Assembly: GCF_004104415.1 (NCBI RefSeq)
Contig: NZ_CP034669.1
From: Corallococcus coralloides
GTDB lineage: Bacteria; Myxococcota; Myxococcia; Myxococcales; Myxococcaceae
Direction: 5' to 3' (one strand)
Length of the DNA stretch: 64,000 nt
Positions 1 to 64,000 of the stretch are shown here, in pieces (within the stretch, counting starts at the first letter, position 1; every line of letters begins with the position of its first letter). Both the position numbers and the translations under genes were made by a program. The notes below the pieces were generated by a model. That model worked only from the letters and a program-made list of their open reading frames with translations, searched no databases and was not told where the DNA came from.

Positions 1-1347
1 CACCGACTCCGGGGCCTCCACCTGGAACTCGCAGTGCTCCAGGGCGAACCTCGGCGCGAACCGCGCGGCCACCTCGCGCACCACCTCCGCGACGTCCACC
101 TCCTCGCGCTGCAGGCGGAAGGTGCCGGCGCTGATGCGCGACACGTCCAGCAGGTCGTTCATCAGCTCCGTGAGCCGGCGGACCTGGCGGTGCCCCGTCT
201 CCACGTGGGCCTCGATGACCGGGGCGAGCGGCGAGTCCGGATGCGACTTCACCGCGCGCGAGAGCGCCTGGAGCTTCAGGCTCAGCGGCGTCAGCGGCGT
301 CTTCAGCTCGTGGCTCGCGACGGAGAGGAACTCGTCGCGCAGGCGGATGGCCTCGCGCGCGCCGTGGAGCAGCCGCGCGTTGTCCACCGCGAGCGCGGCC
401 ACGTTCGCCAGCTCCTGGGCGAAGCGCAGGTCCTCGTCGTCATACCGGCGGCTGGAGGTGGTGAGCAGGAAGGTCAGCGCGCCCAGGATGTGCCCCCGGG
501 CAATGAGCGGCACGGTGAGCAGCGAACGGACGCCCACCCGCCGCATCGTCTCCAGGTGCTCCGCGTCCTGCGCCACGGACTGCATCACCGCGTCCGTGAC
601 CTCCGGCACCAGGGTGGACCGGCCGGTCGCCAGCGCCACCGCGGGAGGATAGACGGGCCGCTCCTGGGGCACCGGCGTCAGCCGCTGCACGGTGGCCGCG
701 AGCGGCGCCTGCGAGGGATCCGCCGCCACCACCTGGACGCGCTCGAAGTGGCCGTCCGAAAGCAGCACGTCCACGATGCACCAGTCCGCGAGCGCCGACA
801 CCGACAGGTTCGCCAGCGACGCCAGCGTGGCGGAGGCGTCCAGCGACGACGCGAACAGCTCGCTGGCCCGCGCCAGGAACCCGGCGCGCTCCTCGCCCAG
901 GACCTGCGCCTGGATGTCCACGCAGGTGCCCACCCATTCGCGCACGCAGCCGTCCGGCCCCATCACGGGCACGCCCCGCGCGAGCATCCACACGTACGCG
1001 CCATCCACGCGGCGCAGCCGGTAGCGCGTGGCGAAGCGCTGCGTGCCCGCCTTGGCCCGCTGCCACGCCGCCAGGGCCCCGGCCTGGTCATCCGGGTGCA
1101 GGGCGAGGAGCCACCCCTGGTTGCGCAGCTGCTCCGCCGTCTGGCCGGTGAAGGCCGTCCACGACGGAGAGACGGGCGTCAGCGCATCCCGGGCGGGGTT
1201 CGTCGACCAGGTGACCTGCGCCGCGGTCTCCAGCAGCCGGCGGAGCCGCTCGGTCTCCTGGCGCAGTTGGGCCACCTCCTCACGCAGGGCGGCCTCGGCG
1301 CCGACAGGAGGCGTGGAGACGCGGCTCGGTTCCGTGAGGGGGGACGT
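1..1347 (-). CDS. Sensor histidine kinase (PAS-GAF-HisKA-HATPase); 3' end lies beyond window start
   Basis: Minus-strand frame ending at nt 1 translates cleanly: ATG at 1345-1347, GAF-like 'VRSLLTVPLIARGHILGALTFLLTTSSRRYDDEDLRFAQELANVAALAVDNARLL', HisKA H-box 'FLSVASHELKTPLT', 'NDLLDVSRISAGT', C-terminal 'FRLQREEVDVAEVVREVAARFAPRFALEHCEFQVEAPESV'. Not in ORF track because it runs off the window. Overlapping + ORF 34..2403 is R/H/G-rich antisense artefact. Confidence 0.75.
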
Positions 1348-1359
1348 CATCGTGGTGCC

Positions 1360-2376
1360 TCAGTACACGTTGTACTTGGCCCGAAGCGCTTCGTGCTCCT
1401 GCGCGTTGCGCGACGGGTGGAGGACCTTCCGCGCGTCGTGCAGGTAGTACCAGTAGTCGCTCTTCACCGGCCGCAGCGCGGCGAGCAGCGAGTCCACCGT
1501 GGGCGCGCCAATGGGGCCCGGCGGCAGGCCCGCGCGGGTGCGCGAGTTCCACGGATCCGAGTTGTCCCGCAGCCGCTTGAGGAACGCCTTGCGGTCGTTC
1601 CACTCCGCCAGCTCGTAGCGGCTGGTGGCGTCCACACCCAGCGGGAAGCCCTTGTCCACGCGCTTCCAGAGGATGCCCGCGACGAGCGCGCGCTGGGACG
1701 GCACCGGCTCCTCGCGCTCCAGCATGGAGGCCATCACGACGATGTCGTGCAGCGACCGGCCGCTCTTGGCGATCTCGTCCTTGTGCGCGTCGTAGAAGCG
1801 CGCGCGGAAGGTGTCGATCTGCCGCTGGATGAACGCCTCCACCTTGAAGTTGTCCGCGATGATCCCGTACGTCTCCGGGTAGAGGTAGCCCTCCAGGCTG
1901 CGCACAGGCAGCGGGAACGGCGCGGCGAAGTTGCTCGTGCGGCTGGCCGCGGCGATGTACTCGCCCGGTTTGATCAGCCCCTGGGCGGCGAGCACCTGGT
2001 CGGTGTCGCGCAGGCGCCAGCCTTCAATCATCGCGAAGGGCACGTCCTCCGGCAGCGGCTGGCCTTCCAGGGCGGTGGCCAGCTCCGCCACGGAGGCGGT
2101 GGGGCTGAGCATGAAGCGGCCCGCCTTCACGTTGAGGCTGCCCCGGCGCCACAGGTGGAAGCGCCACACCTTGGGGTCGTCCAGGAAGCCCTGGGCCTGG
2201 AGCTGCTGGCCCAGCGAGCGCGCGGACGCGCCCTTCTTCACCACGAACTCCTTGGGAGCCGGATCCGCCGCCGCATGCGGCGCGGTGGTGGCGTTCTGGA
2301 AGTGCATGAACACGCCGCCTGCACCCGCGACCGCCAGGACGATGAGCACGAGGAGCGCGACCAAAATCTTCTTCAT
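1360..2376 (-). CDS. mltG: Endolytic murein transglycosylase MltG (YceG-like)
   Basis: ORF 1360..2469; internal start MKKILVALLVLIVLAVAG (signal anchor) at 2376; YceG-like body 'KEFVVKKGASARSLGQQLQAQGFL...IEGWRLRD...GYLYPETY'. Upstream extension of the ORF lacks protein-like composition. Confidence 0.8.
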   Translation of the reverse strand: MKKILVALLVLIVLAVAGAGGVFMHFQNATTAPHAAADPAPKEFVVKKGASARSLGQQLQAQGFLDDPKVWRFHLWRRGSLNVKAGRFMLSPTASVAELATALEGQPLPEDVPFAMIEGWRLRDTDQVLAAQGLIKPGEYIAAASRTSNFAAPFPLPVRSLEGYLYPETYGIIADNFKVEAFIQRQIDTFRARFYDAHKDEIAKSGRSLHDIVVMASMLEREEPVPSQRALVAGILWKRVDKGFPLGVDATSRYELAEWNDRKAFLKRLRDNSDPWNSRTRAGLPPGPIGAPTVDSLLAALRPVKSDYWYYLHDARKVLHPSRNAQEHEALRAKYNVY

Positions 2377-2502
2377 GGGGCGCCAACCTATCAAAGGCCC
2401 TGACGCTTCCAACGAGAACCACCGTGCGCCCGGCCGGGCAGGCGGACGCAAGCGCCCCCTTCTCAACACCCGCCGGCCCCCCTGCCCCCTCCGGACGGAG
2501 GG

Positions 2503-3291
2503 TCAGCTCGCGAGGATGTGCAGGGACAGCTCGTTGGGCGTGAGGACTTCACAGCCGTCGCGGGTGACGAGCACGGTGTGCTCGAACTGGGCGGACAGGC
2601 TGCCGTCCGCGGTCACGACGGTCCACCCGTCCGGCATCATCCGGATGTCCGGCCGCCCCAGGTTCACCATGGGCTCGATGGTGATGACCATCCCCGACTT
2701 CAGCGTGATGCCCGTGCCCGCCCTGGCCACGTGCGGCACGTGCGGCTCCCCGTGCATCTGCCTGCCGATGCCGTGGCCTCCGAACTCCTCCACCACGCTG
2801 CACCCCTCCGCCTTCGCCAGCGCCATCACCGCCGCGCCAATGTCCCCCAGCCGCGCGCCGTGCCGCACCACGGACACGCCCACGTCCCGGCAGCGCCGCG
2901 CCACGTCCACGACGTGCTTCGCGTCCGCGGAGACTTCACCCATCATGAACGTGGCGGACGTGTCGCCGTGGAAGCCGTCCAGGTGCGTCGTCACGTCCAC
3001 GTTGACGATGTCGCCGGGCTTCAGCACCTCATCCGTGCGCGGGATGCCATGGCACACCACGTGGTTGCGGCTGGTGCACACCGTGGCCGGGAAGCCCTTG
3101 TAGCCCAGCTGGCTGGGCGTCCCACCCCGCCGCGCCGTGTCCTCGCGAACCCACGCGTCGATGTCCGCCGTCGTCACGCCCGGCTGGAGCCGGGAGCCCA
3201 CGTGCGCCAACGTGCCCGCCGCCGCGCGGCCCGCCAGCCGCAGCCGCTCCACTTCACTGCCCTTGAAGAGAGGAATGCCCATGCCGGGCAA
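2503..3291 (-). CDS. map: Type I methionine aminopeptidase
   Basis: 262 aa; metal ligands and motifs 'HGIPRTDEVLKPGDIVNVDV', 'DTSATFMMGE', 'FGGHGIGRQMHGEPHVPH', 'ITIEPMV' typical of MetAP1. Confidence 0.9.
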   Translation of the reverse strand: MPGMGIPLFKGSEVERLRLAGRAAAGTLAHVGSRLQPGVTTADIDAWVREDTARRGGTPSQLGYKGFPATVCTSRNHVVCHGIPRTDEVLKPGDIVNVDVTTHLDGFHGDTSATFMMGEVSADAKHVVDVARRCRDVGVSVVRHGARLGDIGAAVMALAKAEGCSVVEEFGGHGIGRQMHGEPHVPHVARAGTGITLKSGMVITIEPMVNLGRPDIRMMPDGWTVVTADGSLSAQFEHTVLVTRDGCEVLTPNELSLHILAS

Positions 3292-3384
3292 GGTGGCACC
3301 CGCCCGTCCGGAGCGTCCAATGCTGTTCTGGCATGACGCGGCCCGGGTGCACGGCGCGCACGACTCGCGCTAACCTCCCCGCGC

Positions 3385-3681
3385 GTGAGCATCACGCACC
3401 TCCAGTCCTTCGTCGCGGTGGCGGAAGAGGGCCACGTGGGCCGGGCCGCGCTCCGGCTGCACCTCACCCAGCCGCCGCTCAGCCGTCACATCCTCGCCCT
3501 GGAGGATGAACTGGGCACGCCCCTCTTCGAGCGCGTCCCCAAGGGCATGCGCCTCTTGCCCACCGGCGAGGCCCTGCTCCAGCACGCGCGCCGCATCCTC
3601 GCGGAGGTGGAGGTCGCCACCCGCACCGTGCGCGAGGCGGCCCAAGGCTCCGGAGCCGCCTCCAAGCCGCCCGCCGCCTGA
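3385..3681 (+). pseudogene. LysR-family regulator, N-terminal HTH fragment only (98 aa; truncated)
   Basis: 'MSITHLQSFVAVAEEGHVGRAALRLHLTQPPLSRHILALEDELGTPLFERVPKGMRLLPTGEALLQHARRIL' is a canonical LysR wHTH but ORF stops after ~98 aa, abutting the 3' end of the helicase gene (3685); no co-inducer-binding domain in any frame downstream. Confidence 0.45.
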
Positions 3682-3684
3682 CGG

Positions 3685-6246
3685 CTACGACCAGGCGGCC
3701 ATGCCGCCAATGCGGCGCAGCATCAGGATGGGGCCGTCGTCCATGCGCCGGCCGCGCAGATCAATCTCACAGTCGATGACCCAGTCCCCATGGCCCTCCG
3801 GGTCCATGATGCGCTGCTGGGCCTCCCACTGGCGCGTTCCTGCTTCCTTGAGCTGCGTGTTCGCCGGCTTGCGCGCCTGGGGCGTGAGCACCACCAGCTT
3901 GTGCTCCTCGAAGTACGGAGCCATGGCCTGCTCCAGCTTCGGCGCGGTCCACTCGCCCAGCGCGTTGTCCAGCATGCCCAGCGCGTCCAGGTAGCGGCGC
4001 TGGCCCAGCGCGCGCAGCAGCCGGTGCAGCTCCTCGCGCACGCGCGCGGCGAAGGCCTTGGGGTCCTCCGTGAGCTCCTTGGGCTTCAGGTCCACCACCG
4101 GCTTCACTTCGACGGGGGCCTCCGGGTTGCGCATCCGCTCCCACTCGTCCAGGAGGCTGGAGTCCACCTGACGCAGCGTCGCGCGGAGGTGGTCCAGGAT
4201 GTCGTCCAGGTCCTCGTTGCGGAACTTCTCCGGCACCGTCTGCACCAGCGACTTGTAGACGTCACCCACGTAGCGCAAGAGCACGCCCTCGCTGCGCTGC
4301 AGGCCGTACTCGCGCACGTAGTCGTGGAAGGACATGAAGCGCTCGAACATGTCCCGGACAATGGACTTGGGCCGGATGTTCTCCTCGCCCACCCACGGGT
4401 GCTTCTTCGCGAAGGCGTTGAAGGTGCCGTAGACGAACTCGCGGTTCGGCTTGGGCCACTCCAGCTTCTCCAGCTCCTCCATGCGGTCGTCGTACTCCAC
4501 GCCCCGCGCCTTCATCTCTTGGATCTTCTCCCCCTTCAGCTGGTGCAGCTGCGCGTACAGCACCACGTCCGGGTTCTCCAGGATGGACTCCACCAGCGTG
4601 ACGACGTCCAGCGCGTACGTGTCCAGCGTGGGATCCAACAGCTCCAGCGTCTCATGCAGGTACAGGGACAGCGTGTGGTTGAGGCTGAAGTCGCGCTGCA
4701 GGTCCTCCGACACCTCCACCGTCGCCGAGTGCTTCTCCCACTGCACCACCTTGACGATGCCCGCGTCGCGCAGCGTGCGGAAGTACATCGCCGCGTCCTT
4801 CAGCAGCTTCTTCTTCGTGTAGTCGGAGCTGTGCGAGCGCATCACCAGCTGCACCAGCCGCTTGTAGCCACCGCTGCCCTCCGTCTTGTCGCTCTGCAGC
4901 AGGTTGAGCAGCAGGCCGTGGCTCACGTCGAAGCGCGACTCCAGCGGCTCCGGCAGCCCGTTCTGGAGCCGCTCGAAGGTGCTCTTGTCGTACTGCACGA
5001 AGCCCTTCTGCGGCGGCTTCGCCTTGGGCGACTTCTTCTTGCCCGCGGCCTCCTTCGCGGCCTGGCGGATGTTTTCAATCATGTACTCCGGGGCCTGCGC
5101 CACCACGCTGCCCTCGGTGTCGAAGCCCTTGCGGCCCGCGCGGCCGGCGATCTGCTTGAAGTCGCGCACGCTCAGCGTCGTCAGCTTCTCGCCGTTGAAC
5201 TTGAACAGCTGCGTGAAGAGCACCGTGCGGATGGGGATGTTCACGCCCACGCCCAGCGTGTCCGTGCCGCTGATGACCTTGAGCAGGCCCTGCTGCGCCA
5301 GCTTCTCCACCAGCAGGCGGTACTTGGGCAAGAGGCCCGCGTGGTGCATGCCGATGCCGTGGCGCAGGAAGCGCTGGAAGTCCTTGCCGTAGGGCGTGTC
5401 GAAGGGGGCGTCCAAGAGCGCCTGGCGGATCTCCTCCTTCTCCTCCTTGGTGTTGAAGTCCACGGACATCAGATTCTGCGCCTGCTCGGCCGCGGCCCGC
5501 TGCGTGAAGTTCACCAGGTACACGGGGAACTTCCCGCGCGCGATGAGGTCCTGGATGGTCTCGTGCAGCGGCACCTCGCGGTAGTCGAAGTCCAGCGGCA
5601 CGGGGCGCTCGGAGCTGCGCACCGTGGCCACCTCGCGGCCGGTGAGCTTCTCCAGGCTCTGCTCGATGACGTGCGTGTCGCCCAGCGTGGCGGACATCAG
5701 CAGGAACTGCGTCTTGGGCAGCGCCAGCAGCGGAATCTGCCAGGCCACCCCGCGCTCCTTGTCGGAGTAGTAGTGGAACTCGTCCATCACCACCGCGTCC
5801 ACGCGCGCGGAGGCGTCACGCAGCGCGAGGTTCGACAAAATCTCCGCCGTGCAGCAGAGGATGGGCGCCTCGCGGTTGATGGACGCGTCGCCCGTGAGCA
5901 TGCCCACGTTCTCCGGGCCGAAGGCCTTGGAGAGCGCGAAGAACTTCTCGTTCACCAGCGCCTTGATGGGGCACGTGTAGAACGACACCCTCCCTTCGGC
6001 CATGGCCTTGAAGTGGAGCGCCATGGCCACCAGCGACTTGCCGGAGCCCGTGGGCGTCTTGAGGAACAGGTGCTTGTCGCTCAAGAGCTCCAGGATGGCC
6101 TCCTCCTGGGCGGAGTACAGGGAGAGGCCGTTCGTGGCCACGTAGCCCACGAAGCGGTTGAGGATCTCGTCGGCATCGAGGGGGGGCTCGCCGGGCTTCG
6201 GCAGCAGGGCGGCGAGCGGGGCGCGGGTGTCGGCGGAGGCACTCAT
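3685..6246 (-). CDS. DEAD/DEAH-box helicase with DUF3516-type C-terminal region (Ski2/Lhr-like)
   Basis: 853 aa; motif I 'KTPTGSGKSLVAMAL', II 'DEFHYY', III 'SATLG', VI 'QIAGRAGRKGFDTEG'; long helical C-terminal extension characteristic of DUF3516 helicases of high-GC bacteria. Confidence 0.85.
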   Translation of the reverse strand: MSASADTRAPLAALLPKPGEPPLDADEILNRFVGYVATNGLSLYSAQEEAILELLSDKHLFLKTPTGSGKSLVAMALHFKAMAEGRVSFYTCPIKALVNEKFFALSKAFGPENVGMLTGDASINREAPILCCTAEILSNLALRDASARVDAVVMDEFHYYSDKERGVAWQIPLLALPKTQFLLMSATLGDTHVIEQSLEKLTGREVATVRSSERPVPLDFDYREVPLHETIQDLIARGKFPVYLVNFTQRAAAEQAQNLMSVDFNTKEEKEEIRQALLDAPFDTPYGKDFQRFLRHGIGMHHAGLLPKYRLLVEKLAQQGLLKVISGTDTLGVGVNIPIRTVLFTQLFKFNGEKLTTLSVRDFKQIAGRAGRKGFDTEGSVVAQAPEYMIENIRQAAKEAAGKKKSPKAKPPQKGFVQYDKSTFERLQNGLPEPLESRFDVSHGLLLNLLQSDKTEGSGGYKRLVQLVMRSHSSDYTKKKLLKDAAMYFRTLRDAGIVKVVQWEKHSATVEVSEDLQRDFSLNHTLSLYLHETLELLDPTLDTYALDVVTLVESILENPDVVLYAQLHQLKGEKIQEMKARGVEYDDRMEELEKLEWPKPNREFVYGTFNAFAKKHPWVGEENIRPKSIVRDMFERFMSFHDYVREYGLQRSEGVLLRYVGDVYKSLVQTVPEKFRNEDLDDILDHLRATLRQVDSSLLDEWERMRNPEAPVEVKPVVDLKPKELTEDPKAFAARVREELHRLLRALGQRRYLDALGMLDNALGEWTAPKLEQAMAPYFEEHKLVVLTPQARKPANTQLKEAGTRQWEAQQRIMDPEGHGDWVIDCEIDLRGRRMDDGPILMLRRIGGMAAWS

Positions 6247-6298
6247 CGGGCCCGACTCTAGGGGTTGGCGCTGGGGCCACCGTGAAAAATCGCGCGGC

Positions 6299-6733
6299 TC
6301 AGCGGGAAACGTACAGTCCCACCGCGATGCGACCCTCCGTCAGGGGTCCGCCGGCCGCGGGGCGCTGCCAGCACACCCGCCCCGCCTGCTCCTGCGACAG
6401 GCAGGGCACGTCCGTCACCTCCAGCGAGGCTCCGGCCAGGCGGGCCTTGCGCACGGCGGCGCTCCGCGTCAGGCCCAGCAGCTCCGGCGCGGCGGGCGGT
6501 GTCGCCTCGGGGCCCTGCTGGACGAAGAGGGCCCGCACCTCACCGGGGCCACCGGGGGTGAAGCGCATTCCCGTCCCGTCCGCGGTGACCCCGCCGTGCA
6601 GCTCCAGCTCCACCGGCCCCAGCACGAAGGGGCCGGCGCCGAGCCGCGCCTGGACCCGCGCGAGCGACTCACGCAGGTCCACCAGCAGGGCCTCCAGGTC
6701 GATGGCGTCGCTCATCGCGCCAGGGGCCTCCAC
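6299..6733 (-). CDS. Hypothetical protein with C-terminal PASTA-like domain; last gene of 11-gene operon
   Basis: 144 aa; C-terminus 'PELLGLTRSAAVRKARLAGASLEVTDVPCLSQEQAGRVCWQRPAAGGPLTEGRIAVGLYV' fits PASTA consensus; N-terminus helix+hairpin 'LEALLVDLRESLARVQARLG...VELELHGGV' may be a degenerate copy of the operon's repeated module. No signal peptide. Confidence 0.5.
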   Translation of the reverse strand: MEAPGAMSDAIDLEALLVDLRESLARVQARLGAGPFVLGPVELELHGGVTADGTGMRFTPGGPGEVRALFVQQGPEATPPAAPELLGLTRSAAVRKARLAGASLEVTDVPCLSQEQAGRVCWQRPAAGGPLTEGRIAVGLYVSR

Positions 6734-6752
6734 CGTGGCGTGGCGCCCCGGC

Positions 6753-7421
6753 TCACTTCAGCGTCCCGGGCGTCGTGGACTCCAGGACGGGCGAGCGGGT
6801 GGGCGTGCTGGTGGGGGGGAGCTTCCCGCCCCCGGTGGCTTGCACGGTGAGCACCAGCTCGGTGCCGCGCGGAAGCAGCGTCCCCGGCTCGGCCGAGGCC
6901 GAGGTGACCAGGGCGGCGTCCGCCGCGCCGCTGGGGAACCGGTGCGGCACGCCAATCGCGGACAGCAGCAGCCGCGCGTCGCCCACCGTCTTGCCCACCA
7001 CCGCCGGCACCACCACCAGCGCCTCCGCCTGGGGCGAGGGAGGCACCGGCACCACCCGGAACTTCAGCCGCGACTGCGCCGTCAGGTTGTAGGCGAAGCG
7101 GTTGGTGTAGCTGGCGTCCATGGGCGCGCCGTACATCTTCAGCCGCGTCCGTCCATCCGTCCGCTCCTCCGCGGTGATGGACAGCGCCACGGCGATCTCC
7201 GCCTCGGCCTCGGGGATGTGGTACCAGGTCGGCCGGTAGCCGATGCGCTGCAGCTCCACCGCCAGGTCCTCGTCGGAGGCGTAGAGCTCGCGGATCCGCT
7301 CGATGGTCGCCGCGTCCAGCTCCCGCTGCGCCTCCGCCACGCCGCGGCCCACCGAGGAGATCAACGCGCCCAGCGGCGCGCTCAGCGCCTCCAGTTGGGG
7401 GACGTCATTCGAATCCGCCAT
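6753..7421 (-). CDS. Repeated-module paralog (copy 6) fused to C-terminal PASTA-like domain
   Basis: 222 aa; module 'LGALISSVGRGVAEAQRELD...WYHIPEAEAEIAVALSITAEERT...YNLTAQSRLKFRVVPVPPSP' then PASTA-like 'VVPAVVGKTVGDARLLLSAIGV...VTSASAEPGTLLPRGTELVLTV'. 3-nt gap to next gene. Confidence 0.55.
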   Translation of the reverse strand: MADSNDVPQLEALSAPLGALISSVGRGVAEAQRELDAATIERIRELYASDEDLAVELQRIGYRPTWYHIPEAEAEIAVALSITAEERTDGRTRLKMYGAPMDASYTNRFAYNLTAQSRLKFRVVPVPPSPQAEALVVVPAVVGKTVGDARLLLSAIGVPHRFPSGAADAALVTSASAEPGTLLPRGTELVLTVQATGGGKLPPTSTPTRSPVLESTTPGTLK

Positions 7422-7424
7422 GGT

Positions 7425-8156
7425 TCAGCCCTCCATCGCCTGGCCAATGATCAACTGCACGGGGCCCGAAGCGAGCGGCTTGCCGGGCTCCGGAATCTGC
7501 CGCAGCACGCGCCCCCACTGCCCGGGCTCCTTGACGAAGAGCGGCATCAGGTCCACCCGCAGCCCCGCCTCCGCCGCGCGCCGCCGGGCCGCCGAGGCCG
7601 TCAGCCCCAGGAAGCCTGGCACCTCGCGGGCGGGCGCGTCGCCCGGCTCGGGCGCGGCGGGAGACTGCTCCACGAACTGGGCCTCCGCCTCCGTCACGCC
7701 CTCGGGCGTCGTCTCCGTCCACCGCACGCGCACGGTGCTCAACCGCACCGTCGTCAGCGACGAGCGCACCGACTCAATCTGCTGGCCCGCCGACTTCAAC
7801 TTGTCGGACAGCACCAGGGACGGGGGCTGTTCCAGGGCGGGCTCCTTCGTGGGCTCCACCGCCGCGGAGGACACGGCGCGGACGCCCTCCCTCGCGGGCT
7901 CCAGGACGACCATCGTCCCGTAGTCGATGAGGGTGCTGCTCATCTTCACCGGGAAGGTGGCCACCCCGGCGGAGTCCAGCCGGAGGTGGGAGCCGAAGGT
8001 GGCGCTGCTGACCTCCATCTCCAGCACGCCCTCCTGGTTCGTCACCCCGGTGTCGCGCAGCTCGAAGGTGCCCGCCTTCGCGGGGACCCACCACGCCACC
8101 TTCATGCCCGCCACGGGGACTCCCGTGGCCTTGCGGAACACGGCCCGGACCTTCAT
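7425..8156 (-). CDS. CarboxypepD_reg/Big-like domain protein with C-terminal PASTA-like domain
   Basis: 243 aa; 'KATGVPVAGMKVAWWVPAKAGTFELRDTGVTNQEGVLEMEV' resembles carboxypeptidase-regulatory-like beta-sandwich; C-terminus 'VPGFLGLTASAARRRAAEAGLRVDLM...VLRQIPEPGKPLASGPVQLIIG' PASTA-like. ATGA overlap with upstream gene. Confidence 0.5.
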   Translation of the reverse strand: MKVRAVFRKATGVPVAGMKVAWWVPAKAGTFELRDTGVTNQEGVLEMEVSSATFGSHLRLDSAGVATFPVKMSSTLIDYGTMVVLEPAREGVRAVSSAAVEPTKEPALEQPPSLVLSDKLKSAGQQIESVRSSLTTVRLSTVRVRWTETTPEGVTEAEAQFVEQSPAAPEPGDAPAREVPGFLGLTASAARRRAAEAGLRVDLMPLFVKEPGQWGRVLRQIPEPGKPLASGPVQLIIGQAMEG

Positions 8157-8818
8157 CGAGCCACCTCGCAGGACAGCGCCAGCGTCCGCGACGCGGCGTC
8201 CACCGTGAGCGCCAGGATGCGGGCCTGCTCGCCGGCCGCCACGCGCAGCGTCGTCCGCGCCTCCCCGGCCGCGTCCGTCCTCACCACCGCGAGCACCACG
8301 TCCGTGCCCGCCAGCGGCGCCACGCCGGACAGCGACTGCGTCGTCCGCCGGTCCAGGTTGAACTCCACCTCCACGCCCGGCAGGGGCTCGCCCGCGGCGT
8401 TGCGCACGCGCACCACCACGCCCGGCACGCCCCCGTCGCCGAGGACGCAGCGGGCGTCCAGCACCACCGGAGGCAGGCCCTCGTTGGCCGGCACCGCGAC
8501 GAAGCTGCCGCGGATCACGCTGACAATCTCAGTCTGCGTCTGCGAAGAGGCCACGTCCGCCAGCCGCACGGGCCGCATCTTCAGGATCTTCCCGGTGGCC
8601 ACCGGTCCGGTGGTGGTGGTGGACGTCTCCACGCGCAGGTCCATCCGCAGCTCGAACTCCAGCTTCGGCACGTAGTAGGTGAACTGGCGGCCGGGGGCGC
8701 CGGCCGCGGAGATGCCCCCCAGCTCCTGCTGGGCCTTCGCCAGGCCGTCGGCCAGCTCGAGCAGGTACTCGTCCAGCGTGCCGAACAACTCCTGCGCCTG
8801 CTGTGTCGTGTCACTCAT
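8153..8818 (-). CDS. Repeated-module paralog (copy 5) fused to CarboxypepD_reg/Big-like domain
   Basis: Track ORF 8153..8857; start MSDTTQQAQELF at 8818 gives 8-nt 'ATGAGTGA' overlap with upstream stop. Module 'LDEYLLELADGLAKAQQELG...FTYYVPKLEFELRMDLRVETS...TQTEIVSVIRGSFVAVPANE' then 'VPGVVVRVRNAAGEPLPGVEVEFNLD' beta-sandwich. Confidence 0.55.
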   Translation of the reverse strand: MSDTTQQAQELFGTLDEYLLELADGLAKAQQELGGISAAGAPGRQFTYYVPKLEFELRMDLRVETSTTTTGPVATGKILKMRPVRLADVASSQTQTEIVSVIRGSFVAVPANEGLPPVVLDARCVLGDGGVPGVVVRVRNAAGEPLPGVEVEFNLDRRTTQSLSGVAPLAGTDVVLAVVRTDAAGEARTTLRVAAGEQARILALTVDAASRTLALSCEVAR

Positions 8819-9761
8819 CCCGCGCTCCCTGGCGCCCGCGTTCCCGCCGCGCGTCACGTGCCGTGTCGCGTGCGTCCATGTCGTCCATGCCCATGCCGGC
8901 GCGCTCCATCTCCATGTCCATCCGCTGCTCCATGGATTCCATGTCCATGCCGGCCATCGCCAGTCCGCGCATCATCAGGGCCTCGGTGTCCATCGAGCGG
9001 GGATCCATCCCCCGAAGCTCGCGCGCCACCGCCACCCCCTTCTCCACCTTCCCTACCGTGAGCCCGCCGCGCCCCACCAGGGCCCGGCCCACCTGCCCGA
9101 GCGAGGGCAGCGCCTGGCCCTTCTCCAGCGCGAGGGGCTTGCGCGCCGCCGAGCGCGCCTCCTCCGCCGCGTCCGACAGCCGCCGGGTCGCGGACCCCAG
9201 CTCGCCCAGGGTCATGCGCCCCCGGCCCGGAGACTCCAGCACGCGCTGCGCCAGCCGCGTCGCCAGCTTCGCGCGCTCACGCGCCTTGCGCGCCCACTGC
9301 TGGCGCAGCGTCTGCTGCTTCTGCGCCTGACGCCGGGCCGCCTTCCCCGTCTCCAGGCGCTCGCGGCGCAGCGCCTCCACCCGCTCGGCCTCCTCCGCCT
9401 CCGTCCGGCGCCGGGCGTATAGCTTCTGCTCCAGCAGCCGCCGCGCGGTGTCCCGCTCGTGCTGCTTGCGCTCCGCGATGCGCGACTCCGGCGTGTGCTG
9501 GACGACGGGGAACTGCTTCGCCAGCCGCTCGTCCACGGGCGCCTCCTGCACGCCGCTCAGCGCCTTCATCGTGTCTTCGAGCTGCCGGCGCTCCTTCAGC
9601 AGCGCCGCCAGCTCCGGGTCGCTGGCGGCCACCTGCTCCAGCGAGGGCACGGGCGCCGCCGCGGACGTGTCCGCTCCCGGAGCAGGAGCGGGCGCGCCAG
9701 CGTCGTCGGGGGCCCCGGCGGCGTCCTCCTCGAGCAGGTCTTCCCAACGGACGTGTGACAT
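8811..9761 (-). CDS. Highly charged coiled-coil protein with Met/Asp-rich C-terminal tail
   Basis: 316 aa, R/E/K/Q-rich heptad-like stretches ('RRRTEAEEAERVEALRRERLETGKAARRQAQKQQTLRQQWARKARERAKLA'), C-terminus 'MMRGLAMAGMDMESMEQRMDMEMERAGMGMDDMDARD'. No signal peptide. Confidence 0.5.
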   Translation of the reverse strand: MSHVRWEDLLEEDAAGAPDDAGAPAPAPGADTSAAAPVPSLEQVAASDPELAALLKERRQLEDTMKALSGVQEAPVDERLAKQFPVVQHTPESRIAERKQHERDTARRLLEQKLYARRRTEAEEAERVEALRRERLETGKAARRQAQKQQTLRQQWARKARERAKLATRLAQRVLESPGRGRMTLGELGSATRRLSDAAEEARSAARKPLALEKGQALPSLGQVGRALVGRGGLTVGKVEKGVAVARELRGMDPRSMDTEALMMRGLAMAGMDMESMEQRMDMEMERAGMGMDDMDARDTARDARRERGRQGARDE

Positions 9762-9779
9762 GCGCGGCGCCCCTCTTCG

Positions 9780-10370
9780 TCAGGTGACGTTGCCCACGGC
9801 GGTGTCGATCTTCCCGCTGACGGCCTCGCCCTCCGCGGTGCCCTTGAGGCTCTTGGCGATCTCCGCGCAGATCTGCTGGAGCGCCGCGGGCGGGGGGATG
9901 GGCACCAGCTTGGTGCGGATGAGGCTCGAGCCCTCGGCGGAATAGCTGTACTTCTGCGAGTGCTTGGCCGTGACGGTGGTGACGTGGCTCTTGTGGCCCT
10001 TCACCAGCGTGGTGAGGATGCCCTTGTCGCGGTCCACCTTGCGGTCGCGCGTCTGGGTCGAGTCGTCCGTGGACTCGTGCATGGAGATCTCCATCTTCAC
10101 TTCGATGATGGTCTCCACGAACTGGTAGAACGTGGGCGTGAAGCCGAGCAGGAGCAGGGGGTACTCGGTGGTCCCCAGCTTCACGAAGCCGGCGCCGTCC
10201 CGCACGGCGTTGCCGCTATCGTCGATGCGGTAGCCCGCCATGAGCTGGGCGATCTTCAGCGATGAGCTGTCCAGCGCGTACTGGGCATCCGCGATGGCGT
10301 TGCCCAGGTTGCGGACCATCTCCCCGAAGGGGACGTTGAGCAGATCCTGACCAATGGAGTGAGTGGGCAT
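9780..10370 (-). CDS. Repeated-module paralog (copy 1), stand-alone 196 aa
   Basis: 'LLNVPFGEMVRNLGNAIADAQYALD...LGFTPTFYQFVETIIEVKMEISMHEST...KYSYSAEGSSLIRTKLVPIPPPAAL'. Aligns along full length with 10389..10961 and 10984..11487. Confidence 0.6.
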   Translation of the reverse strand: MPTHSIGQDLLNVPFGEMVRNLGNAIADAQYALDSSSLKIAQLMAGYRIDDSGNAVRDGAGFVKLGTTEYPLLLLGFTPTFYQFVETIIEVKMEISMHESTDDSTQTRDRKVDRDKGILTTLVKGHKSHVTTVTAKHSQKYSYSAEGSSLIRTKLVPIPPPAALQQICAEIAKSLKGTAEGEAVSGKIDTAVGNVT

Positions 10371-10388
10371 GGTGCGCGCGCTCCCGGG

Positions 10389-10961
10389 CTACTTCGTGGT
10401 GGGCGTGGTGCCGGCCCTGGACGCGATGAGCGCGCGAACCCGCTCCTCGAAGAGGGCCGGCGGAGGCACCGGCACCAGCTTGGTGCGCAGCAGGCTGGAG
10501 CCCTCCACGCTGTAGTCGTACTTGCGCGTGTAGCTGGCATCCACGGTCGTCACCACGGCCTGGGGCGCGCCGCCGCGCTTGAAGAGGCGCAGCCCGCCGG
10601 CCGTCCGCGAGGTGCTCTGCGTCGCCACCTTGCTCTCCGTGCTCTCCGTCATCTTGATGGCGATCTTCACCTCGATGATGGTGTCCACGAACTGGTAGAA
10701 GTTGGGCGCGAAGCCCAGCTCCATCATGGACGAGGGCGTGCCCGCGAAGGACACCTTGGTGTCCACCCGGATGGGCTTGCCGGAGCCGTCGAGCTGGATG
10801 TTCCCGTCGGCGTCCCGCAGCAGCGCCTCGCCGCTCATCATCTCCGCGACGAGCATCCCGCTCTTGTCCAGCTCGAGCTGCGCCTCGGCGATGGCGGTCG
10901 CCATCTCACGAATCATGTCCCCCATGGGGACGTTCAGCAGTTCCTGACCGACGTTGGGCAT
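10389..10961 (-). CDS. Repeated-module paralog (copy 2), stand-alone 190 aa
   Basis: 'LLNVPMGDMIREMATAIAEAQLELD...LGFAPNFYQFVDTIIEVKIAIKMTESTES...KYDYSVEGSSLLRTKLVPVPPPALF'; AAGGA Shine-Dalgarno-like upstream. Confidence 0.6.
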   Translation of the reverse strand: MPNVGQELLNVPMGDMIREMATAIAEAQLELDKSGMLVAEMMSGEALLRDADGNIQLDGSGKPIRVDTKVSFAGTPSSMMELGFAPNFYQFVDTIIEVKIAIKMTESTESKVATQSTSRTAGGLRLFKRGGAPQAVVTTVDASYTRKYDYSVEGSSLLRTKLVPVPPPALFEERVRALIASRAGTTPTTK

Positions 10962-10983
10962 GGTGTCTGGGTCCTTGCGCGCT

Positions 10984-11487
10984 TCAGGCGGAGGTGTTGG
11001 TGGAGGCCGCGGGGGCGGGCGGCTGGGCGGCGATCTCGTTGAGCAGTTGGTGCAGGCGCGCGGGCGGGGGCAGCGACACCAGCCGCGCGGCGATGGAGCT
11101 GGCCCCCTGCACCTCGAAGCCGTACTTGCGGCTGTACTCGGCGTTGACCGTCACGGAGAAGACGCCGGCCATGCCGCCCGTCGCGCCGCCGCCCACGGAG
11201 AACTCCGTGGACTCGCGGATGGTGAAGGTGAGCTTCGCCTCGAGCGTGGCCTCGGCGAAGGCGTAGAACGTGGGCGTGAAGCCGAGCGCGAGCAGGCTCC
11301 ACAGCTGCCCGTCGCCCAGGTCCACGGTGCGCTCGGACATGCGCTTCGCGATGTCCAGCGAGTTGATGTCCAGCGCGTGCTGCGCGTCCGCCACCGCGCG
11401 CCCGAGCCGCTCGATGAGCTCCGGCAGCGGCGCGTCCAGCACCGTCATCATCGCGCGCTGGCCCTGCGTGGTGTTGTTTCCGGGCAT
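10984..11487 (-). CDS. Repeated-module paralog (copy 3), stand-alone 167 aa
   Basis: 'LPELIERLGRAVADAQHALD...LGFTPTFYAFAEATLEAKLTFTIRESTEFSV...KYGFEVQGASSIAARLVSLPPPARL'; AGGAGG SD immediately upstream. Confidence 0.6.
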   Translation of the reverse strand: MPGNNTTQGQRAMMTVLDAPLPELIERLGRAVADAQHALDINSLDIAKRMSERTVDLGDGQLWSLLALGFTPTFYAFAEATLEAKLTFTIRESTEFSVGGGATGGMAGVFSVTVNAEYSRKYGFEVQGASSIAARLVSLPPPARLHQLLNEIAAQPPAPAASTNTSA

Positions 11488-11496
11488 GGGGCCTCC

Positions 11497-13593
11497 TTAC
11501 GGGTACCAGCGCTGGAGGTAGTCGCCAATGGCCTGGAGGAACTGGGGCGGCGCGGGCACCGCCACCAGACGGGCCTTGATGGTCGAGCTGCCGGACACGC
11601 TCAGCTCGTACTTCACCGCCAGGTGCGCATCCACGTTGAGGGCGCGCAGCTCGCGCTCGGAGCTCTCCTCGCGGTCCGCGGACGGCTTGCCGGCGATGCG
11701 GTTGGCGGACAGCAGGAAGGCGGCGGGGTTGCTGGTGCCCAGCATGGTGCCGGAGGGGCCGGAGACGGTGACGATGTTGCCCGCGGACTGGGCCTGGAGG
11801 CCCGCGGCCAGCAGGCCGGAGCTGGAGCCCGCCGTGATGGCGGCGGCCAGGTTGCGCGCCGTGTCCGCGGCCGTCACCCCCAGCGTGAACTGCCCTGGCT
11901 GCGGGGCGACGCCGGCCTCCACGGCCACCAACTGCACGTTGTCGAGGACGACGGTGTCGCGCGGCTGGGGCGAGGCCGGGGGGCGGCCGTCGCCGAAGCG
12001 GCGGGCCACGCGGATGGAGCCGGCGGCGGACAGGGCCGGCGCGGTGGGCGTGCGCGCGAACAGGGTGAACAGGGCGTGGTCGCCGGTGCCGTACAGGTAG
12101 ACGCGGTCCCCGCGCGCGAAGGCGCCGAAGGCGGTGTTGGCGTTGGCGTCGCGGATGGCGCGGGCCAGGTTGGCGGCGGTGGACTCGGCGGTGGCGCCCA
12201 CCGCGAAGGTGGTGCCCTGGGAGGCGGTGCCCTGGGTGAAGTCCGTGCCGCGGAAGGTGACGACGGCCGTGGTGGGCGCGTTCGCCGCGGCGCGCGTGCG
12301 CGGCACGATGCGGGCCTCCCGGTCCGCCCCCGTGGGGTCGAAGGCGGCCGTGGCCGCGACGGTGCGGGCCACCAGCGACGCGGGCACGCCGGCGAACTTG
12401 AAGACGACGCGCCGGTTGGCCGCCAGGTCGGAGCCGCTGAAGCTGACCGTCGCGCCCATGCCCCGGGCCTTGAGCCTGCTGGCCGCCACGCCCCGCGACG
12501 TCAGCGCCCGCAGGACGAAGTCCGCGCGCTTCTGCGACAGGCGCTGGTTGTAGCCGGGGGCCGGCGGGGTGCGCTGGTCCGCCCAGCCCTCCAGGTCCAG
12601 CGAGGCGGACGGGTGCTCCGCCAGCAGCGCCGCCACCGCGTCGAGCACGGCGGAGGGCTCGCGGTCCGTGCTGTAGGTGGTGGTGGGCACGTCGTGGATG
12701 TCGGTGTCGAAGTAGAGGGCCCGGTTGCAGTCAGCGCCGGAGACGACGACGAAGGCCGCCGGGTCCACCTGCTGGCCAATGTCCGCCAGCGCCGCGCCCA
12801 CCGTCGCCGCGGCGCTGGTGTAGCGCGTGCCGTTGGTGGCCGGCAGCAGCAGCGCGGGCGCGGGCGTCACGCTGCCCAGGCGCGCGATGACCAGGTTGTC
12901 GCCGGGCGCCGCCTGCGGCGAGGTGCGCACGGTGATGACCGAGCGGTTGATGGCGTAGAGGTCCGGGCGGTTGGTGCTGGCGGTGACGCCCGACTGCATC
13001 TCCCAGTCCATGAAGATGCCCTGCAGATCCCCCGTGGCCTGGTTGGTCCAGACGGAGTTGTTGCGCAGGGCCACGAGCAGCTCCTGCGCCGTCTCCCACA
13101 GCGTGTCCTGGCGGGTCACGGGCAGGCCGGTGCTGTTGGGCCCCACGCCGCCGTCCAGCGCGTAGCTGGTGGTGCCCACCGTGAGGTGGCCCGGCGCGTT
13201 GGCCACCAACGCCAGACAGGCGTAGGGGGGAATGCCCTCGCCGTCCTGCACGGTGAGGGTGGCGCTGCCGCTGGCGGAGGACGTCTCGAGGCTGTACTCG
13301 CTCGACTCGTTCTCCCGGTCGTAGTTGAAGTTGACGTCCACGTCGACGGTGGTCGAGTAGTAGACGTTGAGGTTCACCTCCAGGTCGGCGTACTGGAAGT
13401 GGTAGAAGGCCGGCCGCAGCCCCAGCGACAGCAGGTTCTGCGTCATGCCCGGCAGGACGGTCTGCCCCATGCGCAGCGTCTGGTCCACGCTGTTGGTGTC
13501 CAGCTTGGCCTGGGCCTCGGCGATGGCGAGCCCCATGTCCCGGATGAAATCGGAGATGTTGAGATCCGCGAGGATCTTCCCTGCTTTCGGCAT
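11497..13593 (-). CDS. Repeated-module paralog (copy 4) split around a large insert containing an OmpA/MotB-like peptidoglycan-binding domain
   Basis: 698 aa; N-terminus 'ILADLNISDFIRDMGLAIAEAQAKLD...LGLRPAFYHFQYADLEVNLNVYYSTTVDVDV', central 'LDLEGWADQRTPPAPGYNQRLSQKRADFVLRALTSRGVAASRLKARGMGATVSF...NRRVVFKF' (OmpA_C-like), C-terminus 'KYELSVSGSSTIKARLVAVPAPPQFL'. No signal peptide. Confidence 0.6.
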   Translation of the reverse strand: MPKAGKILADLNISDFIRDMGLAIAEAQAKLDTNSVDQTLRMGQTVLPGMTQNLLSLGLRPAFYHFQYADLEVNLNVYYSTTVDVDVNFNYDRENESSEYSLETSSASGSATLTVQDGEGIPPYACLALVANAPGHLTVGTTSYALDGGVGPNSTGLPVTRQDTLWETAQELLVALRNNSVWTNQATGDLQGIFMDWEMQSGVTASTNRPDLYAINRSVITVRTSPQAAPGDNLVIARLGSVTPAPALLLPATNGTRYTSAAATVGAALADIGQQVDPAAFVVVSGADCNRALYFDTDIHDVPTTTYSTDREPSAVLDAVAALLAEHPSASLDLEGWADQRTPPAPGYNQRLSQKRADFVLRALTSRGVAASRLKARGMGATVSFSGSDLAANRRVVFKFAGVPASLVARTVAATAAFDPTGADREARIVPRTRAAANAPTTAVVTFRGTDFTQGTASQGTTFAVGATAESTAANLARAIRDANANTAFGAFARGDRVYLYGTGDHALFTLFARTPTAPALSAAGSIRVARRFGDGRPPASPQPRDTVVLDNVQLVAVEAGVAPQPGQFTLGVTAADTARNLAAAITAGSSSGLLAAGLQAQSAGNIVTVSGPSGTMLGTSNPAAFLLSANRIAGKPSADREESSERELRALNVDAHLAVKYELSVSGSSTIKARLVAVPAPPQFLQAIGDYLQRWYP

Positions 13594-13596
13594 GGT

Positions 13597-14145
13597 CTAC
13601 CCCAGGGGTGAAGCAACGGGAGGAAGTGAGACGGCGACTTCGGGACGAACGGTGTCCGGACGGACGACCCAGTAGGCGTGACGGTCCTGCTCCAGCGTGA
13701 TGCGGCGCGCGTCCACGTGCAGCCCGGTCCGCGCCCAGCCCAGTACCCGCTCCGACAGCGGGAGCCGCCCGGCGCCGGCCAGCGCCACCGCGGACTCCAG
13801 CCGGGTGCGCGCCTCCGCCAGGCGCCCCAGCTTCGCCAACGCCAGGCCGTGCCGCTCGTGGTGCGCGGCCAGGTCCAGGAGGGCCAGGTCGCTCGTGGGA
13901 GGCTGCTGCTGGTAGTGGGCCTCCACGCGCTGGCAGAAGGAGATGACGGCCTCGTGGGCCCCCGAGCGCTCCAGCGACTCGAGCACGCACCACGCATAGT
14001 GACGCTGGCAGACGTCGGAGCCGCCCTGGAGCGCGGCCAGCCGCAGCGCTTCCCGGTAGTGGCGCAGCGCCTCGTCATGCCGGCCGGCCAGCGCGAACAC
14101 CTTGCCCTGCTCCGCCACGCGGAAGTGGAGCGCGAGGGAGCTCAC
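13597..14145 (-). CDS. TPR-repeat protein
   Basis: 182 aa; helical repeats 'HDEALRHYREALRLAALQGG', 'AEARTRLESAVALAGAG' typical of TPR; ATGA overlap with upstream gene. Confidence 0.55.
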   Translation of the reverse strand: MSSLALHFRVAEQGKVFALAGRHDEALRHYREALRLAALQGGSDVCQRHYAWCVLESLERSGAHEAVISFCQRVEAHYQQQPPTSDLALLDLAAHHERHGLALAKLGRLAEARTRLESAVALAGAGRLPLSERVLGWARTGLHVDARRITLEQDRHAYWVVRPDTVRPEVAVSLPPVASPLG

Positions 14146-15224
14146 TGGGCCACCAGCGAGGCCCGCGTGCCCCGCGCTTTCAGCTCCGCGACGAGCCAGC
14201 GTGCGCGCGTGTCCCCCACCGCGGGCTGGAAGGTATGCGGCAGCCGGGAGAGCGCGGTGCGCGCCTCGTTGGCGGGCAGCCCCAGCACCGGGGCCAGCAG
14301 CTCCGCGGCCCCGGCGGGGTCCTTCGAGTCCTCCACCGTCAGGCGGAAGCTGCGGAAGTTGAGGAGCTGCACGGCCAGCTTCGCGCCCGCGGCCTCCAGG
14401 GGAGCGGTGCGCGCCACCACGTCCGCGCGCGACAGTCCCGTGTGCAGCACCACCGGCAGCCGCTTGAGCACCTTCGGCACCAGCGCCGGGGGCATGCCGG
14501 TCTCACGCACCAGCAGCTCCGGGAAGCCGGCGGCGGCGGGGGCCTCCAGGAGGCTGACGTCGAAGCGCTGGAAGGCGTGGTCCAACAACCGCACCCCACC
14601 CCGCGCTCCCAGCTCCCGCCACACGCGCTCCGCCTGCTCGTGCGAGAGGTCCCGGGCCACCAGCGGAGGCTCGCCCGGACTCACGCCCTGCGCCTCCAGC
14701 ACCGAGCGGACCACCGAGAGGCTGACCGCTTCGGTGGCGAAGACGTCATAGCGGGCCGTGGGCGGATGGCTGGCGTCCACCTCCGCGCCCAGCGGGGCGA
14801 AGCGCTCCCGGAGCGCGTCCACCGTGGCCTGGGACACGGAGCCGAGCACCGTGGGCGGCGTGGCGCAGAGCGCCGCGGCGGCGTCCGCCAGGGGACAGCC
14901 CAGGACGGCCGCCAGCTCCGTGGAAACCTCACGGAAGCGCCCGCCGTCACGCAGGTACAGCGCCACGTCGTAGGTCTGCCCGGCGGGGGGAGGAAGGGGC
15001 GCGTCATCCGGCTCCACGACCACGCGCAGGCCGGCGTTGCCCAGCACCTCCGACAGGCTCCTGGCGAGCTCCTCGGGCAGCCCTCCCGCCAGCACCGCGG
15101 GGGCGCGGAACAGCCGCGCGGCGAGCTCCGCCGGGGGCAGATCGAAATGGGGCACCAGGGCGCGGACGATGCTCGCGGAGCCTCGGTGCAAGGAGAGAAC
15201 AGTAACGCGCCATGAACCGTTCAT
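14142..15224 (-). CDS. Protein composed of ~5 tandem ribosomal L7/L12 C-terminal-domain-like repeats; first gene of operon
   Basis: 360 aa; repeats e.g. 'LPEELARSLSEVLGNAGLRVVVE', 'LSRADVVARTAPLEAAGAKLAVQ', 'ANEARTALSRLPHTFQPAVGDTRARWLVAELKARGTRASLV' resemble Ribosomal_L12 CTD (EAKdlve..Pk.lkegvskeeAeeikkkLeeaGAkvel). Confidence 0.5.
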   Translation of the reverse strand: MNGSWRVTVLSLHRGSASIVRALVPHFDLPPAELAARLFRAPAVLAGGLPEELARSLSEVLGNAGLRVVVEPDDAPLPPPAGQTYDVALYLRDGGRFREVSTELAAVLGCPLADAAAALCATPPTVLGSVSQATVDALRERFAPLGAEVDASHPPTARYDVFATEAVSLSVVRSVLEAQGVSPGEPPLVARDLSHEQAERVWRELGARGGVRLLDHAFQRFDVSLLEAPAAAGFPELLVRETGMPPALVPKVLKRLPVVLHTGLSRADVVARTAPLEAAGAKLAVQLLNFRSFRLTVEDSKDPAGAAELLAPVLGLPANEARTALSRLPHTFQPAVGDTRARWLVAELKARGTRASLVAQ

Positions 15225-15234
15225 CTGGAAACAC

Positions 15235-15262
15235 GAGACACCATCCGGTGTTTCACTGTCAA
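15235..15262 (-). promoter_or_regulatory. Candidate operator/promoter of the 11-gene operon: imperfect inverted repeat GAGACACC-N4-GGTGTTTC 11 nt upstream of ATG, preceded by TTGACA hexamer
   Basis: Seen directly: + strand 15235-15254 'gagacaccatccggtgtttc' (7/8 palindromic arms); 15257-15262 'tgtcaa' = TTGACA on the coding strand. No convincing -10 hexamer. Confidence 0.25.
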
Positions 15263-15510
15263 CGATTCGCGAGGTGCGAGGCGCTTACCAATGTATGAGA
15301 AATGCCCGCTCGCTCCTCTCAATCCAACCTCCTCCGTCATGACGCGGGCTGATACACGCCCGTGAAACATCCGGCTGGGTCTGGGCCGGCGGGTCGTGCC
15401 TGACGCCCTGCCTGCCCGGTCTGTGCTCACAGGCACACTGGCAACGGCTGAAGCGCGCATGGCCATGGGCGGAGGGCCTCCCCATCCTGCCCCCGCGACA
15501 TTCACGGGGG

Positions 15511-16161
15511 ATGAAAATGCGGACAGCGAAATTCTGGATGGGGACACTGCTGGCGGGCGCGCTGGCGCTGGGCTACGGGTGCGGAAGCGACGCGAACAAG
15601 GATCCGGCGCCGCAGGACGCGCCACAGCAGCAGGTCCCGGACGCGGGCACCGACGCGGGCGTGGTGCTGACGCTCACCGACGCGCAGATCGCCCGCGTCC
15701 TGCAGGTGGCCAACGAGGGCGAGGTGATGCTCGGCCAGTACGCCGCGTCGGTCGCCACCGACCAGGCCGTGATCGACTTCAACAACCAGATGGTGACCGA
15801 GCACACCGCCGTGAAGCAACGGCTGGACGCGGTGCTCGCGGCCGAGGGCATCACGCCCGAGGACTCCGCGCTGAGCCTCCAGTTGCAGACCGAGGTCCAG
15901 CAGCTCATGCAGATCCTCCAGGGCCCGAACGCGCCGGCCGCGGGCGCCGCGCTCGACCTGGCGTTGCTCAGCGCGCAGCTCAACGCGCACGCGCGCACCG
16001 CCTTCATCGGCGACAGCCTGCTGACGCCGCAGGCCACCAACACGGCCCTTCAGCAGGAGCTGCTCAGCGAACGGCAGGCCGTGCAGACGCACATCGACGA
16101 GGTGGCGGAACTCCAGTCCGCCATCGTCTTGCCTCCCATCGAGCCTCCCGTCGAGCCGTAG
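15511..16161 (+). CDS. DUF4142-family lipoprotein (predicted outer-membrane protein)
   Basis: 216 aa; signal + lipobox 'LALGYGC'; 'LTDAQIARVLQVANEGEVMLGQYAASVATDQAVIDFNNQMVTEHTAVKQRLD' matches DUF4142 duplicated-helix pattern. Confidence 0.75.
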   Translation: MKMRTAKFWMGTLLAGALALGYGCGSDANKDPAPQDAPQQQVPDAGTDAGVVLTLTDAQIARVLQVANEGEVMLGQYAASVATDQAVIDFNNQMVTEHTAVKQRLDAVLAAEGITPEDSALSLQLQTEVQQLMQILQGPNAPAAGAALDLALLSAQLNAHARTAFIGDSLLTPQATNTALQQELLSERQAVQTHIDEVAELQSAIVLPPIEPPVEP

Positions 16162-16196
16162 CCGGAGCGCCTTCCGTCTCTGGCTAAAAGTACAGC

Positions 16197-16228
16197 TCGG
16201 GCTCTCAGAACCTGAGAGCCCGAGCGCC
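16197..16228 (+). terminator. Perfect 14-bp stem hairpin (GCTCGGGCTCTCAG-AACC-CTGAGAGCCCGAGC) downstream of DUF4142 gene
   Basis: Seen directly; GC-rich stem, no U-tract (common in high-GC genomes). Confidence 0.5.
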
Positions 16229-16309
16229 TTCGCACGACCCGTGGGGGAGGATTCGACCCAGGTGCTTTCCAATCGTGTCGGCCCGGTTTAGTAGGAATTT
16301 GGACCGCCG

Positions 16310-17935
16310 ATGCAAAAGCCAACCGAACCGACCTCCGCGCAGAGTGAGCCGTTGACGACGGGCCGGGTCCTGCGCTCCACGTATGAGATTGGCACCGTGC
16401 TGGGCAAGGGCGGCATGGGCGCGGTGTTCCTCGCGCGCCACCTGCGCCTGCCGGGCAAGCAGGTCGCCATCAAGGTGCTGCACGGCGCGGAGGCGCTGTC
16501 GGAGGAGGTGGCGGTGCGCTTCCGGCGCGAGGCGGAGATCGCCTCGCGGCTGGGGCACCCGAACATCGTGGAGGTGCTGGACTTCGACACCCTGGAGGAC
16601 GGCACGCCCTTCATGGTGATGGAGTACCTGCGCGGTGAGGGCCTGTCGCGCCGGCTGCGCAAGCAGAAGCAGCTGCCGCTGGAGGAGGTCTTCTCCATCA
16701 CGCGGCAGATGGGCGCGGCGTTGCAGGCGGCGCACCGCGCGGGCGTGGTGCACCGCGACCTGAAGCCGGGCAACGTGTTCCTCGTGCCCACGGAGGCGGG
16801 CGGCGTCGTGGGCGAGCGCGTGAAGCTGCTCGACTTCGGCATCTCCAAGCTCGTGGACGCGCGCACGGTGATGACGCTGGACTCCGTGCTGATGGGGACG
16901 CCGCAGTACATGGCCCCCGAGCAGGCCATGGGCCACAACAGCAACGTGGACGCTCGCACGGACCTCTTCGCGTTCGGCTGCATCGTCTACGAGATGCTCG
17001 CCGGCCGGCCGCCCTACTCCGGCGAGAACGTCGCGGAGCTCATCTACCAGATCGTCCACCTGGAGCCCCCGCCGCTGCTGACGCTGGCGCCCGGGACGCC
17101 GCCGCACGTGGTGGCGGCCATCTCCCGCGCGATGGCGAAGAAGCCGGAGGACCGCTACCCGGACGTGGGCGCGTTCATCCTGGAGCTGACGGGCAGCCCG
17201 CTCCAGACGCTCGCGGAAGTGAAGCCGGAGCAGCGCTCGCGCCCCACCGCGCCCACGGCTCCGCCGCCCTCGGTGCCGCGTCCGCCGGACCGCGAGGAGC
17301 ACATCCCCACGGTGGGCATGCGCCCCCACGCCGGCCGGGATACGTCCCCTCCTGCTTCCGGGCCCCGGACGGAGTCCCTGGCCGCGCAGCCGCTGGCCCC
17401 CGCCCGCCCGAAGTGGCCGGTGGCCGTGGCGGTGGGGATGGCGGTCATCATCGCGTTCGCGGTCGCCTTCTTCTGGAAGCGCCCGGACGTGGCGCCGCCC
17501 GCCGTCGTCGCGGTGGATCCCCCGGCCCGGCCCCAGCCCTCCACGCCCGTCACCCCGCCGCCCGCGGCGGTCGTTGCGCCGCCGGAGGACGTGAAGAAGC
17601 CCGTGGAGCCGGAACCCCAGCAGCCGCCGACGGACCCGCCCACGGTGAACGCGAAGCCGAAGCCTCGCGTCGCCCCCGAGTCCATGCCGGACAGCGTGCG
17701 CGAGGACCTGGCGGCGGCGCAGAAGGCGCTGGACGCTTCGAACACGGAGGAAGCGCTGCGCCACATCCGGCGCAGCCAGCGCACGAAGATCACCGGCCTG
17801 TCGTTCTCGCTGCTCACCCGCGTGTACTGCCAGCAGCACGACCTGGCGAACACGCGAGCACAATGGACCCGCGTACCGGCAACGGAACGTCCCAGGGTCC
17901 GACAATACTGTTCGCAGTACGATATCGACCTGTAG
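16310..17935 (+). CDS. Ser/Thr protein kinase with Pro-rich linker, TM segment and C-terminal extracytoplasmic domain
   Basis: 541 aa; 'LGKGGMGAVFLARH', 'VAIKVL', 'HRDLKPGNVFL', 'DFGISK', 'APEQ'; TM 'WPVAVAVGMAVIIAFAVAFFW'. Confidence 0.9.
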   Translation: MQKPTEPTSAQSEPLTTGRVLRSTYEIGTVLGKGGMGAVFLARHLRLPGKQVAIKVLHGAEALSEEVAVRFRREAEIASRLGHPNIVEVLDFDTLEDGTPFMVMEYLRGEGLSRRLRKQKQLPLEEVFSITRQMGAALQAAHRAGVVHRDLKPGNVFLVPTEAGGVVGERVKLLDFGISKLVDARTVMTLDSVLMGTPQYMAPEQAMGHNSNVDARTDLFAFGCIVYEMLAGRPPYSGENVAELIYQIVHLEPPPLLTLAPGTPPHVVAAISRAMAKKPEDRYPDVGAFILELTGSPLQTLAEVKPEQRSRPTAPTAPPPSVPRPPDREEHIPTVGMRPHAGRDTSPPASGPRTESLAAQPLAPARPKWPVAVAVGMAVIIAFAVAFFWKRPDVAPPAVVAVDPPARPQPSTPVTPPPAAVVAPPEDVKKPVEPEPQQPPTDPPTVNAKPKPRVAPESMPDSVREDLAAAQKALDASNTEEALRHIRRSQRTKITGLSFSLLTRVYCQQHDLANTRAQWTRVPATERPRVRQYCSQYDIDL

Positions 17936-17995
17936 GGTCGTCCGGGCGCGCGGAAGCTCCAGAGCGGGGGCGCGCCCGCAATCCAAGGAGTCGTC

Positions 17996-18826
17996 GTGAG
18001 AGTGCTACTGGCAGTGGGGGTCGTGGCGCTGTCCCTGGGGTGTTCCCGGGGCGTGCGGCCCGACAGCGAGGTGGCGGGCACGAAGCCTGTCACCGGCAAG
18101 GTGTATTCCAATGAGGCCGGCGAGAAGATCACCCTCATCGCGCTGGAGCCCGGTGACGCGAAGAAGGCGCTGGTCGCGTTTGACGGCACGAAGAGCGAGC
18201 TGGACGGTCAGGTGCTGGTCGCGTCGGTGGGCCAGGACCGCCGCGCCGTGGAGTACTGGACGCTGTGGCGCGGCCGCAAGCAGCGCTTCGTCTCCGTGCA
18301 TGACCGGGGCGGCTTCGAGGACCTCGTTTTCAGCGGCGTGAACCACACGGGCTACACGCACCTGAAGCCGGACACGGGCAAGACGGGCGCGCTGAAGGTG
18401 GAGAAGGTCTTCGAGCGCTACGCGGACCTGGAAGGCGACAAGAAGTACCAGGGGATGCTCGCGTTCGACCGCAAGTTCTGGGCGAACCAGGCGGAGACGC
18501 AGCTCGCGGAGGCCCTGGCGGAGACGAACAAGGCGTGCGGCTCCAAGCTGACGTCCACCGTGGCCTGGGACTCCATCACGGACGCGCAGATCAACGAGAT
18601 CTCCTTCGGCAGCTACTGCGTGGGCCCGCTGGAGTCGCTCCAGAAGCTGTGCGAGCGCTCCGACGAGGCGAAGCGCACCGTGCAACAGAAGCTCCAGGCG
18701 GTGGAGTGCCGCATGGACGCGAAGGCCGCGGTGAAGCTGGAGGCCCAGAAGGTCATCTGGTCCGTGACCTCCGGTGAGCTGGTCCAGCCGGACGCGACCA
18801 CCACCTTCTTCATCGACACCCTCTAG
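17996..18826 (+). CDS. Hypothetical lipoprotein
   Basis: 276 aa; 'LLAVGVVALSLGCS' lipobox; no recognisable domain. Confidence 0.6.
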   Translation: MRVLLAVGVVALSLGCSRGVRPDSEVAGTKPVTGKVYSNEAGEKITLIALEPGDAKKALVAFDGTKSELDGQVLVASVGQDRRAVEYWTLWRGRKQRFVSVHDRGGFEDLVFSGVNHTGYTHLKPDTGKTGALKVEKVFERYADLEGDKKYQGMLAFDRKFWANQAETQLAEALAETNKACGSKLTSTVAWDSITDAQINEISFGSYCVGPLESLQKLCERSDEAKRTVQQKLQAVECRMDAKAAVKLEAQKVIWSVTSGELVQPDATTTFFIDTL

Positions 18827-18843
18827 AACGAAAGCCCACTGAC

Positions 18844-19659
18844 ATGACTCTTCGACGCATGGTCATCGCCCTGGGGCTCGTCCTGGCCCCGCAAGCCGCG
18901 CTCGCGCTGGATCCGCCCTGGAAGAAGGAGGAGAAGCTGCGCGACCGCATGGTGCTGGAGTCCGCGAAGGTCTGCGCGGACGGCAAGGGCCACTACACGG
19001 TCCTCATCCCCCAGACGCCCGAGCACGACGGCGAGCTGTATTACGGCGACGGCAAGACGTTCACGCAGGTGGCGCCCGTGGGCTACCCCAACGCCACGGA
19101 GGGCGGCTTCTTCGAGCCCCGCTTCTTCAACCCCAAGGCCAACGACAACTTCCGCGGCACGGACTACCGGGTCGTCTCGTACTTGAAGCTCAGCGAGGAC
19201 CTCAAGTCGTGCACGCTCAGCTGCGGGGAGAAGTCCCTGCCGCAGCAGCCGGTGCCGGCGGAAGAGGCCAGGGCGCTCCTGCGCAAGGCCGCCTACCAGC
19301 CCAGCCCGGTGAAGTTCCAGCCGTACGCGCTGCTGCGCGACGACAAGGGCGTGTACTACCTGGTGGAGCGCGGCATCGGCGCGGACAACAAGAGCTTCCG
19401 CATCTTCACGGGCCAGCGCGGCCAGGTGAAGCAGCAGAAGATGATCAACGTCGTCACCGACTCGCAGGGGGAGATCTTCTCCACGCAGGGCGGCGACCTG
19501 CGCCTCGTGGTGGACCGCGAGGAGCCGTCGTTCTGGGTGGTGAAGAGCAAGCGCCAGAAGCTGCGCGCGGTGCCGGTGGGTGAGAACCTGCCCTTCATCT
19601 ACAACGAGCTGGGCGTCTACACGGGCGCGCGGCTGGGCACGCCCTGCGACGACGTGTAG
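18844..19659 (+). CDS. Hypothetical secreted protein
   Basis: 271 aa; signal peptide 'MTLRRMVIALGLVLAPQAALA'. Confidence 0.6.
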   Translation: MTLRRMVIALGLVLAPQAALALDPPWKKEEKLRDRMVLESAKVCADGKGHYTVLIPQTPEHDGELYYGDGKTFTQVAPVGYPNATEGGFFEPRFFNPKANDNFRGTDYRVVSYLKLSEDLKSCTLSCGEKSLPQQPVPAEEARALLRKAAYQPSPVKFQPYALLRDDKGVYYLVERGIGADNKSFRIFTGQRGQVKQQKMINVVTDSQGEIFSTQGGDLRLVVDREEPSFWVVKSKRQKLRAVPVGENLPFIYNELGVYTGARLGTPCDDV

Positions 19660-19689
19660 TCCCGCATCCCCGGGGAGCCCCGGGCACGG

Positions 19690-22458
19690 TCAGCCGTGGA
19701 GCACCTTCACGGCCTTGACCATGTCCGGGGCCAGCTCCTCGTGTTCCACGAGGGTGAACCCCAGCTTCTTGCTGACGGCCTGCATGCCGCGGTTGCGCGT
19801 GAGGATGTCCGCGACGATGCGGCGCAGGCCCCAGTCCTTCCCGATATCCACCAGCCGCCGCAAGAGCTCCGTGCCCAGGCCCAGCCGCTGCGCGGGGTCG
19901 CTGACGGTGATGGCGAACTCCGCGTCCTTCGTGCCGCGCAGGCGCGTGAGCCGGCCCACCGCCAGAATCTCTCCCCCGCCCTTCCCGTCCACAGACGGCC
20001 GCTCGGCGACGAGCGCCATCTCCCGCGCGTAGTCGTTGAAGCAGATGCGCGCCAGGCGCTCGTGGGCCACGCGCTGGCTGAGCTTCATCAGGCCCGCGTA
20101 GCGCATGAACACGGTCTGTTCGGAGAGCGCCTGGTGGAAGCGGCCCATGGCGGGCTCGTCCTCCGGGCGGATGGGGCGCACCAGGAGCTGCTCGCCGTTC
20201 TTCAGCGTGAGCACCTTCGCGTACTGGTGCGGGTACGGTTCGATGGCGAGCTTCGGCAGCGACGCGGCAGCGACGTCCGGCGGGTGCAGCACCACGCGCG
20301 CGTCCAGCGCGATGATGCGCTCGCCGGAGACGAGCAGCGGGTTGATGTCCAGCTCGCGGATGAGGGGCTGCTCCACCACCAGCTGGCTGAAGCGCACCAT
20401 CAGCCGCTCCAGCGCGCCCAGGTCCACGGGGGCCCGGCCGCGCACGCCCTTGAGCGCGTGGTGGATGCGCGTGCGCTCCATCATCCGCCGCGCCAGCGTG
20501 GTGTTGAGGGGCGGCAGGCCCAGGGCCCGGTCCTGCATCACCTCCACCAGCGTGCCGCCCGCGCCGAAGAGCAGCACCGGCCCGAACTGCGCGTCCAGGC
20601 TGCTGCCCAGAATCAGCTCGTAGCCGTCCAGCTTCGCCATGGGCTGCACGGTGACACCGTGGAACGCGTCCTGGAGGCCCCGCTCCGCGAGCGCGTCGCG
20701 GATGGCGCGGTAGGCCTCCCGCACCTGCGCCTCGTCGCGCAGGTCCAACCGCACGCCGCCCACGTCCGTCTTGTGCGTCACCGTGAGCGAGTGCAGCTTG
20801 AGCACCACGGGGAAGCCCAGCGCGCGGGCCTTCTCCACCGCCTCGTCCTCCGACAGGGCGAGCCACGTCTCCACGGTGGGGATGCCGTAGGCGGCCAGGA
20901 GGCGCTTGGACTCGTATTCGGACAGGAGGGTGCGGCCGGAGGCGCGGGCCTCGTCCACCAGGGCGCGCGCCACGTCGCGGCCTCCGCCGGTGGGCTCCTC
21001 CGCCAGCGTGGGCGTCTCATAGAGCCCGGCGATGTTGTCCGAGTAGCGCCACATGTAGTTGAAGACGCGGGCCGCGGTGTCCGGGTAGCCGAAGGTCGGG
21101 ATGCCCGCGTCGTTGAGGATGCGCTCGCCCGCGGCCACTTCGGAGCCGCCCATCCAGCTGGCGAGCACGGGCTTGCCGGGCAGCTTCGCGTAGCCCTTGA
21201 GGCGGTCCGCCGTCTGGGTGGGCTCCGTCATGTCCTGCGGGGTGAGGATGACGAGCAGGCCGTCGCTGTTGGGGTCCGCGCCGGTGGTCTCCAGCGCCTT
21301 CGCGTAGCGCTCCGCGTCCGCGTCTCCCAGGATGTCCACCGGGTTGGCGTGGCTCCACGGCGGCGGCAGGAAGCCGTCCAGCTGCTTCCGGGTGTCGTCG
21401 GACAGCACGGCCAATTCACCGCCGCCGGACACGAGCGCGTCCGTGGCGAGCACCGCGGGGCCGCCCGCGTTGGTGAGCAGCGTGAGCCTGCGGCCGGAGG
21501 GCCGGGGCTGGCGGGCCAGCACCTCCGCCATGTGGAACAGGTCCTCGATGGAGTCCACGCGCAGCACGCCCGCGCGGCGGAAGGCGGCGGAGAGCACCTC
21601 GTCGCTGCCGGCGAGCGTGCCGGTGTGGGACGCGGCGGCCTGCGCGGCCTGCGCGGTGCGGCCGGCCTTGATGACGATGATGGGCTTGGTGAGGGCCACC
21701 TCGCGCGCGGCGGACAGGAAGGCGCGCGCGTCGCCGATGGACTCCATGTAGAGCAGGATGGAGCGCGTCATCGGATCATCCGCGAGGTAGTCGATGAGGT
21801 CTCCCCAGCCCACGTCCAGCATGGAGCCCACGGAGACGAAGGCGCTGAAGCCCACGGCCTCGCGCAGGCTCCAGTCGAGGATGGAGGTGAGCAGCGCGCC
21901 GGACTGGCTGATGAAGGCCACGTTGCCGGGGCGGGCCATGCCCTTGGCGAAGGTGGCGTTGAAGCCGCTCGTGGGGCGCATCACGCCCAGGCAGTTGGGC
22001 CCGATGATGCGCAGGTTCGCGGCCTGCGCGATGTGCAGCACCTCCTGCTCCAGCTTCGCGCCCTCCGGGCCCGTCTCCTTGAAGCCCGCGGAGATGATGA
22101 TGGCGCCCTTCACGCCGACCTCCGCGCACTCGCGGATGATGGCCGGCACGGACTTCGCGGGCGTGACGATGACGGCCAGGTCCACGGCCTCCGGCAGCGC
22201 GCGCAAGGAAGGCCACGCCTTGATGCCGAGCACGTTGGGGCGCTGCGGGTTCACCGGGTAGACGGTGCCGCCGAACGGGCTGCTGATGAGGTTCCAGAGG
22301 ACGGTGCGGCCCACGCTGCCGGGGCGCTCGCTCGCCCCCACCACCGCGACGCTGCGGGGGGAGAAGAGGACCTCCAGCGGCTGGCGGGTCCGCTGGTGGA
22401 GCAGGTCGATGGAGGGGTCCGTCCGGGCCGGGGGCGGGGCGGGGCGTTGCTCGTCCAT
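19690..22458 (-). CDS. Pat-like bifunctional protein: NDP-forming acyl-CoA synthetase domains fused to C-terminal GNAT acetyltransferase
   Basis: 922 aa; CoA-binding '[14 protein letters not shown]', succinyl-CoA-synthetase-like/ATP-grasp regions, C-terminal GNAT '[54 protein letters not shown]'. Same architecture as protein lysine acetyltransferase Pat. Confidence 0.8.
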
Positions 22459-22634
22459 GGTGCGCTCTTCTTCAGTGGGGTGGCCCTACCGGAGCAATCT
22501 CCGGCAGGCCCCCATTGTGCACCAGTTGTCAGGGAGGGGGCGGGGCGGCGGACGTTTCCCCTCACCCTGCCGCGGATGCGAGCGAACGGGCGGACGCCCC
22601 GCGCGTGGGGCGGAGCGTCCGCGGCGTCACCGGA

Positions 22635-25600
22635 CTACCGGACGCGACGGCGCCGCAAGCCCCAGGCGAGCACGACGAGGGTCCCGAGCCAGGGGGCCCA
22701 CCCCGAGGGGCCTCCCGCCGAGCACGCGAAGCCGCCGGGGGCGTTCTCCGCCTCCGCGAGCCCCTGTCCGCCGGACATCCGCCCAAGCGTGGCCGGCGTC
22801 ACGTTGAAGGACGCGGGCGGGGAGAAGCCGCTGCGGTGTCCCTGGGAGTCCTGCGCCTCCACGCGCCACGTGTACGTGCCGGGTGACAGCGTCCCGGGCA
22901 GCGTGAGCGTCGTGCCCGCGGCGTTGAGCGACGCGATGACGGCACCGTCACGGCTCAACTCCAACCGGTAGCTGACCGCGTCGCCCTCCGGGTCGAGCGA
23001 GGCGTCCCACGTGAAGGTGACCTCACCCGAGGACACGAGCGCGCTGTCGGCGGGCGAGCGGAGCACGGGCACCGCGGGCGCATGAGGCACCTGCGCGACG
23101 GTGGTGAGGGTGACGGTGGCGGGAGGGGACGCGGTGGTGCCGTCATGCGCCTGGAAGGTGAAGGTGTCGGGGCCCTCGTGGCCAGCCTGCGGCGTGTAGA
23201 TGACGTGGGGCGCGGTGCCGGAGAGCGTGCCGTGCGAGGGGAGCTGGAGCACGCTGTACGTCAGCGTGTCTCCATCCGCGTCGGTGGCCTCCAGGGTGAC
23301 GGGCACGCCCTGCCCCACCACGGTGGTGAGCGACGCGCTTCGCGCCACGGGGGCCAGGTTCACGGTGCCGAGCGTCACGGTCACGGGCCAGGAGTCGATG
23401 GTCCCGTCATTCACCCGGTAGGTGAAGGAGTCCGTGCCGGTGTGGCCCGCGTTGGGCGTGTACGTCAGGTCCGGCGCGGTGCCAGAAAGCGTGCCGCGCG
23501 AGGGCTGGCTGAGGACGCGGAAGGTGAGCGCGTCTCCGTCGCCGTCCTGGCCGGAGAGCGTGAGCTGCACGGGCTTCGCCTTGGAGGTCGTGACGGCGAA
23601 GGCGAGCGCCACCGGGATGGAGTTGCTCACCCGCAGCGTCACGGTGCCCAGGTTGGAGTCCGCGACGCCGTCGCTCACCCGGAAGGTGAACGTGTCGAGG
23701 CCGCTGTAGCCGGGCTGGGGCGTGTAGACGTGGGATGCGCCCGCGCCGGACAGCGTGCCGTGCTGGGGCGCCTGGACGATGGCGTACGTCAGCGAGTCCG
23801 AGTCCGCGTCCACGCCATTCAGCGTCACGGCGATGGGCGTGTTCTTCGACACGGACAGGGAGGCGTTGAGCGCGACGGGGGCGGCGTTCTCGTCGGTGAC
23901 GCGCACCATGCGTCCGCCGGTGACGCCCTGGACCGTGACGAGCAACAGGTACTGTCCGGCCGCGACGGTGGGAGCGCGCGCGGAGAACTGCTTGCCGTCC
24001 TGCCATCCGGTCACGCCCTTCACCCAGGAGACCGCTCCGCTCTCCACGTTCATCAGCCGGACCAGGGGCGCTTCGCTCGCGGAGGAGCCCGTGGTGCCAC
24101 CACCGCCATCGGAGACGCCCCGCAGGCGGGTGCCCGTGGCGATGAACGCGGCCCCGGGAGACAGGATGCGCGGCGTGTCGAGTGTGGGCCGCGCGGAGGC
24201 CGCCGCGGACACGGGGTCGAAGGACTCCACGGAGGCCAGCACCGCGTTGCTGCGCCCACCGGACACGAGGATTTCTCCCGAGGGCAACAGCGTCGCGGCG
24301 TGGCCAGCGCGCGCGGTCACCATGGGGGCCAGGTAGTCCCAGGCGGCGGTGGTGGCCTCGAAGCGCTCGACGCTGTTGAAGTAGCTCTCCGCGCCGCTGT
24401 GGCCACCGGTGATGATGACGTCACCGGAAGGCAGCAGCGTCGCGGTGTGGCCCGCGCGCGGAACGCCCAGCCGGGTGAGCCGGGTCCAGGTGTTGAGGCC
24501 CGGGTCGAACTGCTCCACTTCAGGCGTGGCGCCGCCGCCGGTGGTGAGGCCGCCGACGAGCAGCACCTTGCCGGAGGACAACACCGTCGCGGTGTGGTCC
24601 TCCCTGGCGGTGAGCATCGTGAGCACGGAGCCCCACGTATCCGTGGCCGGGTCGTAGACCTGGGCGGTGTTGAGCGGCGCGGTGCCGTTGGTGCCGCCCG
24701 CGACCAGCACCTTGCCGTTGGGCAGCAGCGTGGCGGTGTGCGAGGCGCGCGGCACGGCCATGGGGCTCGCGGCGGTCCACAGGCCGCTGCGCGGGTCATA
24801 CAGTTCCACGGTGTCGTGGACGCCGTAGTAGCTCGCGCCACCGGTCACCAGCACCTTGCCGGAAGGCAGCAGGGTCGCGGTGTGCCGCGCGCGCTCCACG
24901 GACATCCGGCCCGCGGGCATCCACTGGCTGGAGGCCGCGTCATACAGCTCCGCTTCGGGGACGGGCGCGAAGCCATCCGAGCCTCCGGTGACGAGCACAC
25001 GGCCCGAGGGCAGCAGGGTCGCGGTGTGCTGGGTGCGAGGCACGAGCATCCAGCCAGCCCCTACCCACCGTGCCCCGTGACGGTCGTAGAGGTCCGTGGT
25101 GGAGAGCGCCCCGCTGGCATCCTCGCCTCCCACGGCCAGCAACTGGCCGGACGGAAGCGGTGTCACGGTGTGCTTCATGCGCGGCGCGCCGAAGGCTTGA
25201 GCCTGGCTCCACTGCCCCGCGGACTCCAGCACCTCCGCGGTGTTCAGATAGGTCTGGCCAACCCCGAAGACTTGATAGATGCCTCCCGTGGCCAGGATGC
25301 GTCCCGAGGGCAACAGCGTCGCGGTGTGTTGCGCACGGCCTTTATTGAGTGAGCTGCCCTGCTGCCAGGTTCCCCTCGCAGGAACATAAATCTCGGAGGT
25401 GGCCAACACGTTGTAGTAGCCGCTGTTGTTGGGCTGATCCACGGACGAACCGCCAAGCACCAGCACGGAACCATCAGGCTGCAGGCTCGAGGAGTGCCAG
25501 CACCGCGCCGTCCCCATGGACGCCAGGGCCTTCCAGAGCCGCGTGGAGGGGTCGAAGAGCTCCGTGGAGGCCAGGAACGTCGTGCCGCCCGTGATCGAGC

Positions 25601-27080
25601 CGCCACTGACCAGGACTTTTCCATCTGGGAGCAGCGTCGCGGCGTGGCTCTGTCGATTCACGGAAGGGGCGCCCGCAGGCTCCCATTGCTCCGTCGTGGG
25701 GTTGAACATCTCAGCGGTATTGACCGTGCCTCCTCCACTCACGAGCACCGCCCCCGATGGCAGCAGCGTCGCGATGGCATGGGACCGCCCTACCGCCATG
25801 TTCGCGACCGGGCTCCAGCTCCCCGTCGCGGGATTGAACACCTCCGCGGATGCATGCCTCGCACCACCGGGCGCGATTCCGCCCGCCACCAACACGCGTC
25901 CATCCTGGAGATGCGTCGCGGTGTGGAAGGCACGACTGGTGGTCATGACGTCCGCGGGGCTCCAACTCCCTGTCTCCGGGTCAAACAGTTCGCTTGTCGC
26001 GACGCCCTCCGCGCTGGAGGTGACCCCGCCCGCCACGAGCAGCCGTCCCGAGGTGAGCATCGTCGCGGTGTGAAACACGCGTCCTTCTGCCATCGGCGCG
26101 ACACCGGCCCAGGTTCCGGACAACGGGTCATGGATCTCCACCGTGCGCATCGCCGTCGACTGGACGTAGGTCGACCGTCCACCCGTGACGAGCACCTTGC
26201 CCGAAGGCAGGAGCGTCGCCGTGTGGTTCAGGCGGTTCGAGGCCATGCTGCCCGTCGATGACCAGCCCGGATCCACGACCACGGGCCCCTGCATCCCGCG
26301 CAGGTCCACGGCCATCGCCACGTCCAGGCTTCGTCCCGTCAGCGCGTAGCGCGTGGGCCCCGCGCCCGGCAGCCGCACCGCGCCGTGCAACTGGACCGAG
26401 CCCTCGCGGTTCAACCCCTCCGCGTCCCTCGCGACCAGCGCGTGCATGCGCAGCTGGGGCACACCCTGCACGTCCGCGAACTCCAGATAGTCCCCCAGGT
26501 CGCGCACCGTGACGATGCCCTCGGGCACCTCCACCGTGTAGCGCACGCGGTGCTCGGGAGCGCCTTCCGGCGCGACGTCATACTCCTCCACGCGGGACGT
26601 CACCCAGCGGCCGGACGCGTCCGTCGAACGCGCCCCCACCTGCGCCCAGAAGTGCGGCGCGGCGGCGCGGTCCTTCACCGGGACGCCCTGCCCTTCCACG
26701 CCGTGCCGCCTCGCCCGGAACGTCAGGCCCCGGGTCTCCACCTCCAGCGTCCCCGTGGCCGTCTGGGGCACCGTCACGCGCAGGGCCGACGGCGACGCGT
26801 CCGAACCCACGGCGTCACCACCAGGCGCCCACTCCGGGAAGTACGCGTGCGCCAACGCGCGGGCCCCGGCTTCCGACGGCGCCTCCCGCCACGCGCGCAC
26901 CGCCGCGCTCCGGGCTTCAGCCGCCCCTGGGTTGGCGCCGAGCCGTGACTCCGAAGTGACTCCCACCCCTTCGCGCGGACGTGAGGCAACACCGTCACAC
27001 GCCGTCACCCCCAGCAAGAGGCACAGCCACACGACCACCGGTCTTCTCATGTCGAGCACGCCTGTCAGTCCGGCACACAC
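22635..27080 (-). CDS. Kelch-repeat lipoprotein with Ig/cadherin-like and FN3 domains and MYXO-CTERM sorting tag
   Basis: 1481 aa; lipobox 'LLGVTAC'; ~10 Kelch blades ('TATLLPSGKVLVTGG', 'AEVFNPATGSW'); cadherin-like repeats ('TYAIVQAPQHGTLSG...DTFTFRVSDG'); C-terminus 'GGFACSAGGPSGWAPWLGTLVVLAWGLRRRRVR' = MYXO-CTERM pattern. Confidence 0.85.
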   Translation of the reverse strand: MCAGLTGVLDMRRPVVVWLCLLLGVTACDGVASRPREGVGVTSESRLGANPGAAEARSAAVRAWREAPSEAGARALAHAYFPEWAPGGDAVGSDASPSALRVTVPQTATGTLEVETRGLTFRARRHGVEGQGVPVKDRAAAPHFWAQVGARSTDASGRWVTSRVEEYDVAPEGAPEHRVRYTVEVPEGIVTVRDLGDYLEFADVQGVPQLRMHALVARDAEGLNREGSVQLHGAVRLPGAGPTRYALTGRSLDVAMAVDLRGMQGPVVVDPGWSSTGSMASNRLNHTATLLPSGKVLVTGGRSTYVQSTAMRTVEIHDPLSGTWAGVAPMAEGRVFHTATMLTSGRLLVAGGVTSSAEGVATSELFDPETGSWSPADVMTTSRAFHTATHLQDGRVLVAGGIAPGGARHASAEVFNPATGSWSPVANMAVGRSHAIATLLPSGAVLVSGGGTVNTAEMFNPTTEQWEPAGAPSVNRQSHAATLLPDGKVLVSGGSITGGTTFLASTELFDPSTRLWKALASMGTARCWHSSSLQPDGSVLVLGGSSVDQPNNSGYYNVLATSEIYVPARGTWQQGSSLNKGRAQHTATLLPSGRILATGGIYQVFGVGQTYLNTAEVLESAGQWSQAQAFGAPRMKHTVTPLPSGQLLAVGGEDASGALSTTDLYDRHGARWVGAGWMLVPRTQHTATLLPSGRVLVTGGSDGFAPVPEAELYDAASSQWMPAGRMSVERARHTATLLPSGKVLVTGGASYYGVHDTVELYDPRSGLWTAASPMAVPRASHTATLLPNGKVLVAGGTNGTAPLNTAQVYDPATDTWGSVLTMLTAREDHTATVLSSGKVLLVGGLTTGGGATPEVEQFDPGLNTWTRLTRLGVPRAGHTATLLPSGDVIITGGHSGAESYFNSVERFEATTAAWDYLAPMVTARAGHAATLLPSGEILVSGGRSNAVLASVESFDPVSAAASARPTLDTPRILSPGAAFIATGTRLRGVSDGGGGTTGSSASEAPLVRLMNVESGAVSWVKGVTGWQDGKQFSARAPTVAAGQYLLLVTVQGVTGGRMVRVTDENAAPVALNASLSVSKNTPIAVTLNGVDADSDSLTYAIVQAPQHGTLSGAGASHVYTPQPGYSGLDTFTFRVSDGVADSNLGTVTLRVSNSIPVALAFAVTTSKAKPVQLTLSGQDGDGDALTFRVLSQPSRGTLSGTAPDLTYTPNAGHTGTDSFTYRVNDGTIDSWPVTVTLGTVNLAPVARSASLTTVVGQGVPVTLEATDADGDTLTYSVLQLPSHGTLSGTAPHVIYTPQAGHEGPDTFTFQAHDGTTASPPATVTLTTVAQVPHAPAVPVLRSPADSALVSSGEVTFTWDASLDPEGDAVSYRLELSRDGAVIASLNAAGTTLTLPGTLSPGTYTWRVEAQDSQGHRSGFSPPASFNVTPATLGRMSGGQGLAEAENAPGGFACSAGGPSGWAPWLGTLVVLAWGLRRRRVR

Positions 27081-27232
27081 TGCGGCGCTCGTGCAGGACG
27101 GGATGGTGTTGAGCGCAATGGCCCGCGCTCAACGCAATCCCCAGGCCAGGACCCAACCCCCTGGATTCTCAGGCTCTCAATCCCAGACAAGACCAGTCAC
27201 GTTGTACCCGGGTCCCCACCCGGGCGGCACCG

Positions 27233-28126
27233 TCACGACGCGCGCGCCCGCTCCACCACCGGCTTGAGCACGGTGCTGGCGAACTCCGCCAGCGTGGTGG
27301 GCGTGGTGGTCTCCTTCGAGCGCGGCTCCGCCGGGTCCATGCGCCCGTCCAGGATGGCGCCGTACATCTCCACGAAGGTGTCCGCCGCGAAGGCCGGCAT
27401 GCCCGCGCCCGTCATGCCCTTGCGCAGGTCCTCCAGCCCCACTTGCAGGTACTTCACGGGCTGGCCCAGCACCTGGGTGAGGATGCTGGCGACCTCCGGA
27501 TAGGTGAGGTCCCTGGGCCCGTGCACGCCCACGTAGCGGTGGCCCGTCCACGACGGCTCCAACAGGAACTCGGCGGCCTTGGCCGCGATGTCCGCCGTGG
27601 CGACCATGGGGAACGCCTTCGTCTCCGGGTTCGCGCTGAAGAGCGCGCCCGCCTTCGCCAGGCCCTGCACGTCGCGCAGCAGGTTCTCCATGAAGAAGCC
27701 CGCGCGCAGGCTGACGACGTGGGGCGCCGCCGCCTGGAAGGCCTCTTCAATGGACTTCATCGCGGACACCGGCCCCGTGCCGGCTCCGCTCTGCGCGCCG
27801 ACGCTGGAGAGCAGCACCACGCGCTTGACGCCGTGCGCCTTCACGCGCTCCGCGGCCCGCTGGCCGTTGGCCTTCGCCCAGTCGTGGAAGTCCGGGCGGA
27901 TGGCGGGCGGAGACAGCCAGAACAGCGCCTCCGCGCCAGCGAGCGCCGCGTCCAGCGTGGCCTGCTCGTCGATGGAGCCCTGCACCACCTTCGCGCCCCG
28001 CTTCACCAGGTCCGCCACCTTCTCCGGCGTGCGCGAGATGACGGTGACCTGCTTGCCCGCCTTCAGCAGCTGCTCCACGAGGGGACGGCCGATGTTGCTG
28101 TTCGGGGTGTTGATGACGATGGACAT
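27233..28126 (-). CDS. NmrA-like NAD(P)-binding family protein
   Basis: Real start MSIVINTPNSNIGRPLVEQLLKAGKQVTVISR at 28126 (Rossmann GxxGxxG-like); upstream part of track ORF 27233..29116 is antisense of lysR. Divergent from LysR gene. Confidence 0.75.
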   Translation of the reverse strand: MSIVINTPNSNIGRPLVEQLLKAGKQVTVISRTPEKVADLVKRGAKVVQGSIDEQATLDAALAGAEALFWLSPPAIRPDFHDWAKANGQRAAERVKAHGVKRVVLLSSVGAQSGAGTGPVSAMKSIEEAFQAAAPHVVSLRAGFFMENLLRDVQGLAKAGALFSANPETKAFPMVATADIAAKAAEFLLEPSWTGHRYVGVHGPRDLTYPEVASILTQVLGQPVKYLQVGLEDLRKGMTGAGMPAFAADTFVEMYGAILDGRMDPAEPRSKETTTPTTLAEFASTVLKPVVERARAS

Positions 28127-28195
28127 GGGGTGCCTCCAGCGACCGCGAGATGGAGCAACAGTGCCCCCGCGCCCTGCATGAGGCCACTGCATGCT

Positions 28196-29209
28196 ATGCA
28201 TGCGCCCATGCGCCGCGCTCATGAAACCCCAGCGCCCTCCCCCGCGGAGGTGGACCTCTCCGGCATCAACCTCAACCTGATGGTGGCGCTGGACGCGCTG
28301 CTGCACGAGGTGCACGTCACCCGCGCCGCCGCGCGCGTGGGCCTCACCCAGTCCGCGATGAGCCACGCGCTCGCCCAGCTGCGGGAGCTGTTGGGCGACG
28401 CGCTCCTCATCCGCGGCCGGGGCGGCATGGTGCTGACGCCGCGCGCGCAGGCCCTGGCCGCGCCGCTCAAGCGGGGGCTGGCGGAGCTGCGGCGGGCCCT
28501 GCGCGACGAGCCCGCGTTCGAGCCCGCCACCGCGAAGCGCCGCTTCACCGTGGCCACGCGCGACTTCTTCGGGTCGGTGCTGCTGCCGGGCGCGCTGGAG
28601 CTCCTGGGCCGCGAGGCCCCCGGCGTGGACCTGTCCGTGCTGCACGTGGACAGCAACACCTTCCCCAGCCACCTGGAGACGGGCGAGGTGGACCTGGCCA
28701 TCATCGTCGCGCCCGTGCCGTCCGGGCCGGGCCTGCGCCAGCAGAAGCTCCTCACCGAGGACTTCGTCTGCGTGGTGCGCAAGGACCACCCCACCGTGCG
28801 CCGCAAGCTGGACGTGGACACCTACCTGAAGCTGTCCCACATCCTCATCAGCCCCAAGGGCGACGGCGTGGGCGCGGTGGACCTGGCCCTGGCCCAGCGC
28901 GGCCTGCCCCCGCGCCGCATCGCCGTGCGCGTGCCCTACTTCCTCATCGCGCCGCTGGCGGTGTCGCGCTCGGACCACGTCCTCACCGCGCCCCGCCGCC
29001 TCATCGCCGCGTTCAAGGACGCGTACGCGCTCCAGGTGTTCCCCCCGCCCATCCCCCTGCGCCCCTTCGACATCCTCCAGGTCTGGCACGAGCGCTTCGA
29101 CGGCGACCCCGCGCACCAGTGGCTGCGCGGACTGGTGGCTCGGTCCGTCAACGCAGGGTCTGAAAACACCCGGAGTTCACGAAGGGTACGGCGCGCGCCA
29201 GCTTCCTGA
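28196..29209 (+). CDS. LysR-family transcriptional regulator
   Basis: HTH 'INLNLMVALDALLHEVHVTRAAARVGLTQSAMSHALAQLRELLGD' plus LysR substrate-binding domain; classic divergent arrangement with NmrA-like gene (69-bp intergenic). Start 28196 or 28208. Confidence 0.8.
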   Translation: MHAPMRRAHETPAPSPAEVDLSGINLNLMVALDALLHEVHVTRAAARVGLTQSAMSHALAQLRELLGDALLIRGRGGMVLTPRAQALAAPLKRGLAELRRALRDEPAFEPATAKRRFTVATRDFFGSVLLPGALELLGREAPGVDLSVLHVDSNTFPSHLETGEVDLAIIVAPVPSGPGLRQQKLLTEDFVCVVRKDHPTVRRKLDVDTYLKLSHILISPKGDGVGAVDLALAQRGLPPRRIAVRVPYFLIAPLAVSRSDHVLTAPRRLIAAFKDAYALQVFPPPIPLRPFDILQVWHERFDGDPAHQWLRGLVARSVNAGSENTRSSRRVRRAPAS

Positions 29210-29279
29210 CACTCGGGGGGCGCGGCACTGAACGTCAGTACACAGGTGGGGGAGCGTCGCATGGGGGGCTTCGTGTAGG

Positions 29280-29906
29280 GTGCTCCGCATGAATCCTGAG
29301 AAGCTTGTTTTCGCCCAGACCGTCGAAGCGCTCTTCGTCCGGGCGCTGGAGAACCGCCTGACGCCCGCATGCCGCGAGCACCTGAAGCGGGCAGGGCTGG
29401 ATCTCGACCGCAAGCTGGAGCGCACCTATTCGCTGGAGCAGTGGCGGGAGTTCCTGCGCATCGCGGCCGGGCACGTCTATGGCGGCGTGCCGGCGGAGGC
29501 CGCGTACTACTCCCTGGGCGAGCGCTTCATGGACGCCTACTTCGGGACGTTCTTTGGCCGCGCGCTCCTGGGCGTGGGCCGGCTGGCCGGTCCCCGGCGG
29601 ATGCTGCTGCGGGCGGACCTGGGCTTTCGCGCCGGCAACAACTTCAGTGAAGTCAAAATCGTGGAGCGCAGCGCGACTTCGCTGGAGCTGTGGATGAACG
29701 ACGTGCTGGCGGATCAGCCGACGTTCGCGGCGGGCTTGCTGGCGCGCGCGGTGGCGCTGTGCGGGGGCTGGCGGGTGGTGGCGCTGCCGGAGGAGTTCGA
29801 CGGCACGGCGGCGACGTTCCACCTGCGCTGGAGCGAGGCCGCCGTGGAAGGGGCGCTCAGCGCCACTGGGGATGGGTCCGGAGGCGACGCTCGACCTCAG
29901 GCGTGA
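29280..29906 (+). CDS. DUF2378-family protein (myxobacteria-specific paralogous family)
   Basis: 208 aa; 'EKLVFAQTVEALFVRALENRLTPACREHLKRAGLDLDRKLERTYSLEQWREFLRIAAGHVYGG' pattern recalled from DUF2378/TIGR02265. Confidence 0.55.
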   Translation: MLRMNPEKLVFAQTVEALFVRALENRLTPACREHLKRAGLDLDRKLERTYSLEQWREFLRIAAGHVYGGVPAEAAYYSLGERFMDAYFGTFFGRALLGVGRLAGPRRMLLRADLGFRAGNNFSEVKIVERSATSLELWMNDVLADQPTFAAGLLARAVALCGGWRVVALPEEFDGTAATFHLRWSEAAVEGALSATGDGSGGDARPQA

Positions 29907-30702
29907 GGGTGCCCCCGTGCGGGGCCCGGGAGGACGAGCGCTCCCAGCGCTCCAGCCACCGGGTCCCCAGCGGGGCCGTCAGTGTTTCGTAGCGGGTCGA
30001 GGCCACGGTGGTCTCCCCCTTGGTGCCGGTGGAAGCGCCGGCGCCCACGTAGAACCCCGCGAGCAGCAGCGTGACGCGGGTGGGCGTGGCCGCGCTGTAG
30101 GTCATCAGCAGGGCGCCCTCTGCGTCTTCCCGGCAGTGCCGGCGCACCCGGGCGAGGACGGCTTCGGTCCACATGTCCGGGTTGGACGCGGGTGAGAACG
30201 GGTCGAAGAAGACGAGGTCCGCGGGGGGCAGCTCCGCCTCCAGGAAGGGCACGGCGTCCCCCAGCTTGAGGGTCCACTGGATGCCGGGCTCGGACCAGGC
30301 GCCGTGCTTCATGAGGCGCTCACAGGCCTCGCGGAACGGCTGGAGGAAGGGGAAGCCCTCCGCGTCCGCGAGCGCGAGCCGCAGGGGGGCCAGGTCCACC
30401 TCGAAGCTGACGATGTGCAGGTCGCGGGCGCGGTCCGGGCCCAGCTCCCGGGCGCGGGTGAGCGCGGCGACGGCGTTGGTGGCGGCGCCCAGGCCCACGT
30501 CGTGGATGACGAGCGGCGGGCCGGGCTGGCGCAGGCGGTCCGCGAGGCCGGGCTGGTCGACGTAGAGGCGCAGGGCCTCCTGCCACGGGCCTACCGCGGG
30601 GTGCATGACCTCGCCATGGCCCAGGTGGCGCACGGCGCGGTGGCCGTTGCGCAGGGTGACGAGTTCGAAGTCGCCGTCGCGCGGATGGGAGGGCTCGGAC
30701 AT
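29857..30702 (-). CDS. MnmC-like SAM-dependent methyltransferase domain protein (DUF752/Methyltransf_30)
   Basis: Real start MSEPSHPRDGDFELVTLRNGHRAV at 30702; 'DLVFFDPFSPASNPDMWTEAVLARV' is the hallmark MnmC N-terminal-domain motif. Convergent 50-nt overlap with DUF2378 gene. Confidence 0.65.
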   Translation of the reverse strand: MSEPSHPRDGDFELVTLRNGHRAVRHLGHGEVMHPAVGPWQEALRLYVDQPGLADRLRQPGPPLVIHDVGLGAATNAVAALTRARELGPDRARDLHIVSFEVDLAPLRLALADAEGFPFLQPFREACERLMKHGAWSEPGIQWTLKLGDAVPFLEAELPPADLVFFDPFSPASNPDMWTEAVLARVRRHCREDAEGALLMTYSAATPTRVTLLLAGFYVGAGASTGTKGETTVASTRYETLTAPLGTRWLERWERSSSRAPHGGTLTPEVERRLRTHPQWR

Positions 30703-30750
30703 GGGGCTCCTGGCCTGGAGGGGACGTGTGGGAAAGGATGGGTGCCTAGC

Positions 30751-31749
30751 ATGACGACTCCAGGGCAGGAACATCGGGGCGCGCTTCACGGGGAGGACGT
30801 CCGGCACGGGGAGGCTCCATTCGAGGGCGGCCGGGTGCGGCTGTCGCTGCGGGTGGAGGCGGAGACGCGCACGGTGCTGGCGGCGGCGTGGGAGGCGTCG
30901 GGGGAAGCTTCGGGGGAAGCCTTGGGGCCTGCGCTGGCGGCGTGCCTGGAGTCGCTGTGTCAGAACGCGGTGGGCATGGGGGTGGACGTGTTCCTGCGCT
31001 TCGACGACTTCCACCTGCGCTCGGGGTGTCCTGAGGGGTTGGAGGCGACGGAGGAGGCGGGGCTGGCGGTGCGGGTGTTCCGGCTGGCGTTCAGCCAGTT
31101 CCACCCCCGGGCCACGGGGCCCGCGTACCTGTCGAGCGGGCTGGTGCTGGCGAAGCTGCCCCGGGGCGCGAGTCCGGAGTGGGACGAGCCGGGGTTCTAC
31201 TTCGCGCACTACTACCGGGAAGAGCTGTGGCCCGCGGCGGTGGAGGAGGCGCGCCGGGGCGGCGTGCTGGGGCCGCGAGCGGCGTGTGCGTACATCGATG
31301 CGCTGCTGGCGAAGGCGGATGACACGGTGGAGCTGGACTGGCCCGTGGAGCAGGGCACGGCGACCTGGGACTGGCTGACGCGCGTGTGCCTGCCGGCGGT
31401 GACGGGGGGAGAGGAGCGGACGCGTCAGCTGCTGGAAGGTGGGTACGGGGGCGCGAGCGGCACGGGGAGCTTCCCTTTCGGGCACCTGGACGGGGGCACG
31501 TGGCATCCACCGGAGGGGCTGCCGGAGCCCGAGGATGTGGGGCACGCGGAGTTCATCCTCGGCGATTTGGAGCACCTGCTGCCGGAGCTGCCGAAGGACG
31601 GAGTGCTGCTGGCCGCGCCCCGGTGGATGGCGGTGGGACAGACGCGGGACTCCCCTGCCCTGCGCCGGGCGGACATCTCCAGCGAGGAGGCCGGGGGCTT
31701 CGGCCTGTTCAACGCGGCGGCGCACGACGTGGGTGAAGACGATGATTGA
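30751..31749 (+). CDS. Hypothetical protein (333 aa)
   Basis: Real start MTTPGQEHRG at 30751 (upstream part of ORF 30304.. is antisense of MnmC-like gene). No recognised domain; 8-nt overlap with next gene. Confidence 0.5.
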   Translation: MTTPGQEHRGALHGEDVRHGEAPFEGGRVRLSLRVEAETRTVLAAAWEASGEASGEALGPALAACLESLCQNAVGMGVDVFLRFDDFHLRSGCPEGLEATEEAGLAVRVFRLAFSQFHPRATGPAYLSSGLVLAKLPRGASPEWDEPGFYFAHYYREELWPAAVEEARRGGVLGPRAACAYIDALLAKADDTVELDWPVEQGTATWDWLTRVCLPAVTGGEERTRQLLEGGYGGASGTGSFPFGHLDGGTWHPPEGLPEPEDVGHAEFILGDLEHLLPELPKDGVLLAAPRWMAVGQTRDSPALRRADISSEEAGGFGLFNAAAHDVGEDDD

Positions 31750-32464
31750 TGGGCGCCTGCTGTGCGGGCTGTTGGCCCTGCTCTGTCTGTCGTGCGCTTC
31801 GGGTCCAAGGCAGTACGCGCAGACGTCCGACTCCGCGACCAGCGGATGTCTGCGCAATCCCACCTGCTACACGCAGCCGGGGGATGAGGCGTTCCTGCCG
31901 TGGGTGGACAAGGCCGCCAGGGCCGCGGCCTCAGCGGGCGCCACGATGAAGCTCCTGGAGGCGGCGGACGTGGCCCGCATCGAGCACCTGCTGGTGGAGT
32001 GCGCGAAGGACGCGGACTTCATCGTCAATGAGCGTGAGTACGGCGAGGGGAAATACCCGGACGACAAGGAGTGCTTGCGCGTGGTGGGCCAGGACAAGGA
32101 CGGCAAACCCATCCGGCGGCAAGCGGAGCTGGGTAGGTTGAAGCATGACGTTGCCTTCGCATGCGTACGGCGTGAAATCCTCCGGCGCTTCCCCAGCAAC
32201 GTTTCGATCGAGCCGAGCTATGTGATCCGCACGGGCAAGTCGGGGCAACAGGACCTCATGAAGCCCGACGTCGTCCTTCACGCTTCAGGCCGGCCGGATC
32301 AGGCCCAGTGCGTCTACGACTTCAAGTTTCCATGTCTCAAGGCAAGCAAGGGCAATCCGCTCTCGGTTCCAGAAACACAGGTTCAGATGACCCGGTACTC
32401 ACGACTTGATGGACAGTGTAACCCCGCCATCATCACACCTCAGTTCGGGATCATTCGTGAGTAG
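31742..32464 (+). CDS. Lipoprotein with PD-(D/E)xK-like motif; candidate lipoprotein toxin (SitA-like?)
   Basis: Start MIDGRLLCGLLALLCLSCAS (lipobox LSC) overlapping upstream stop (ATGATTGA); 'KPDVVLH...(15)...CVYDFKFPC' resembles PD-(D/E)xK nuclease core; locally reduced GC (~58%). Confidence 0.45.
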   Translation: MIDGRLLCGLLALLCLSCASGPRQYAQTSDSATSGCLRNPTCYTQPGDEAFLPWVDKAARAAASAGATMKLLEAADVARIEHLLVECAKDADFIVNEREYGEGKYPDDKECLRVVGQDKDGKPIRRQAELGRLKHDVAFACVRREILRRFPSNVSIEPSYVIRTGKSGQQDLMKPDVVLHASGRPDQAQCVYDFKFPCLKASKGNPLSVPETQVQMTRYSRLDGQCNPAIITPQFGIIRE

Positions 32465-33461
32465 CTACACTCCCTCTGAACACTTCGCCACGACACTCCC
32501 CAGGGTCCAGCTCGTCCTGCGCATCGTGTTCTATCTGCCGCATGACCACGGGGTGCTGACCCCTGTTCTACGACGCCTTCTCGATACCTATCTCGCATTC
32601 ATTGCCGCCAGCGGTGGAGCACTGACTGCAGGAGCGGATCCCGACATCAGTGAGGCTGTCTTCCCGCTCACTCCCGCCACCTGGGAAGAGGTCCATACGG
32701 AACTGGCGAAGGCTCGTTTCGGCCCATTGGATGACATGGACAAGGACTCCTTCTGGTTCTGGACCTTGACCAAGCGGGGCTTCGACACGTGGGTCCATCT
32801 CATTGGCGGAGAGTCAGATCCCAGCGGCTACGAATTCAGCTTCCGCTCTCGGCTTCCCTGGCGTGAACCTTCTTCTGAGTACAGCGTCCTGAGCGTGAAG
32901 GTCCCCATGCAGTACCTGGAGGACCAGGGGCCCGAGAAGGCACGTGAGCTGGCGCTGGCGCTGGCGGAGCTCCTTCCCTTCAGCACGGGCCATGCGGGAC
33001 TGTCGCTTTCGTTCACCCGTGGGAGGTCGCAACTCCTTCCCCTCCTGAGGGATCGACTGACCCAACATCCCGGCTGGGATGTTCCACGGGAGAGTACCTG
33101 GGGCATGGGAGAAGGAGTTGACGGCATCCACTGGCTGAACTTCCTGGGCCCTCCCCTCCTCGAAACCGTTGGCGGCATCCAGGCGCTCCGCTCGCACCTG
33201 AGCCACCCGGAGACCTCCGTCCAGGAGCTCACCGGAGGCCGTGCCGTCATCGACCTGGGCCCCGCGCCGCTCGCGGGGAATACGAAGTGGGGTGAAACGC
33301 TGCCGGCGTATCGAGAGCTGGCCCGGTTCCTGGAGCCGTGGATGCTGCCCTCCGCTCCCTTCAACAATTTCGAGGGCTACACCCCGGAGGAGGCCCGCCT
33401 CTGGTGGCGCCGCTTCCTGGAGGCCCCTCCCGAGAAGCTCTACGACCCTCGCGGCGGGTAA
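32409..33461 (+). CDS. Hypothetical protein (possible cognate immunity protein); start may be GTG at 32457
   Basis: Track ORF begins TTG 32406/ATG 32409; GTG at 32457 would give the same 8-nt overlap geometry (GTGAGTAG) as upstream junction. Low GC (~57%) in first 600 nt. No recognised domain. Confidence 0.45.
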   Translation: MDSVTPPSSHLSSGSFVSSYTPSEHFATTLPRVQLVLRIVFYLPHDHGVLTPVLRRLLDTYLAFIAASGGALTAGADPDISEAVFPLTPATWEEVHTELAKARFGPLDDMDKDSFWFWTLTKRGFDTWVHLIGGESDPSGYEFSFRSRLPWREPSSEYSVLSVKVPMQYLEDQGPEKARELALALAELLPFSTGHAGLSLSFTRGRSQLLPLLRDRLTQHPGWDVPRESTWGMGEGVDGIHWLNFLGPPLLETVGGIQALRSHLSHPETSVQELTGGRAVIDLGPAPLAGNTKWGETLPAYRELARFLEPWMLPSAPFNNFEGYTPEEARLWWRRFLEAPPEKLYDPRGG

Positions 33462-33590
33462 CCGCGCCGGATTTTTTCACGCATTGCCCCAGCACCCGGC
33501 GCACTGATAATCCGCAACCCGGAGTGTTTACGTCGAGCGGCGGGCCGACGGTCGTGTTCGCGCCAGCCCTCGCGGATCGGGGTTTCATCG

Positions 33591-36500
33591 ATGCGGTCAC
33601 AACGCGCTGTCTGGAGCAGGCTCCTGTTGTTCGCCGCGAGCCTGGGCCTTCTGTCCTGCGGCGGGAACGAGCGCCCGGCGGCATCCGCGGGCATCCGCAC
33701 CACGCACGCCCGTCTCGCGACGGCGCCGGCCTGGTACGACACCGCCTCCATGGCGGCGACGCGCGCTCAACACGCGACCGTCCTGCTCCCAGACGGGAGG
33801 CTGCTCGTCGTCAATGGCATCAACACGGCCGGCTTCGTGGGGACGGCGGAGACCTACGATCCCGCCACCAACACCTGGAGCTCCGCGGGCCCCACCAGCC
33901 TCACGGGCAACGTCACCCTGGCCGTGCTCCTGCCCACGGGCCGGGTCCTGGTGCTGACCGATGGCTCGCAGGGGGGACGCCTCTATGATCCCGCCACCAA
34001 CGCCTGGTCCGCCACGGGCAACATGTCCTCGACCCGCGCCCTCCCCACGGCCACGCTGCTGGGCACGGGACAGGTCCTGATCGCGGGCGGCACTGGCGGT
34101 GGCGGCGTCCGGCTCGCCACCGCGGAGCTCTACGACCCCGCGACCAACACCTTCCTTCCCACCGGGGCGATGCCCCAGGGCCGCAACGCGCACACCGCCA
34201 CGCGCCTGCGCGACGGACGCGTGCTCGCGGTGAGCGGATTCAGCGGGTCCGGCGAGGTGGCCGGCGCCGACCTCTACGCCCCCGCGACCGGGACCTGGTC
34301 CGCCGCCGCGCCCCCGCTGGTCGCCCGTCACTACGCCACGAGCACCCTGCTCCCCGACGGCCGCGTGCTCGTCTCGGGTGGCTTCACCGCGGGCGGTGCC
34401 ACGGCCCAGTCGGAGCTCTACGATCCGGCGGCCAACACCTGGACCGCCACGGGCAGCCTCGCGTTCCCGCGCTCCGGCCACATGGCCACGCTGCTGCCCG
34501 ACGGGCGCGTCCTCGTCACCGGTGGTTCCGCCTCCGTCAGCGCGGCGGCGCAGATCGAATCGGAGATCTACGATCCCGCCACCGGCACCTGGACCAACGC
34601 GGGCACGATGAAGGTCGCCCGCGAGAACCACACCGCGACGCTGCTGCCCACGGGCAAGGTGTTCGTCGCGGGCGGCTACTCCAGAACCCCCGGCCTGACC
34701 TTCTATGCGCAGACGGAGGTCTACGACCCCGCCAGGAGCCAGTGGTCCCCGGCCGGCGCCATGGGCACGCCCCGCACCGACGCCGCCGTGGCGCTGCTGC
34801 CCTCGGGCCAGGTGCTCGTCGCGGGTGGCCGTGCGATCGGTTCCTCGGCGGCGGTGGAAGTGTACGACCGCGCGAGCAACAGCTGGAGCGCCGCGCCCGC
34901 GCTCGCCGGGCCTCGCGAGCGCGCGACCGCGACCGTCCTTCGCTCCGGCCAGGTGCTGGTCGCCGGTGGACGCGACGGGAGCACGTCGAGGGAGAGCGCG
35001 CAGCGCTTCGATCCCGCCACCAACACCTGGCTGGCCACCGCGCCCCTGCCGAGCCCGCGCCACCTGCACACCGCCACGCTCCTTCCGGATGGCCGGGTGC
35101 TCGTCGTCGGCGGTCAGCGCAACACCACCGTGCTGGACACCGTGGAGATCTACGCGCCCGACACGGATACCTGGACCTCCGGGGCCCCGCTCGCCACGAC
35201 GCGCGCCGGACACCGCGCCGTGCTGCTCCAGGACGGCCGGGTGCTCGTCGCGGGCGGCCGCACGGGCGGCGGCGTGGAGCTGGACTCGGCGGAGCTCTAC
35301 AACCCCACCAACGACACCTGGGCCCCGGCGGCGAACCTCCTGGGCGCCCGCGACGAGCTGACGCTGACGCTCTTGCCGTCGGGTCAGGTGCTCGCGGTGG
35401 GCGGCCTCGCGGCCTTCACGAAGCTTGCGTCCGCGGAGCTCTACACGCCCGGCACCAACACCTGGACGTCCGTGGGTGCGCTCACGCAGCCGCGCTGGAT
35501 CCACTCCGCCACGCTGATGCCTTCCGGCAAGGTGCTGGTCGCGGGCGGCATCACCACGACCGACGACTACGCCGACACGGCGGAGGTCTACGACCCCGCC
35601 CTCCGCGCTTGGACCAACGTCGAGGACCCCGCCGCGGCGGGAGGTCTGATCACCGTCTCCCTGCCCTCGGGCGAGGTCCTGCTGGCGGGGGGCCAGGAGC
35701 CCACCAACGCGCAGCTGTTTGACGACACCCGGGCCCTTCCCGCCTGGAAGCCGACGGTGACGAACCCGGCGACCCTCGTCGCCGCCTGCCCCACCGTCGT
35801 GGAGGGCCTGCGCTTCCGGGGCATCTCCGGCGGAAGCGGCGGCAACTTCGCGGACTCGCCCGCGGACTTCCCCCTGGTGCGCCTGCGGGCCGCCGAGGGT
35901 GGACGCCTCTGGACGCTCCCCAGCAGCAACACCTCGGACACCCGCGCGACGGTGACGGTGCCCGCAGACGCGCCGCTGGGCACCTACGCGCTCTCCGTCT
36001 TCGCCAACGCCATCCCCGGCGGCCGCATGGTGACGGTCGTCGCCAACCAGCCTCCGACGGCGGCGGACCAGACGGTCACCGTCCAGAGGGACACGCCGCT
36101 GGAACTCGCCCTGGCCGGCACGGATCCGGACCCCGGCCAGGTGTTGACCTGGACAATCGTCACCCAGCCGCAGCACGGCACGCTCGGCACCAGCGCGCAG
36201 GGGAACCTCGAGTACACGCCCGAGGCCGGCTTCGTGGGCACGGACAGCTTCACCTACCGGGTCCGCGACTGCGCCGACGACAGCAACGTCGCGACCGTGA
36301 CCCTCAACGTGACGGAGGACGTGGTCACCCGCACCCTCACCTGCCCCGCGAACGTCGTCGTGGAGGCGACGGATCCGGACGGCGCGCTCGTGACCTACGA
36401 CCCCGCGGTCCTGGACCCGGCGGGCGGGCTCCCGGTGAGCTACACGCAGCCGTCGGGCGCTCTGTTCCCCATTGGCACCACGACGGTCACCGCGACCTCC

Positions 36501-36872
36501 ACGGGCCTCACCTGTTCGTTCCAGGTGACGGTGCAGGACACCACGGCGCCCACGCTGACCTGCCCCGAGTCCCGGAGCGCGGCCCCTGGCGAGACGATCA
36601 CGTTCGAGCCCACGGCCACGGACGCGGTGACGGCCTCTCCGGTGGTGACGTCCTCGCCGGCTTCCGGCAGCCCCTTCCCCGCGGGCGCCACGACGGTCAC
36701 CGTCACCGCCACGGATGACGCGGGCAACACCGCGCAGTGCACGTTCCAGGTCCGGGTCCAGGCGCAGGTCGTGGAGATCGCTGGCGGTGGCTGCGATAGC
36801 ACCGGTGGCACCACGTCCGCGCTGGCGCTCCTCGCCGCGCTCGCGGCCTGGGGGAACTCGCGCCGCCGTCAG
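33591..36872 (+). CDS. Kelch-repeat lipoprotein with Ig-like/HYR domains and MYXO-CTERM tag; no in-frame stop before next gene
   Basis: Lipobox 'LGLLSCG'; >12 Kelch blades ('AELYDPATNTW', 'ATLLPDGRVLV'); HYR-like 'TLTCPANVVVEATDPDGALVTYDP'; MYXO-CTERM 'GGGCDSTGGTTSALALLAALAAWGNSRRRQ' then immediately 'MRMKAQSWALAALLATAVTPAAFA' (signal peptide of next protein) in the same frame. Confidence 0.7.
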
Positions 36873-38579
36873 ATGCGGATGAAGGCCCAGAGCTGGGCGC
36901 TGGCCGCGCTGCTGGCCACCGCCGTCACCCCCGCCGCTTTCGCGCAGACCCCCACGAGCCCGCTCGTCCCGCTGGACCTGGAGCGCCTGCGCTTCACGCC
37001 CGCGGCGACGGACTCGATGCTGGTGGACACCGGCCGCGTGCTCCCCGAGGGCGGCTACCGCCTGCTCCTCATGGTCAACTACGAGCGCGGCATCCTCCTG
37101 CTCCAGGGCAGTGACGGGCTGGAGCGCTCCATCCTCCACTACCGCACCGCGGGCTGGCTGGCCGGCGCGTGGTCGCCGGTGGACCGGTTGGAGTTCTCCG
37201 CGAAGCTGCCCGTCATCATCGCGCAGGGAGGCCACGGCGCGGAGCAGCTGGTGGGCGTGAGCGAGCCGGACTCGTTCGGCCTGGGCACGCCGGAGCTGGG
37301 CGTGCGCTACGAGCTCTTGCGGCGCGAGGAAGGCGCGCCGGTGTTCCTGGGCCTGGGATTGGACATCGGGATTCCGGGCGGCACGGCGGACGCGTTCGGC
37401 CGTCAGGCGGGCTGGGCCGGGTTCCAGTTCGCGCCCCGCGTGTCGGTGAGCCGCGAGCTGGGCCCCGTGGTGCTGGGCGCCAACGCGGGCATCCGGATCC
37501 GCTCGAAGGAAGTCGAGCCGGGCCGCGACGTGGGCACGGAGCTGGAGCAGGGCGTGGTGGTGGCCACGCGAGGCAAGGGGCTGCGCGGCGAAATCGCGCT
37601 GCAGGCCGCCGAGTCGCTCGTGGAGTCGGACTTCGCGCTGGAGCTGCTGGGCGGCGTGCGGCTGCCGGTGGGCGCCGGCTTCGAGGCGTTCGCGATCGGC
37701 GGGCACGGCTTCACGGACATCCCGGGCACGCCGTCGTTCCGGCTGGCTGCGGGCATCGCTTACGCGAACGATCCCGAGCCCGTGGACCGCTGCCGCACCG
37801 GCCGCAGCCACACGCCGGAGCAGTGCCCGAACGAGGACGACGACGGCGACGGCGTGGCGAACAAGGACGACCGCTGCCCGCTGGAGTCCGGCTCCGTGGA
37901 GAACAACGGCTGCCCGGACAAGGACTCGGACGGCGACGGCGTGGTGGACCGTGAGGACCAGTGCCCGAACGAGGCCGGTCCCTCGTCCGAGCGCGGCTGC
38001 CCCGTGAAGGACACGGATGGCGACGGCGTGCCCGACAAGGACGATGCCTGCCCGAACGAGGCCGGTCCGTCGTCCGAGCGTGGCTGCCCCGTGAAGGACA
38101 CGGACGGCGACGGCGTGCCGGACAAGGACGACGCCTGCCCGAACGAGGCCGGTCCCTCGTCCGAGCGCGGCTGCCCCGTCAAGGAACAGCCCAAGCCCGA
38201 GCCGAAGCCCGAGGAGAAGCCCGCGGAGGAGACGACGTCGCCGCTGGAGCACATCGTCCAGTTCCCGGTGAACCAGTCGGAGTTCCAGGAGAACGAGCAG
38301 CAGCAACTGGACGCCATCGTGGCCTACCTGAAGGCGAACCCGAAGCTGAACGTCCGGATTGAGGGCCACACGGACAACAGCGGCCCGGAGGAGGCCAACC
38401 GCACGCTGAGCCATCAGCGCGCGAACCGCGTGCGCGCGTACCTCATCCAGAAGGGCATCGCGGGCTCGCGGCTGGAGGCGAAGGGCTTCGGCCCCGACCG
38501 TCCGCGCGTGTCCAACGAGACGCCAGAAGGCCGCAGCGCGAACCGCCGCGTGGAGTTCGTCCCCGTCACGGGGAGCTGA
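36873..38579 (+). CDS. OmpA-family outer-membrane protein with thrombospondin type-3 (TSP3) repeats
   Basis: Signal 'MRMKAQSWALAALLATAVTPAAFAQ'; N-terminal beta-barrel-like region; TSP3 repeats 'DTDGDGVPDKDDACPNEAG' x5-6; C-terminal OmpA domain 'NVRIEGHTDNSGPEEANRTLSHQRANRVRAYLIQKGIAGSRLEAKGFGPDRP...ANRRVEF'. Confidence 0.85.
   Translation: MRMKAQSWALAALLATAVTPAAFAQTPTSPLVPLDLERLRFTPAATDSMLVDTGRVLPEGGYRLLLMVNYERGILLLQGSDGLERSILHYRTAGWLAGAWSPVDRLEFSAKLPVIIAQGGHGAEQLVGVSEPDSFGLGTPELGVRYELLRREEGAPVFLGLGLDIGIPGGTADAFGRQAGWAGFQFAPRVSVSRELGPVVLGANAGIRIRSKEVEPGRDVGTELEQGVVVATRGKGLRGEIALQAAESLVESDFALELLGGVRLPVGAGFEAFAIGGHGFTDIPGTPSFRLAAGIAYANDPEPVDRCRTGRSHTPEQCPNEDDDGDGVANKDDRCPLESGSVENNGCPDKDSDGDGVVDREDQCPNEAGPSSERGCPVKDTDGDGVPDKDDACPNEAGPSSERGCPVKDTDGDGVPDKDDACPNEAGPSSERGCPVKEQPKPEPKPEEKPAEETTSPLEHIVQFPVNQSEFQENEQQQLDAIVAYLKANPKLNVRIEGHTDNSGPEEANRTLSHQRANRVRAYLIQKGIAGSRLEAKGFGPDRPRVSNETPEGRSANRRVEFVPVTGS
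37962..38180 (+). repeat. Near-identical 87-bp tandem repeats (2.5 copies) encoding TSP3 units
   Basis: Seen directly: 37962-38048 and 38049-38135 differ at only a few positions; third copy starts 38136 and diverges after ~45 nt. Confidence 0.8.
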
Positions 38580-38600
38580 CTCCCGCGGGTCTCAACATGA

Positions 38601-38630
38601 CGCCGCTTCGTGGACACCCACGAAGCGGCG
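38601..38630. terminator. Perfect 13-bp stem hairpin (CGCCGCTTCGTGG-ACAC-CCACGAAGCGGCG) between convergent OmpA and HAD genes
   Basis: Seen directly; likely bidirectional terminator. Confidence 0.55.
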
Positions 38631-38668
38631 CATGGAAGTTCCCAGCACCTCGAAGGATGGCGCGGGCG

Positions 38669-39466
38669 TCAGGCCTCTTCGGGGTGCAGCTGTACCAGCG
38701 CGGGCAGCTCCGCCGCACGGTCGCGCAGCCGCGCCTTGGGCCGGATGGCCACCGGGACGCGGGAGGCCGCGAGCAGCTCCAGGTCGAACACGTTGTCGCC
38801 GAACGCCGCGTAGAGCGGCCGGTCCGTCCGCAGCCTCAGGCTGTTCACCTTGCCGGGGCCGTAGGGCACGGGCTCGAAGACGGACGTCAGCAGCCGTCCT
38901 CCCTCCTCCTTTGGCGTGCACGCCACCACGAAGTCGGGCGTGATGCCCACCTCGCGCACGGCGGCCTCCACCACCGCGCGCGGCGACGCGCTGACCACGT
39001 AGCAGTCCACGCCCTGCCCCCGGGCCCACTCCACCACGCGGCGGGCCTCCGGATGGACGCGGCCAGCCACGCCCCGCCGGGCCACCACGTCGAGGGCGAA
39101 GCCGCGCACCTCCTCCGCGTGCCAGCCGGCGAAGACCCACGCCATCATCTCGTAGGTGTCCTTCTCCGGCAGCCGCCCGGCCTCGAACGCCTTGAACAGC
39201 GCGTGCGCCAGCGTCACCGCGTCCGGATGCGACTCCACGCCATGGCGGGTCCCCAGTTGCTCCAGCGCCGCGCGGGCCTCGGGGCGCACGCCGCCGTGCT
39301 CCAGCAGGGCCATGAACAGGTCGTCCCCCACGTCCCCGCTCCACAGCGTGCCGTCCCCATCGAAGGCCAGCACGCCGTCCGGCGTCCGCTCCACCTCGCG
39401 ACGGATGCGCTCCAGCGTCTCCTCGACCCGCTCAGTCCTCATGGCCGGCATCCTCGCTGGCCGCAC
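38669..39466 (-). CDS. HAD-superfamily hydrolase (HAD-IB/phosphoserine-phosphatase-like)
   Basis: 'VLAFDGDGTLWSGDVGDDLF' DxDxT motif I; 'VVSASPRAVVEAA' motif II; start may be MRTERVEE (39442). Confidence 0.75.
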   Translation of the reverse strand: MRPARMPAMRTERVEETLERIRREVERTPDGVLAFDGDGTLWSGDVGDDLFMALLEHGGVRPEARAALEQLGTRHGVESHPDAVTLAHALFKAFEAGRLPEKDTYEMMAWVFAGWHAEEVRGFALDVVARRGVAGRVHPEARRVVEWARGQGVDCYVVSASPRAVVEAAVREVGITPDFVVACTPKEEGGRLLTSVFEPVPYGPGKVNSLRLRTDRPLYAAFGDNVFDLELLAASRVPVAIRPKARLRDRAAELPALVQLHPEEA

Positions 39467-39546
39467 TGTCCGGTGTCACCCGCGTCCGCGAAGCCGGGCC
39501 ACGGGCTGTTCACCATCCAGGGGAACAGGTGGCTACTCTTCAGGGC

Positions 39547-40107
39547 ATGGCACGAACCGAGAAAGAGAAGATGCTCGCGGGCGAGCTGTACAGCGCCAAT
39601 GACCCGCGGCTGACGGCCGAGCGGGGCCGCGCCCGCAAGCTCCTGCGCTCCTACAACCAGTCCACCGAGGACGAGCTGCCGCTGCGTGAGAGCCTGCTCA
39701 CCGAGCTCCTGGGCAAGGTGGGCGCCGGGACGTGGATCGAACCGCCGTTCTTCTGCGACTACGGCGAGCACATCCGGCTGGGCGAGCGCGTCTTCATGAA
39801 CTTCCAGTGCGTCATCCTGGACTGCAACACGGTGACGATTGGCGACGACGTGTCCTTCGGCCCGGGCGTGCAGGTGTACGCGGCCACGCATCCCCTGGAC
39901 CCGGATGAGCGCATCAAGGGCCCGGAGCTGGGGCGCCCCGTCACCATCGGCGCGAAGGTGTGGATTGGCGGCGGCTCCATCATCTGCCCGGGCGTCACCA
40001 TCGGCGAGGGGACCACGATTGGCGCGGGCAGCGTGGTGACGCGGGACATCCCGCCGTACGTCTTCGCCGCCGGCAATCCCTGTCGCGTCATCCGGAACCT
40101 CCGGTAG
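39547..40107 (+). CDS. maa: Maltose/galactoside O-acetyltransferase (hexapeptide-repeat)
   Basis: 'MARTEKEKMLAGELYSANDPRL...RKLLRSYNQS' parallels E. coli Maa N-terminus 'MSTEKEKMIAGELY'; LbH repeats 'VWIGGGSIICPGVTIGEGTTIGAGSVV'. Track start 39529 is GTG; ATG 39547 preferred. Confidence 0.9.
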   Translation: MARTEKEKMLAGELYSANDPRLTAERGRARKLLRSYNQSTEDELPLRESLLTELLGKVGAGTWIEPPFFCDYGEHIRLGERVFMNFQCVILDCNTVTIGDDVSFGPGVQVYAATHPLDPDERIKGPELGRPVTIGAKVWIGGGSIICPGVTIGEGTTIGAGSVVTRDIPPYVFAAGNPCRVIRNLR

Positions 40108-40117
40108 CGCACGGACC

Positions 40118-40966
40118 TCAGCCCACGGCCTGGTGGGTCTCGGTGACGCCCTGGTACCCGTAGAGGCCGCTGTCGTACGGGGTGATGGCGTCGTCGGCCT
40201 TCTTGGTGCAGGCCGCGGCGGTCGGGTCGAAGGCCTGGAACTGGCCCTTGTCGTCCTTGAACTCCACCCACGCATGGAGGCCCCGGTCCGTATTGCCGAA
40301 GACGACTTGCGCGTCCACGCCGGCCTGCTCGAAGCGCTGCTCGGCCTCGATGGCCATGTCCACGCAGACGCCGGACTTGGACGCGTCGAAGTTGCCGGCG
40401 TTCTTCATGGCGGCATCCCACGACTTGCCGCCCGTGTAGTCGTACTTCCAGGACGTGGCCTGCTTCGCGATGTCCTGGGCCACCGCATCCGCGCTCTTGC
40501 CGGAGGACGGGCCCTTCGCGCCCTGCGCCTGAGCGGGGGCAGGAGCCGGGGCCGGCGCGGGCTGCGCCTTCTGGGCCTGGGCCTTGGACGGCTCGAAGCT
40601 GTCGCGCTGCCAGTTCTGCTGGAAGCGCTGTGAGCCATTGGTGGGCTTCGGACCCTGGGCCTTCGCGCCCTCGCCCTTCAGCAGGGACTCCTTCGTCAGG
40701 CCCAGCTCCTTCAGCAGCTTCGCGAACTCCTGGGGCTGCTTCGCGGAGTCCACCGTCTTCACGTGCGAGCCGTCCGGCTTCACGACCTTCACCACGACAT
40801 TCCGCGGGGCCTGCCCGGCTTCGGGGGAAGGCTTCGCGCAAGGGCTGGAGGACGGACGTGAGAGGAAGGAGATCGCCATGGGACAGGGCCTCGAAGAAGC
40901 AGCGGGGATGCCCGTCCCATGAGCACGGCGTGTGCCAACGCTCGTGCTTCTTGGGGTGAACGCCAA
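40118..40966 (-). CDS. Transglutaminase-like (papain-fold) domain protein
   Basis: 'SGVCVDMAIEAEQRFEQAGVDAQVVFGNTDRGLHAWVEFKDDKGQFQAFDPT' gives Cys...His...Asp triad spacing of transglut_core; Pro/Ala/Gln-rich linker upstream. Start uncertain. Confidence 0.65.
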   Translation of the reverse strand: MAFTPRSTSVGTRRAHGTGIPAASSRPCPMAISFLSRPSSSPCAKPSPEAGQAPRNVVVKVVKPDGSHVKTVDSAKQPQEFAKLLKELGLTKESLLKGEGAKAQGPKPTNGSQRFQQNWQRDSFEPSKAQAQKAQPAPAPAPAPAQAQGAKGPSSGKSADAVAQDIAKQATSWKYDYTGGKSWDAAMKNAGNFDASKSGVCVDMAIEAEQRFEQAGVDAQVVFGNTDRGLHAWVEFKDDKGQFQAFDPTAAACTKKADDAITPYDSGLYGYQGVTETHQAVG

Positions 40967-41058
40967 ACCCCTGTGTTTCCAGGACCCGTGGGCCGGGCCT
41001 CGTCAGCGAAGGCCCGCGCCCCTGATGACAGCCGTGCGCCGGGTGATGTCCGGAGTCA

Positions 41059-42234
41059 TCACCCCGCCGGCTCGGAGGCGCCGTCGGGCTCCGGCTCCTC
41101 CGGCCCCTCCACGGTGCGCTCCAGGGTGCGTGCGAGCGCGGCCCGGGCCTCCTCGAAAGGCTCATCATTCCCGGCCCGGGCGGGGGCAGGCACCGTCGCC
41201 TCCAGTTCGTCCGGGTGCAGGCGGAACCACTTCGCGACGAGCATCACCTCCTGGGCCTCCTGCGCGCGGAGACCAATCGCCTCCGGCTCCGGCACGTCGA
41301 AGATGGCCCGCACGCGCGCGTCCAGCGCCGCCTGCTCCTCCGGCGTCCGGGGCGTGGGCACCTCCGCGCGGATCCGTCCCCGCCTGAGCACATACGTGCG
41401 GTCCTCACCGCCGTGCCCGCGCGCCGTGTAGACCAACGACAGCCGGCGCAGCGTGCGGCCCAGCTCGACGATCCACGCCTGCACGTTCTCCAGCCGCTCC
41501 GCGCGGTCGCGCAGCTCCGCCGCGTATTCGAACTGGAGCCGCCGCGCCGCCATCGCCATGCGCTCGCGAAGGATGACGAGCGGCCGGTCCGACTCCCCGT
41601 TGAGGAACGCCCGAGCCAGCGCGACCCGAGCCAGGTACTCCGCCGTCGTGCACCCGCCCGCGCACGGCGAGAGGCACCGCGCCGTCTGCCCGCGCATGCA
41701 CCGCGGGTCGTCCTTCAGGGGGAAGAGCTGGATCTGATCCGCCAGCCGCATGGGCGTCTCGGACGGACAGTCGCGCAGCTCCAGCAAGTCGTTCACCGCG
41801 CGCACCACGTCCGCCATGGTGTGCCGGCCGTGGAAGGGCCCGAAGTACTCCGCGCTCCCGCCGCCGCCGGGCTGGCCCACCACGCGCAGCCGGGGCACGG
41901 CCTCGCGCGTGAGCTGGAGGAAGCAGTGCGCGCGGTCGCGCTTGTGCTCCACGTTGTAGAGGGGCCGGTGGCTCTTGATGAGCCGGAACTCCTGGAGCAG
42001 CGCCGCGAACTCGCTGGCCGTGTACTCCCACTCCACCTGGTGCGCCTGGGCGACGATCTCCCAGGCCTTCTCGCCCTCGTCCGCGCGGAAGTACGACAGG
42101 AGCCGCGTGCGCACCCGCACGGACTTGCCCACGTAGAGCAGCTCCCCGGCGGGACCGAAGAACCGGTACACGCCGGGCCGGTTCTCCGCGCTCGCGCGGA
42201 CGTGACTCAGGAGGGTGGCGACGCGCGGGTCCAT
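41059..42234 (-). CDS. GIY-YIG nuclease domain protein (UvrC/Cho N-terminal-like)
   Basis: 'PGVYRFFGPAGELLYVGKSVRVRTRLLSYF...AQAHQVEWEYTASEFAALLQEFRLIKSHRPLYN' GIY-YIG core; followed by Cys cluster 'CPSE...CMRGQTARCLSPCAGGC'. Confidence 0.7.
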   Translation of the reverse strand: MDPRVATLLSHVRASAENRPGVYRFFGPAGELLYVGKSVRVRTRLLSYFRADEGEKAWEIVAQAHQVEWEYTASEFAALLQEFRLIKSHRPLYNVEHKRDRAHCFLQLTREAVPRLRVVGQPGGGGSAEYFGPFHGRHTMADVVRAVNDLLELRDCPSETPMRLADQIQLFPLKDDPRCMRGQTARCLSPCAGGCTTAEYLARVALARAFLNGESDRPLVILRERMAMAARRLQFEYAAELRDRAERLENVQAWIVELGRTLRRLSLVYTARGHGGEDRTYVLRRGRIRAEVPTPRTPEEQAALDARVRAIFDVPEPEAIGLRAQEAQEVMLVAKWFRLHPDELEATVPAPARAGNDEPFEEARAALARTLERTVEGPEEPEPDGASEPAG

Positions 42235-42367
42235 GCGGCGAAAAGGTGCGCCGGGCAGCCGGACCCGGGCACCGCAGGCTAACCCGCCACGTCCCGCCGC
42301 ACCGCCGTTCGCGTGGCGCCCATCACAACCCGGCCGGAGGGCGGGCGGAGGGCCGCGCGCCCGGACT

Positions 42368-43693
<1,326 letters not shown>

Positions 43694-43779
43694 TTACATT
43701 GGGTCCTCCGGTACGCCGCCGGGCTTCGATTTACCGCGCGTCTTGGGTCGCCGCGCCATTTCCGTTACAAGCCGCCGCC

Positions 43780-45378
43780 ATGTTCAACGTCATCAACGTC
43801 TCCAAGGCCTATGGGCCCAAGAAGCTGTTCGAGGAGGTCAACGTCGCCTTCTCGCCGGGCCGCCGCTACGGCCTGACCGGTCCGAACGGGGCCGGCAAGT
43901 CCACGTTCATGAAGATCCTCGCGGGAGACGAGGAGCAGGACACGGGCGAGATCATCCGCCCCCGCAAGCTGGGCATCCTGCGCCAGGACCACTTCCGCTA
44001 CGAGAACGACCGCGTCATCGACGTGGTGTTGATGGGCAACCGCCACCTGTGGGCGGCGATGGACGAGAAGAACAAGCTGCTCGCCAAGCCGGACATCACC
44101 GAGGAGGACGGCAACCGGCTGGGTGAGCTGGAAGGCGTCATCGCGGAAGAGGACGGCTACTCGGCGGAGAGCGACGCGGCCACGCTGCTGGCCGGCCTGG
44201 GCATCGAGGAGTCCTTCCACGAAGAGCCCATGCGCCAGCTGACGGGCGGCCTGAAGCTGCGAGTGCTGCTCGCGCAGGCGCTGTTCGGCAAGCCGGAGGG
44301 GCTGCTGCTCGACGAGCCCACGAACAACCTGGACATCGACTCCATCCGCTGGCTGGAGAACTTCCTGCATGTGTACGAGGGCGTGCTGATCACCATCAGC
44401 CACGACCGGCACTTCCTGAACTCCATCTGCACGCACATCGCGGACATCGATTACGAGACCATCATCCAGTACACGGGTGGTTACGACGACATGGTCCGGC
44501 AGAAGTCGCAGCTGCGCACCCGGGTCGAGTCCGAGACGGCGGAGAAGAAGAAGAAGATCGCCCAGCTGCAGGACTTCGTGGCGCGCTTCCACGCCGGTAC
44601 GCGCGCGTCGCAGGTGCAGAGCCGCATCAAGCAGATCGACAAGCTGAAGACGGAGGACCTGAAGCGCTCGAACATCGCGCGGCCGTTCATCCGGTTCGAC
44701 CAGAAGGTGGTGAGCGGCCGGCAGACGCTGATGTTCGAGGGGCTGAAGAAGTCCTTCGACGGGGTGCCTGTCATCAAGCCGTTCACGGGCCTGGTCTGCA
44801 AGGGCGAGCGCATCTGCGTGATTGGCCGCAACGCCGTGGGCAAGTCCACGCTGGTGAAGATGCTGGCCGGGCAGCTGGAGCCGGACGCGGGGACCATCAC
44901 CTGGGGCCATCAGGCGACGGTGGGCTACCTGCCTCAGGACCACCACGGCGTCATCCACAAGGGGACGACGTGCTTCGGCTACCTCCGGGAGATCAGCGAG
45001 AAGCTGACGAACGAGGAGATTTCCGGCGTGTTGGGCCGGATGCTCTTCTCGGGTGAGGAGCGGATGAAGGCGACGGACACGCTCTCCGGTGGTGAGACGG
45101 TGCGCGTGCTGTTGTCCAAGCTGATGATCACGCAGGACAACGTGCTGATTCTGGACGAGCCGACGAACCACCTGGACCTGGAGTCCATCGCGGCGCTGGC
45201 GGAAGGCCTGTCGAAGTTCGACGGCACGGTCATCTGCGTGACCCACGACCAGGAGCTCATCTCCGAGGTCGCGACCCGCATCTGGAGCCTGGAGGCGGGC
45301 AAGGACGTGCTCGACTTCAACGGCCCCTACTCCGAGTTCATGGAGAAGCACGCGGACGCGGCGCTCAAGCGCCGGTAG
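43780..45378 (+). CDS. ABC-F family ATPase (two ABC domains, no TMD; Uup/YheS/EttA-like)
   Basis: Start MFNVINVSKAYGPKKLF at 43780; two Walker A 'GPNGAGKST'/'GRNAVGKST', two signatures 'LTGGLKLRV'/'LSGGETVRV', inter-domain linker with KKKK. Confidence 0.9.
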   Translation: MFNVINVSKAYGPKKLFEEVNVAFSPGRRYGLTGPNGAGKSTFMKILAGDEEQDTGEIIRPRKLGILRQDHFRYENDRVIDVVLMGNRHLWAAMDEKNKLLAKPDITEEDGNRLGELEGVIAEEDGYSAESDAATLLAGLGIEESFHEEPMRQLTGGLKLRVLLAQALFGKPEGLLLDEPTNNLDIDSIRWLENFLHVYEGVLITISHDRHFLNSICTHIADIDYETIIQYTGGYDDMVRQKSQLRTRVESETAEKKKKIAQLQDFVARFHAGTRASQVQSRIKQIDKLKTEDLKRSNIARPFIRFDQKVVSGRQTLMFEGLKKSFDGVPVIKPFTGLVCKGERICVIGRNAVGKSTLVKMLAGQLEPDAGTITWGHQATVGYLPQDHHGVIHKGTTCFGYLREISEKLTNEEISGVLGRMLFSGEERMKATDTLSGGETVRVLLSKLMITQDNVLILDEPTNHLDLESIAALAEGLSKFDGTVICVTHDQELISEVATRIWSLEAGKDVLDFNGPYSEFMEKHADAALKRR

Positions 45379-45457
45379 TCAGCACAGCAAGACGAGGCAG
45401 TGCGAACGCCGCCCGTTTCCGGTCCTCCGGAAGCGATGCGGCGTTTTCGTGCGGGTG
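45363..45457 (+). repeat. Direct repeat copy 1 (ABC-F 3' end 'gctcaagcgccggtag' + terminator hairpin 'aacgccgcccgtttccgg...ccggaagcgatgcggcgttttc')
   Basis: Seen directly; 30-nt core 'ggcagtgcgaacgccgcccgtttccggtcc' (45396-45425) identical to 54818-54847; flanks putative island. Confidence 0.8.
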
Positions 45458-45553
45458 TCAATCACCCTCACGGGGGATGCAACCGCGGCGAGGAGTGCGC
45501 CAGAACCTGGGGTGCCAGGTCGTCCCACCCATGACGACCCGGGGGGCACCTCC

Positions 45554-48500
45554 ATGACTCCGCACGACTCGGACCTGCTGAAAGAGCTTCAGCGGCAACG
45601 CACCCGGTTGCTGGATCTGAGCGCAACCAACCGACTCCTCCATTTCAAGCACACGGCCCGGACGTCGCTGCGCCTTGTGGATGAACTGCCAGGTGTTGTC
45701 TTCGAGCGCCTGAGCAACCACCGCGCGCTCACGTTCCTCCCTGTGATGCCGCCGGAGCATGCCTCCTCGGAAGAGGAGGACTTCGACCCTGCCGCCGCGA
45801 CGGTGGTGTTTTCGATGACGGCGGAGGAGGCCCCCAGCAAGGACGCCCGGCAGAAGCTGGTGCTTCAACAGGCGAAGAAGTTGGGCATCGATACCCGGTA
45901 TGATCTGCCCAAGGCGGTCCCTGCAGAGAGCGGCAGCAATCCGCGCAAGCACCAGGACCGCCACATCCAAACGTTGTACTTCCCGGAGGATCTGGAGAGC
46001 CACCTGCACCGCCTCCAGGGCCTCGCGCAAACGGCCATCCAGGAGACCGGGGCCAACCTGCTCCACTTCGTCTTCGGGTTCCTGCGCTGGTACGAGTCCG
46101 GTGACACCCGACAGGAGAAGCCTCGCAGCGCTCCGCTCGTGCTCATGCCGGTGAGCCTCAAGCGCGGCCAGGCGCACCCGGAGACGCGGGTCCACGCCTA
46201 CGAGGTGGACTACAACGAAGGCGAGTCCATCGAAACGAACCTCACGCTCCAGGAGAAGCTGCGGCAGGAGTTCGGCATCACGCTGCCGACCTTCTCCGTG
46301 GAGGATGGCTTGGAGGCGTACTTCGACAAGGTGACGGCGCTGCTCAAGGGCCTGCGCCCTGGCTGGAGCCTGGAGCGGCAGGTGACCCTGACGCTGCTGT
46401 CCTTCGGGCGGCTCCTGATGTGGCGGGACCTGGAGCCCACCCGCTGGCCCCAGAACAGTCCCATGCTGGCGAACCCGCTCGTCCAGACGCTGATGGGAGG
46501 ACAGGCGCATGCGAACGAACTTGGCGGAGGTGGCGGGGGGAGTCGGGAACGCCGGAGCGAGGTCTACGACCTGGACTCGCCAGCAGTGAATCCTCCGCCG
46601 CTCATCACGGACGCGGACAGCAGCCAGCACAGCGTGTTGGTGGACGTGCTCCGAGGCGAGAACCTGGTGGTCCAGGGGCCGCCTGGCACCGGGAAATCAC
46701 AGACCATCACCAACCTCATTGGCGCGGCGCTGGCGGCGGGCAAGACTGTGCTGTTCGTTACGCAGAAGCTGGCGGCGCTGGAGGTCGTCTCACGCCGCCT
46801 CCAGCAGGCGGGGCTCGGCGAGTTCTGCTTGGAGTTACACAGCCACAAGACCCAGAAACAGCAGTTCATGGAGGACCTGCGTCGACGACTCAACCTGGAT
46901 GCGAGCGCGAGCGCCCCTCGCCCGCTCACCGAACAGGTCTCGAGCGCGGCGGGCATCCTGCGCGCGCATACCGAGCGAATGCACAAGCCATTCGGGACGC
47001 TCGGCATGTCACCACACGACGTGTTCTGGAAGGTCAGTCGTGCTGAATCAGAGCTCGGGGAAGCGGTCGTGGAGCTGGAGGGCCTCCGCTTCGAGGGCGC
47101 TGAAGGCATGTCCACCTCTGCTCTGGCGGAGGTTCGCGACGCGGTTCGGAGCCTCGCGGCTCAGCTGGGGGATGTTCGCCGCGTCGCACCCATCCTTAGT
47201 GCTCACCCCTGGGCGGGTGTGACGAACGATGCGCTGACCGACAAGGACCGCCAGACACTCATTCAACGGATCGCCACTTGGGAAGAGTCCGCCCTGCGCT
47301 TGGAGAAAGCGCTGGCGGCCTTCACCGTCCGCACGGGCGTCACGCCCAGGTCGAGCGTGCTCGCGGCGGATGCGCTGGTCTCCAACATCCGGGTCTTGCC
47401 GCGACTCCCGGAGGGGGCTCCCGCGACGCTGGTCCCTGCCCTGCTCGATTCCACGCAGCGCGAGGGATTACGAGCCCTGCTTGATGCCATCGAAGCGGTC
47501 CAGGCGCGGTGGGCGGGGTTGGAAGCGGGCTGGCGCGCCCAGGAGGACCTGACCGCGCCCGCGCTGCGCGATGCGGAAGCCGTCCTCGACATTGCCCTGC
47601 GCCTGCTCTCGCCTGACACCACGCTCGTCACCCTGACGCGCGCGCATGAAGCGGTGGAAGCAGCGGCCCGAGCACTGGCGCAGGCTCGCCGGTTCGTGGC
47701 CGAAGTGGCCTCGTGCCTGGAGGTCGATGTCACGCTCTGGACGCCTCAGCAGCTCCAGACTTTCGCCCGCGTTGTCGAGGCGATGGCCGCCCTGGACGAC
47801 ACCACTTTGGAGTGGCGGGACCCGCGCTGGCTCGATCGCGAAGCCGAGGAGTCACTTCGGAAGGCCGACAGGACCTGCACGGAATTGAAAGAGCAGGCGC
47901 GGGCGCTCGCGGTGCGCTTCATGCCCGAGCTCGTTCCTCCCCTCGCGACGCTCAAGTCCCATGCCGTCGCGGTTGCGACCGCGCCATTCATCCCCTGGCT
48001 CTCGGGCGCATGGCGTGCCGCGCGGCGAGATTTCCAGGCCATGGCCCACGGCGTCCGTCCAACGAGGCCCGTATTGATCCAGGGCTACAACGACCTGCTG
48101 GCACATTACGCGGCACGGGAGCGGCTCCAAGAGGACGCGCCCCTGAAAGCGACCTTGGGCGCCCGCTTCCAGGGAGTCGAGACACGCTTCGACCGAATCC
48201 TTTCGTGGTTGGACGCATACCGGAACATCGATGCATTGCTCCTCACAATGGGCGATCGAGGTTTGGAGCTACGCCGCGCGGTGTTGGAGCGCTCCCCGAG
48301 CCATTGGAGAGAGGTCCTGGCGAAGGTCCGCGCGAAGAGTGATGAACTGCCCCAGGTCCGCGACGTGAGTACCTCCGTGCAAGAGGCCTCGACGCGCATG
48401 GGGCTGCCGCACGCGCCCTGGAACACCGAGCCTTTCGGAAAGGCCCAGGACAGTCTCGACGCCCTGCGGAAGCACCTGGGCGAGGTTCTAAACTGGGCAC

Positions 48501-50752
48501 GGAAGGGAGATGCCCCGCCGTCCCTGACCCTCTCCCAGCTCCAGGGACAGCTGCGCCGGGTGCACGAGGCGTGCGGCGCCACGGACGAACTGGAAGCGCA
48601 CGCTCCCGCAGCGGCCCTGCCAGGGGTGGCCTACCAGGGCCGGAAAACCTCCCTCGCGGGTCCCCGAAGCGTTCTCCGCCATGTTGATGACCTCCTCGCG
48701 GCGCCGCTGCCGGAAGGCTTGGCCGAGTGGCTGCTGCGAGAGGACACGCCACGAAAGCATGCGGACCTGCTCGCCGCCGCGGACGAGTTGGAGACAGCGC
48801 TCTCCGCCTACAGACAGTCCGCCACCCAAGCCTGGGAACTGGGAAGGATGGCCCCGGGCACCTGGGAGGATCACTCCGCCGAGGAACCGCTCCAATGGAC
48901 GGTCTTGCGCCTGCGCCAGGCCCGAAGCCAGTCCGCGACGCTTCCGGCCTGGTGCGCGTATCAACGGCAGCGGCGCGCCGTCGCGCGAGCGCGGAGCACC
49001 GCTGGGTTCTTGGAGCGCGTCGACACACGCCCCGGCCTGGAGCCAGAGCGGCTGGTCGCGGCCTTCGACGCTGTCTTCTTCCGCTCCCTGGCGGAAGCCA
49101 TCCTGCGAAACCAACCGGAGCTCGATCAATTCACGGGCGCCGTCCATGCCTCCCAGCGTGAGGAGTTCGCACGCCTGGACACGCATTGCATCGAAAAGCA
49201 GGGTCGATACCTGGCGCGTCAGCTCAGCCAGCGTCCGGCTCCTCCCGGCGTGTCCTCGGCGAAAGTGGCGGGTATGACGGAGACCCATCTTCTGAGGCAT
49301 GAGCTGGGTAAGAAGCAGCGGCACCTCCCCATCCGTGAGCTGGTGGCACGCGCTGGCAGTGCGCTTCAGACGCTGATGCCGTGTTTCATGATGGGTCCGC
49401 AGTCAGTTGCCCAGTACCTGCCCGCCGGACAGCTGACCTTCGACCTGGTGGTGATGGACGAGGCCAGCCAGATGCGTCCCGAGGATGCACTGGGAGCCAT
49501 TGCCCGAGGAAGGCAGTTGGTGGTGGTGGGCGACCCGGAGCAACTCCCTCCCACCAGCTTCTTCGCCCAGATGGAGCAGGAGGACACAGACTCCAACAAC
49601 GAGACGGGAGACGAGGTCCAGGGCCCGTCCTTCCTGGAGGATTCAGAGAGCATCCTCACGGCGGCGGCGGAGCGGTTCCCCATGCGCATGCTGCGCTGGC
49701 ATTACCGTTCCCGCCATCCCTCGCTCATCGCTTTCAGCAATCGCGAGTTCTACAACGGAGACCTCATCACCTTCCCCGCACCAGGTGAGCAACTGGACGG
49801 GCTGGGACTGCGCTTCCACAAGGTAGACGGAGGATTGTACGAGTCCAACCGAAACGTCCCCGAAGCTCGCGAGGTGCTGGCGAAGGTGAAAGAGCACGCG
49901 CGTACTCGCCCCGAGCAGAGCCTGTTGGTCGTCACGTTGAACTCGAAGCAGCGGGATCTCATCGACGACCTGGTGATTGCCGAGGAGAAGAACGACGTGA
50001 CCCTCCGGGCCTTCCTGGCGAAATGGGAAAAGTCACCCATGCCCTTCAACGTGAAGAACCTGGAGAACGTCCAGGGCGACGAGCGCGACGCCATCTTCGT
50101 GTCGGTCACGTTTGGTCGGAACCAGCAGAAGCAGTTCCGGATGAACTTCGGCCCCATCAACCAAGCGGACGGGTACCGTCGGCTGAACGTGCTCTTCACG
50201 CGGGCGAGATGCGCGCTGACGGTGTTCGCATCGTTCGACCCCTCGGAACTCACGCTCCAGGAAAGCAGCCCGCGTGGGATGCGCGTCCTGCAACGGTACC
50301 TGTCCGAAGCCAAAGGAGAGAAGGTGGCGCACGGCGTGGGGAGCGGCCGTCCACCGGATTCCGACTTCGAAATCGCTGTCGCGAAGGCGCTCGCGGCGCG
50401 GGGCTTCGAGGTGGTTCCGCAGGTAGGCGTCGCGGGCTACTTCATCGACATGGCCCTCCGGCATCCCCAGCAACCGGGCCGATACATTCTCGGTGTCGAG
50501 TGCGACGGCGAGCGGTATCACTCATCGCGCTCCGCACGGGACCGAGATCGGCTCCGGGACCAGGTGTTGAAGGGCCTGGGGTGGAAGCTCCACCGCATCT
50601 GGTCCACGGACTGGTTCCGCTCACCTTCCGAAGAGGTCGCCCGGATCGTCGCGCACGTCGAAAAGCTCCTTCGGGAGGAGGCAACTGAGTTGCCAGCCGT
50701 CGTGCGTGATGCGTCCCAGGTGGAGCACCAGATGCGAGCCGTCAGCGCCTGA
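45554..50752 (+). CDS. Large DUF4011/SF1 (Upf1-DNA2-like) helicase fused to C-terminal Vsr/DUF559(DUF3320)-type endonuclease; candidate defence protein
   Basis: Start MTPHDSDLLKEL at 45554; Walker A 'VVQGPPGTGKSQTITNLI', motif II 'FDLVVMDEASQM', 'VVVGDPEQLPPT', 'NVQGDERDAIFVS', 'NVLFTRAR'; C-terminus 'GYFIDMALRHPQQPGRYILGVECDGERYHSSRSARDRDRLRDQVLKGLGWKLHRIWSTDW' REase-like. Confidence 0.8.
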   Translation: MTPHDSDLLKELQRQRTRLLDLSATNRLLHFKHTARTSLRLVDELPGVVFERLSNHRALTFLPVMPPEHASSEEEDFDPAAATVVFSMTAEEAPSKDARQKLVLQQAKKLGIDTRYDLPKAVPAESGSNPRKHQDRHIQTLYFPEDLESHLHRLQGLAQTAIQETGANLLHFVFGFLRWYESGDTRQEKPRSAPLVLMPVSLKRGQAHPETRVHAYEVDYNEGESIETNLTLQEKLRQEFGITLPTFSVEDGLEAYFDKVTALLKGLRPGWSLERQVTLTLLSFGRLLMWRDLEPTRWPQNSPMLANPLVQTLMGGQAHANELGGGGGGSRERRSEVYDLDSPAVNPPPLITDADSSQHSVLVDVLRGENLVVQGPPGTGKSQTITNLIGAALAAGKTVLFVTQKLAALEVVSRRLQQAGLGEFCLELHSHKTQKQQFMEDLRRRLNLDASASAPRPLTEQVSSAAGILRAHTERMHKPFGTLGMSPHDVFWKVSRAESELGEAVVELEGLRFEGAEGMSTSALAEVRDAVRSLAAQLGDVRRVAPILSAHPWAGVTNDALTDKDRQTLIQRIATWEESALRLEKALAAFTVRTGVTPRSSVLAADALVSNIRVLPRLPEGAPATLVPALLDSTQREGLRALLDAIEAVQARWAGLEAGWRAQEDLTAPALRDAEAVLDIALRLLSPDTTLVTLTRAHEAVEAAARALAQARRFVAEVASCLEVDVTLWTPQQLQTFARVVEAMAALDDTTLEWRDPRWLDREAEESLRKADRTCTELKEQARALAVRFMPELVPPLATLKSHAVAVATAPFIPWLSGAWRAARRDFQAMAHGVRPTRPVLIQGYNDLLAHYAARERLQEDAPLKATLGARFQGVETRFDRILSWLDAYRNIDALLLTMGDRGLELRRAVLERSPSHWREVLAKVRAKSDELPQVRDVSTSVQEASTRMGLPHAPWNTEPFGKAQDSLDALRKHLGEVLNWARKGDAPPSLTLSQLQGQLRRVHEACGATDELEAHAPAAALPGVAYQGRKTSLAGPRSVLRHVDDLLAAPLPEGLAEWLLREDTPRKHADLLAAADELETALSAYRQSATQAWELGRMAPGTWEDHSAEEPLQWTVLRLRQARSQSATLPAWCAYQRQRRAVARARSTAGFLERVDTRPGLEPERLVAAFDAVFFRSLAEAILRNQPELDQFTGAVHASQREEFARLDTHCIEKQGRYLARQLSQRPAPPGVSSAKVAGMTETHLLRHELGKKQRHLPIRELVARAGSALQTLMPCFMMGPQSVAQYLPAGQLTFDLVVMDEASQMRPEDALGAIARGRQLVVVGDPEQLPPTSFFAQMEQEDTDSNNETGDEVQGPSFLEDSESILTAAAERFPMRMLRWHYRSRHPSLIAFSNREFYNGDLITFPAPGEQLDGLGLRFHKVDGGLYESNRNVPEAREVLAKVKEHARTRPEQSLLVVTLNSKQRDLIDDLVIAEEKNDVTLRAFLAKWEKSPMPFNVKNLENVQGDERDAIFVSVTFGRNQQKQFRMNFGPINQADGYRRLNVLFTRARCALTVFASFDPSELTLQESSPRGMRVLQRYLSEAKGEKVAHGVGSGRPPDSDFEIAVAKALAARGFEVVPQVGVAGYFIDMALRHPQQPGRYILGVECDGERYHSSRSARDRDRLRDQVLKGLGWKLHRIWSTDWFRSPSEEVARIVAHVEKLLREEATELPAVVRDASQVEHQMRAVSA

Positions 50753-50765
50753 ACAGGAGACATCC

Positions 50766-52331
50766 ATGACAACGATCATCGCCATTGGCCTGGGCGTGTT
50801 GGGCCTGTTGCTCCTTGGCTTGTGGTTGCGGACGCGAAGCCAGCTCAAGGCCGTCCAGGAACGATTCAAGCCCATCCTGGACCTGGAGGCCGAACGGCGC
50901 CGGGTCGCGGAGGAGTTGACGCAGGCCCGCACGGACGCGACCACGGCGATGGCCGCGGAACAAAAGCGGGTCCAGGACGAACTGGCCAAAGCCCGAAGCG
51001 AAGCGGACAGTGCGCTGGCGGCGGAGCGGAAGCGGGTGGAAACCGAGCTCGCTCGCGCCAAGGCAGACGTGGAGCAGGCCATCTCCGCGGAACAGGGCCG
51101 GGCCAAAGCGGAGTTGAACCGGCTCCGCGAAGAGACGAGCCGGACGACGCAAAGCGCGACGCGCGCCATGGAGGAAGCCGAAGCGCGTCGAAAGCAGGCG
51201 AACACCGAGCGGACCAGCCTGGAGTCAGGCATCGCCCGACTGAAGGCCGAGTTGAAGGCATTGGAGGAAGAGGAGGTCCTGCTCTCATTCGGATTCTACA
51301 AGCCGGTGTATGCGTTGGCGTCGGTCAAGGAGTACGAGGACCGGCTGGAGAGGATCCGCGACTCCCAGAAGCAGATGCTGAAGAACAAGGAAGCCGCCAC
51401 GTGCTCCATTCAGTGGGAGGTGAATGGAAGCAAGGCAGAAGGCAAGAAGCAGATTGACCGGACCTTGAAGCTGATGCTCCGGGCCTTCAACGGCGAGGCG
51501 GACGCGTGTGTGGCGAAGGTGTCCTACAAGAACGTAAAGGCCATGGAGACGCGCATCGAGAAGGCGGCCGCCGCCATCAATGGTCTCGCGGAGATCCAGC
51601 AGTGCGTCATCGCCAGGCGCTACGTCAAGCTCAAGGTCGAGGAGCTGATGCTCGCGTACGAGTATGAGGAGAAGGTGCAGCAGGAGCGTGACGAGCAGCG
51701 CCGGATCCGGGAGCAGATGCGCGAGGAGGAGGCCGCCCAACGCGAGTTGGAGAAGGCGAAGCTGGAGGCGGAGCGCGAAGCGAAGCGCGACGCAGAGGCC
51801 CTGGCCAAGGCAAAGGCGGACTACGAGCAGGCCAAGGGCTCAGAGCAGCAGAGGCTGATGGAGCGCATCGCGGAGCTGGAGCGCCGTGTGGCGGAAGACC
51901 TGGAGAAGCAGCGCGCCATCTCCCAGGCCCAGCTCACCCGGACGGGGCATGTCTACGTCATCTCCAACATCGGCTCCTTTGGAGACGGCGTGTTCAAGAT
52001 GGGAATGACCCGGCGGCTGGTACCCCAGGACCGCATCGACGAGCTGGGAGACGCGTCGGTGCCCTTCGAGTTCGACGTCCACGCCATCATCCGGACCTCG
52101 GATGCCCCGGCCTTGGAAAACGCATTGCACAAGGCTTTCGCGAATCGGCGCGTCAACCGCATCAACGAGCGCAAGGAGTTCTTCCGCGTCAGCCTGGATG
52201 AGATCGCGGAGGCGGTCCGCAAGCATCACGGTGAGTTTGAATTGACCCGGACTGCTGAAGCTGCGGAATACCGGAAGACGTTGGCACTCCAAGAGGGAGA
52301 ACAAGGTCGGCCCAGTGAGCAAGCCGCATGA
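50766..52331 (+). CDS. N-terminal TM + coiled-coil + DUF4041 + T5orf172 (GIY-YIG-like) domain protein; candidate defence protein
   Basis: Start MTTIIAIGLGVLGLLLLGLWL at 50766; 180-aa coiled coil; C-terminus 'GHVYVISNIGSFGDGVFKMGMTRRLVPQDRIDELGDASVPFEFDVHAIIRTSDAPALENALHKAFANRRVNRINERKEFFRVSLDEI' matches T5orf172/MUG113 consensus. Confidence 0.75.
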   Translation: MTTIIAIGLGVLGLLLLGLWLRTRSQLKAVQERFKPILDLEAERRRVAEELTQARTDATTAMAAEQKRVQDELAKARSEADSALAAERKRVETELARAKADVEQAISAEQGRAKAELNRLREETSRTTQSATRAMEEAEARRKQANTERTSLESGIARLKAELKALEEEEVLLSFGFYKPVYALASVKEYEDRLERIRDSQKQMLKNKEAATCSIQWEVNGSKAEGKKQIDRTLKLMLRAFNGEADACVAKVSYKNVKAMETRIEKAAAAINGLAEIQQCVIARRYVKLKVEELMLAYEYEEKVQQERDEQRRIREQMREEEAAQRELEKAKLEAEREAKRDAEALAKAKADYEQAKGSEQQRLMERIAELERRVAEDLEKQRAISQAQLTRTGHVYVISNIGSFGDGVFKMGMTRRLVPQDRIDELGDASVPFEFDVHAIIRTSDAPALENALHKAFANRRVNRINERKEFFRVSLDEIAEAVRKHHGEFELTRTAEAAEYRKTLALQEGEQGRPSEQAA

Positions 52332-52371
52332 ATTATGACCGGCCTGCACTTCTGGTAGCGTTCAGCACTCG

Positions 52372-54102
52372 ATGAACTCCGACCCGTTTTCGCATCCTGC
52401 GGATGCGCTCCCTAATGCTGTCATTGCCGCCTCTCAAACTCGGAAGATCGCGTTTTTGCTAGGCTCCGCCCTGTCGACACAAGAAAGAACTGGCGCCCCC
52501 CAGGTCCCCGGGGTGAACGCGATGCTCGATCTGATCCGCGAGCACGTTCCCGCCCAGTTTCAGGCGAAATTCGATACAGATCGGATTCACATCAAAGACA
52601 ATATCTACCAATGGGCCATGCATTTTCTGCAGGGCCGAGAGGGCAAGCAGGTCGCCGAGAAGGTTGTGAGAGAAGCTGTGCTCCGTGCACGGCTCGACCG
52701 ACAAAGGGATGGCGCCGCAACTGATGCCGAGCTTGATCGGGACTACGACGGATGGGCACTGCCTCCTGCGACTGAGCACCTTGGCAAACTACTGGTGGAG
52801 CAGGCTGACAAATTTGGTCCTGTCTTGACCACGAACTTCGACCCTCTCATCTCCGCGTCAATCAAGATGGCTGGCGGAGATTTTCACCGCACCCTCGTGG
52901 TCAACAACAGTCCTTTTGGGCACACGACTCTATCCTCGAACTCGACACACATTATTCATCTACACGGCTACTGGCACAAGTCACCCACGTTACACTCCGT
53001 CGCGCAGATTGCTCGTGATCGAGATCAAGTCGCCGCAGAGCTTGTTCAGATTCTTCAAAACCACACCCTCGTTGTCGTCGGATACGGCGGCTGGGATGAC
53101 GTCTTCACCAAGACGCTCTCGGCTATCAACGCCAACCCGCATAATGATGTCGACATCCTTTGGGCATTCTACGAAACCGAAGCAGATCACTTGCTTGAGG
53201 CGCGTTATCACCACCTCTTCAGCAAGGTTTCAAACTTAAGGGGCAACACGGGTCTTCGCTGCTACAAGGGCATCAACTGCCACAAGTTCTTTCCTGAACT
53301 TCGAAAACAGTTCGACGCATCCGTTGCCCCGCAGTCGCCCCCTCCCAGCACAGTCCGACAGCCACCGCCGCCATCCATCCCAATCGCCTCGACCACCAGA
53401 GCCCCTGGGCCGGCGACCTCGTCCCCCTCAAGTGCGGCGAAGCCACCCGAGCCAGTGCCCTCCGCGTCGGACCGTCCCGCCTCCCCTTCCGTTCCAAAGA
53501 CGGACGGCACGGGCAGCCCTCCGAAATCAGGCTCCAGGAGAATCCTGCCGTTTGCGGCTGCCGCGCTGATTGCCGGCGGCGTGGCAGCGGTCTGGCCATC
53601 CCCGAGCAAAGGCGTCAGCAATGACGTCTTTGTCGTTCAGACTCCGCGCAATCTGAGACCTGTCGAGCCGCAGCCCCCGACGACGACCGCTCCGGCCCCG
53701 GTACCCGCAAGCACGCTCAGAAGCGTTCGCCAACAACACCAGGTCGTGGCAGCTTCGGACGCCGAACGCGGAACTCGCGTCTCGCAGCTTCCCCGGGGTC
53801 GCTACGCATTTGTGCCGATGAGCGCTCTTCCCACCTACAGCGCGGACACCCCCATCTACGGCCCCATTCAGGAGGGAATCGAGATTCATCGCTCGCGCGC
53901 GGATGGAGCCTTGTATCTCGTAGGCTACGCGGATGCCCCGACCATCGCGGCCCTGGGATATCCGAACCCCGCGCCCATCGTCATTACCCCAACACCCAGC
54001 GGTAGAAGGACGCAGGTCGCGAGCATTTCTGTCTCTCGGATGACCACCGCTGAAGTACGCATGGACAAGGGCACCCGCGTGTTGGTTCTCCACCTCAACT
54101 AA
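52372..54102 (+). CDS. SIR2-like (SIR2_2/DHS-like NAD-binding) domain protein with Pro-rich linker, single TM helix and C-terminal periplasmic domain
   Basis: Ordered motifs 'KIAFLLGSALS' (Rossmann Gly loop), 'VLTTNFDPLI' (TTNYD-like), 'HIIHLHGYW' (catalytic His) with ThsA-like spacing; TM 'ILPFAAAALIAGGVAAVW'; N-terminal 900 nt ~50-53% GC vs ~69% background. Confidence 0.6.
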   Translation: MNSDPFSHPADALPNAVIAASQTRKIAFLLGSALSTQERTGAPQVPGVNAMLDLIREHVPAQFQAKFDTDRIHIKDNIYQWAMHFLQGREGKQVAEKVVREAVLRARLDRQRDGAATDAELDRDYDGWALPPATEHLGKLLVEQADKFGPVLTTNFDPLISASIKMAGGDFHRTLVVNNSPFGHTTLSSNSTHIIHLHGYWHKSPTLHSVAQIARDRDQVAAELVQILQNHTLVVVGYGGWDDVFTKTLSAINANPHNDVDILWAFYETEADHLLEARYHHLFSKVSNLRGNTGLRCYKGINCHKFFPELRKQFDASVAPQSPPPSTVRQPPPPSIPIASTTRAPGPATSSPSSAAKPPEPVPSASDRPASPSVPKTDGTGSPPKSGSRRILPFAAAALIAGGVAAVWPSPSKGVSNDVFVVQTPRNLRPVEPQPPTTTAPAPVPASTLRSVRQQHQVVAASDAERGTRVSQLPRGRYAFVPMSALPTYSADTPIYGPIQEGIEIHRSRADGALYLVGYADAPTIAALGYPNPAPIVITPTPSGRRTQVASISVSRMTTAEVRMDKGTRVLVLHLN

Positions 54103-54108
54103 CTAACA

Positions 54109-54783
54109 ATGAAACTCAAAAATCGTCCCCTTTTCCTTGGTTTGATGTCGCTTCTCTTGCTTGCTGGCTGTGGGCCCGAGGACCTCAACCCTGGTCCCGT
54201 CGACCCCATCGTGGAAGACCCGCCGCTCGAGCAGATCTGCACTGCGGGAAACTGCGCGGGCTGCTGTGACCCGACCACGAAAAAATGCGTCCAGGTTCGC
54301 ACCAACGATGCATGTGGCGCCAATGGCGTCAGCTGCACGAAATGCGCGACGGGCACCATCTGCCATCCATCACAGCAACAGTGCTACACACCTACCATCC
54401 GCGCGAAGATCCGGGCTGTGCGGGCTACAGTCTCCTCCCATGATCCCGCAGATGACAGTGACTGGGATGTCGATGGCTCACCCCCGGACGCCTTGATTCA
54501 GCTGACCTGCCCCAACGCCCAGCCTGCGGTTTCCGAGTCGGAAGAGGTTGAGAGCTTCACCCCCAACTGGACCACGGGGGCGTGTGATGTCCTCGGCACG
54601 GATCTGCTTTCCATGCCTGTCCAGTTCAACGTTCTCGATGTCGACGTTCTCGTCGATGACAATGTTGCGTCAGGCCAGTACCAGTTCACCCAAGCCGACG
54701 TCGATAATGGAGCCGTGGAATTGACGGGCTCCGGTGCTCTGACCTCCGTGGTTTTCCAGCTCACCACCTACTACGCCGACTAG
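54109..54783 (+). CDS. Cys-rich lipoprotein (paralog of 58758..59378)
   Basis: Lipobox 'LLLLAGCG'; 'CTAGNCAGCCDPTTKKCVQVRTNDACGANGVSCTKCATGTICHPSQQQCYTP...DWDVDGSPPDALIQLTCPNA' conserved with 58758 gene. Confidence 0.65.
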   Translation: MKLKNRPLFLGLMSLLLLAGCGPEDLNPGPVDPIVEDPPLEQICTAGNCAGCCDPTTKKCVQVRTNDACGANGVSCTKCATGTICHPSQQQCYTPTIRAKIRAVRATVSSHDPADDSDWDVDGSPPDALIQLTCPNAQPAVSESEEVESFTPNWTTGACDVLGTDLLSMPVQFNVLDVDVLVDDNVASGQYQFTQADVDNGAVELTGSGALTSVVFQLTTYYAD

Positions 54784-54789
54784 GTCGGA

Positions 54790-54881
54790 GCTCAAGAGCG
54801 CCGGTTCCGAGGCTCCAGGCAGTGCGAACGCCGCCCGTTTCCGGTCCATCCGGAAACGAGGCGGCGTTTTCATGCCCGGGT
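54790..54881 (+). repeat. Direct repeat copy 2 (includes 'gctcaagagcgccggt' remnant of ABC-F 3' end + terminator hairpin with U-tract)
   Basis: Seen directly; hairpin 'aacgccgcccgtttccgg-tccat-ccggaaacgaggcggcgtt' followed by TTTTC. Confidence 0.8.
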
Positions 54882-54934
54882 CGACAATGGCTCTACTGCA
54901 ATATGGTGCAGCTCGTTCGGTATGATGCAGGGCC

Positions 54935-56365
54935 ATGTACCCGAGACGCCGTCTTCTGGCCCGTGGACAGTGGCTGTTCGATCTCAGACCGCATCGGCTC
55001 ATCGTCTTCCACGGAGGCGAAGGCGTGCGCCGGGAGGTCAGTGGAGACGTTCCGAATCCTCCGGCCGCACCCGTGGTGCTCGCCGCGCTGGATGAGGCAA
55101 CGAACGTCTGGGTGGGAAGCGGGAATCGGCGTGTCTTTACCGTGGGGGCCAGCGCGAGCGCTCCCGCCCAGGCCTTTCCGCGGGAGTGCTTCGATCTCAC
55201 CTCCGATGGGGACCGGCTCATCGGAACGGTGGTGGACGGCGCCCTCAAGCTGACCACCCTCTTCACGACCGATGGGTCCGGGCAGCAATGGGCGCCCCTG
55301 CCCCTGCCCAAGCCCGTGACCGCCACGCACGGATATGGGTACTCCGAGGGGCGCCCTCCCCGTCAGTCCCCTGATGGGGCGTTCCTTGATACGAGCCCCT
55401 TTGGCATCACCGTCGTGGAGAAGGGCCGGGGCCGCGTCTACGTGCTCCGCCCGGGGGCGGCTCAGCCGGAGGGAGCGCTCCAGATGGAACCGGGCCATGA
55501 GCAGGACATCTGGCGGGCCCAGGCCACTCCCCATGGTGTGCTCCTCCTGCTCGTCATCAACTACCGCCAGACAGCGCTCCTCCACTTCGCGCTCGACGGC
55601 ACCCTGCTCGGCTCCATCCCGGAACAGGATGGTGATGACGATGAGGAAGAGGAACAGACCTGGGGCGGTGCCGGTGTGTGTGTCCTCGACGCGGACCGGG
55701 CGCTCCTCTTCGTCCAGGACAAGGCCCTCCTCGTATCTCTGCCCGGGCTCCAGGTGATCGAAACGCTCGCGGGAGAATGGCCCTCCTTCGTGTCCGTGAC
55801 GCCCGCGGGACCTGACCGGTGGTGGGTGGGCGCCGAGGACAGTGACTCACTCTTCCTGCTCACAGCCGAACCCGGACACCCCTTGCACCTCCATTCCTCG
55901 AACCGTCCGGTGAGCCCGGGCGCGCCGCTCATGCACGTGGGCTACAAGACGCCCGCGATCCACTGGGCCGAGCACACCTCGGCGCCGCTGACCGTGTCCG
56001 CGCCCGTGACCGAGACCTGGCGGGCGGTGGTGCGCAATGACGGGACCGCGTGTGAGGTGGTGCGGATCCGCGTGTCCGGAGTGCTCGTCGGCGCTCGCGT
56101 GGTGGACGTGAGCGTGCGGTATCGCGGCCAGCCGCTCCCGATGGTAGAGGAGCACCGCGTGAACCTCGTGGGGAATACCTCCGGACTGGAGGGAGGGGCC
56201 ACCGCGGAGCTGGAGGTGACCTTCAAGCCCCGGAGCGAGGGCTCGGGACCGCTGACCATCACCGTCGAGCCGTGCTCCTGGCAGTGGCAGGGCAAGGACG
56301 AGCCTCGCGCCCTCGCGGTGACGGGCCATCCGGCATCCGCCCAATTCCTGCTCACGGTGGAGTAG
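54935..56365 (+). CDS. Hypothetical protein (476 aa)
   Basis: Protein-like composition, acidic linker 'DGDDDEEEEQ'; no recognised domain. Start uncertain. Confidence 0.45.
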   Translation: MYPRRRLLARGQWLFDLRPHRLIVFHGGEGVRREVSGDVPNPPAAPVVLAALDEATNVWVGSGNRRVFTVGASASAPAQAFPRECFDLTSDGDRLIGTVVDGALKLTTLFTTDGSGQQWAPLPLPKPVTATHGYGYSEGRPPRQSPDGAFLDTSPFGITVVEKGRGRVYVLRPGAAQPEGALQMEPGHEQDIWRAQATPHGVLLLLVINYRQTALLHFALDGTLLGSIPEQDGDDDEEEEQTWGGAGVCVLDADRALLFVQDKALLVSLPGLQVIETLAGEWPSFVSVTPAGPDRWWVGAEDSDSLFLLTAEPGHPLHLHSSNRPVSPGAPLMHVGYKTPAIHWAEHTSAPLTVSAPVTETWRAVVRNDGTACEVVRIRVSGVLVGARVVDVSVRYRGQPLPMVEEHRVNLVGNTSGLEGGATAELEVTFKPRSEGSGPLTITVEPCSWQWQGKDEPRALAVTGHPASAQFLLTVE

Positions 56366-56394
56366 CGCGGACCACGCCCCCGTCTTCGCTCAGC

Positions 56395-57393
56395 TCATGA
56401 CGGGCGAGGGCTGGAGTCGTCGCTCGCGGTGACCTGCTGGACGAGCTGGGCCAACTGCCGCGAGGTCACCGGCTCCCCCTCCGAGAGGATGAAGTCCTCC
56501 AGGTCCTTCCGGAACGCGTGGCAGTCCGGGTAGCGCTGCTCCCGCTCCTTCGCGAGCGCCCGGGCGAGGATGGCTCGAAGGGCATCGGGCAGGTCTTGCC
56601 GGTGCTGCTCGGCGGGCACGAGGGGCTCGAACAAGGCGGCCTGAAACAAGCCCCCGTCGGGCGTGGAATCAAAGGGCCTGCGCGTGGTGAGCACCCCGTA
56701 GAGCGCCACACCGAGCGCGTATACGTCCACCCTCCGATCCACCGGCACGCCCCTGGCCTCCTCGGTCGCCATGTACCTGTACTTGCTCAGGTTGGGGATG
56801 AGGTATCGGGGCGCCCATCGATCCCGGAAATCGTCGATGCCGAAGCCCACCACCTGGGTCATCCCCTGGCGCGACAGGAGGATGTTGTACGGCCTGATGT
56901 GTCGGTGGATGAGCCTCAACGGCTCGTGCGTCTTTGGGTCGGTGAGGTCGTGGGCATAGGCGAGCCCCTCGCAGGCTTGCGAGATGATGCGCGCGCACAG
57001 GGTCGCCGGCAGGGGCATCCGCTGGGCCGCCACGTGCTCGATCACCCTGCGCAGGCTGGGCCCGTCAATGTGCTCCCTGGCGAGGAAGTACGTGCCGTCC
57101 GCCTCACCCACGTCGAAGACCTTCACGAGGTGCGGGTGCGTGAGCCGGGCGGCGTTCCTCGCCGTGTCGAGGAAGATCTCCGGGAAATCCACCTGCTCGG
57201 CCATGTCCGAGCGGAGGCACTGGAGCACCAGCGTCTTCTCGGTGCCCTGCGGGCCGGCGGCGCTGGCCAGATAGTCCTCGATGATGCCTTCAGCGAGCAG
57301 GCGGATGCGCTGGTATTTGCCAACTTGGGATGTCACGGGGCGTATGAATAGCAGACCATGACCCGGTATCGCTTCCTGGGGCTTGCACCGCAC
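56395..57393 (-). CDS. Ser/Thr kinase-fold pseudokinase
   Basis: Kinase subdomains recognisable but catalytic residues replaced: 'TLVLQCL' (VAIK Lys->Gln), 'IHRHIRPYNILL' (HRD Asp->His), 'VVGFGI' (DFG->GFG); retains 'YMATEEA' (APE-like) and 'DVYALGVALYGVLT'. Confidence 0.65.
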   Translation of the reverse strand: MRCKPQEAIPGHGLLFIRPVTSQVGKYQRIRLLAEGIIEDYLASAAGPQGTEKTLVLQCLRSDMAEQVDFPEIFLDTARNAARLTHPHLVKVFDVGEADGTYFLAREHIDGPSLRRVIEHVAAQRMPLPATLCARIISQACEGLAYAHDLTDPKTHEPLRLIHRHIRPYNILLSRQGMTQVVGFGIDDFRDRWAPRYLIPNLSKYRYMATEEARGVPVDRRVDVYALGVALYGVLTTRRPFDSTPDGGLFQAALFEPLVPAEQHRQDLPDALRAILARALAKEREQRYPDCHAFRKDLEDFILSEGEPVTSRQLAQLVQQVTASDDSSPRPS

Positions 57394-57470
57394 CGGATTG
57401 TTGAGACACCCGATGGGTCGTAATCAGGCCGCTTGCTTTCGCAGCAGCTCCCGCCGGCCCTGACCCGCGC

Positions 57471-58130
57471 TCAATCGCGGTCCGGCGCTCCCAGCGGGAA
57501 GAGCGGCCGGTACGGCCTCCCTCCATCCACCGCGCGGGCAACGGACGGACGCGCGAGCAACCTCGCGCGATAGGCGCGCAGTTCGGGACACGACTCGGGA
57601 ATCCGGTGCGTCCAGTCCGCGTAGAACAGCGACGGCGCCGCCGCACAGTCCGCCAGCGTGAAGTCGTTGCCCGCGGCCCAGGTCCGGCCACCCAGCTGCC
57701 CTTCAATCCAACCGTAGGCGCGCTCCAGCTTCTCCACCGCCAGCTTCATCCCGTCCTGGCGCTTCACCGGGTCCCCCGTCAACGCACCATCCACGGCGTG
57801 CTGGACCATGTTCATGACGTGCAGGTCGAAGAAGCGGTCGAGGAACCGCACGTCCAGCGCTGCCATCGGCTCCTCGGGCAGCAGGCGCACCGGGCCGGGA
57901 TGCTTCAGTTGGAGATACTCGATGATGATGCTCGTCTCGACGACCTGACGGTCACCGTCCACCAGCAGCGGGAACTTGCGCAGCGGCCAGCGGCGCAGCC
58001 ATTCGGCTGAGTGCTCCGGTGTCTCCGGGCTGATGCTTCGAAACTCGAAGGGCGTGCCGTTCTCATACAGCGCGATGAGCACCTTCTGCGTGTACGCGGA
58101 GAAATAGTGACCGTAGACCGCGAGCGACAT
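57471..58130 (-). CDS. Glutathione S-transferase
   Basis: Start MSLAVYGHYFSAYTQKVLIALYENGTPFEF at 58130; GST N- and C-terminal domains. Upstream ORF extension not protein-like. Confidence 0.85.
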   Translation of the reverse strand: MSLAVYGHYFSAYTQKVLIALYENGTPFEFRSISPETPEHSAEWLRRWPLRKFPLLVDGDRQVVETSIIIEYLQLKHPGPVRLLPEEPMAALDVRFLDRFFDLHVMNMVQHAVDGALTGDPVKRQDGMKLAVEKLERAYGWIEGQLGGRTWAAGNDFTLADCAAAPSLFYADWTHRIPESCPELRAYRARLLARPSVARAVDGGRPYRPLFPLGAPDRD

Positions 58131-58227
58131 CGTCGGACCCTTCCTTTCGACTACTTGCGTTTCGCAATGGGTTGAACCGTATTCAGACTGCTTGCATACT
58201 GCAAGTATCAATTCCTGGAGAACGGCC

Positions 58228-58734
58228 ATGCCGCAGACGGGACGCTCCGGCTGCCCCATCAACCTGACGCTCGAACAGCTCGGCGACCGCTGGAGCCTGA
58301 TCGTCATCCGCGACGTCATGTTCGGGAACCGGCGCAGCTATGGCGACCTGCTCTCGCAGAGTGAGGAGGGCATCGCCTCCAACATCCTCGCGGACCGGCT
58401 CAAGCGCCTGACCGCGTCCGGCCTGCTGTCGCGACGTCCGGATCCGAAGCACCAACAGAAGGGCATCTACAGCCTCACGGAGGCGTCCATCCAGCTGGTG
58501 CCCCTGCTCGCGCACATGGGGGCCTGGGGCCGCCGGCACACGGAGGTGAGCGAGGAGCTGTCGGTGCGCGCGGAGCTGCTGGAGAAGGGCGGCCCGCCGC
58601 TCTGGGATGCGTTCATGGAGGAGCTGCGCCACCTGCACCTGGACGCGCCGCGCCCTACCCGCTCGGTGTTCCGCGAGCTTCAGGCCGCCTATGAGAAGGC
58701 CGTCGCGCGCAACGCTCGGGACGGACGGACCTGA
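58228..58734 (+). CDS. HxlR-family transcriptional regulator
   Basis: 'CPINLTLEQLGDRWSLIVIRDVMFGNRRSYGDLL...GIASNILADRLKRLTASGLLSR' HxlR wHTH; divergent from GST. Confidence 0.8.
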   Translation: MPQTGRSGCPINLTLEQLGDRWSLIVIRDVMFGNRRSYGDLLSQSEEGIASNILADRLKRLTASGLLSRRPDPKHQQKGIYSLTEASIQLVPLLAHMGAWGRRHTEVSEELSVRAELLEKGGPPLWDAFMEELRHLHLDAPRPTRSVFRELQAAYEKAVARNARDGRT

Positions 58735-58757
58735 AGCGGGTAGCGTTCACCGCGCTC

Positions 58758-59378
58758 ATGAAAGTCCTTGGCCGTTGGATGTTCGTCCTGCTGTGCGCGC
58801 TGTGGCTCCCCGCCTGCGGTCCCTACGACTGCAACCCGGAGAACTGCGCGGACGGCTGCTGCTCCGCGCTCAATGAGTGCATCCGCTACCGGAGCGACTC
58901 GGAATGCGGCCCCAATGGCGGCACCTGTGAAGCCTGCGCGGAAGGCAGCGTCTGCCGGCTCGACCAGCGCGTTTGCTACACGGGCGTGATGCGCACCTAC
59001 GTGCAGCCCCGGCGCGCCGTCATCGCGGACGTCGCCCCGGATACGGGCGAGGACTGGGACTCCGATGGCTCCCCGCCGGACGTCGTCGTGGAGATGGAGT
59101 GCCCCTCCGCTCCCGAGCGCTCCCGTACCCCCGAGGACGAGAGCTGGGACCCCGAATGGCGCTCCGGCGGCTGCCAGGTCATCACGTCCAACCTGCTGCG
59201 CTACCCGCTCGAAATCTCCATCTTCGACAACGACGACTTCACCTTCGATGACGGGTTCGGCGGCCTCTCCTACCAGGTCACCCGCGCGGACCTGAGCCTG
59301 GGCCGCATCGAGCTGTCCATCCCGCCCATCGTGAAGACGCTCGTCTTCGACCTGAGCCACAACTACGCGCCGCAATGA
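58758..59378 (+). CDS. Cys-rich lipoprotein (paralog of 54109..54783)
   Basis: Lipobox 'LWLPACG'; 'CNPENCADGCCSALNECIRYRSDSECGPNGGTCEACAEGSVCRLDQRVCYTG...DWDSDGSPPDVVVEMECPSA' same Cys spacing as 54109 gene. Confidence 0.65.
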   Translation: MKVLGRWMFVLLCALWLPACGPYDCNPENCADGCCSALNECIRYRSDSECGPNGGTCEACAEGSVCRLDQRVCYTGVMRTYVQPRRAVIADVAPDTGEDWDSDGSPPDVVVEMECPSAPERSRTPEDESWDPEWRSGGCQVITSNLLRYPLEISIFDNDDFTFDDGFGGLSYQVTRADLSLGRIELSIPPIVKTLVFDLSHNYAPQ

Positions 59379-59417
59379 GGCTGTAACCGCTCCCCCGCCC
59401 CCGGCGTAGTCCTGACC

Positions 59418-59903
59418 ATGCGCGCCCACCTCCTGCCGTACATGGTCCTGTTCGCCGCCGCCTGCGGTCCCTCCTCCTCCGTGGACGAGGGGCTCGGCGT
59501 CGTCCAGGGCATCGACACGTCCGAGACCGGCATCACCGCCTTCGTCCGCTCGGGCCAGTACACCTCCTGGCTCGCGGAGCCCTCGGTCCACGACACGCGC
59601 GCGCCCCATGGCAGCAAGGTCCGCGTGTTCTTCAACGACGTCGTCGCCCAGTCGCTTCGCGACGGCAACGCCACGCACCCCGTGGGCAGCATCCTGGTGA
59701 AGGAGCTCTTCGAGGACGACGGGAAGACGCTCAAGGGCCACGCGCTGGACGTGAAGGTCGCGGAGGGCCCCGGCAAGGACACCTGGATCTTCTACGAGGG
59801 CTTCGGCCCCAGCTACTCCAACAACTACTACGGCCGCGCCCACTCGACCTGCCACGGCTGCCACTCGGACGGGGTGGACTACGTCACCTCCCCCCTGCCC
59901 TGA
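59418..59903 (+). CDS. Small lipoprotein with C-terminal CXXCH motif
   Basis: Lipobox 'LFAAACG'; C-terminus 'AHSTCHGCHSDG' contains CHGCH (CXXCH haem-c-like). Confidence 0.5.
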   Translation: MRAHLLPYMVLFAAACGPSSSVDEGLGVVQGIDTSETGITAFVRSGQYTSWLAEPSVHDTRAPHGSKVRVFFNDVVAQSLRDGNATHPVGSILVKELFEDDGKTLKGHALDVKVAEGPGKDTWIFYEGFGPSYSNNYYGRAHSTCHGCHSDGVDYVTSPLP

Positions 59904-59956
59904 AAATGACGACGGGCGGCCCCCTTCCGAGGACCGCCCGCCGTTGAGCGGCTTGG

Positions 59957-60997
59957 CTACCGTGCCGCGGACTTGCGGCGCATCAGGAACACGCCCAGGC
60001 CCACGCCCGCGACCCACTTCGCTGCGGCGGCCAGCGGCGTCTTGCTCAGCGCCACCGGGCGGCTCTCGTACCGTGGCTGGGGCGGCACCGGACGGAAGTC
60101 CGTGGCGCCGGGGAGGCTCGCGCCCTTCTCCTCCGCCTCCGTCTTCGTCACGTTCGGTCCCGGCGCGTCCGGATCCCGCGAACCCGGCGCCTTCCCGTCC
60201 GGCGACTTGTGCTCGAGGATGCCGTTGATCTCCGCGCCCAGCAGCACGACCATGCAGGAGATCTGCATCCACAGCAGCATCACGATGACACCGCCGATGG
60301 CGCCGTAGTTCACGTCGTACGAGCCAAAGTTCGCCACGTACTTCGAGAACCCCCACGAGGCGAGCACCCAGATGATCACGCTCACCACCGACCCCGGCGT
60401 GATGAACCTGAACTTCTGCTTCACGTCCGGCAGCACGTAGTAGAGCACCGCCAGCAGCAGCATCATCAGGATGCCCGCCACCGGCATGCGCAGCCACAGC
60501 ACGAGGCTGGTGAATGGCTCGCCCAGCTTGTCCGCGATGGCCGGCGTGACGACCGCGACGAGGGCCGCCAGCACCACCGTCACCGCCGTGCCCAGCGTCG
60601 TCAGCAGGGCAATGCCGCGCTTCTTCCAGAACGGGCGCTTCTCCGTCACGCCGTAGACCGTGTTGAGCGCCTCCATCAGCGCCACCACACCGCCGGACGC
60701 CGCCCAGACGGCGCCCACGCCGCCGATCGTCAGCAACCCCACCGGATTGCTGGTCGCCAGCGCCTCCAACCGCTCGCCCAGGATCTTCGTCACCTCCTGG
60801 GGCGCCACCTTCGACAGCTCCTGGATGAGCTGCTGCGCCTGGTGCGGATCAATCAGCACACCGGCCAGTGACACGAGGAACAGCAGGAACGGGAACAGCG
60901 CCAGGATGGCGGAGAACGTCAGCGCGCCCGCGACGTTGCCCACGTTGTCGCGCCCCCACTCATCCTTGAGGGACTTGAAGAACTCCTTCCAACTCAT
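59957..60997 (-). CDS. YihY/BrkB-family inner-membrane protein
   Basis: Start MSWKEFFKSLKDEWGRDNVGNVAGALTFSAILALFPFLLF at 60997; six TM helices, family pattern 'YGAIGGVIVMLLWMQISCMVVLLGAEIN'. Confidence 0.8.
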   Translation of the reverse strand: MSWKEFFKSLKDEWGRDNVGNVAGALTFSAILALFPFLLFLVSLAGVLIDPHQAQQLIQELSKVAPQEVTKILGERLEALATSNPVGLLTIGGVGAVWAASGGVVALMEALNTVYGVTEKRPFWKKRGIALLTTLGTAVTVVLAALVAVVTPAIADKLGEPFTSLVLWLRMPVAGILMMLLLAVLYYVLPDVKQKFRFITPGSVVSVIIWVLASWGFSKYVANFGSYDVNYGAIGGVIVMLLWMQISCMVVLLGAEINGILEHKSPDGKAPGSRDPDAPGPNVTKTEAEEKGASLPGATDFRPVPPQPRYESRPVALSKTPLAAAAKWVAGVGLGVFLMRRKSAAR

Positions 60998-61164
60998 TCC
61001 CCTGCCGGGCAGGACCATGCGTCTCCTCCTTGGAGGAGATTGGGCATTCCATCCCCCGGCTGGCCTCCTCCCCCGGGACGATGCTCGCCCCCCTGCCTGC
61101 TCACCGCGCAGGGGGCGGGGAATGACAAGCCCCCCGCGCCACGCCTGCCCGGCCGCCCTTCGTG

Positions 61165-61710
61165 TCAGAAAACAGGCAGCACGGGCGCGTCCTTCAGCAG
61201 GGGCGCGCGCTGATCCTTCCCGGAAAGCAGGGGCTCCTTCACGGGCCAGGGGATGGCCAGGTCCGGATCATTCCAGGCCACGCTCCGCTCGGACTCCGGG
61301 GAGTACAGCGCGGTGCACTTGTAGAAGAAGTCCGCCGAGTCGCTCACCACGCAGAACCCGTGCGCGAAGCCCGCGGGCACCCAGAGCTGGTGCTTGTTCT
61401 CTCCCGTCAGCTCCGCGGCCACCCAGCGGCCGAACGTGGGTGAGCCCTTGCGGATGTCCACCGCCACGTCCCACACCGCGCCCGCCAGGCACTGCACCAA
61501 CTTGCCCTGCGCGTTCGGCTCCTGGAAGTGCAGCCCTCGCAGCGTGCCCTTCACCGAGCGCGACAGGTTGTCCTGCACGAACGGGCCCACCACGCCCACG
61601 TCCGCGTAGCGCTTCGCGTGGAAGGACTCGAGGAAGAAGCCCCGGTCGTCGCCGAACACCTTCGGCTCGATGAGCAGGACGTCCGGAATGGCCAGCGGGG
61701 TCACCTTCAC
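61165..61710 (-). CDS. rfbC: dTDP-4-dehydrorhamnose 3,5-epimerase
   Basis: GTG start at 61710 overlapping rfbA stop (GTGA); '[19 protein letters not shown]...GLHFQ...[27 protein letters not shown]' RmlC cupin. Confidence 0.85.
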
Positions 61711-62588
61711 GACACCGCCCCCCGCTTCTCCACCAGGTCCAACAGGTACTGGCCGTACTCGTTCTTGCGCATGGGCTCCGCCAGCGCCGTCAGCCGCTGC
61801 TCGTCGATGTAGCCCATGCGGAAGGCGATCTCCTCCGGACAGGCCACCTTGAGGCCCTGACGGCGCTCGATGATCTCGATGTAGTTGGAGGCCTGCATCA
61901 GCGACTCGTGCGTGCCGGTGTCCAGCCACGCGTAGCCGCGCCCCATCAGCTCCACGTTGAGCTGGCCGCGGCGCAGGTACTCCGCGTTGACGTCGGTGAT
62001 TTCGTACTCGCCGCGCTTGCCCGGCTTGAGGTTCGCCGCGATGTCGAGGACCTGGTTGTCGTAGAAGTACAGCCCGGTGACGGCGTAGTGCGACTTGGGC
62101 TTCGCCGGCTTCTCCTCGAGGCTGACGGCCTGGTGCTGGGCGTTGAGCTCCACCACGCCGTAGCGCTCCGGATCCTTCACGTAGTAGCCGAACACCGTGG
62201 CGCCCTGCGTCCGCTTCGACGCGCGCTGGGTGAGCTCCCCCATGCCGTGGCCGTAGAAGATGTTGTCCCCCAGGATGAGCGACACGGGGTCCTTGCCCAC
62301 GAAGTCCCGGCCGATGACGAACGCCTGCGCCAGGCCCTCCGGGCGCGGCTGCTCGGCGTACTGGAAGCGCACGCCCCACTGCTCTCCGTCGCCCAACAGC
62401 TCGCGGAAGCGCGGCAGGTCCTGCGGCGTGGAGATGATGAGGATCTCCCGGATGCCCGCCAGCATCAGCGTCGTCAGCGGGTAGTAGATCATCGGCTTGT
62501 CGTAGACGGGCAACAGCTGCTTGCTCACCACGCGCGTCAGCGGGTACAGGCGCGTGCCCGACCCCCCGGCCAGAACGATTCCCTTCAT
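61707..62588 (-). CDS. rfbA: Glucose-1-phosphate thymidylyltransferase
   Basis: Start [38 protein letters not shown] at 62588; upstream part of track ORF is not protein-like. Confidence 0.9.
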
Positions 62589-62659
62589 GCGTTCTCCCCT
62601 GTGTTCCACGGCGCGGCCGCGAAACGGATGCGCGCGGCCTGCCGCCACGCGCTCGATGC

Positions 62660-63559
62660 TCAACCGGCGCGGTGCGCCTTCCAGGCCGCGTGGAAGCGCG
62701 CCAGGGACTCCGCCAGCTCCAGCGGCTGGGCCTTCAGCTCCGTGCGCACCTTGTCCGTCTTGAGGCCGCTGCGCAGCGGGCGGGGGCTGGCCAGCTTCAG
62801 GTCCGCCATCCGCGTGGGAGTGATCAGCGACGCGTCGAAGCCGAACACCTCGCAGAGCGCCCGGCCAAAGCCCACCCGGTCGATGACCGTGCCGCCGCAG
62901 GTGTTCCACACCCCGCCGAGCCGGCGCTCCCCCAGCTCCACCAGCATGGCGGCCACGCTGTCCGCGAAGCTGGGGGACACCACCTGGTCCTCGAAGAGCT
63001 TCACCGGCTGGCCCTTCTCCAGCGCCCCCACCAGCCAGGCCCCGAAGTTGGGGCGGCCCGCCGCGGGCCAGCCATACACCACCGCGGTGCGCGCGATGGC
63101 ACAGCCCGGCGCGAAGACGCGCGCGGCCTGCTCGGCCATGTGCTTGGTCAGCGCGTACACGCCTCTGGGGTTTGGCAGCGCGTCTTCGGAGTACGGCCCC
63201 GCGTCCCCGTCGAAGACGTAGTCCGTGGAGACGTGCACCAGGTGCGCGCCCGCGAGCTTCGCCGCCCGGGCCACCGCCGCCGTGGCGTGGACGTTCGCCG
63301 CGTAGGCCGCGTCCGGGTCCTTCTCACACGCGTCCACCTCCGTCATGGAGGCGGGGTGGATGATGGCCTCCGGACGGGCCTGGGCGATGGCCGCGGCCAC
63401 GTCCTGCTCGCGCGTGAGGTCCACCTCCACGTAGCCGTGCGTGCCGCCCGTGCGCCGGGGACCGCGCCCCAGGCCCACCACTTCATGTCCACGTCCGGTC
63501 AGCTGCGCGCAGACGCGGCTGCCCACCAGACCGTTAGCCCCCGTGACGACAAAGCGCAT
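62660..63559 (-). CDS. rfbD: dTDP-4-dehydrorhamnose reductase
   Basis: '[16 protein letters not shown]' Rossmann; '[10 protein letters not shown]', '[10 protein letters not shown]' RmlD pattern. Confidence 0.85.
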
Positions 63560-63563
63560 GGCG

Positions 63564-64000
63564 CTAACCCCGCCCCTGCAGACGGGCCTTGTACTGGGTG
63601 TCGAAGTACTGGCGGTAGGCGCCGCTGGTGACGCGCTCCCACCAGGCGCGGTTCTCCACGTACCAGGTCACCGTGTCCGCCAGCCCCTGCTCGAAGGTGT
63701 GCTTCGGCTGATAGCCCAGCTCCGTGCGGATCTTCGTGGGGTCGATGGCGTAGCGGCGGTCATGGCCGGGCCGGTCCGCCACGTACTGGATGAGGGACTC
63801 GGGCTTCTTCAGGAGGCCCAGGATGCCCTTGACGATCTCGATGTTGCGCCGCTCGGAGCCGCCGCCGATGTTGTAGACCTCGCCCGCGCGGCCCTTCTCC
63901 AGCGCCACCAGCAGGCCCTGGCAGTGGTCGTCCACGTGGAGCCAGTCGCGCACGTTGGCGCCGTCGCCGTAGACGGGCAGCGGCTTGTCGTGCAGCGCGT
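63564..64000 (-). CDS. rfbB: dTDP-glucose 4,6-dehydratase, C-terminal part (5' end beyond window)
   Basis: 'RDWLHVDDHCQGLLVALEKGRAGEVYNIGGGSERRNIEIV...DRPGHDRRYAIDPTKIRTELGYQPKHTFEQGL' = RmlB C-terminus; minus-strand frame stays open to nt 64000. Confidence 0.8.
   Translation of the reverse strand, partial: ALHDKPLPVYGDGANVRDWLHVDDHCQGLLVALEKGRAGEVYNIGGGSERRNIEIVKGILGLLKKPESLIQYVADRPGHDRRYAIDPTKIRTELGYQPKHTFEQGLADTVTWYVENRAWWERVTSGAYRQYFDTQYKARLQGRG

Follow-up and report, generated by a model that had tools for sequence, protein, structure and literature searches.

We identified a two-gene cassette in a 64,000-nt stretch of the Corallococcus coralloides genome (contig NZ_CP034669.1; hereafter the window), which we read, with a probability of roughly 0.55, as an undescribed Myxococcota defence module in which a nucleotide-depleting effector inside the cytoplasm would be set off by extracytoplasmic sensing. 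The first gene encodes a defence-type SIR2 domain joined through a linker and a predicted single transmembrane (TM) segment to a C-terminal domain (CTD), and the second encodes a probably lipid-anchored exported protein (Table 1).

Table 1 Features of the SIR2-TM-CTD cassette, numbered from the first nucleotide of the window.
Feature	Position	Strand	Residues and details	Basis
SIR2-linker-TM-CTD gene	52372..54102	+	576 aa, stop within coordinates	ORF list
SIR2 (NADase-type) domain	52372..53325	+	aa 1-318	Pfam, AF2, Foldseek, profile alignment
Putative catalytic Asn155	52834-52836	+		conservation; DSR2 profile alignment
Putative catalytic His198	52963-52965	+		conservation; DSR2 profile alignment
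Pro/Ser/Thr/Ala-rich low-complexity linker	53326..53535	+	aa 319-388	sequence; GC2 0.81; pLDDT <40
Predicted single TM segment	53542..53598	+	aa 391-409, ILPFAAAALIAGGVAAVWP, SRR just before	hydropathy, positional conservation
CTD	53716..54099	+	aa 449-576, ~125-aa domain	phmmer, alignments
Partner gene, exported lipoprotein (probable)	54109..54783	+	224 aa, starts 6 nt past the SIR2 stop	orthology
Predicted signal peptide and lipobox of partner	54109-54171	+	LLAG-C21	sequence
Cys-rich module and C2-like domain of partner			aa 44-92; aa ~96-224	
Terminator-like GC-rich hairpin, then UUUUC; closes the cassette	54817..54875	+	right copy of a direct repeat	RNA fold -46.9 kcal/mol, z=-7.9
Left copy of the hairpin's direct repeat	45395-45452			

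A defence-type SIR2 domain in a full-length gene

The open reading frame (52372-54102, plus strand, 576 aa) had been placed exactly by the initial annotation, and the homology search supported its full length with a 100%-identical C. coralloides protein and orthologues of 575-580 aa. Within the genus, orthologue identity was just 47-84%. The NCBI model (P0001) is 526 aa long and starts at M51, which would lose the conserved first strand and the Gly-loop. Residues F28, L29, G31 and L34 were invariant in an alignment of 12 homologues and had AF2 pLDDT values of 91-93. No N-terminal signal peptide was found in the protein.

Residues 1-318 form a bona fide defence-type SIR2 domain. A Pfam scan matched PF13289 (SIR2_2) over aa 151-270 (40.9 bits, E=2.8e-10; cut-off 24.5 bits), and the family was present in all close homologues. 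The three SIR2 motifs first read from the sequence occur in order (FLLGSALS at 28-35, TTNFD at 153-157, HLHG at 196-199) and were invariant or nearly so among the 12 homologues, where G31, N155 and H198 did not vary and S32 hardly did. In a profile alignment, TTN155FD aligned to ITTNYD of DSR2 and LH198G to VHG; H171A of DSR2 is named as a catalytic mutant in PDB titles among the Foldseek matches. The AF2 model, with pLDDT mostly 75-93 over aa 10-318, showed a Rossmann-like SIR2 fold, and the Foldseek matches listed included SPARSA SIR2, SIR2-HerA, DSR2, ThsA, AVAST5 and KomC (E from 3e-10 to 5e-7, probability 1.00). FAM118B was the top PDB sequence match. The HMM scan and structure prediction suggested by the initial annotation both came out in its favour, and its proposal of a defence/NADase-type SIR2 domain is upheld by the HMM match, the catalytic residues and the fold. 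Judging from these features, the domain is likely an NAD-destroying enzyme.

A hydrophobic span in front of a previously undescribed domain

The proposed layout of SIR2 domain, linker, one hydrophobic span and C-terminal domain was borne out by Pfam, hydropathy and alignment. The linker (aa ~319-388) differed in length and sequence between homologues in the alignment. Where a TM helix had been proposed, aa 391-409 proved to be the single strongest hydrophobic 19-mer. Ala/Gly-rich in composition, this candidate is moderately hydrophobic (Kyte-Doolittle, KD, 1.87). The TM call was based on hydropathy, on positional conservation among divergent homologues and on context: every effector-CTD fusion has a hydrophobic span at the matching position despite sequence divergence, with KD values up to 2.56. 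AF2 did not model aa 391-409 as a helix (pLDDT about 26-31). Flanking the span in 14 proteins, K and R residues numbered 42 on the N side and 25 on the C side. This charge bias, together with a CTD protein bearing a Sec signal (P0135) and the exported partner described below, suggests an N-in/C-out topology, and the CTD is most likely extracytoplasmic.

The ~165 residues C-terminal of the span comprise a second linker (413-448) and the conserved ~125-aa CTD (449-576). The CTD has the motif LR..H.V ... LP.G.YGF ... E.H[RK] ... LVGY ... vsIP..R, and R, V, E, H and G were invariant in the CTD alignments. It is beta-rich, with an AF2 pLDDT of just 50-68. The CTD is a previously undescribed domain, for which Pfam and PDB sequence searches returned no match. 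An exhaustive phmmer search of 1.84 billion representatives returned 22 matches, indicating a small family that is seemingly restricted to Myxococcota. As query of a word-index homology search, the CTD by itself (aa 437-576) gave no matches, though the full-length homologues contain it, and tblastn of the CTD and the lipoprotein against plasmids gave none either.

We found that the CTD is a mobile module, located behind a TM span on three effector types. The TM-CTD chassis carries SIR2 in P0128, P0132 and P0136. In P0137, P0140 and P0143 it bears PNP_UDP_1, a match to the PADLOC 'Effector PN-superfamily', and P0143 additionally has EAD5. An LmuA-type effector occupies the same place in P0134 (PADLOC LmuA, E=9e-91). 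SIR2, PNPase and TIR have been listed as interchangeable NAD+/nucleotide-targeting effectors (PMC8195603), and PNP-family effectors are reported as ATP nucleosidases in defence (10.1101/2023.01.24.525353). In P0135, a classical Sec signal peptide is followed by three CTD repeats. The small CTD-only proteins P0139, P0141, P0142 and P0146 have neither a TM segment nor a signal peptide, and therefore the CTD need not be extracytoplasmic. The surroundings of the TM-less proteins, which lie on short contigs, were uninformative. The initial annotation had remarked that a SIR2 domain wired to a periplasmic sensor would have an unusual trigger topology, and this view is strengthened by the CTD lying behind a similar TM span on three defence effector types and by the adjacent exported Cys-rich partner.

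An adjacent gene for a probable exported lipoprotein

In 9 of 9 contigs examined that carry a TM-CTD gene (the window, L001, L004, L006, L002, L003, L021, L023 and L024), the partner gene lay directly 3' of it on the same strand, 0-95 nt apart or overlapping; these contigs represent about five independent lineages, and synteny within Corallococcus may be vertical inheritance. The set reaches down to about 26-35% identity in the CTD alignment. Twelve Cys residues and an Asp cluster were invariant in the alignment of partner orthologues. The lipobox reads L-L-A-G-C21 in the window and L-[AP]-[GA]-C or V-T-G-C in the Corallococcus orthologues. Its Cys-Gly was invariant in 10 orthologues, and the residues before it were non-canonical for a lipobox in L002, L003, L023 and L024. 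Pfam LPAM_1 was matched at E=0.27 only. The partner is probably a lipid-anchored exported protein.

The assignment of its C-terminal domain to the C2 family is weak. Three collinear motifs are shared with C2 domains (PF00168; synaptotagmin, PKC, cPLA2), namely D.DGS.PD..V vs D..G.SDPYV, S.TP.W vs TLNP.W, and V.D.D...DD.I vs V.D.D....D.IG. In hhalign comparisons with canonical C2, a narrow alignment gave a probability of 0.7% and an expanded alignment one of 82% (E=1e-5). A chromosomal paralogue in the window (58758-59375) matched PF00168 at 19.1 bits (E=0.0015), under the cut-off of 22, and UniRef gives one lipoprotein cluster the name 'C2 domain-containing'. The cassette lipoprotein had no Pfam match to C2 at E<=5, its PDB sequence search was negative, and its AF2 model from a 5-sequence alignment had a pLDDT of 36.7. 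Unlike C2 domains, the domain stays below the Pfam threshold, has two conserved Cys and belongs to a bacterial, exported protein with a Cys-rich module in front; Ca2+/lipid binding is putative. Related C2-like lipoproteins also occur without a CTD neighbour, and a profile search of viral contigs found no relatives of the lipoprotein.

The hairpin that closes the cassette was located by eye and by folding. A consensus promoter/terminator scan gave nothing useful.

Base composition and the age of the fusion

The initial annotation had taken a GC step within the gene as the mark of a foreign N-terminal domain and of a recent domain fusion or acquisition. The raw step is real, with a GC content of 0.55 in codons 1-315 and 0.66 in codons 316-576. 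A foreign origin of the N-terminal domain alone did not emerge from the codon-position analysis: GC3 was 0.63 in the N part vs 0.71 in the C part (Fisher p=0.05) and 0.70 in the CTD alone (p=0.15), whereas GC2 rose from 0.39 to 0.63 and reached 0.81 in the linker. Because second codon positions carry most of it, the step mostly reflects amino-acid composition, with a linker rich in Pro, Ala, Ser and Thr. The two-gene cassette as a whole, not one domain, is compositionally atypical, with a GC3 of 0.66 for the whole gene and 0.70 for the downstream lipoprotein gene vs 0.92-0.98 for host genes. The same N/C pattern of GC was repeated in homologues L001, L006, L002 and L003. Since homologues only 35% identical share the SIR2-TM-CTD architecture, the fusion is old.

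Had a foreign SIR2 domain of low GC recently been joined to a high-GC membrane protein already resident in the genome, the raw GC difference along the gene would be accounted for. However, that difference sits in GC2 and scarcely in GC3, both halves lie far under the host GC3, the lipoprotein gene is equally atypical, and distant homologues combine an identical architecture with the same GC pattern. Codon positions and conserved architecture together refute such a chimera, to which we leave next to no probability. A raw GC step within a gene is not to be taken for a fusion scar where the gene contains a low-complexity linker.

Genomic context

The SIR2-TM-CTD gene lies in a defence island, with Hhe and PD-Lambda-1 immediately upstream; the initial annotation had missed both this island and the lipoprotein gene. 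Other TM-CTD loci adjoin HSDR_N, PemK or Imm52 genes, and further neighbours include DUF2380 and Gmx_para_CXXCG, which are Myxococcus-specific families, and Ser/Thr kinases. Hhe and PD-Lambda-1 were considered as functional partners and rejected as independent systems, being syntenic within Corallococcus only and missing at the other five loci. HSDR_N, found in L002 and L003 only, is not a core third component. A polymorphic-toxin/immunity reading was also rejected: it is the N-terminal domain that varies, and this domain has no export signal, and the lipoprotein, which would be the 'immunity' candidate, is constant while the effector varies, the opposite of toxin-immunity covariation.

Comparison with known systems

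Like the defence SIR2 NADases (DSR2, ThsA, SIR2-HerA, SIR2-APAZ/SPARSA and AVAST5/SIR2-STAND), the protein has a SIR2_2 Rossmann-like domain with an Asn/His pair. The output of the established defence SIR2 systems is NAD+ depletion after oligomerisation, and the same output would be expected here. The proposed topology would differ from theirs in having the sensor side across the membrane and a separate exported protein. PADLOC matches were confined to the SIR2 core, and those to pAgo/Aga covered aa 137-286. With regard to Thoeris, no SLOG, Macro or TIR domain was found in the protein or its neighbours, and no PADLOC Ths model was matched. There was no PADLOC Dsr match, and the 576-aa protein has no DSR2-type C-terminal repeat domain; DSR1 and DSR2 are single proteins of about 1000 aa with a large C-terminal helical-repeat sensor, whereas a linker, a TM segment and a 125-aa domain follow SIR2 here. 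The HerA, APAZ or pAgo proteins of SIR2-HerA and SPARSA were not found, the neighbours being Hhe, PD-Lambda-1 and the lipoprotein. No STAND NTPase of the SIR2-STAND (Avs-like/AVAST5-type) kind was found in the protein; its closest sequence relatives without a TM segment, at 35-40% identity, have SIR2 fused to NB-ARC, NACHT or nSTAND5 NTPases.

The interchangeability of SIR2, PNP/PN-superfamily and LmuA-type effectors is shared with CBASS, Lamassu LmuA and EAD-linked STAND systems, and the EAD5 adaptor of one TM-CTD homologue is as in EAD-linked STAND systems (PMC8195603). Unlike these systems, the TM-CTD module has no cyclase, LmuB/SMC partner or STAND NTPase, and its constant part is TM-CTD plus lipoprotein. 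Zorya couples envelope detection to a cytoplasmic response, as described in 10.1101/2023.12.18.572097 and PMC11890865, and ZorAB and Kiwa KwaAB are similar to the proposed module in concept. However, Zorya has a MotAB-like 5:2 motor with nucleases and Kiwa a multi-pass sensor, neither homologous to the TM-CTD module, which would be single-pass, with a novel CTD, a C2-like lipoprotein and swappable nucleotide-depleting effectors in cis. In Rcs, according to PMC11709261, the outer-membrane lipoprotein RcsF signals the state of the envelope to the periplasmic part of the inner-membrane protein IgaA, controlling cytoplasmic output. The logic is alike by analogy only, with no sequence relationship, and the Rcs output is a phosphorelay whereas the TM-CTD module has a fused toxic effector. 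In the literature searched, we found no description of a SIR2-TM-CTD architecture with a lipoprotein.

Proposed mechanism and alternative explanations

In the defence reading, the product of gene 1 (52372-54102) would be a single-pass inner-membrane protein with a cytoplasmic SIR2 domain, a long, Pro-rich flexible stalk, the TM segment and a periplasmic CTD. That of gene 2 (54109-54783), which is translationally adjacent, would be exported and probably lipid-anchored, combining a disulfide-rich module with a C2-like domain of the Ca2+/lipid-binding type. The CTD and the lipoprotein would form an extracytoplasmic sensor, whose interaction an envelope cue (an adsorbing or injecting phage, or damage to the envelope) may alter. 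The altered interaction would let the single-pass proteins cluster, clustering would put the SIR2 domains in an activating oligomeric state, and the resulting NAD+ depletion would lead to arrest or death (abortive infection). The domain identities, the conserved architecture and gene pairing, the swapping of effectors, the defence-island position, the atypical GC3 of the cassette and the 47-84% identity within the genus count for this reading. Counting against it are the low AF2 confidence on the TM segment (pLDDT <35), the CTD (50-68) and the lipoprotein (37), the moderate hydrophobicity of the span, the CTD-only proteins lacking a TM segment, the weak C2 assignment, the non-canonical lipoboxes outside Corallococcus, the small and seemingly Myxococcota-only family and the C2-like lipoproteins without a CTD neighbour.

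The same machine might be directed against another enemy, serving social Myxococcota in cell-cell conflict, kin discrimination or programmed cell death and triggered by outer-membrane exchange material, a competitor toxin or a developmental signal instead of phage. The limitation of the family to Myxococcota-like contigs would fit such a role, as would neighbours including Imm52 (polymorphic-toxin immunity), DUF2380, Gmx_para_CXXCG, PemK and Ser/Thr kinases. One member has EAD5, an adaptor of 'multicellular bacteria' conflict systems (PMC8195603), and the same genomes encode related C2-like lipoproteins in ordinary chromosomal genes. However, Hhe and PD-Lambda-1, which directly precede the Corallococcus copy, are validated anti-phage systems. 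Each of the three effector types is known best from phage defence, and the loci show no sign of a delivery apparatus. We regard a target other than phage as unlikely.

Sensing could also be intracellular, the hydrophobic segment being a mere anchor or not inserted, the cytoplasmic CTD binding a phage or cellular ligand in a DSR2-like manner, and the lipoprotein being an accessory or an unrelated neighbour. We consider this rather improbable: the position of the span is kept in every effector-CTD fusion (KD up to 2.56), the charge bias is N-in, CTD repeats follow a Sec signal in P0135, and, were the CTD never to encounter the lipoprotein, there would be no easy explanation for a gene for an exported Cys-rich protein lying next to it in 9/9 contigs. 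These points stand against the CTD-only proteins without a TM segment or signal, the absence of a TM helix from the AF2 model, the moderate hydrophobicity, and the nearest SIR2 relatives, which are soluble STAND-fused sensors. A housekeeping, membrane-associated sirtuin, acting as a protein deacylase on envelope or metabolic proteins without a conflict role, is very unlikely. SIR2 is a deacylase superfamily, and the Asn/His pair is common to deacetylases and NADases, but the domain belongs to SIR2_2 (PF13289) and not to the canonical sirtuin family, and its structural neighbours among the matches listed are defence NADases. In addition, PNP or LmuA-type effectors replace SIR2 on the chassis, GC3 is atypical, divergence is rapid and distribution is patchy.

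Possible implications for Myxococcota immunity

To our knowledge, characterised abortive-infection effectors of the SIR2, TIR and PNP types respond to cytoplasmic cues only (phage proteins, nucleic acids and second messengers). A broader form of the defence reading, which we offer tentatively and at less than even odds, is that Myxococcota possess envelope-spanning immune receptors, in which an outer-membrane C2-like lipoprotein and a periplasmic CTD would detect phage or envelope insult, cluster and switch on an interchangeable effector. The effector would be a SIR2 NADase, a PNP-type ATP nucleosidase or an LmuA-type domain. If this is true, a constant extracytoplasmic module would drive swappable cytoplasmic effectors over a single TM span, providing a new form of envelope-level attack sensing and enlarging the defence repertoire by two domain families not described before. 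Bacteria would then have a 'receptor with a death domain' working no later than genome entry, with a logic parallel to that of eukaryotic single-pass immune receptors.

The SIR2 domain of the window protein

The three SIR2 motifs that the initial annotation had read, in order, from the SIR2-TM-CTD gene were present, and they were invariant or nearly so across 12 homologues (F28, L29, G31 and L34; T153–P158; H198 and G199). The Pfam scan and fold comparison that it had proposed pointed the same way. The match to Pfam SIR2_2 (PF13289) scored 40.9 bits, above the threshold of 24.5. In an AlphaFold2 model with a 12-sequence alignment as input, residues 10–318 had pLDDT values of ~75–93, and the matches listed by Foldseek against the PDB included the defence SIR2 NADases SPARSA SIR2-APAZ, SIR2-HerA, DSR2, ThsA, AVAST5 and KomC (E = 3e-10 to 5e-7, probability 1.00). 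A profile search against PDB sequences paired the DSR2 motifs ITTNYD and VHG with TTN155FD and LH198G of the window protein, and its top sequence-level relative was human FAM118B. Given the motifs, the Pfam match, the fold matches and the DSR2 alignment, the SIR2 assignment is virtually certain, and the comparison shows a defence-type domain that is putatively catalytically equipped. The NCBI model of a 100%-identical protein (P0001) has 526 aa and starts at Met51; this start would cut off the conserved first strand and Gly-loop, and the 576-aa reading is therefore correct.

Behind this domain, a Pro/Ser-rich linker and one TM helix had been described. The Pro/Ser-rich stretch and a single conserved hydrophobic span were found, but the AlphaFold2 model showed no helix at residues 391–409. 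The span occupied the same position in every CTD-bearing homologue, with an unconserved sequence and Kyte-Doolittle values of up to 2.56. Lys and Arg residues beside it numbered 42 on the N-terminal side vs 25 on the other (14 proteins).

Features of the SIR2–lipoprotein gene pair, the adjacent defence genes and the CTD-bearing proteins
Feature	Position	Description
Hhe ORF	45449–50752 (+)	Probable start ~45554 (MTPHDS); DUF4011 helicase + MTES_1575 nuclease
PD-Lambda-1 ORF	50706–52331 (+)	Probable start 50766 (MTTIIAIG); PADLOC E = 1e-152; DUF4041/SNIPE + T5orf172
SIR2-TM-CTD gene	52372–54102 (+)	576-aa product
Pro/Ser/Thr/Ala-rich stretch	aa ~319–388	Disordered in AlphaFold2 model
Hydrophobic 19-mer ILPFAAAALIAGGVAAVWP	aa 391–409	Kyte-Doolittle 1.87, highest of whole protein; preceded by SRR
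Second linker	aa 413–448	Between hydrophobic span and conserved block
Conserved block (CTD)	aa 449–576	~125 aa; C-terminal end of window protein
Partner lipoprotein ORF	54109–54783	224 aa; begins 6 nt after SIR2-gene stop
Partner signal peptide		Ends in canonical lipobox LLAG-C21 (predicted)
Partner middle part		Cys-rich module
P0128, P0132, P0136		Further SIR2-TM-CTD proteins
P0137, P0140, P0143		CTD behind linker and hydrophobic span on PNP_UDP_1 phosphorylase-superfamily region
P0134		CTD behind linker and hydrophobic span on FAD/NAD-Rossmann N-terminal region
P0135		Classical Sec signal peptide; three tandem CTDs
P0127, P0144		CTD proteins anchored N-terminally
P0139, P0141, P0142, P0146		Small CTD proteins without TM segment or signal peptide

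Base composition and age of the fusion

The initial annotation, largely right in what it observed, had taken a GC step within the gene as the mark of a recently fused or acquired N-terminal domain with foreign GC content. The step is real (raw GC 0.55 for codons 1–315 vs 0.66 for codons 316–576, in a window of ~69.5% GC overall), but the inference drawn from it was wrong. Most of the step is carried by GC2 (0.39 vs 0.63, with 0.81 in the linker) and so reflects amino-acid composition. GC3 values were 0.63 and 0.71 (Fisher p = 0.05; CTD alone 0.70, p = 0.15), both far below those of ordinary window genes (0.92–0.98), as was that of the downstream lipoprotein gene (0.70); the upstream defence genes were intermediate (0.81 and 0.84). 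The same N/C pattern recurred at four homologous loci, and homologues only 35% identical had the SIR2-TM-CTD architecture in common. With GC3 low throughout, the two-gene cassette is compositionally atypical as a whole, and the architecture kept at 35% identity marks the fusion as old, leaving a recent one unsupported.

The CTD and its partner form a two-gene module

An exhaustive phmmer search with residues 446–576 against 1.84 billion representatives yielded a CTD family of 22 proteins, with the hallmark LR..H.V ... LP.G.YGF ... E.H[RK] ... LVGY ... vsIP..R and invariant Arg, Val, Glu, His and Gly; the CTD had no sequence match in Pfam or the PDB. The PNP_UDP_1-type N-terminal regions correspond to the PADLOC "Effector, PN-superfamily"/PDC-M60C model, with an additional EAD5 adaptor domain in P0143, and that of P0134 corresponds to Lamassu LmuA (PADLOC, E = 9e-91, profile positions 3–415 of 827). 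These domain assignments characterize the CTD as a mobile module and show SIR2 replaced by two other putative defence effectors on the same chassis of TM-CTD and lipoprotein.

A lipoprotein orthologue lay directly 3' of the SIR2-TM-CTD gene in C. coralloides KYC2213 (L001/L005), C. interemptor (L004), C. praedator (L006) and two metagenomic loci (L002, L003) whose SIR2 is only 35% identical to that of the window protein. In the contigs fetched for the non-SIR2 versions, the orthologue was likewise immediately 3', at +95 nt (L021/L022), overlapping the stop (L023) or abutting it (L024). When one HMM scan was applied in the same way to every fetched locus, the CTD–lipoprotein pair appeared in 9/9 contigs with a TM-CTD gene; once vertical inheritance within Corallococcus is allowed for, these amount to about five independent lineages, with three types of effector. 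We consider a two-gene module highly probable (roughly 0.85), the TM-CTD gene being obligately paired with that of a Cys-rich, C2-like, putatively exported partner. The two genes end a transcription unit, as indicated by a hairpin of high stability (−46.9 kcal/mol, z = −7.9, RNA folding) that lies 42 nt past the partner-gene stop and precedes UUUUC.

In a second architecture, SIR2-TM-X (P0059, P0061, P0091; locus L035 1288–2892), the SIR2 domain belongs to the same subfamily, but the strong TM segment behind it leads into a ~130-aa C-terminal domain other than the CTD; an unannotated 331-aa gene lies upstream. This architecture suggests that tethering SIR2 effectors to the membrane and equipping them with extracytoplasmic domains is a wider theme. 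P0010, from a MAG labelled 'Hymenobacter sp.', tracks Corallococcus P0008 closely along the alignment until a frameshift-like divergence, beyond which the CTD is lost; its probable source is a myxobacterial contig that was binned wrongly.

The partner lipoprotein

The C-terminal domain of the partner carries an invariant acidic cluster (D112, D115, W119, D120, D122, S124, P126, D127 ... D177, D179, D183, D184), and Pfam gave no match to this lipoprotein. Against five canonical C2 domains, whose sequences were approximate, hhalign gave a 10-sequence orthologue alignment 0.7% probability; an alignment broadened with distant metagenome relatives carrying the motifs WDADGSxPDPYV and TP.WN scored 82% (E = 1e-5) against the approximate sequences, and the three signature motifs of C2 domains all lined up. 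One orthologue cluster is named "C2 domain-containing" in UniRef, and a chromosomal paralogue approached the Pfam C2 cut-off of 22 (19.1 bits, E = 0.0015). From these results, we assign the domain as C2-like, at moderate confidence.

This paralogue (58758–59378 (+), 35% identical) has the same Cys-rich and C2-like layout, a host-like GC3 of 0.90 and a position between an HxlR regulator and a cytochrome-P460-like gene, without an adjoining CTD gene; such paralogues also occur at L001 16464–17084 and L006 8797–9525. More distant family members do not adjoin CTD genes either. In a rough neighbour-joining tree without bootstrap, cassette-linked lipoproteins grouped together, and the free Corallococcus paralogues were sister to the Corallococcus cassette copies. 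Evidently, some members of the family are 'free' and others are dedicated to the cassette. The motif C-x4-C-x-G-C-C ... A-C-G-x2-G-x2-C-x2-C of the N-terminal module, often in tandem, appears in many otherwise unrelated exported proteins of Myxococcota (L007–L012, L014–L020) and looks like a lineage-specific disulfide-rich repeat without a Pfam model.

Defence island context

Directly 5' of the SIR2 gene lie Hhe and PD-Lambda-1, two known single-gene anti-phage systems; judging by orthologue gene calls, both genes probably start further downstream than their ORFs as listed. The Hhe gene matched NCBIfam Hhe_antiphage (E = 0, 1424.6 bits) under the curated cut-off of 2000, and in PADLOC its best model was PDC-S37, with Hhe second. 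The four-gene order is kept in three other Corallococcus genomes. The non-Corallococcus loci had neither Hhe nor PD-Lambda-1, the neighbours there being an HSDR_N protein (L002, L003), PemK, Ser/Thr kinases or Imm52, so the SIR2–lipoprotein pair is an independent unit within a defence island. The conserved HSDR_N protein (~410 aa; type I restriction R-subunit N-terminal, nuclease-like; L002 3902–5134, L003 282–1517) is encoded ~100 nt 5' of the SIR2-TM-CTD gene on the same strand; it could belong to this sub-type as a third component or represent a defence gene of its own.

A direct repeat of a ~57-nt GC-rich, terminator-like hairpin borders the four-gene block on either side (45395–45452, 54817–54875; 31-nt perfect core, ~93% identical overall). 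Exactly two copies occur in the 64-kb window (chance expectation 0.01), and L001 has the left copy only (3030–3085); the repeat may be an insertion or recombination footprint. Beyond the cassette follow a 476-aa ORF (54935–56365 (+)) with no match in Pfam, NCBIfam or PADLOC, and a convergent Ser/Thr protein kinase gene (56395–57393 (−)). Pentapeptide-repeat and beta-lactamase genes replace the 54935–57393 segment in KYC2213, which shows that the island varies at its right flank.

A possible envelope-sensing mechanism

The SIR2 domain is probably cytoplasmic, since the protein has no signal peptide, the substrate is NAD+ and the charge bias at the span fits; the CTD would accordingly be periplasmic, where it could meet the lipoprotein. 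The small CTD proteins without TM segment or signal peptide (P0139, P0141, P0142, P0146) are the main evidence that CTDs are not exclusively extracytoplasmic. Ligand-controlled clustering is the usual signalling mode of single-pass proteins, and oligomerisation activates defence SIR2 enzymes, as illustrated by filament and tetramer structures among the fold matches. In the most economical model, which we rate somewhat better than an even bet, an envelope-level event would alter the CTD–lipoprotein interaction, the SIR2-TM-CTD proteins would then cluster, and the clustered SIR2 domains would destroy NAD+. The lipoprotein might act as an activating co-sensor or as a restraining "guard", the latter having an analogy in RcsF–IgaA (PMC11709261). 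Such clustering could be set off by phage, the option favoured by the island context, or by a different conflict at the cell surface, of the sort typical of social myxobacteria.

Neither the CTD nor the lipoprotein nor their pairing is represented by a model in PADLOC v2, Pfam, NCBIfam or the PDB, and full-text literature searches retrieved no description of the SIR2-TM-CTD and lipoprotein architecture. The effector is of a known kind, that of modular SIR2/PNP abortive-infection systems; what appears new is its sensor side, together with the topology. Comparative genomics strengthens the case for an extracytoplasmic trigger of a SIR2 effector, and there is a substantial chance that the cassette represents a genuinely new sensing principle.
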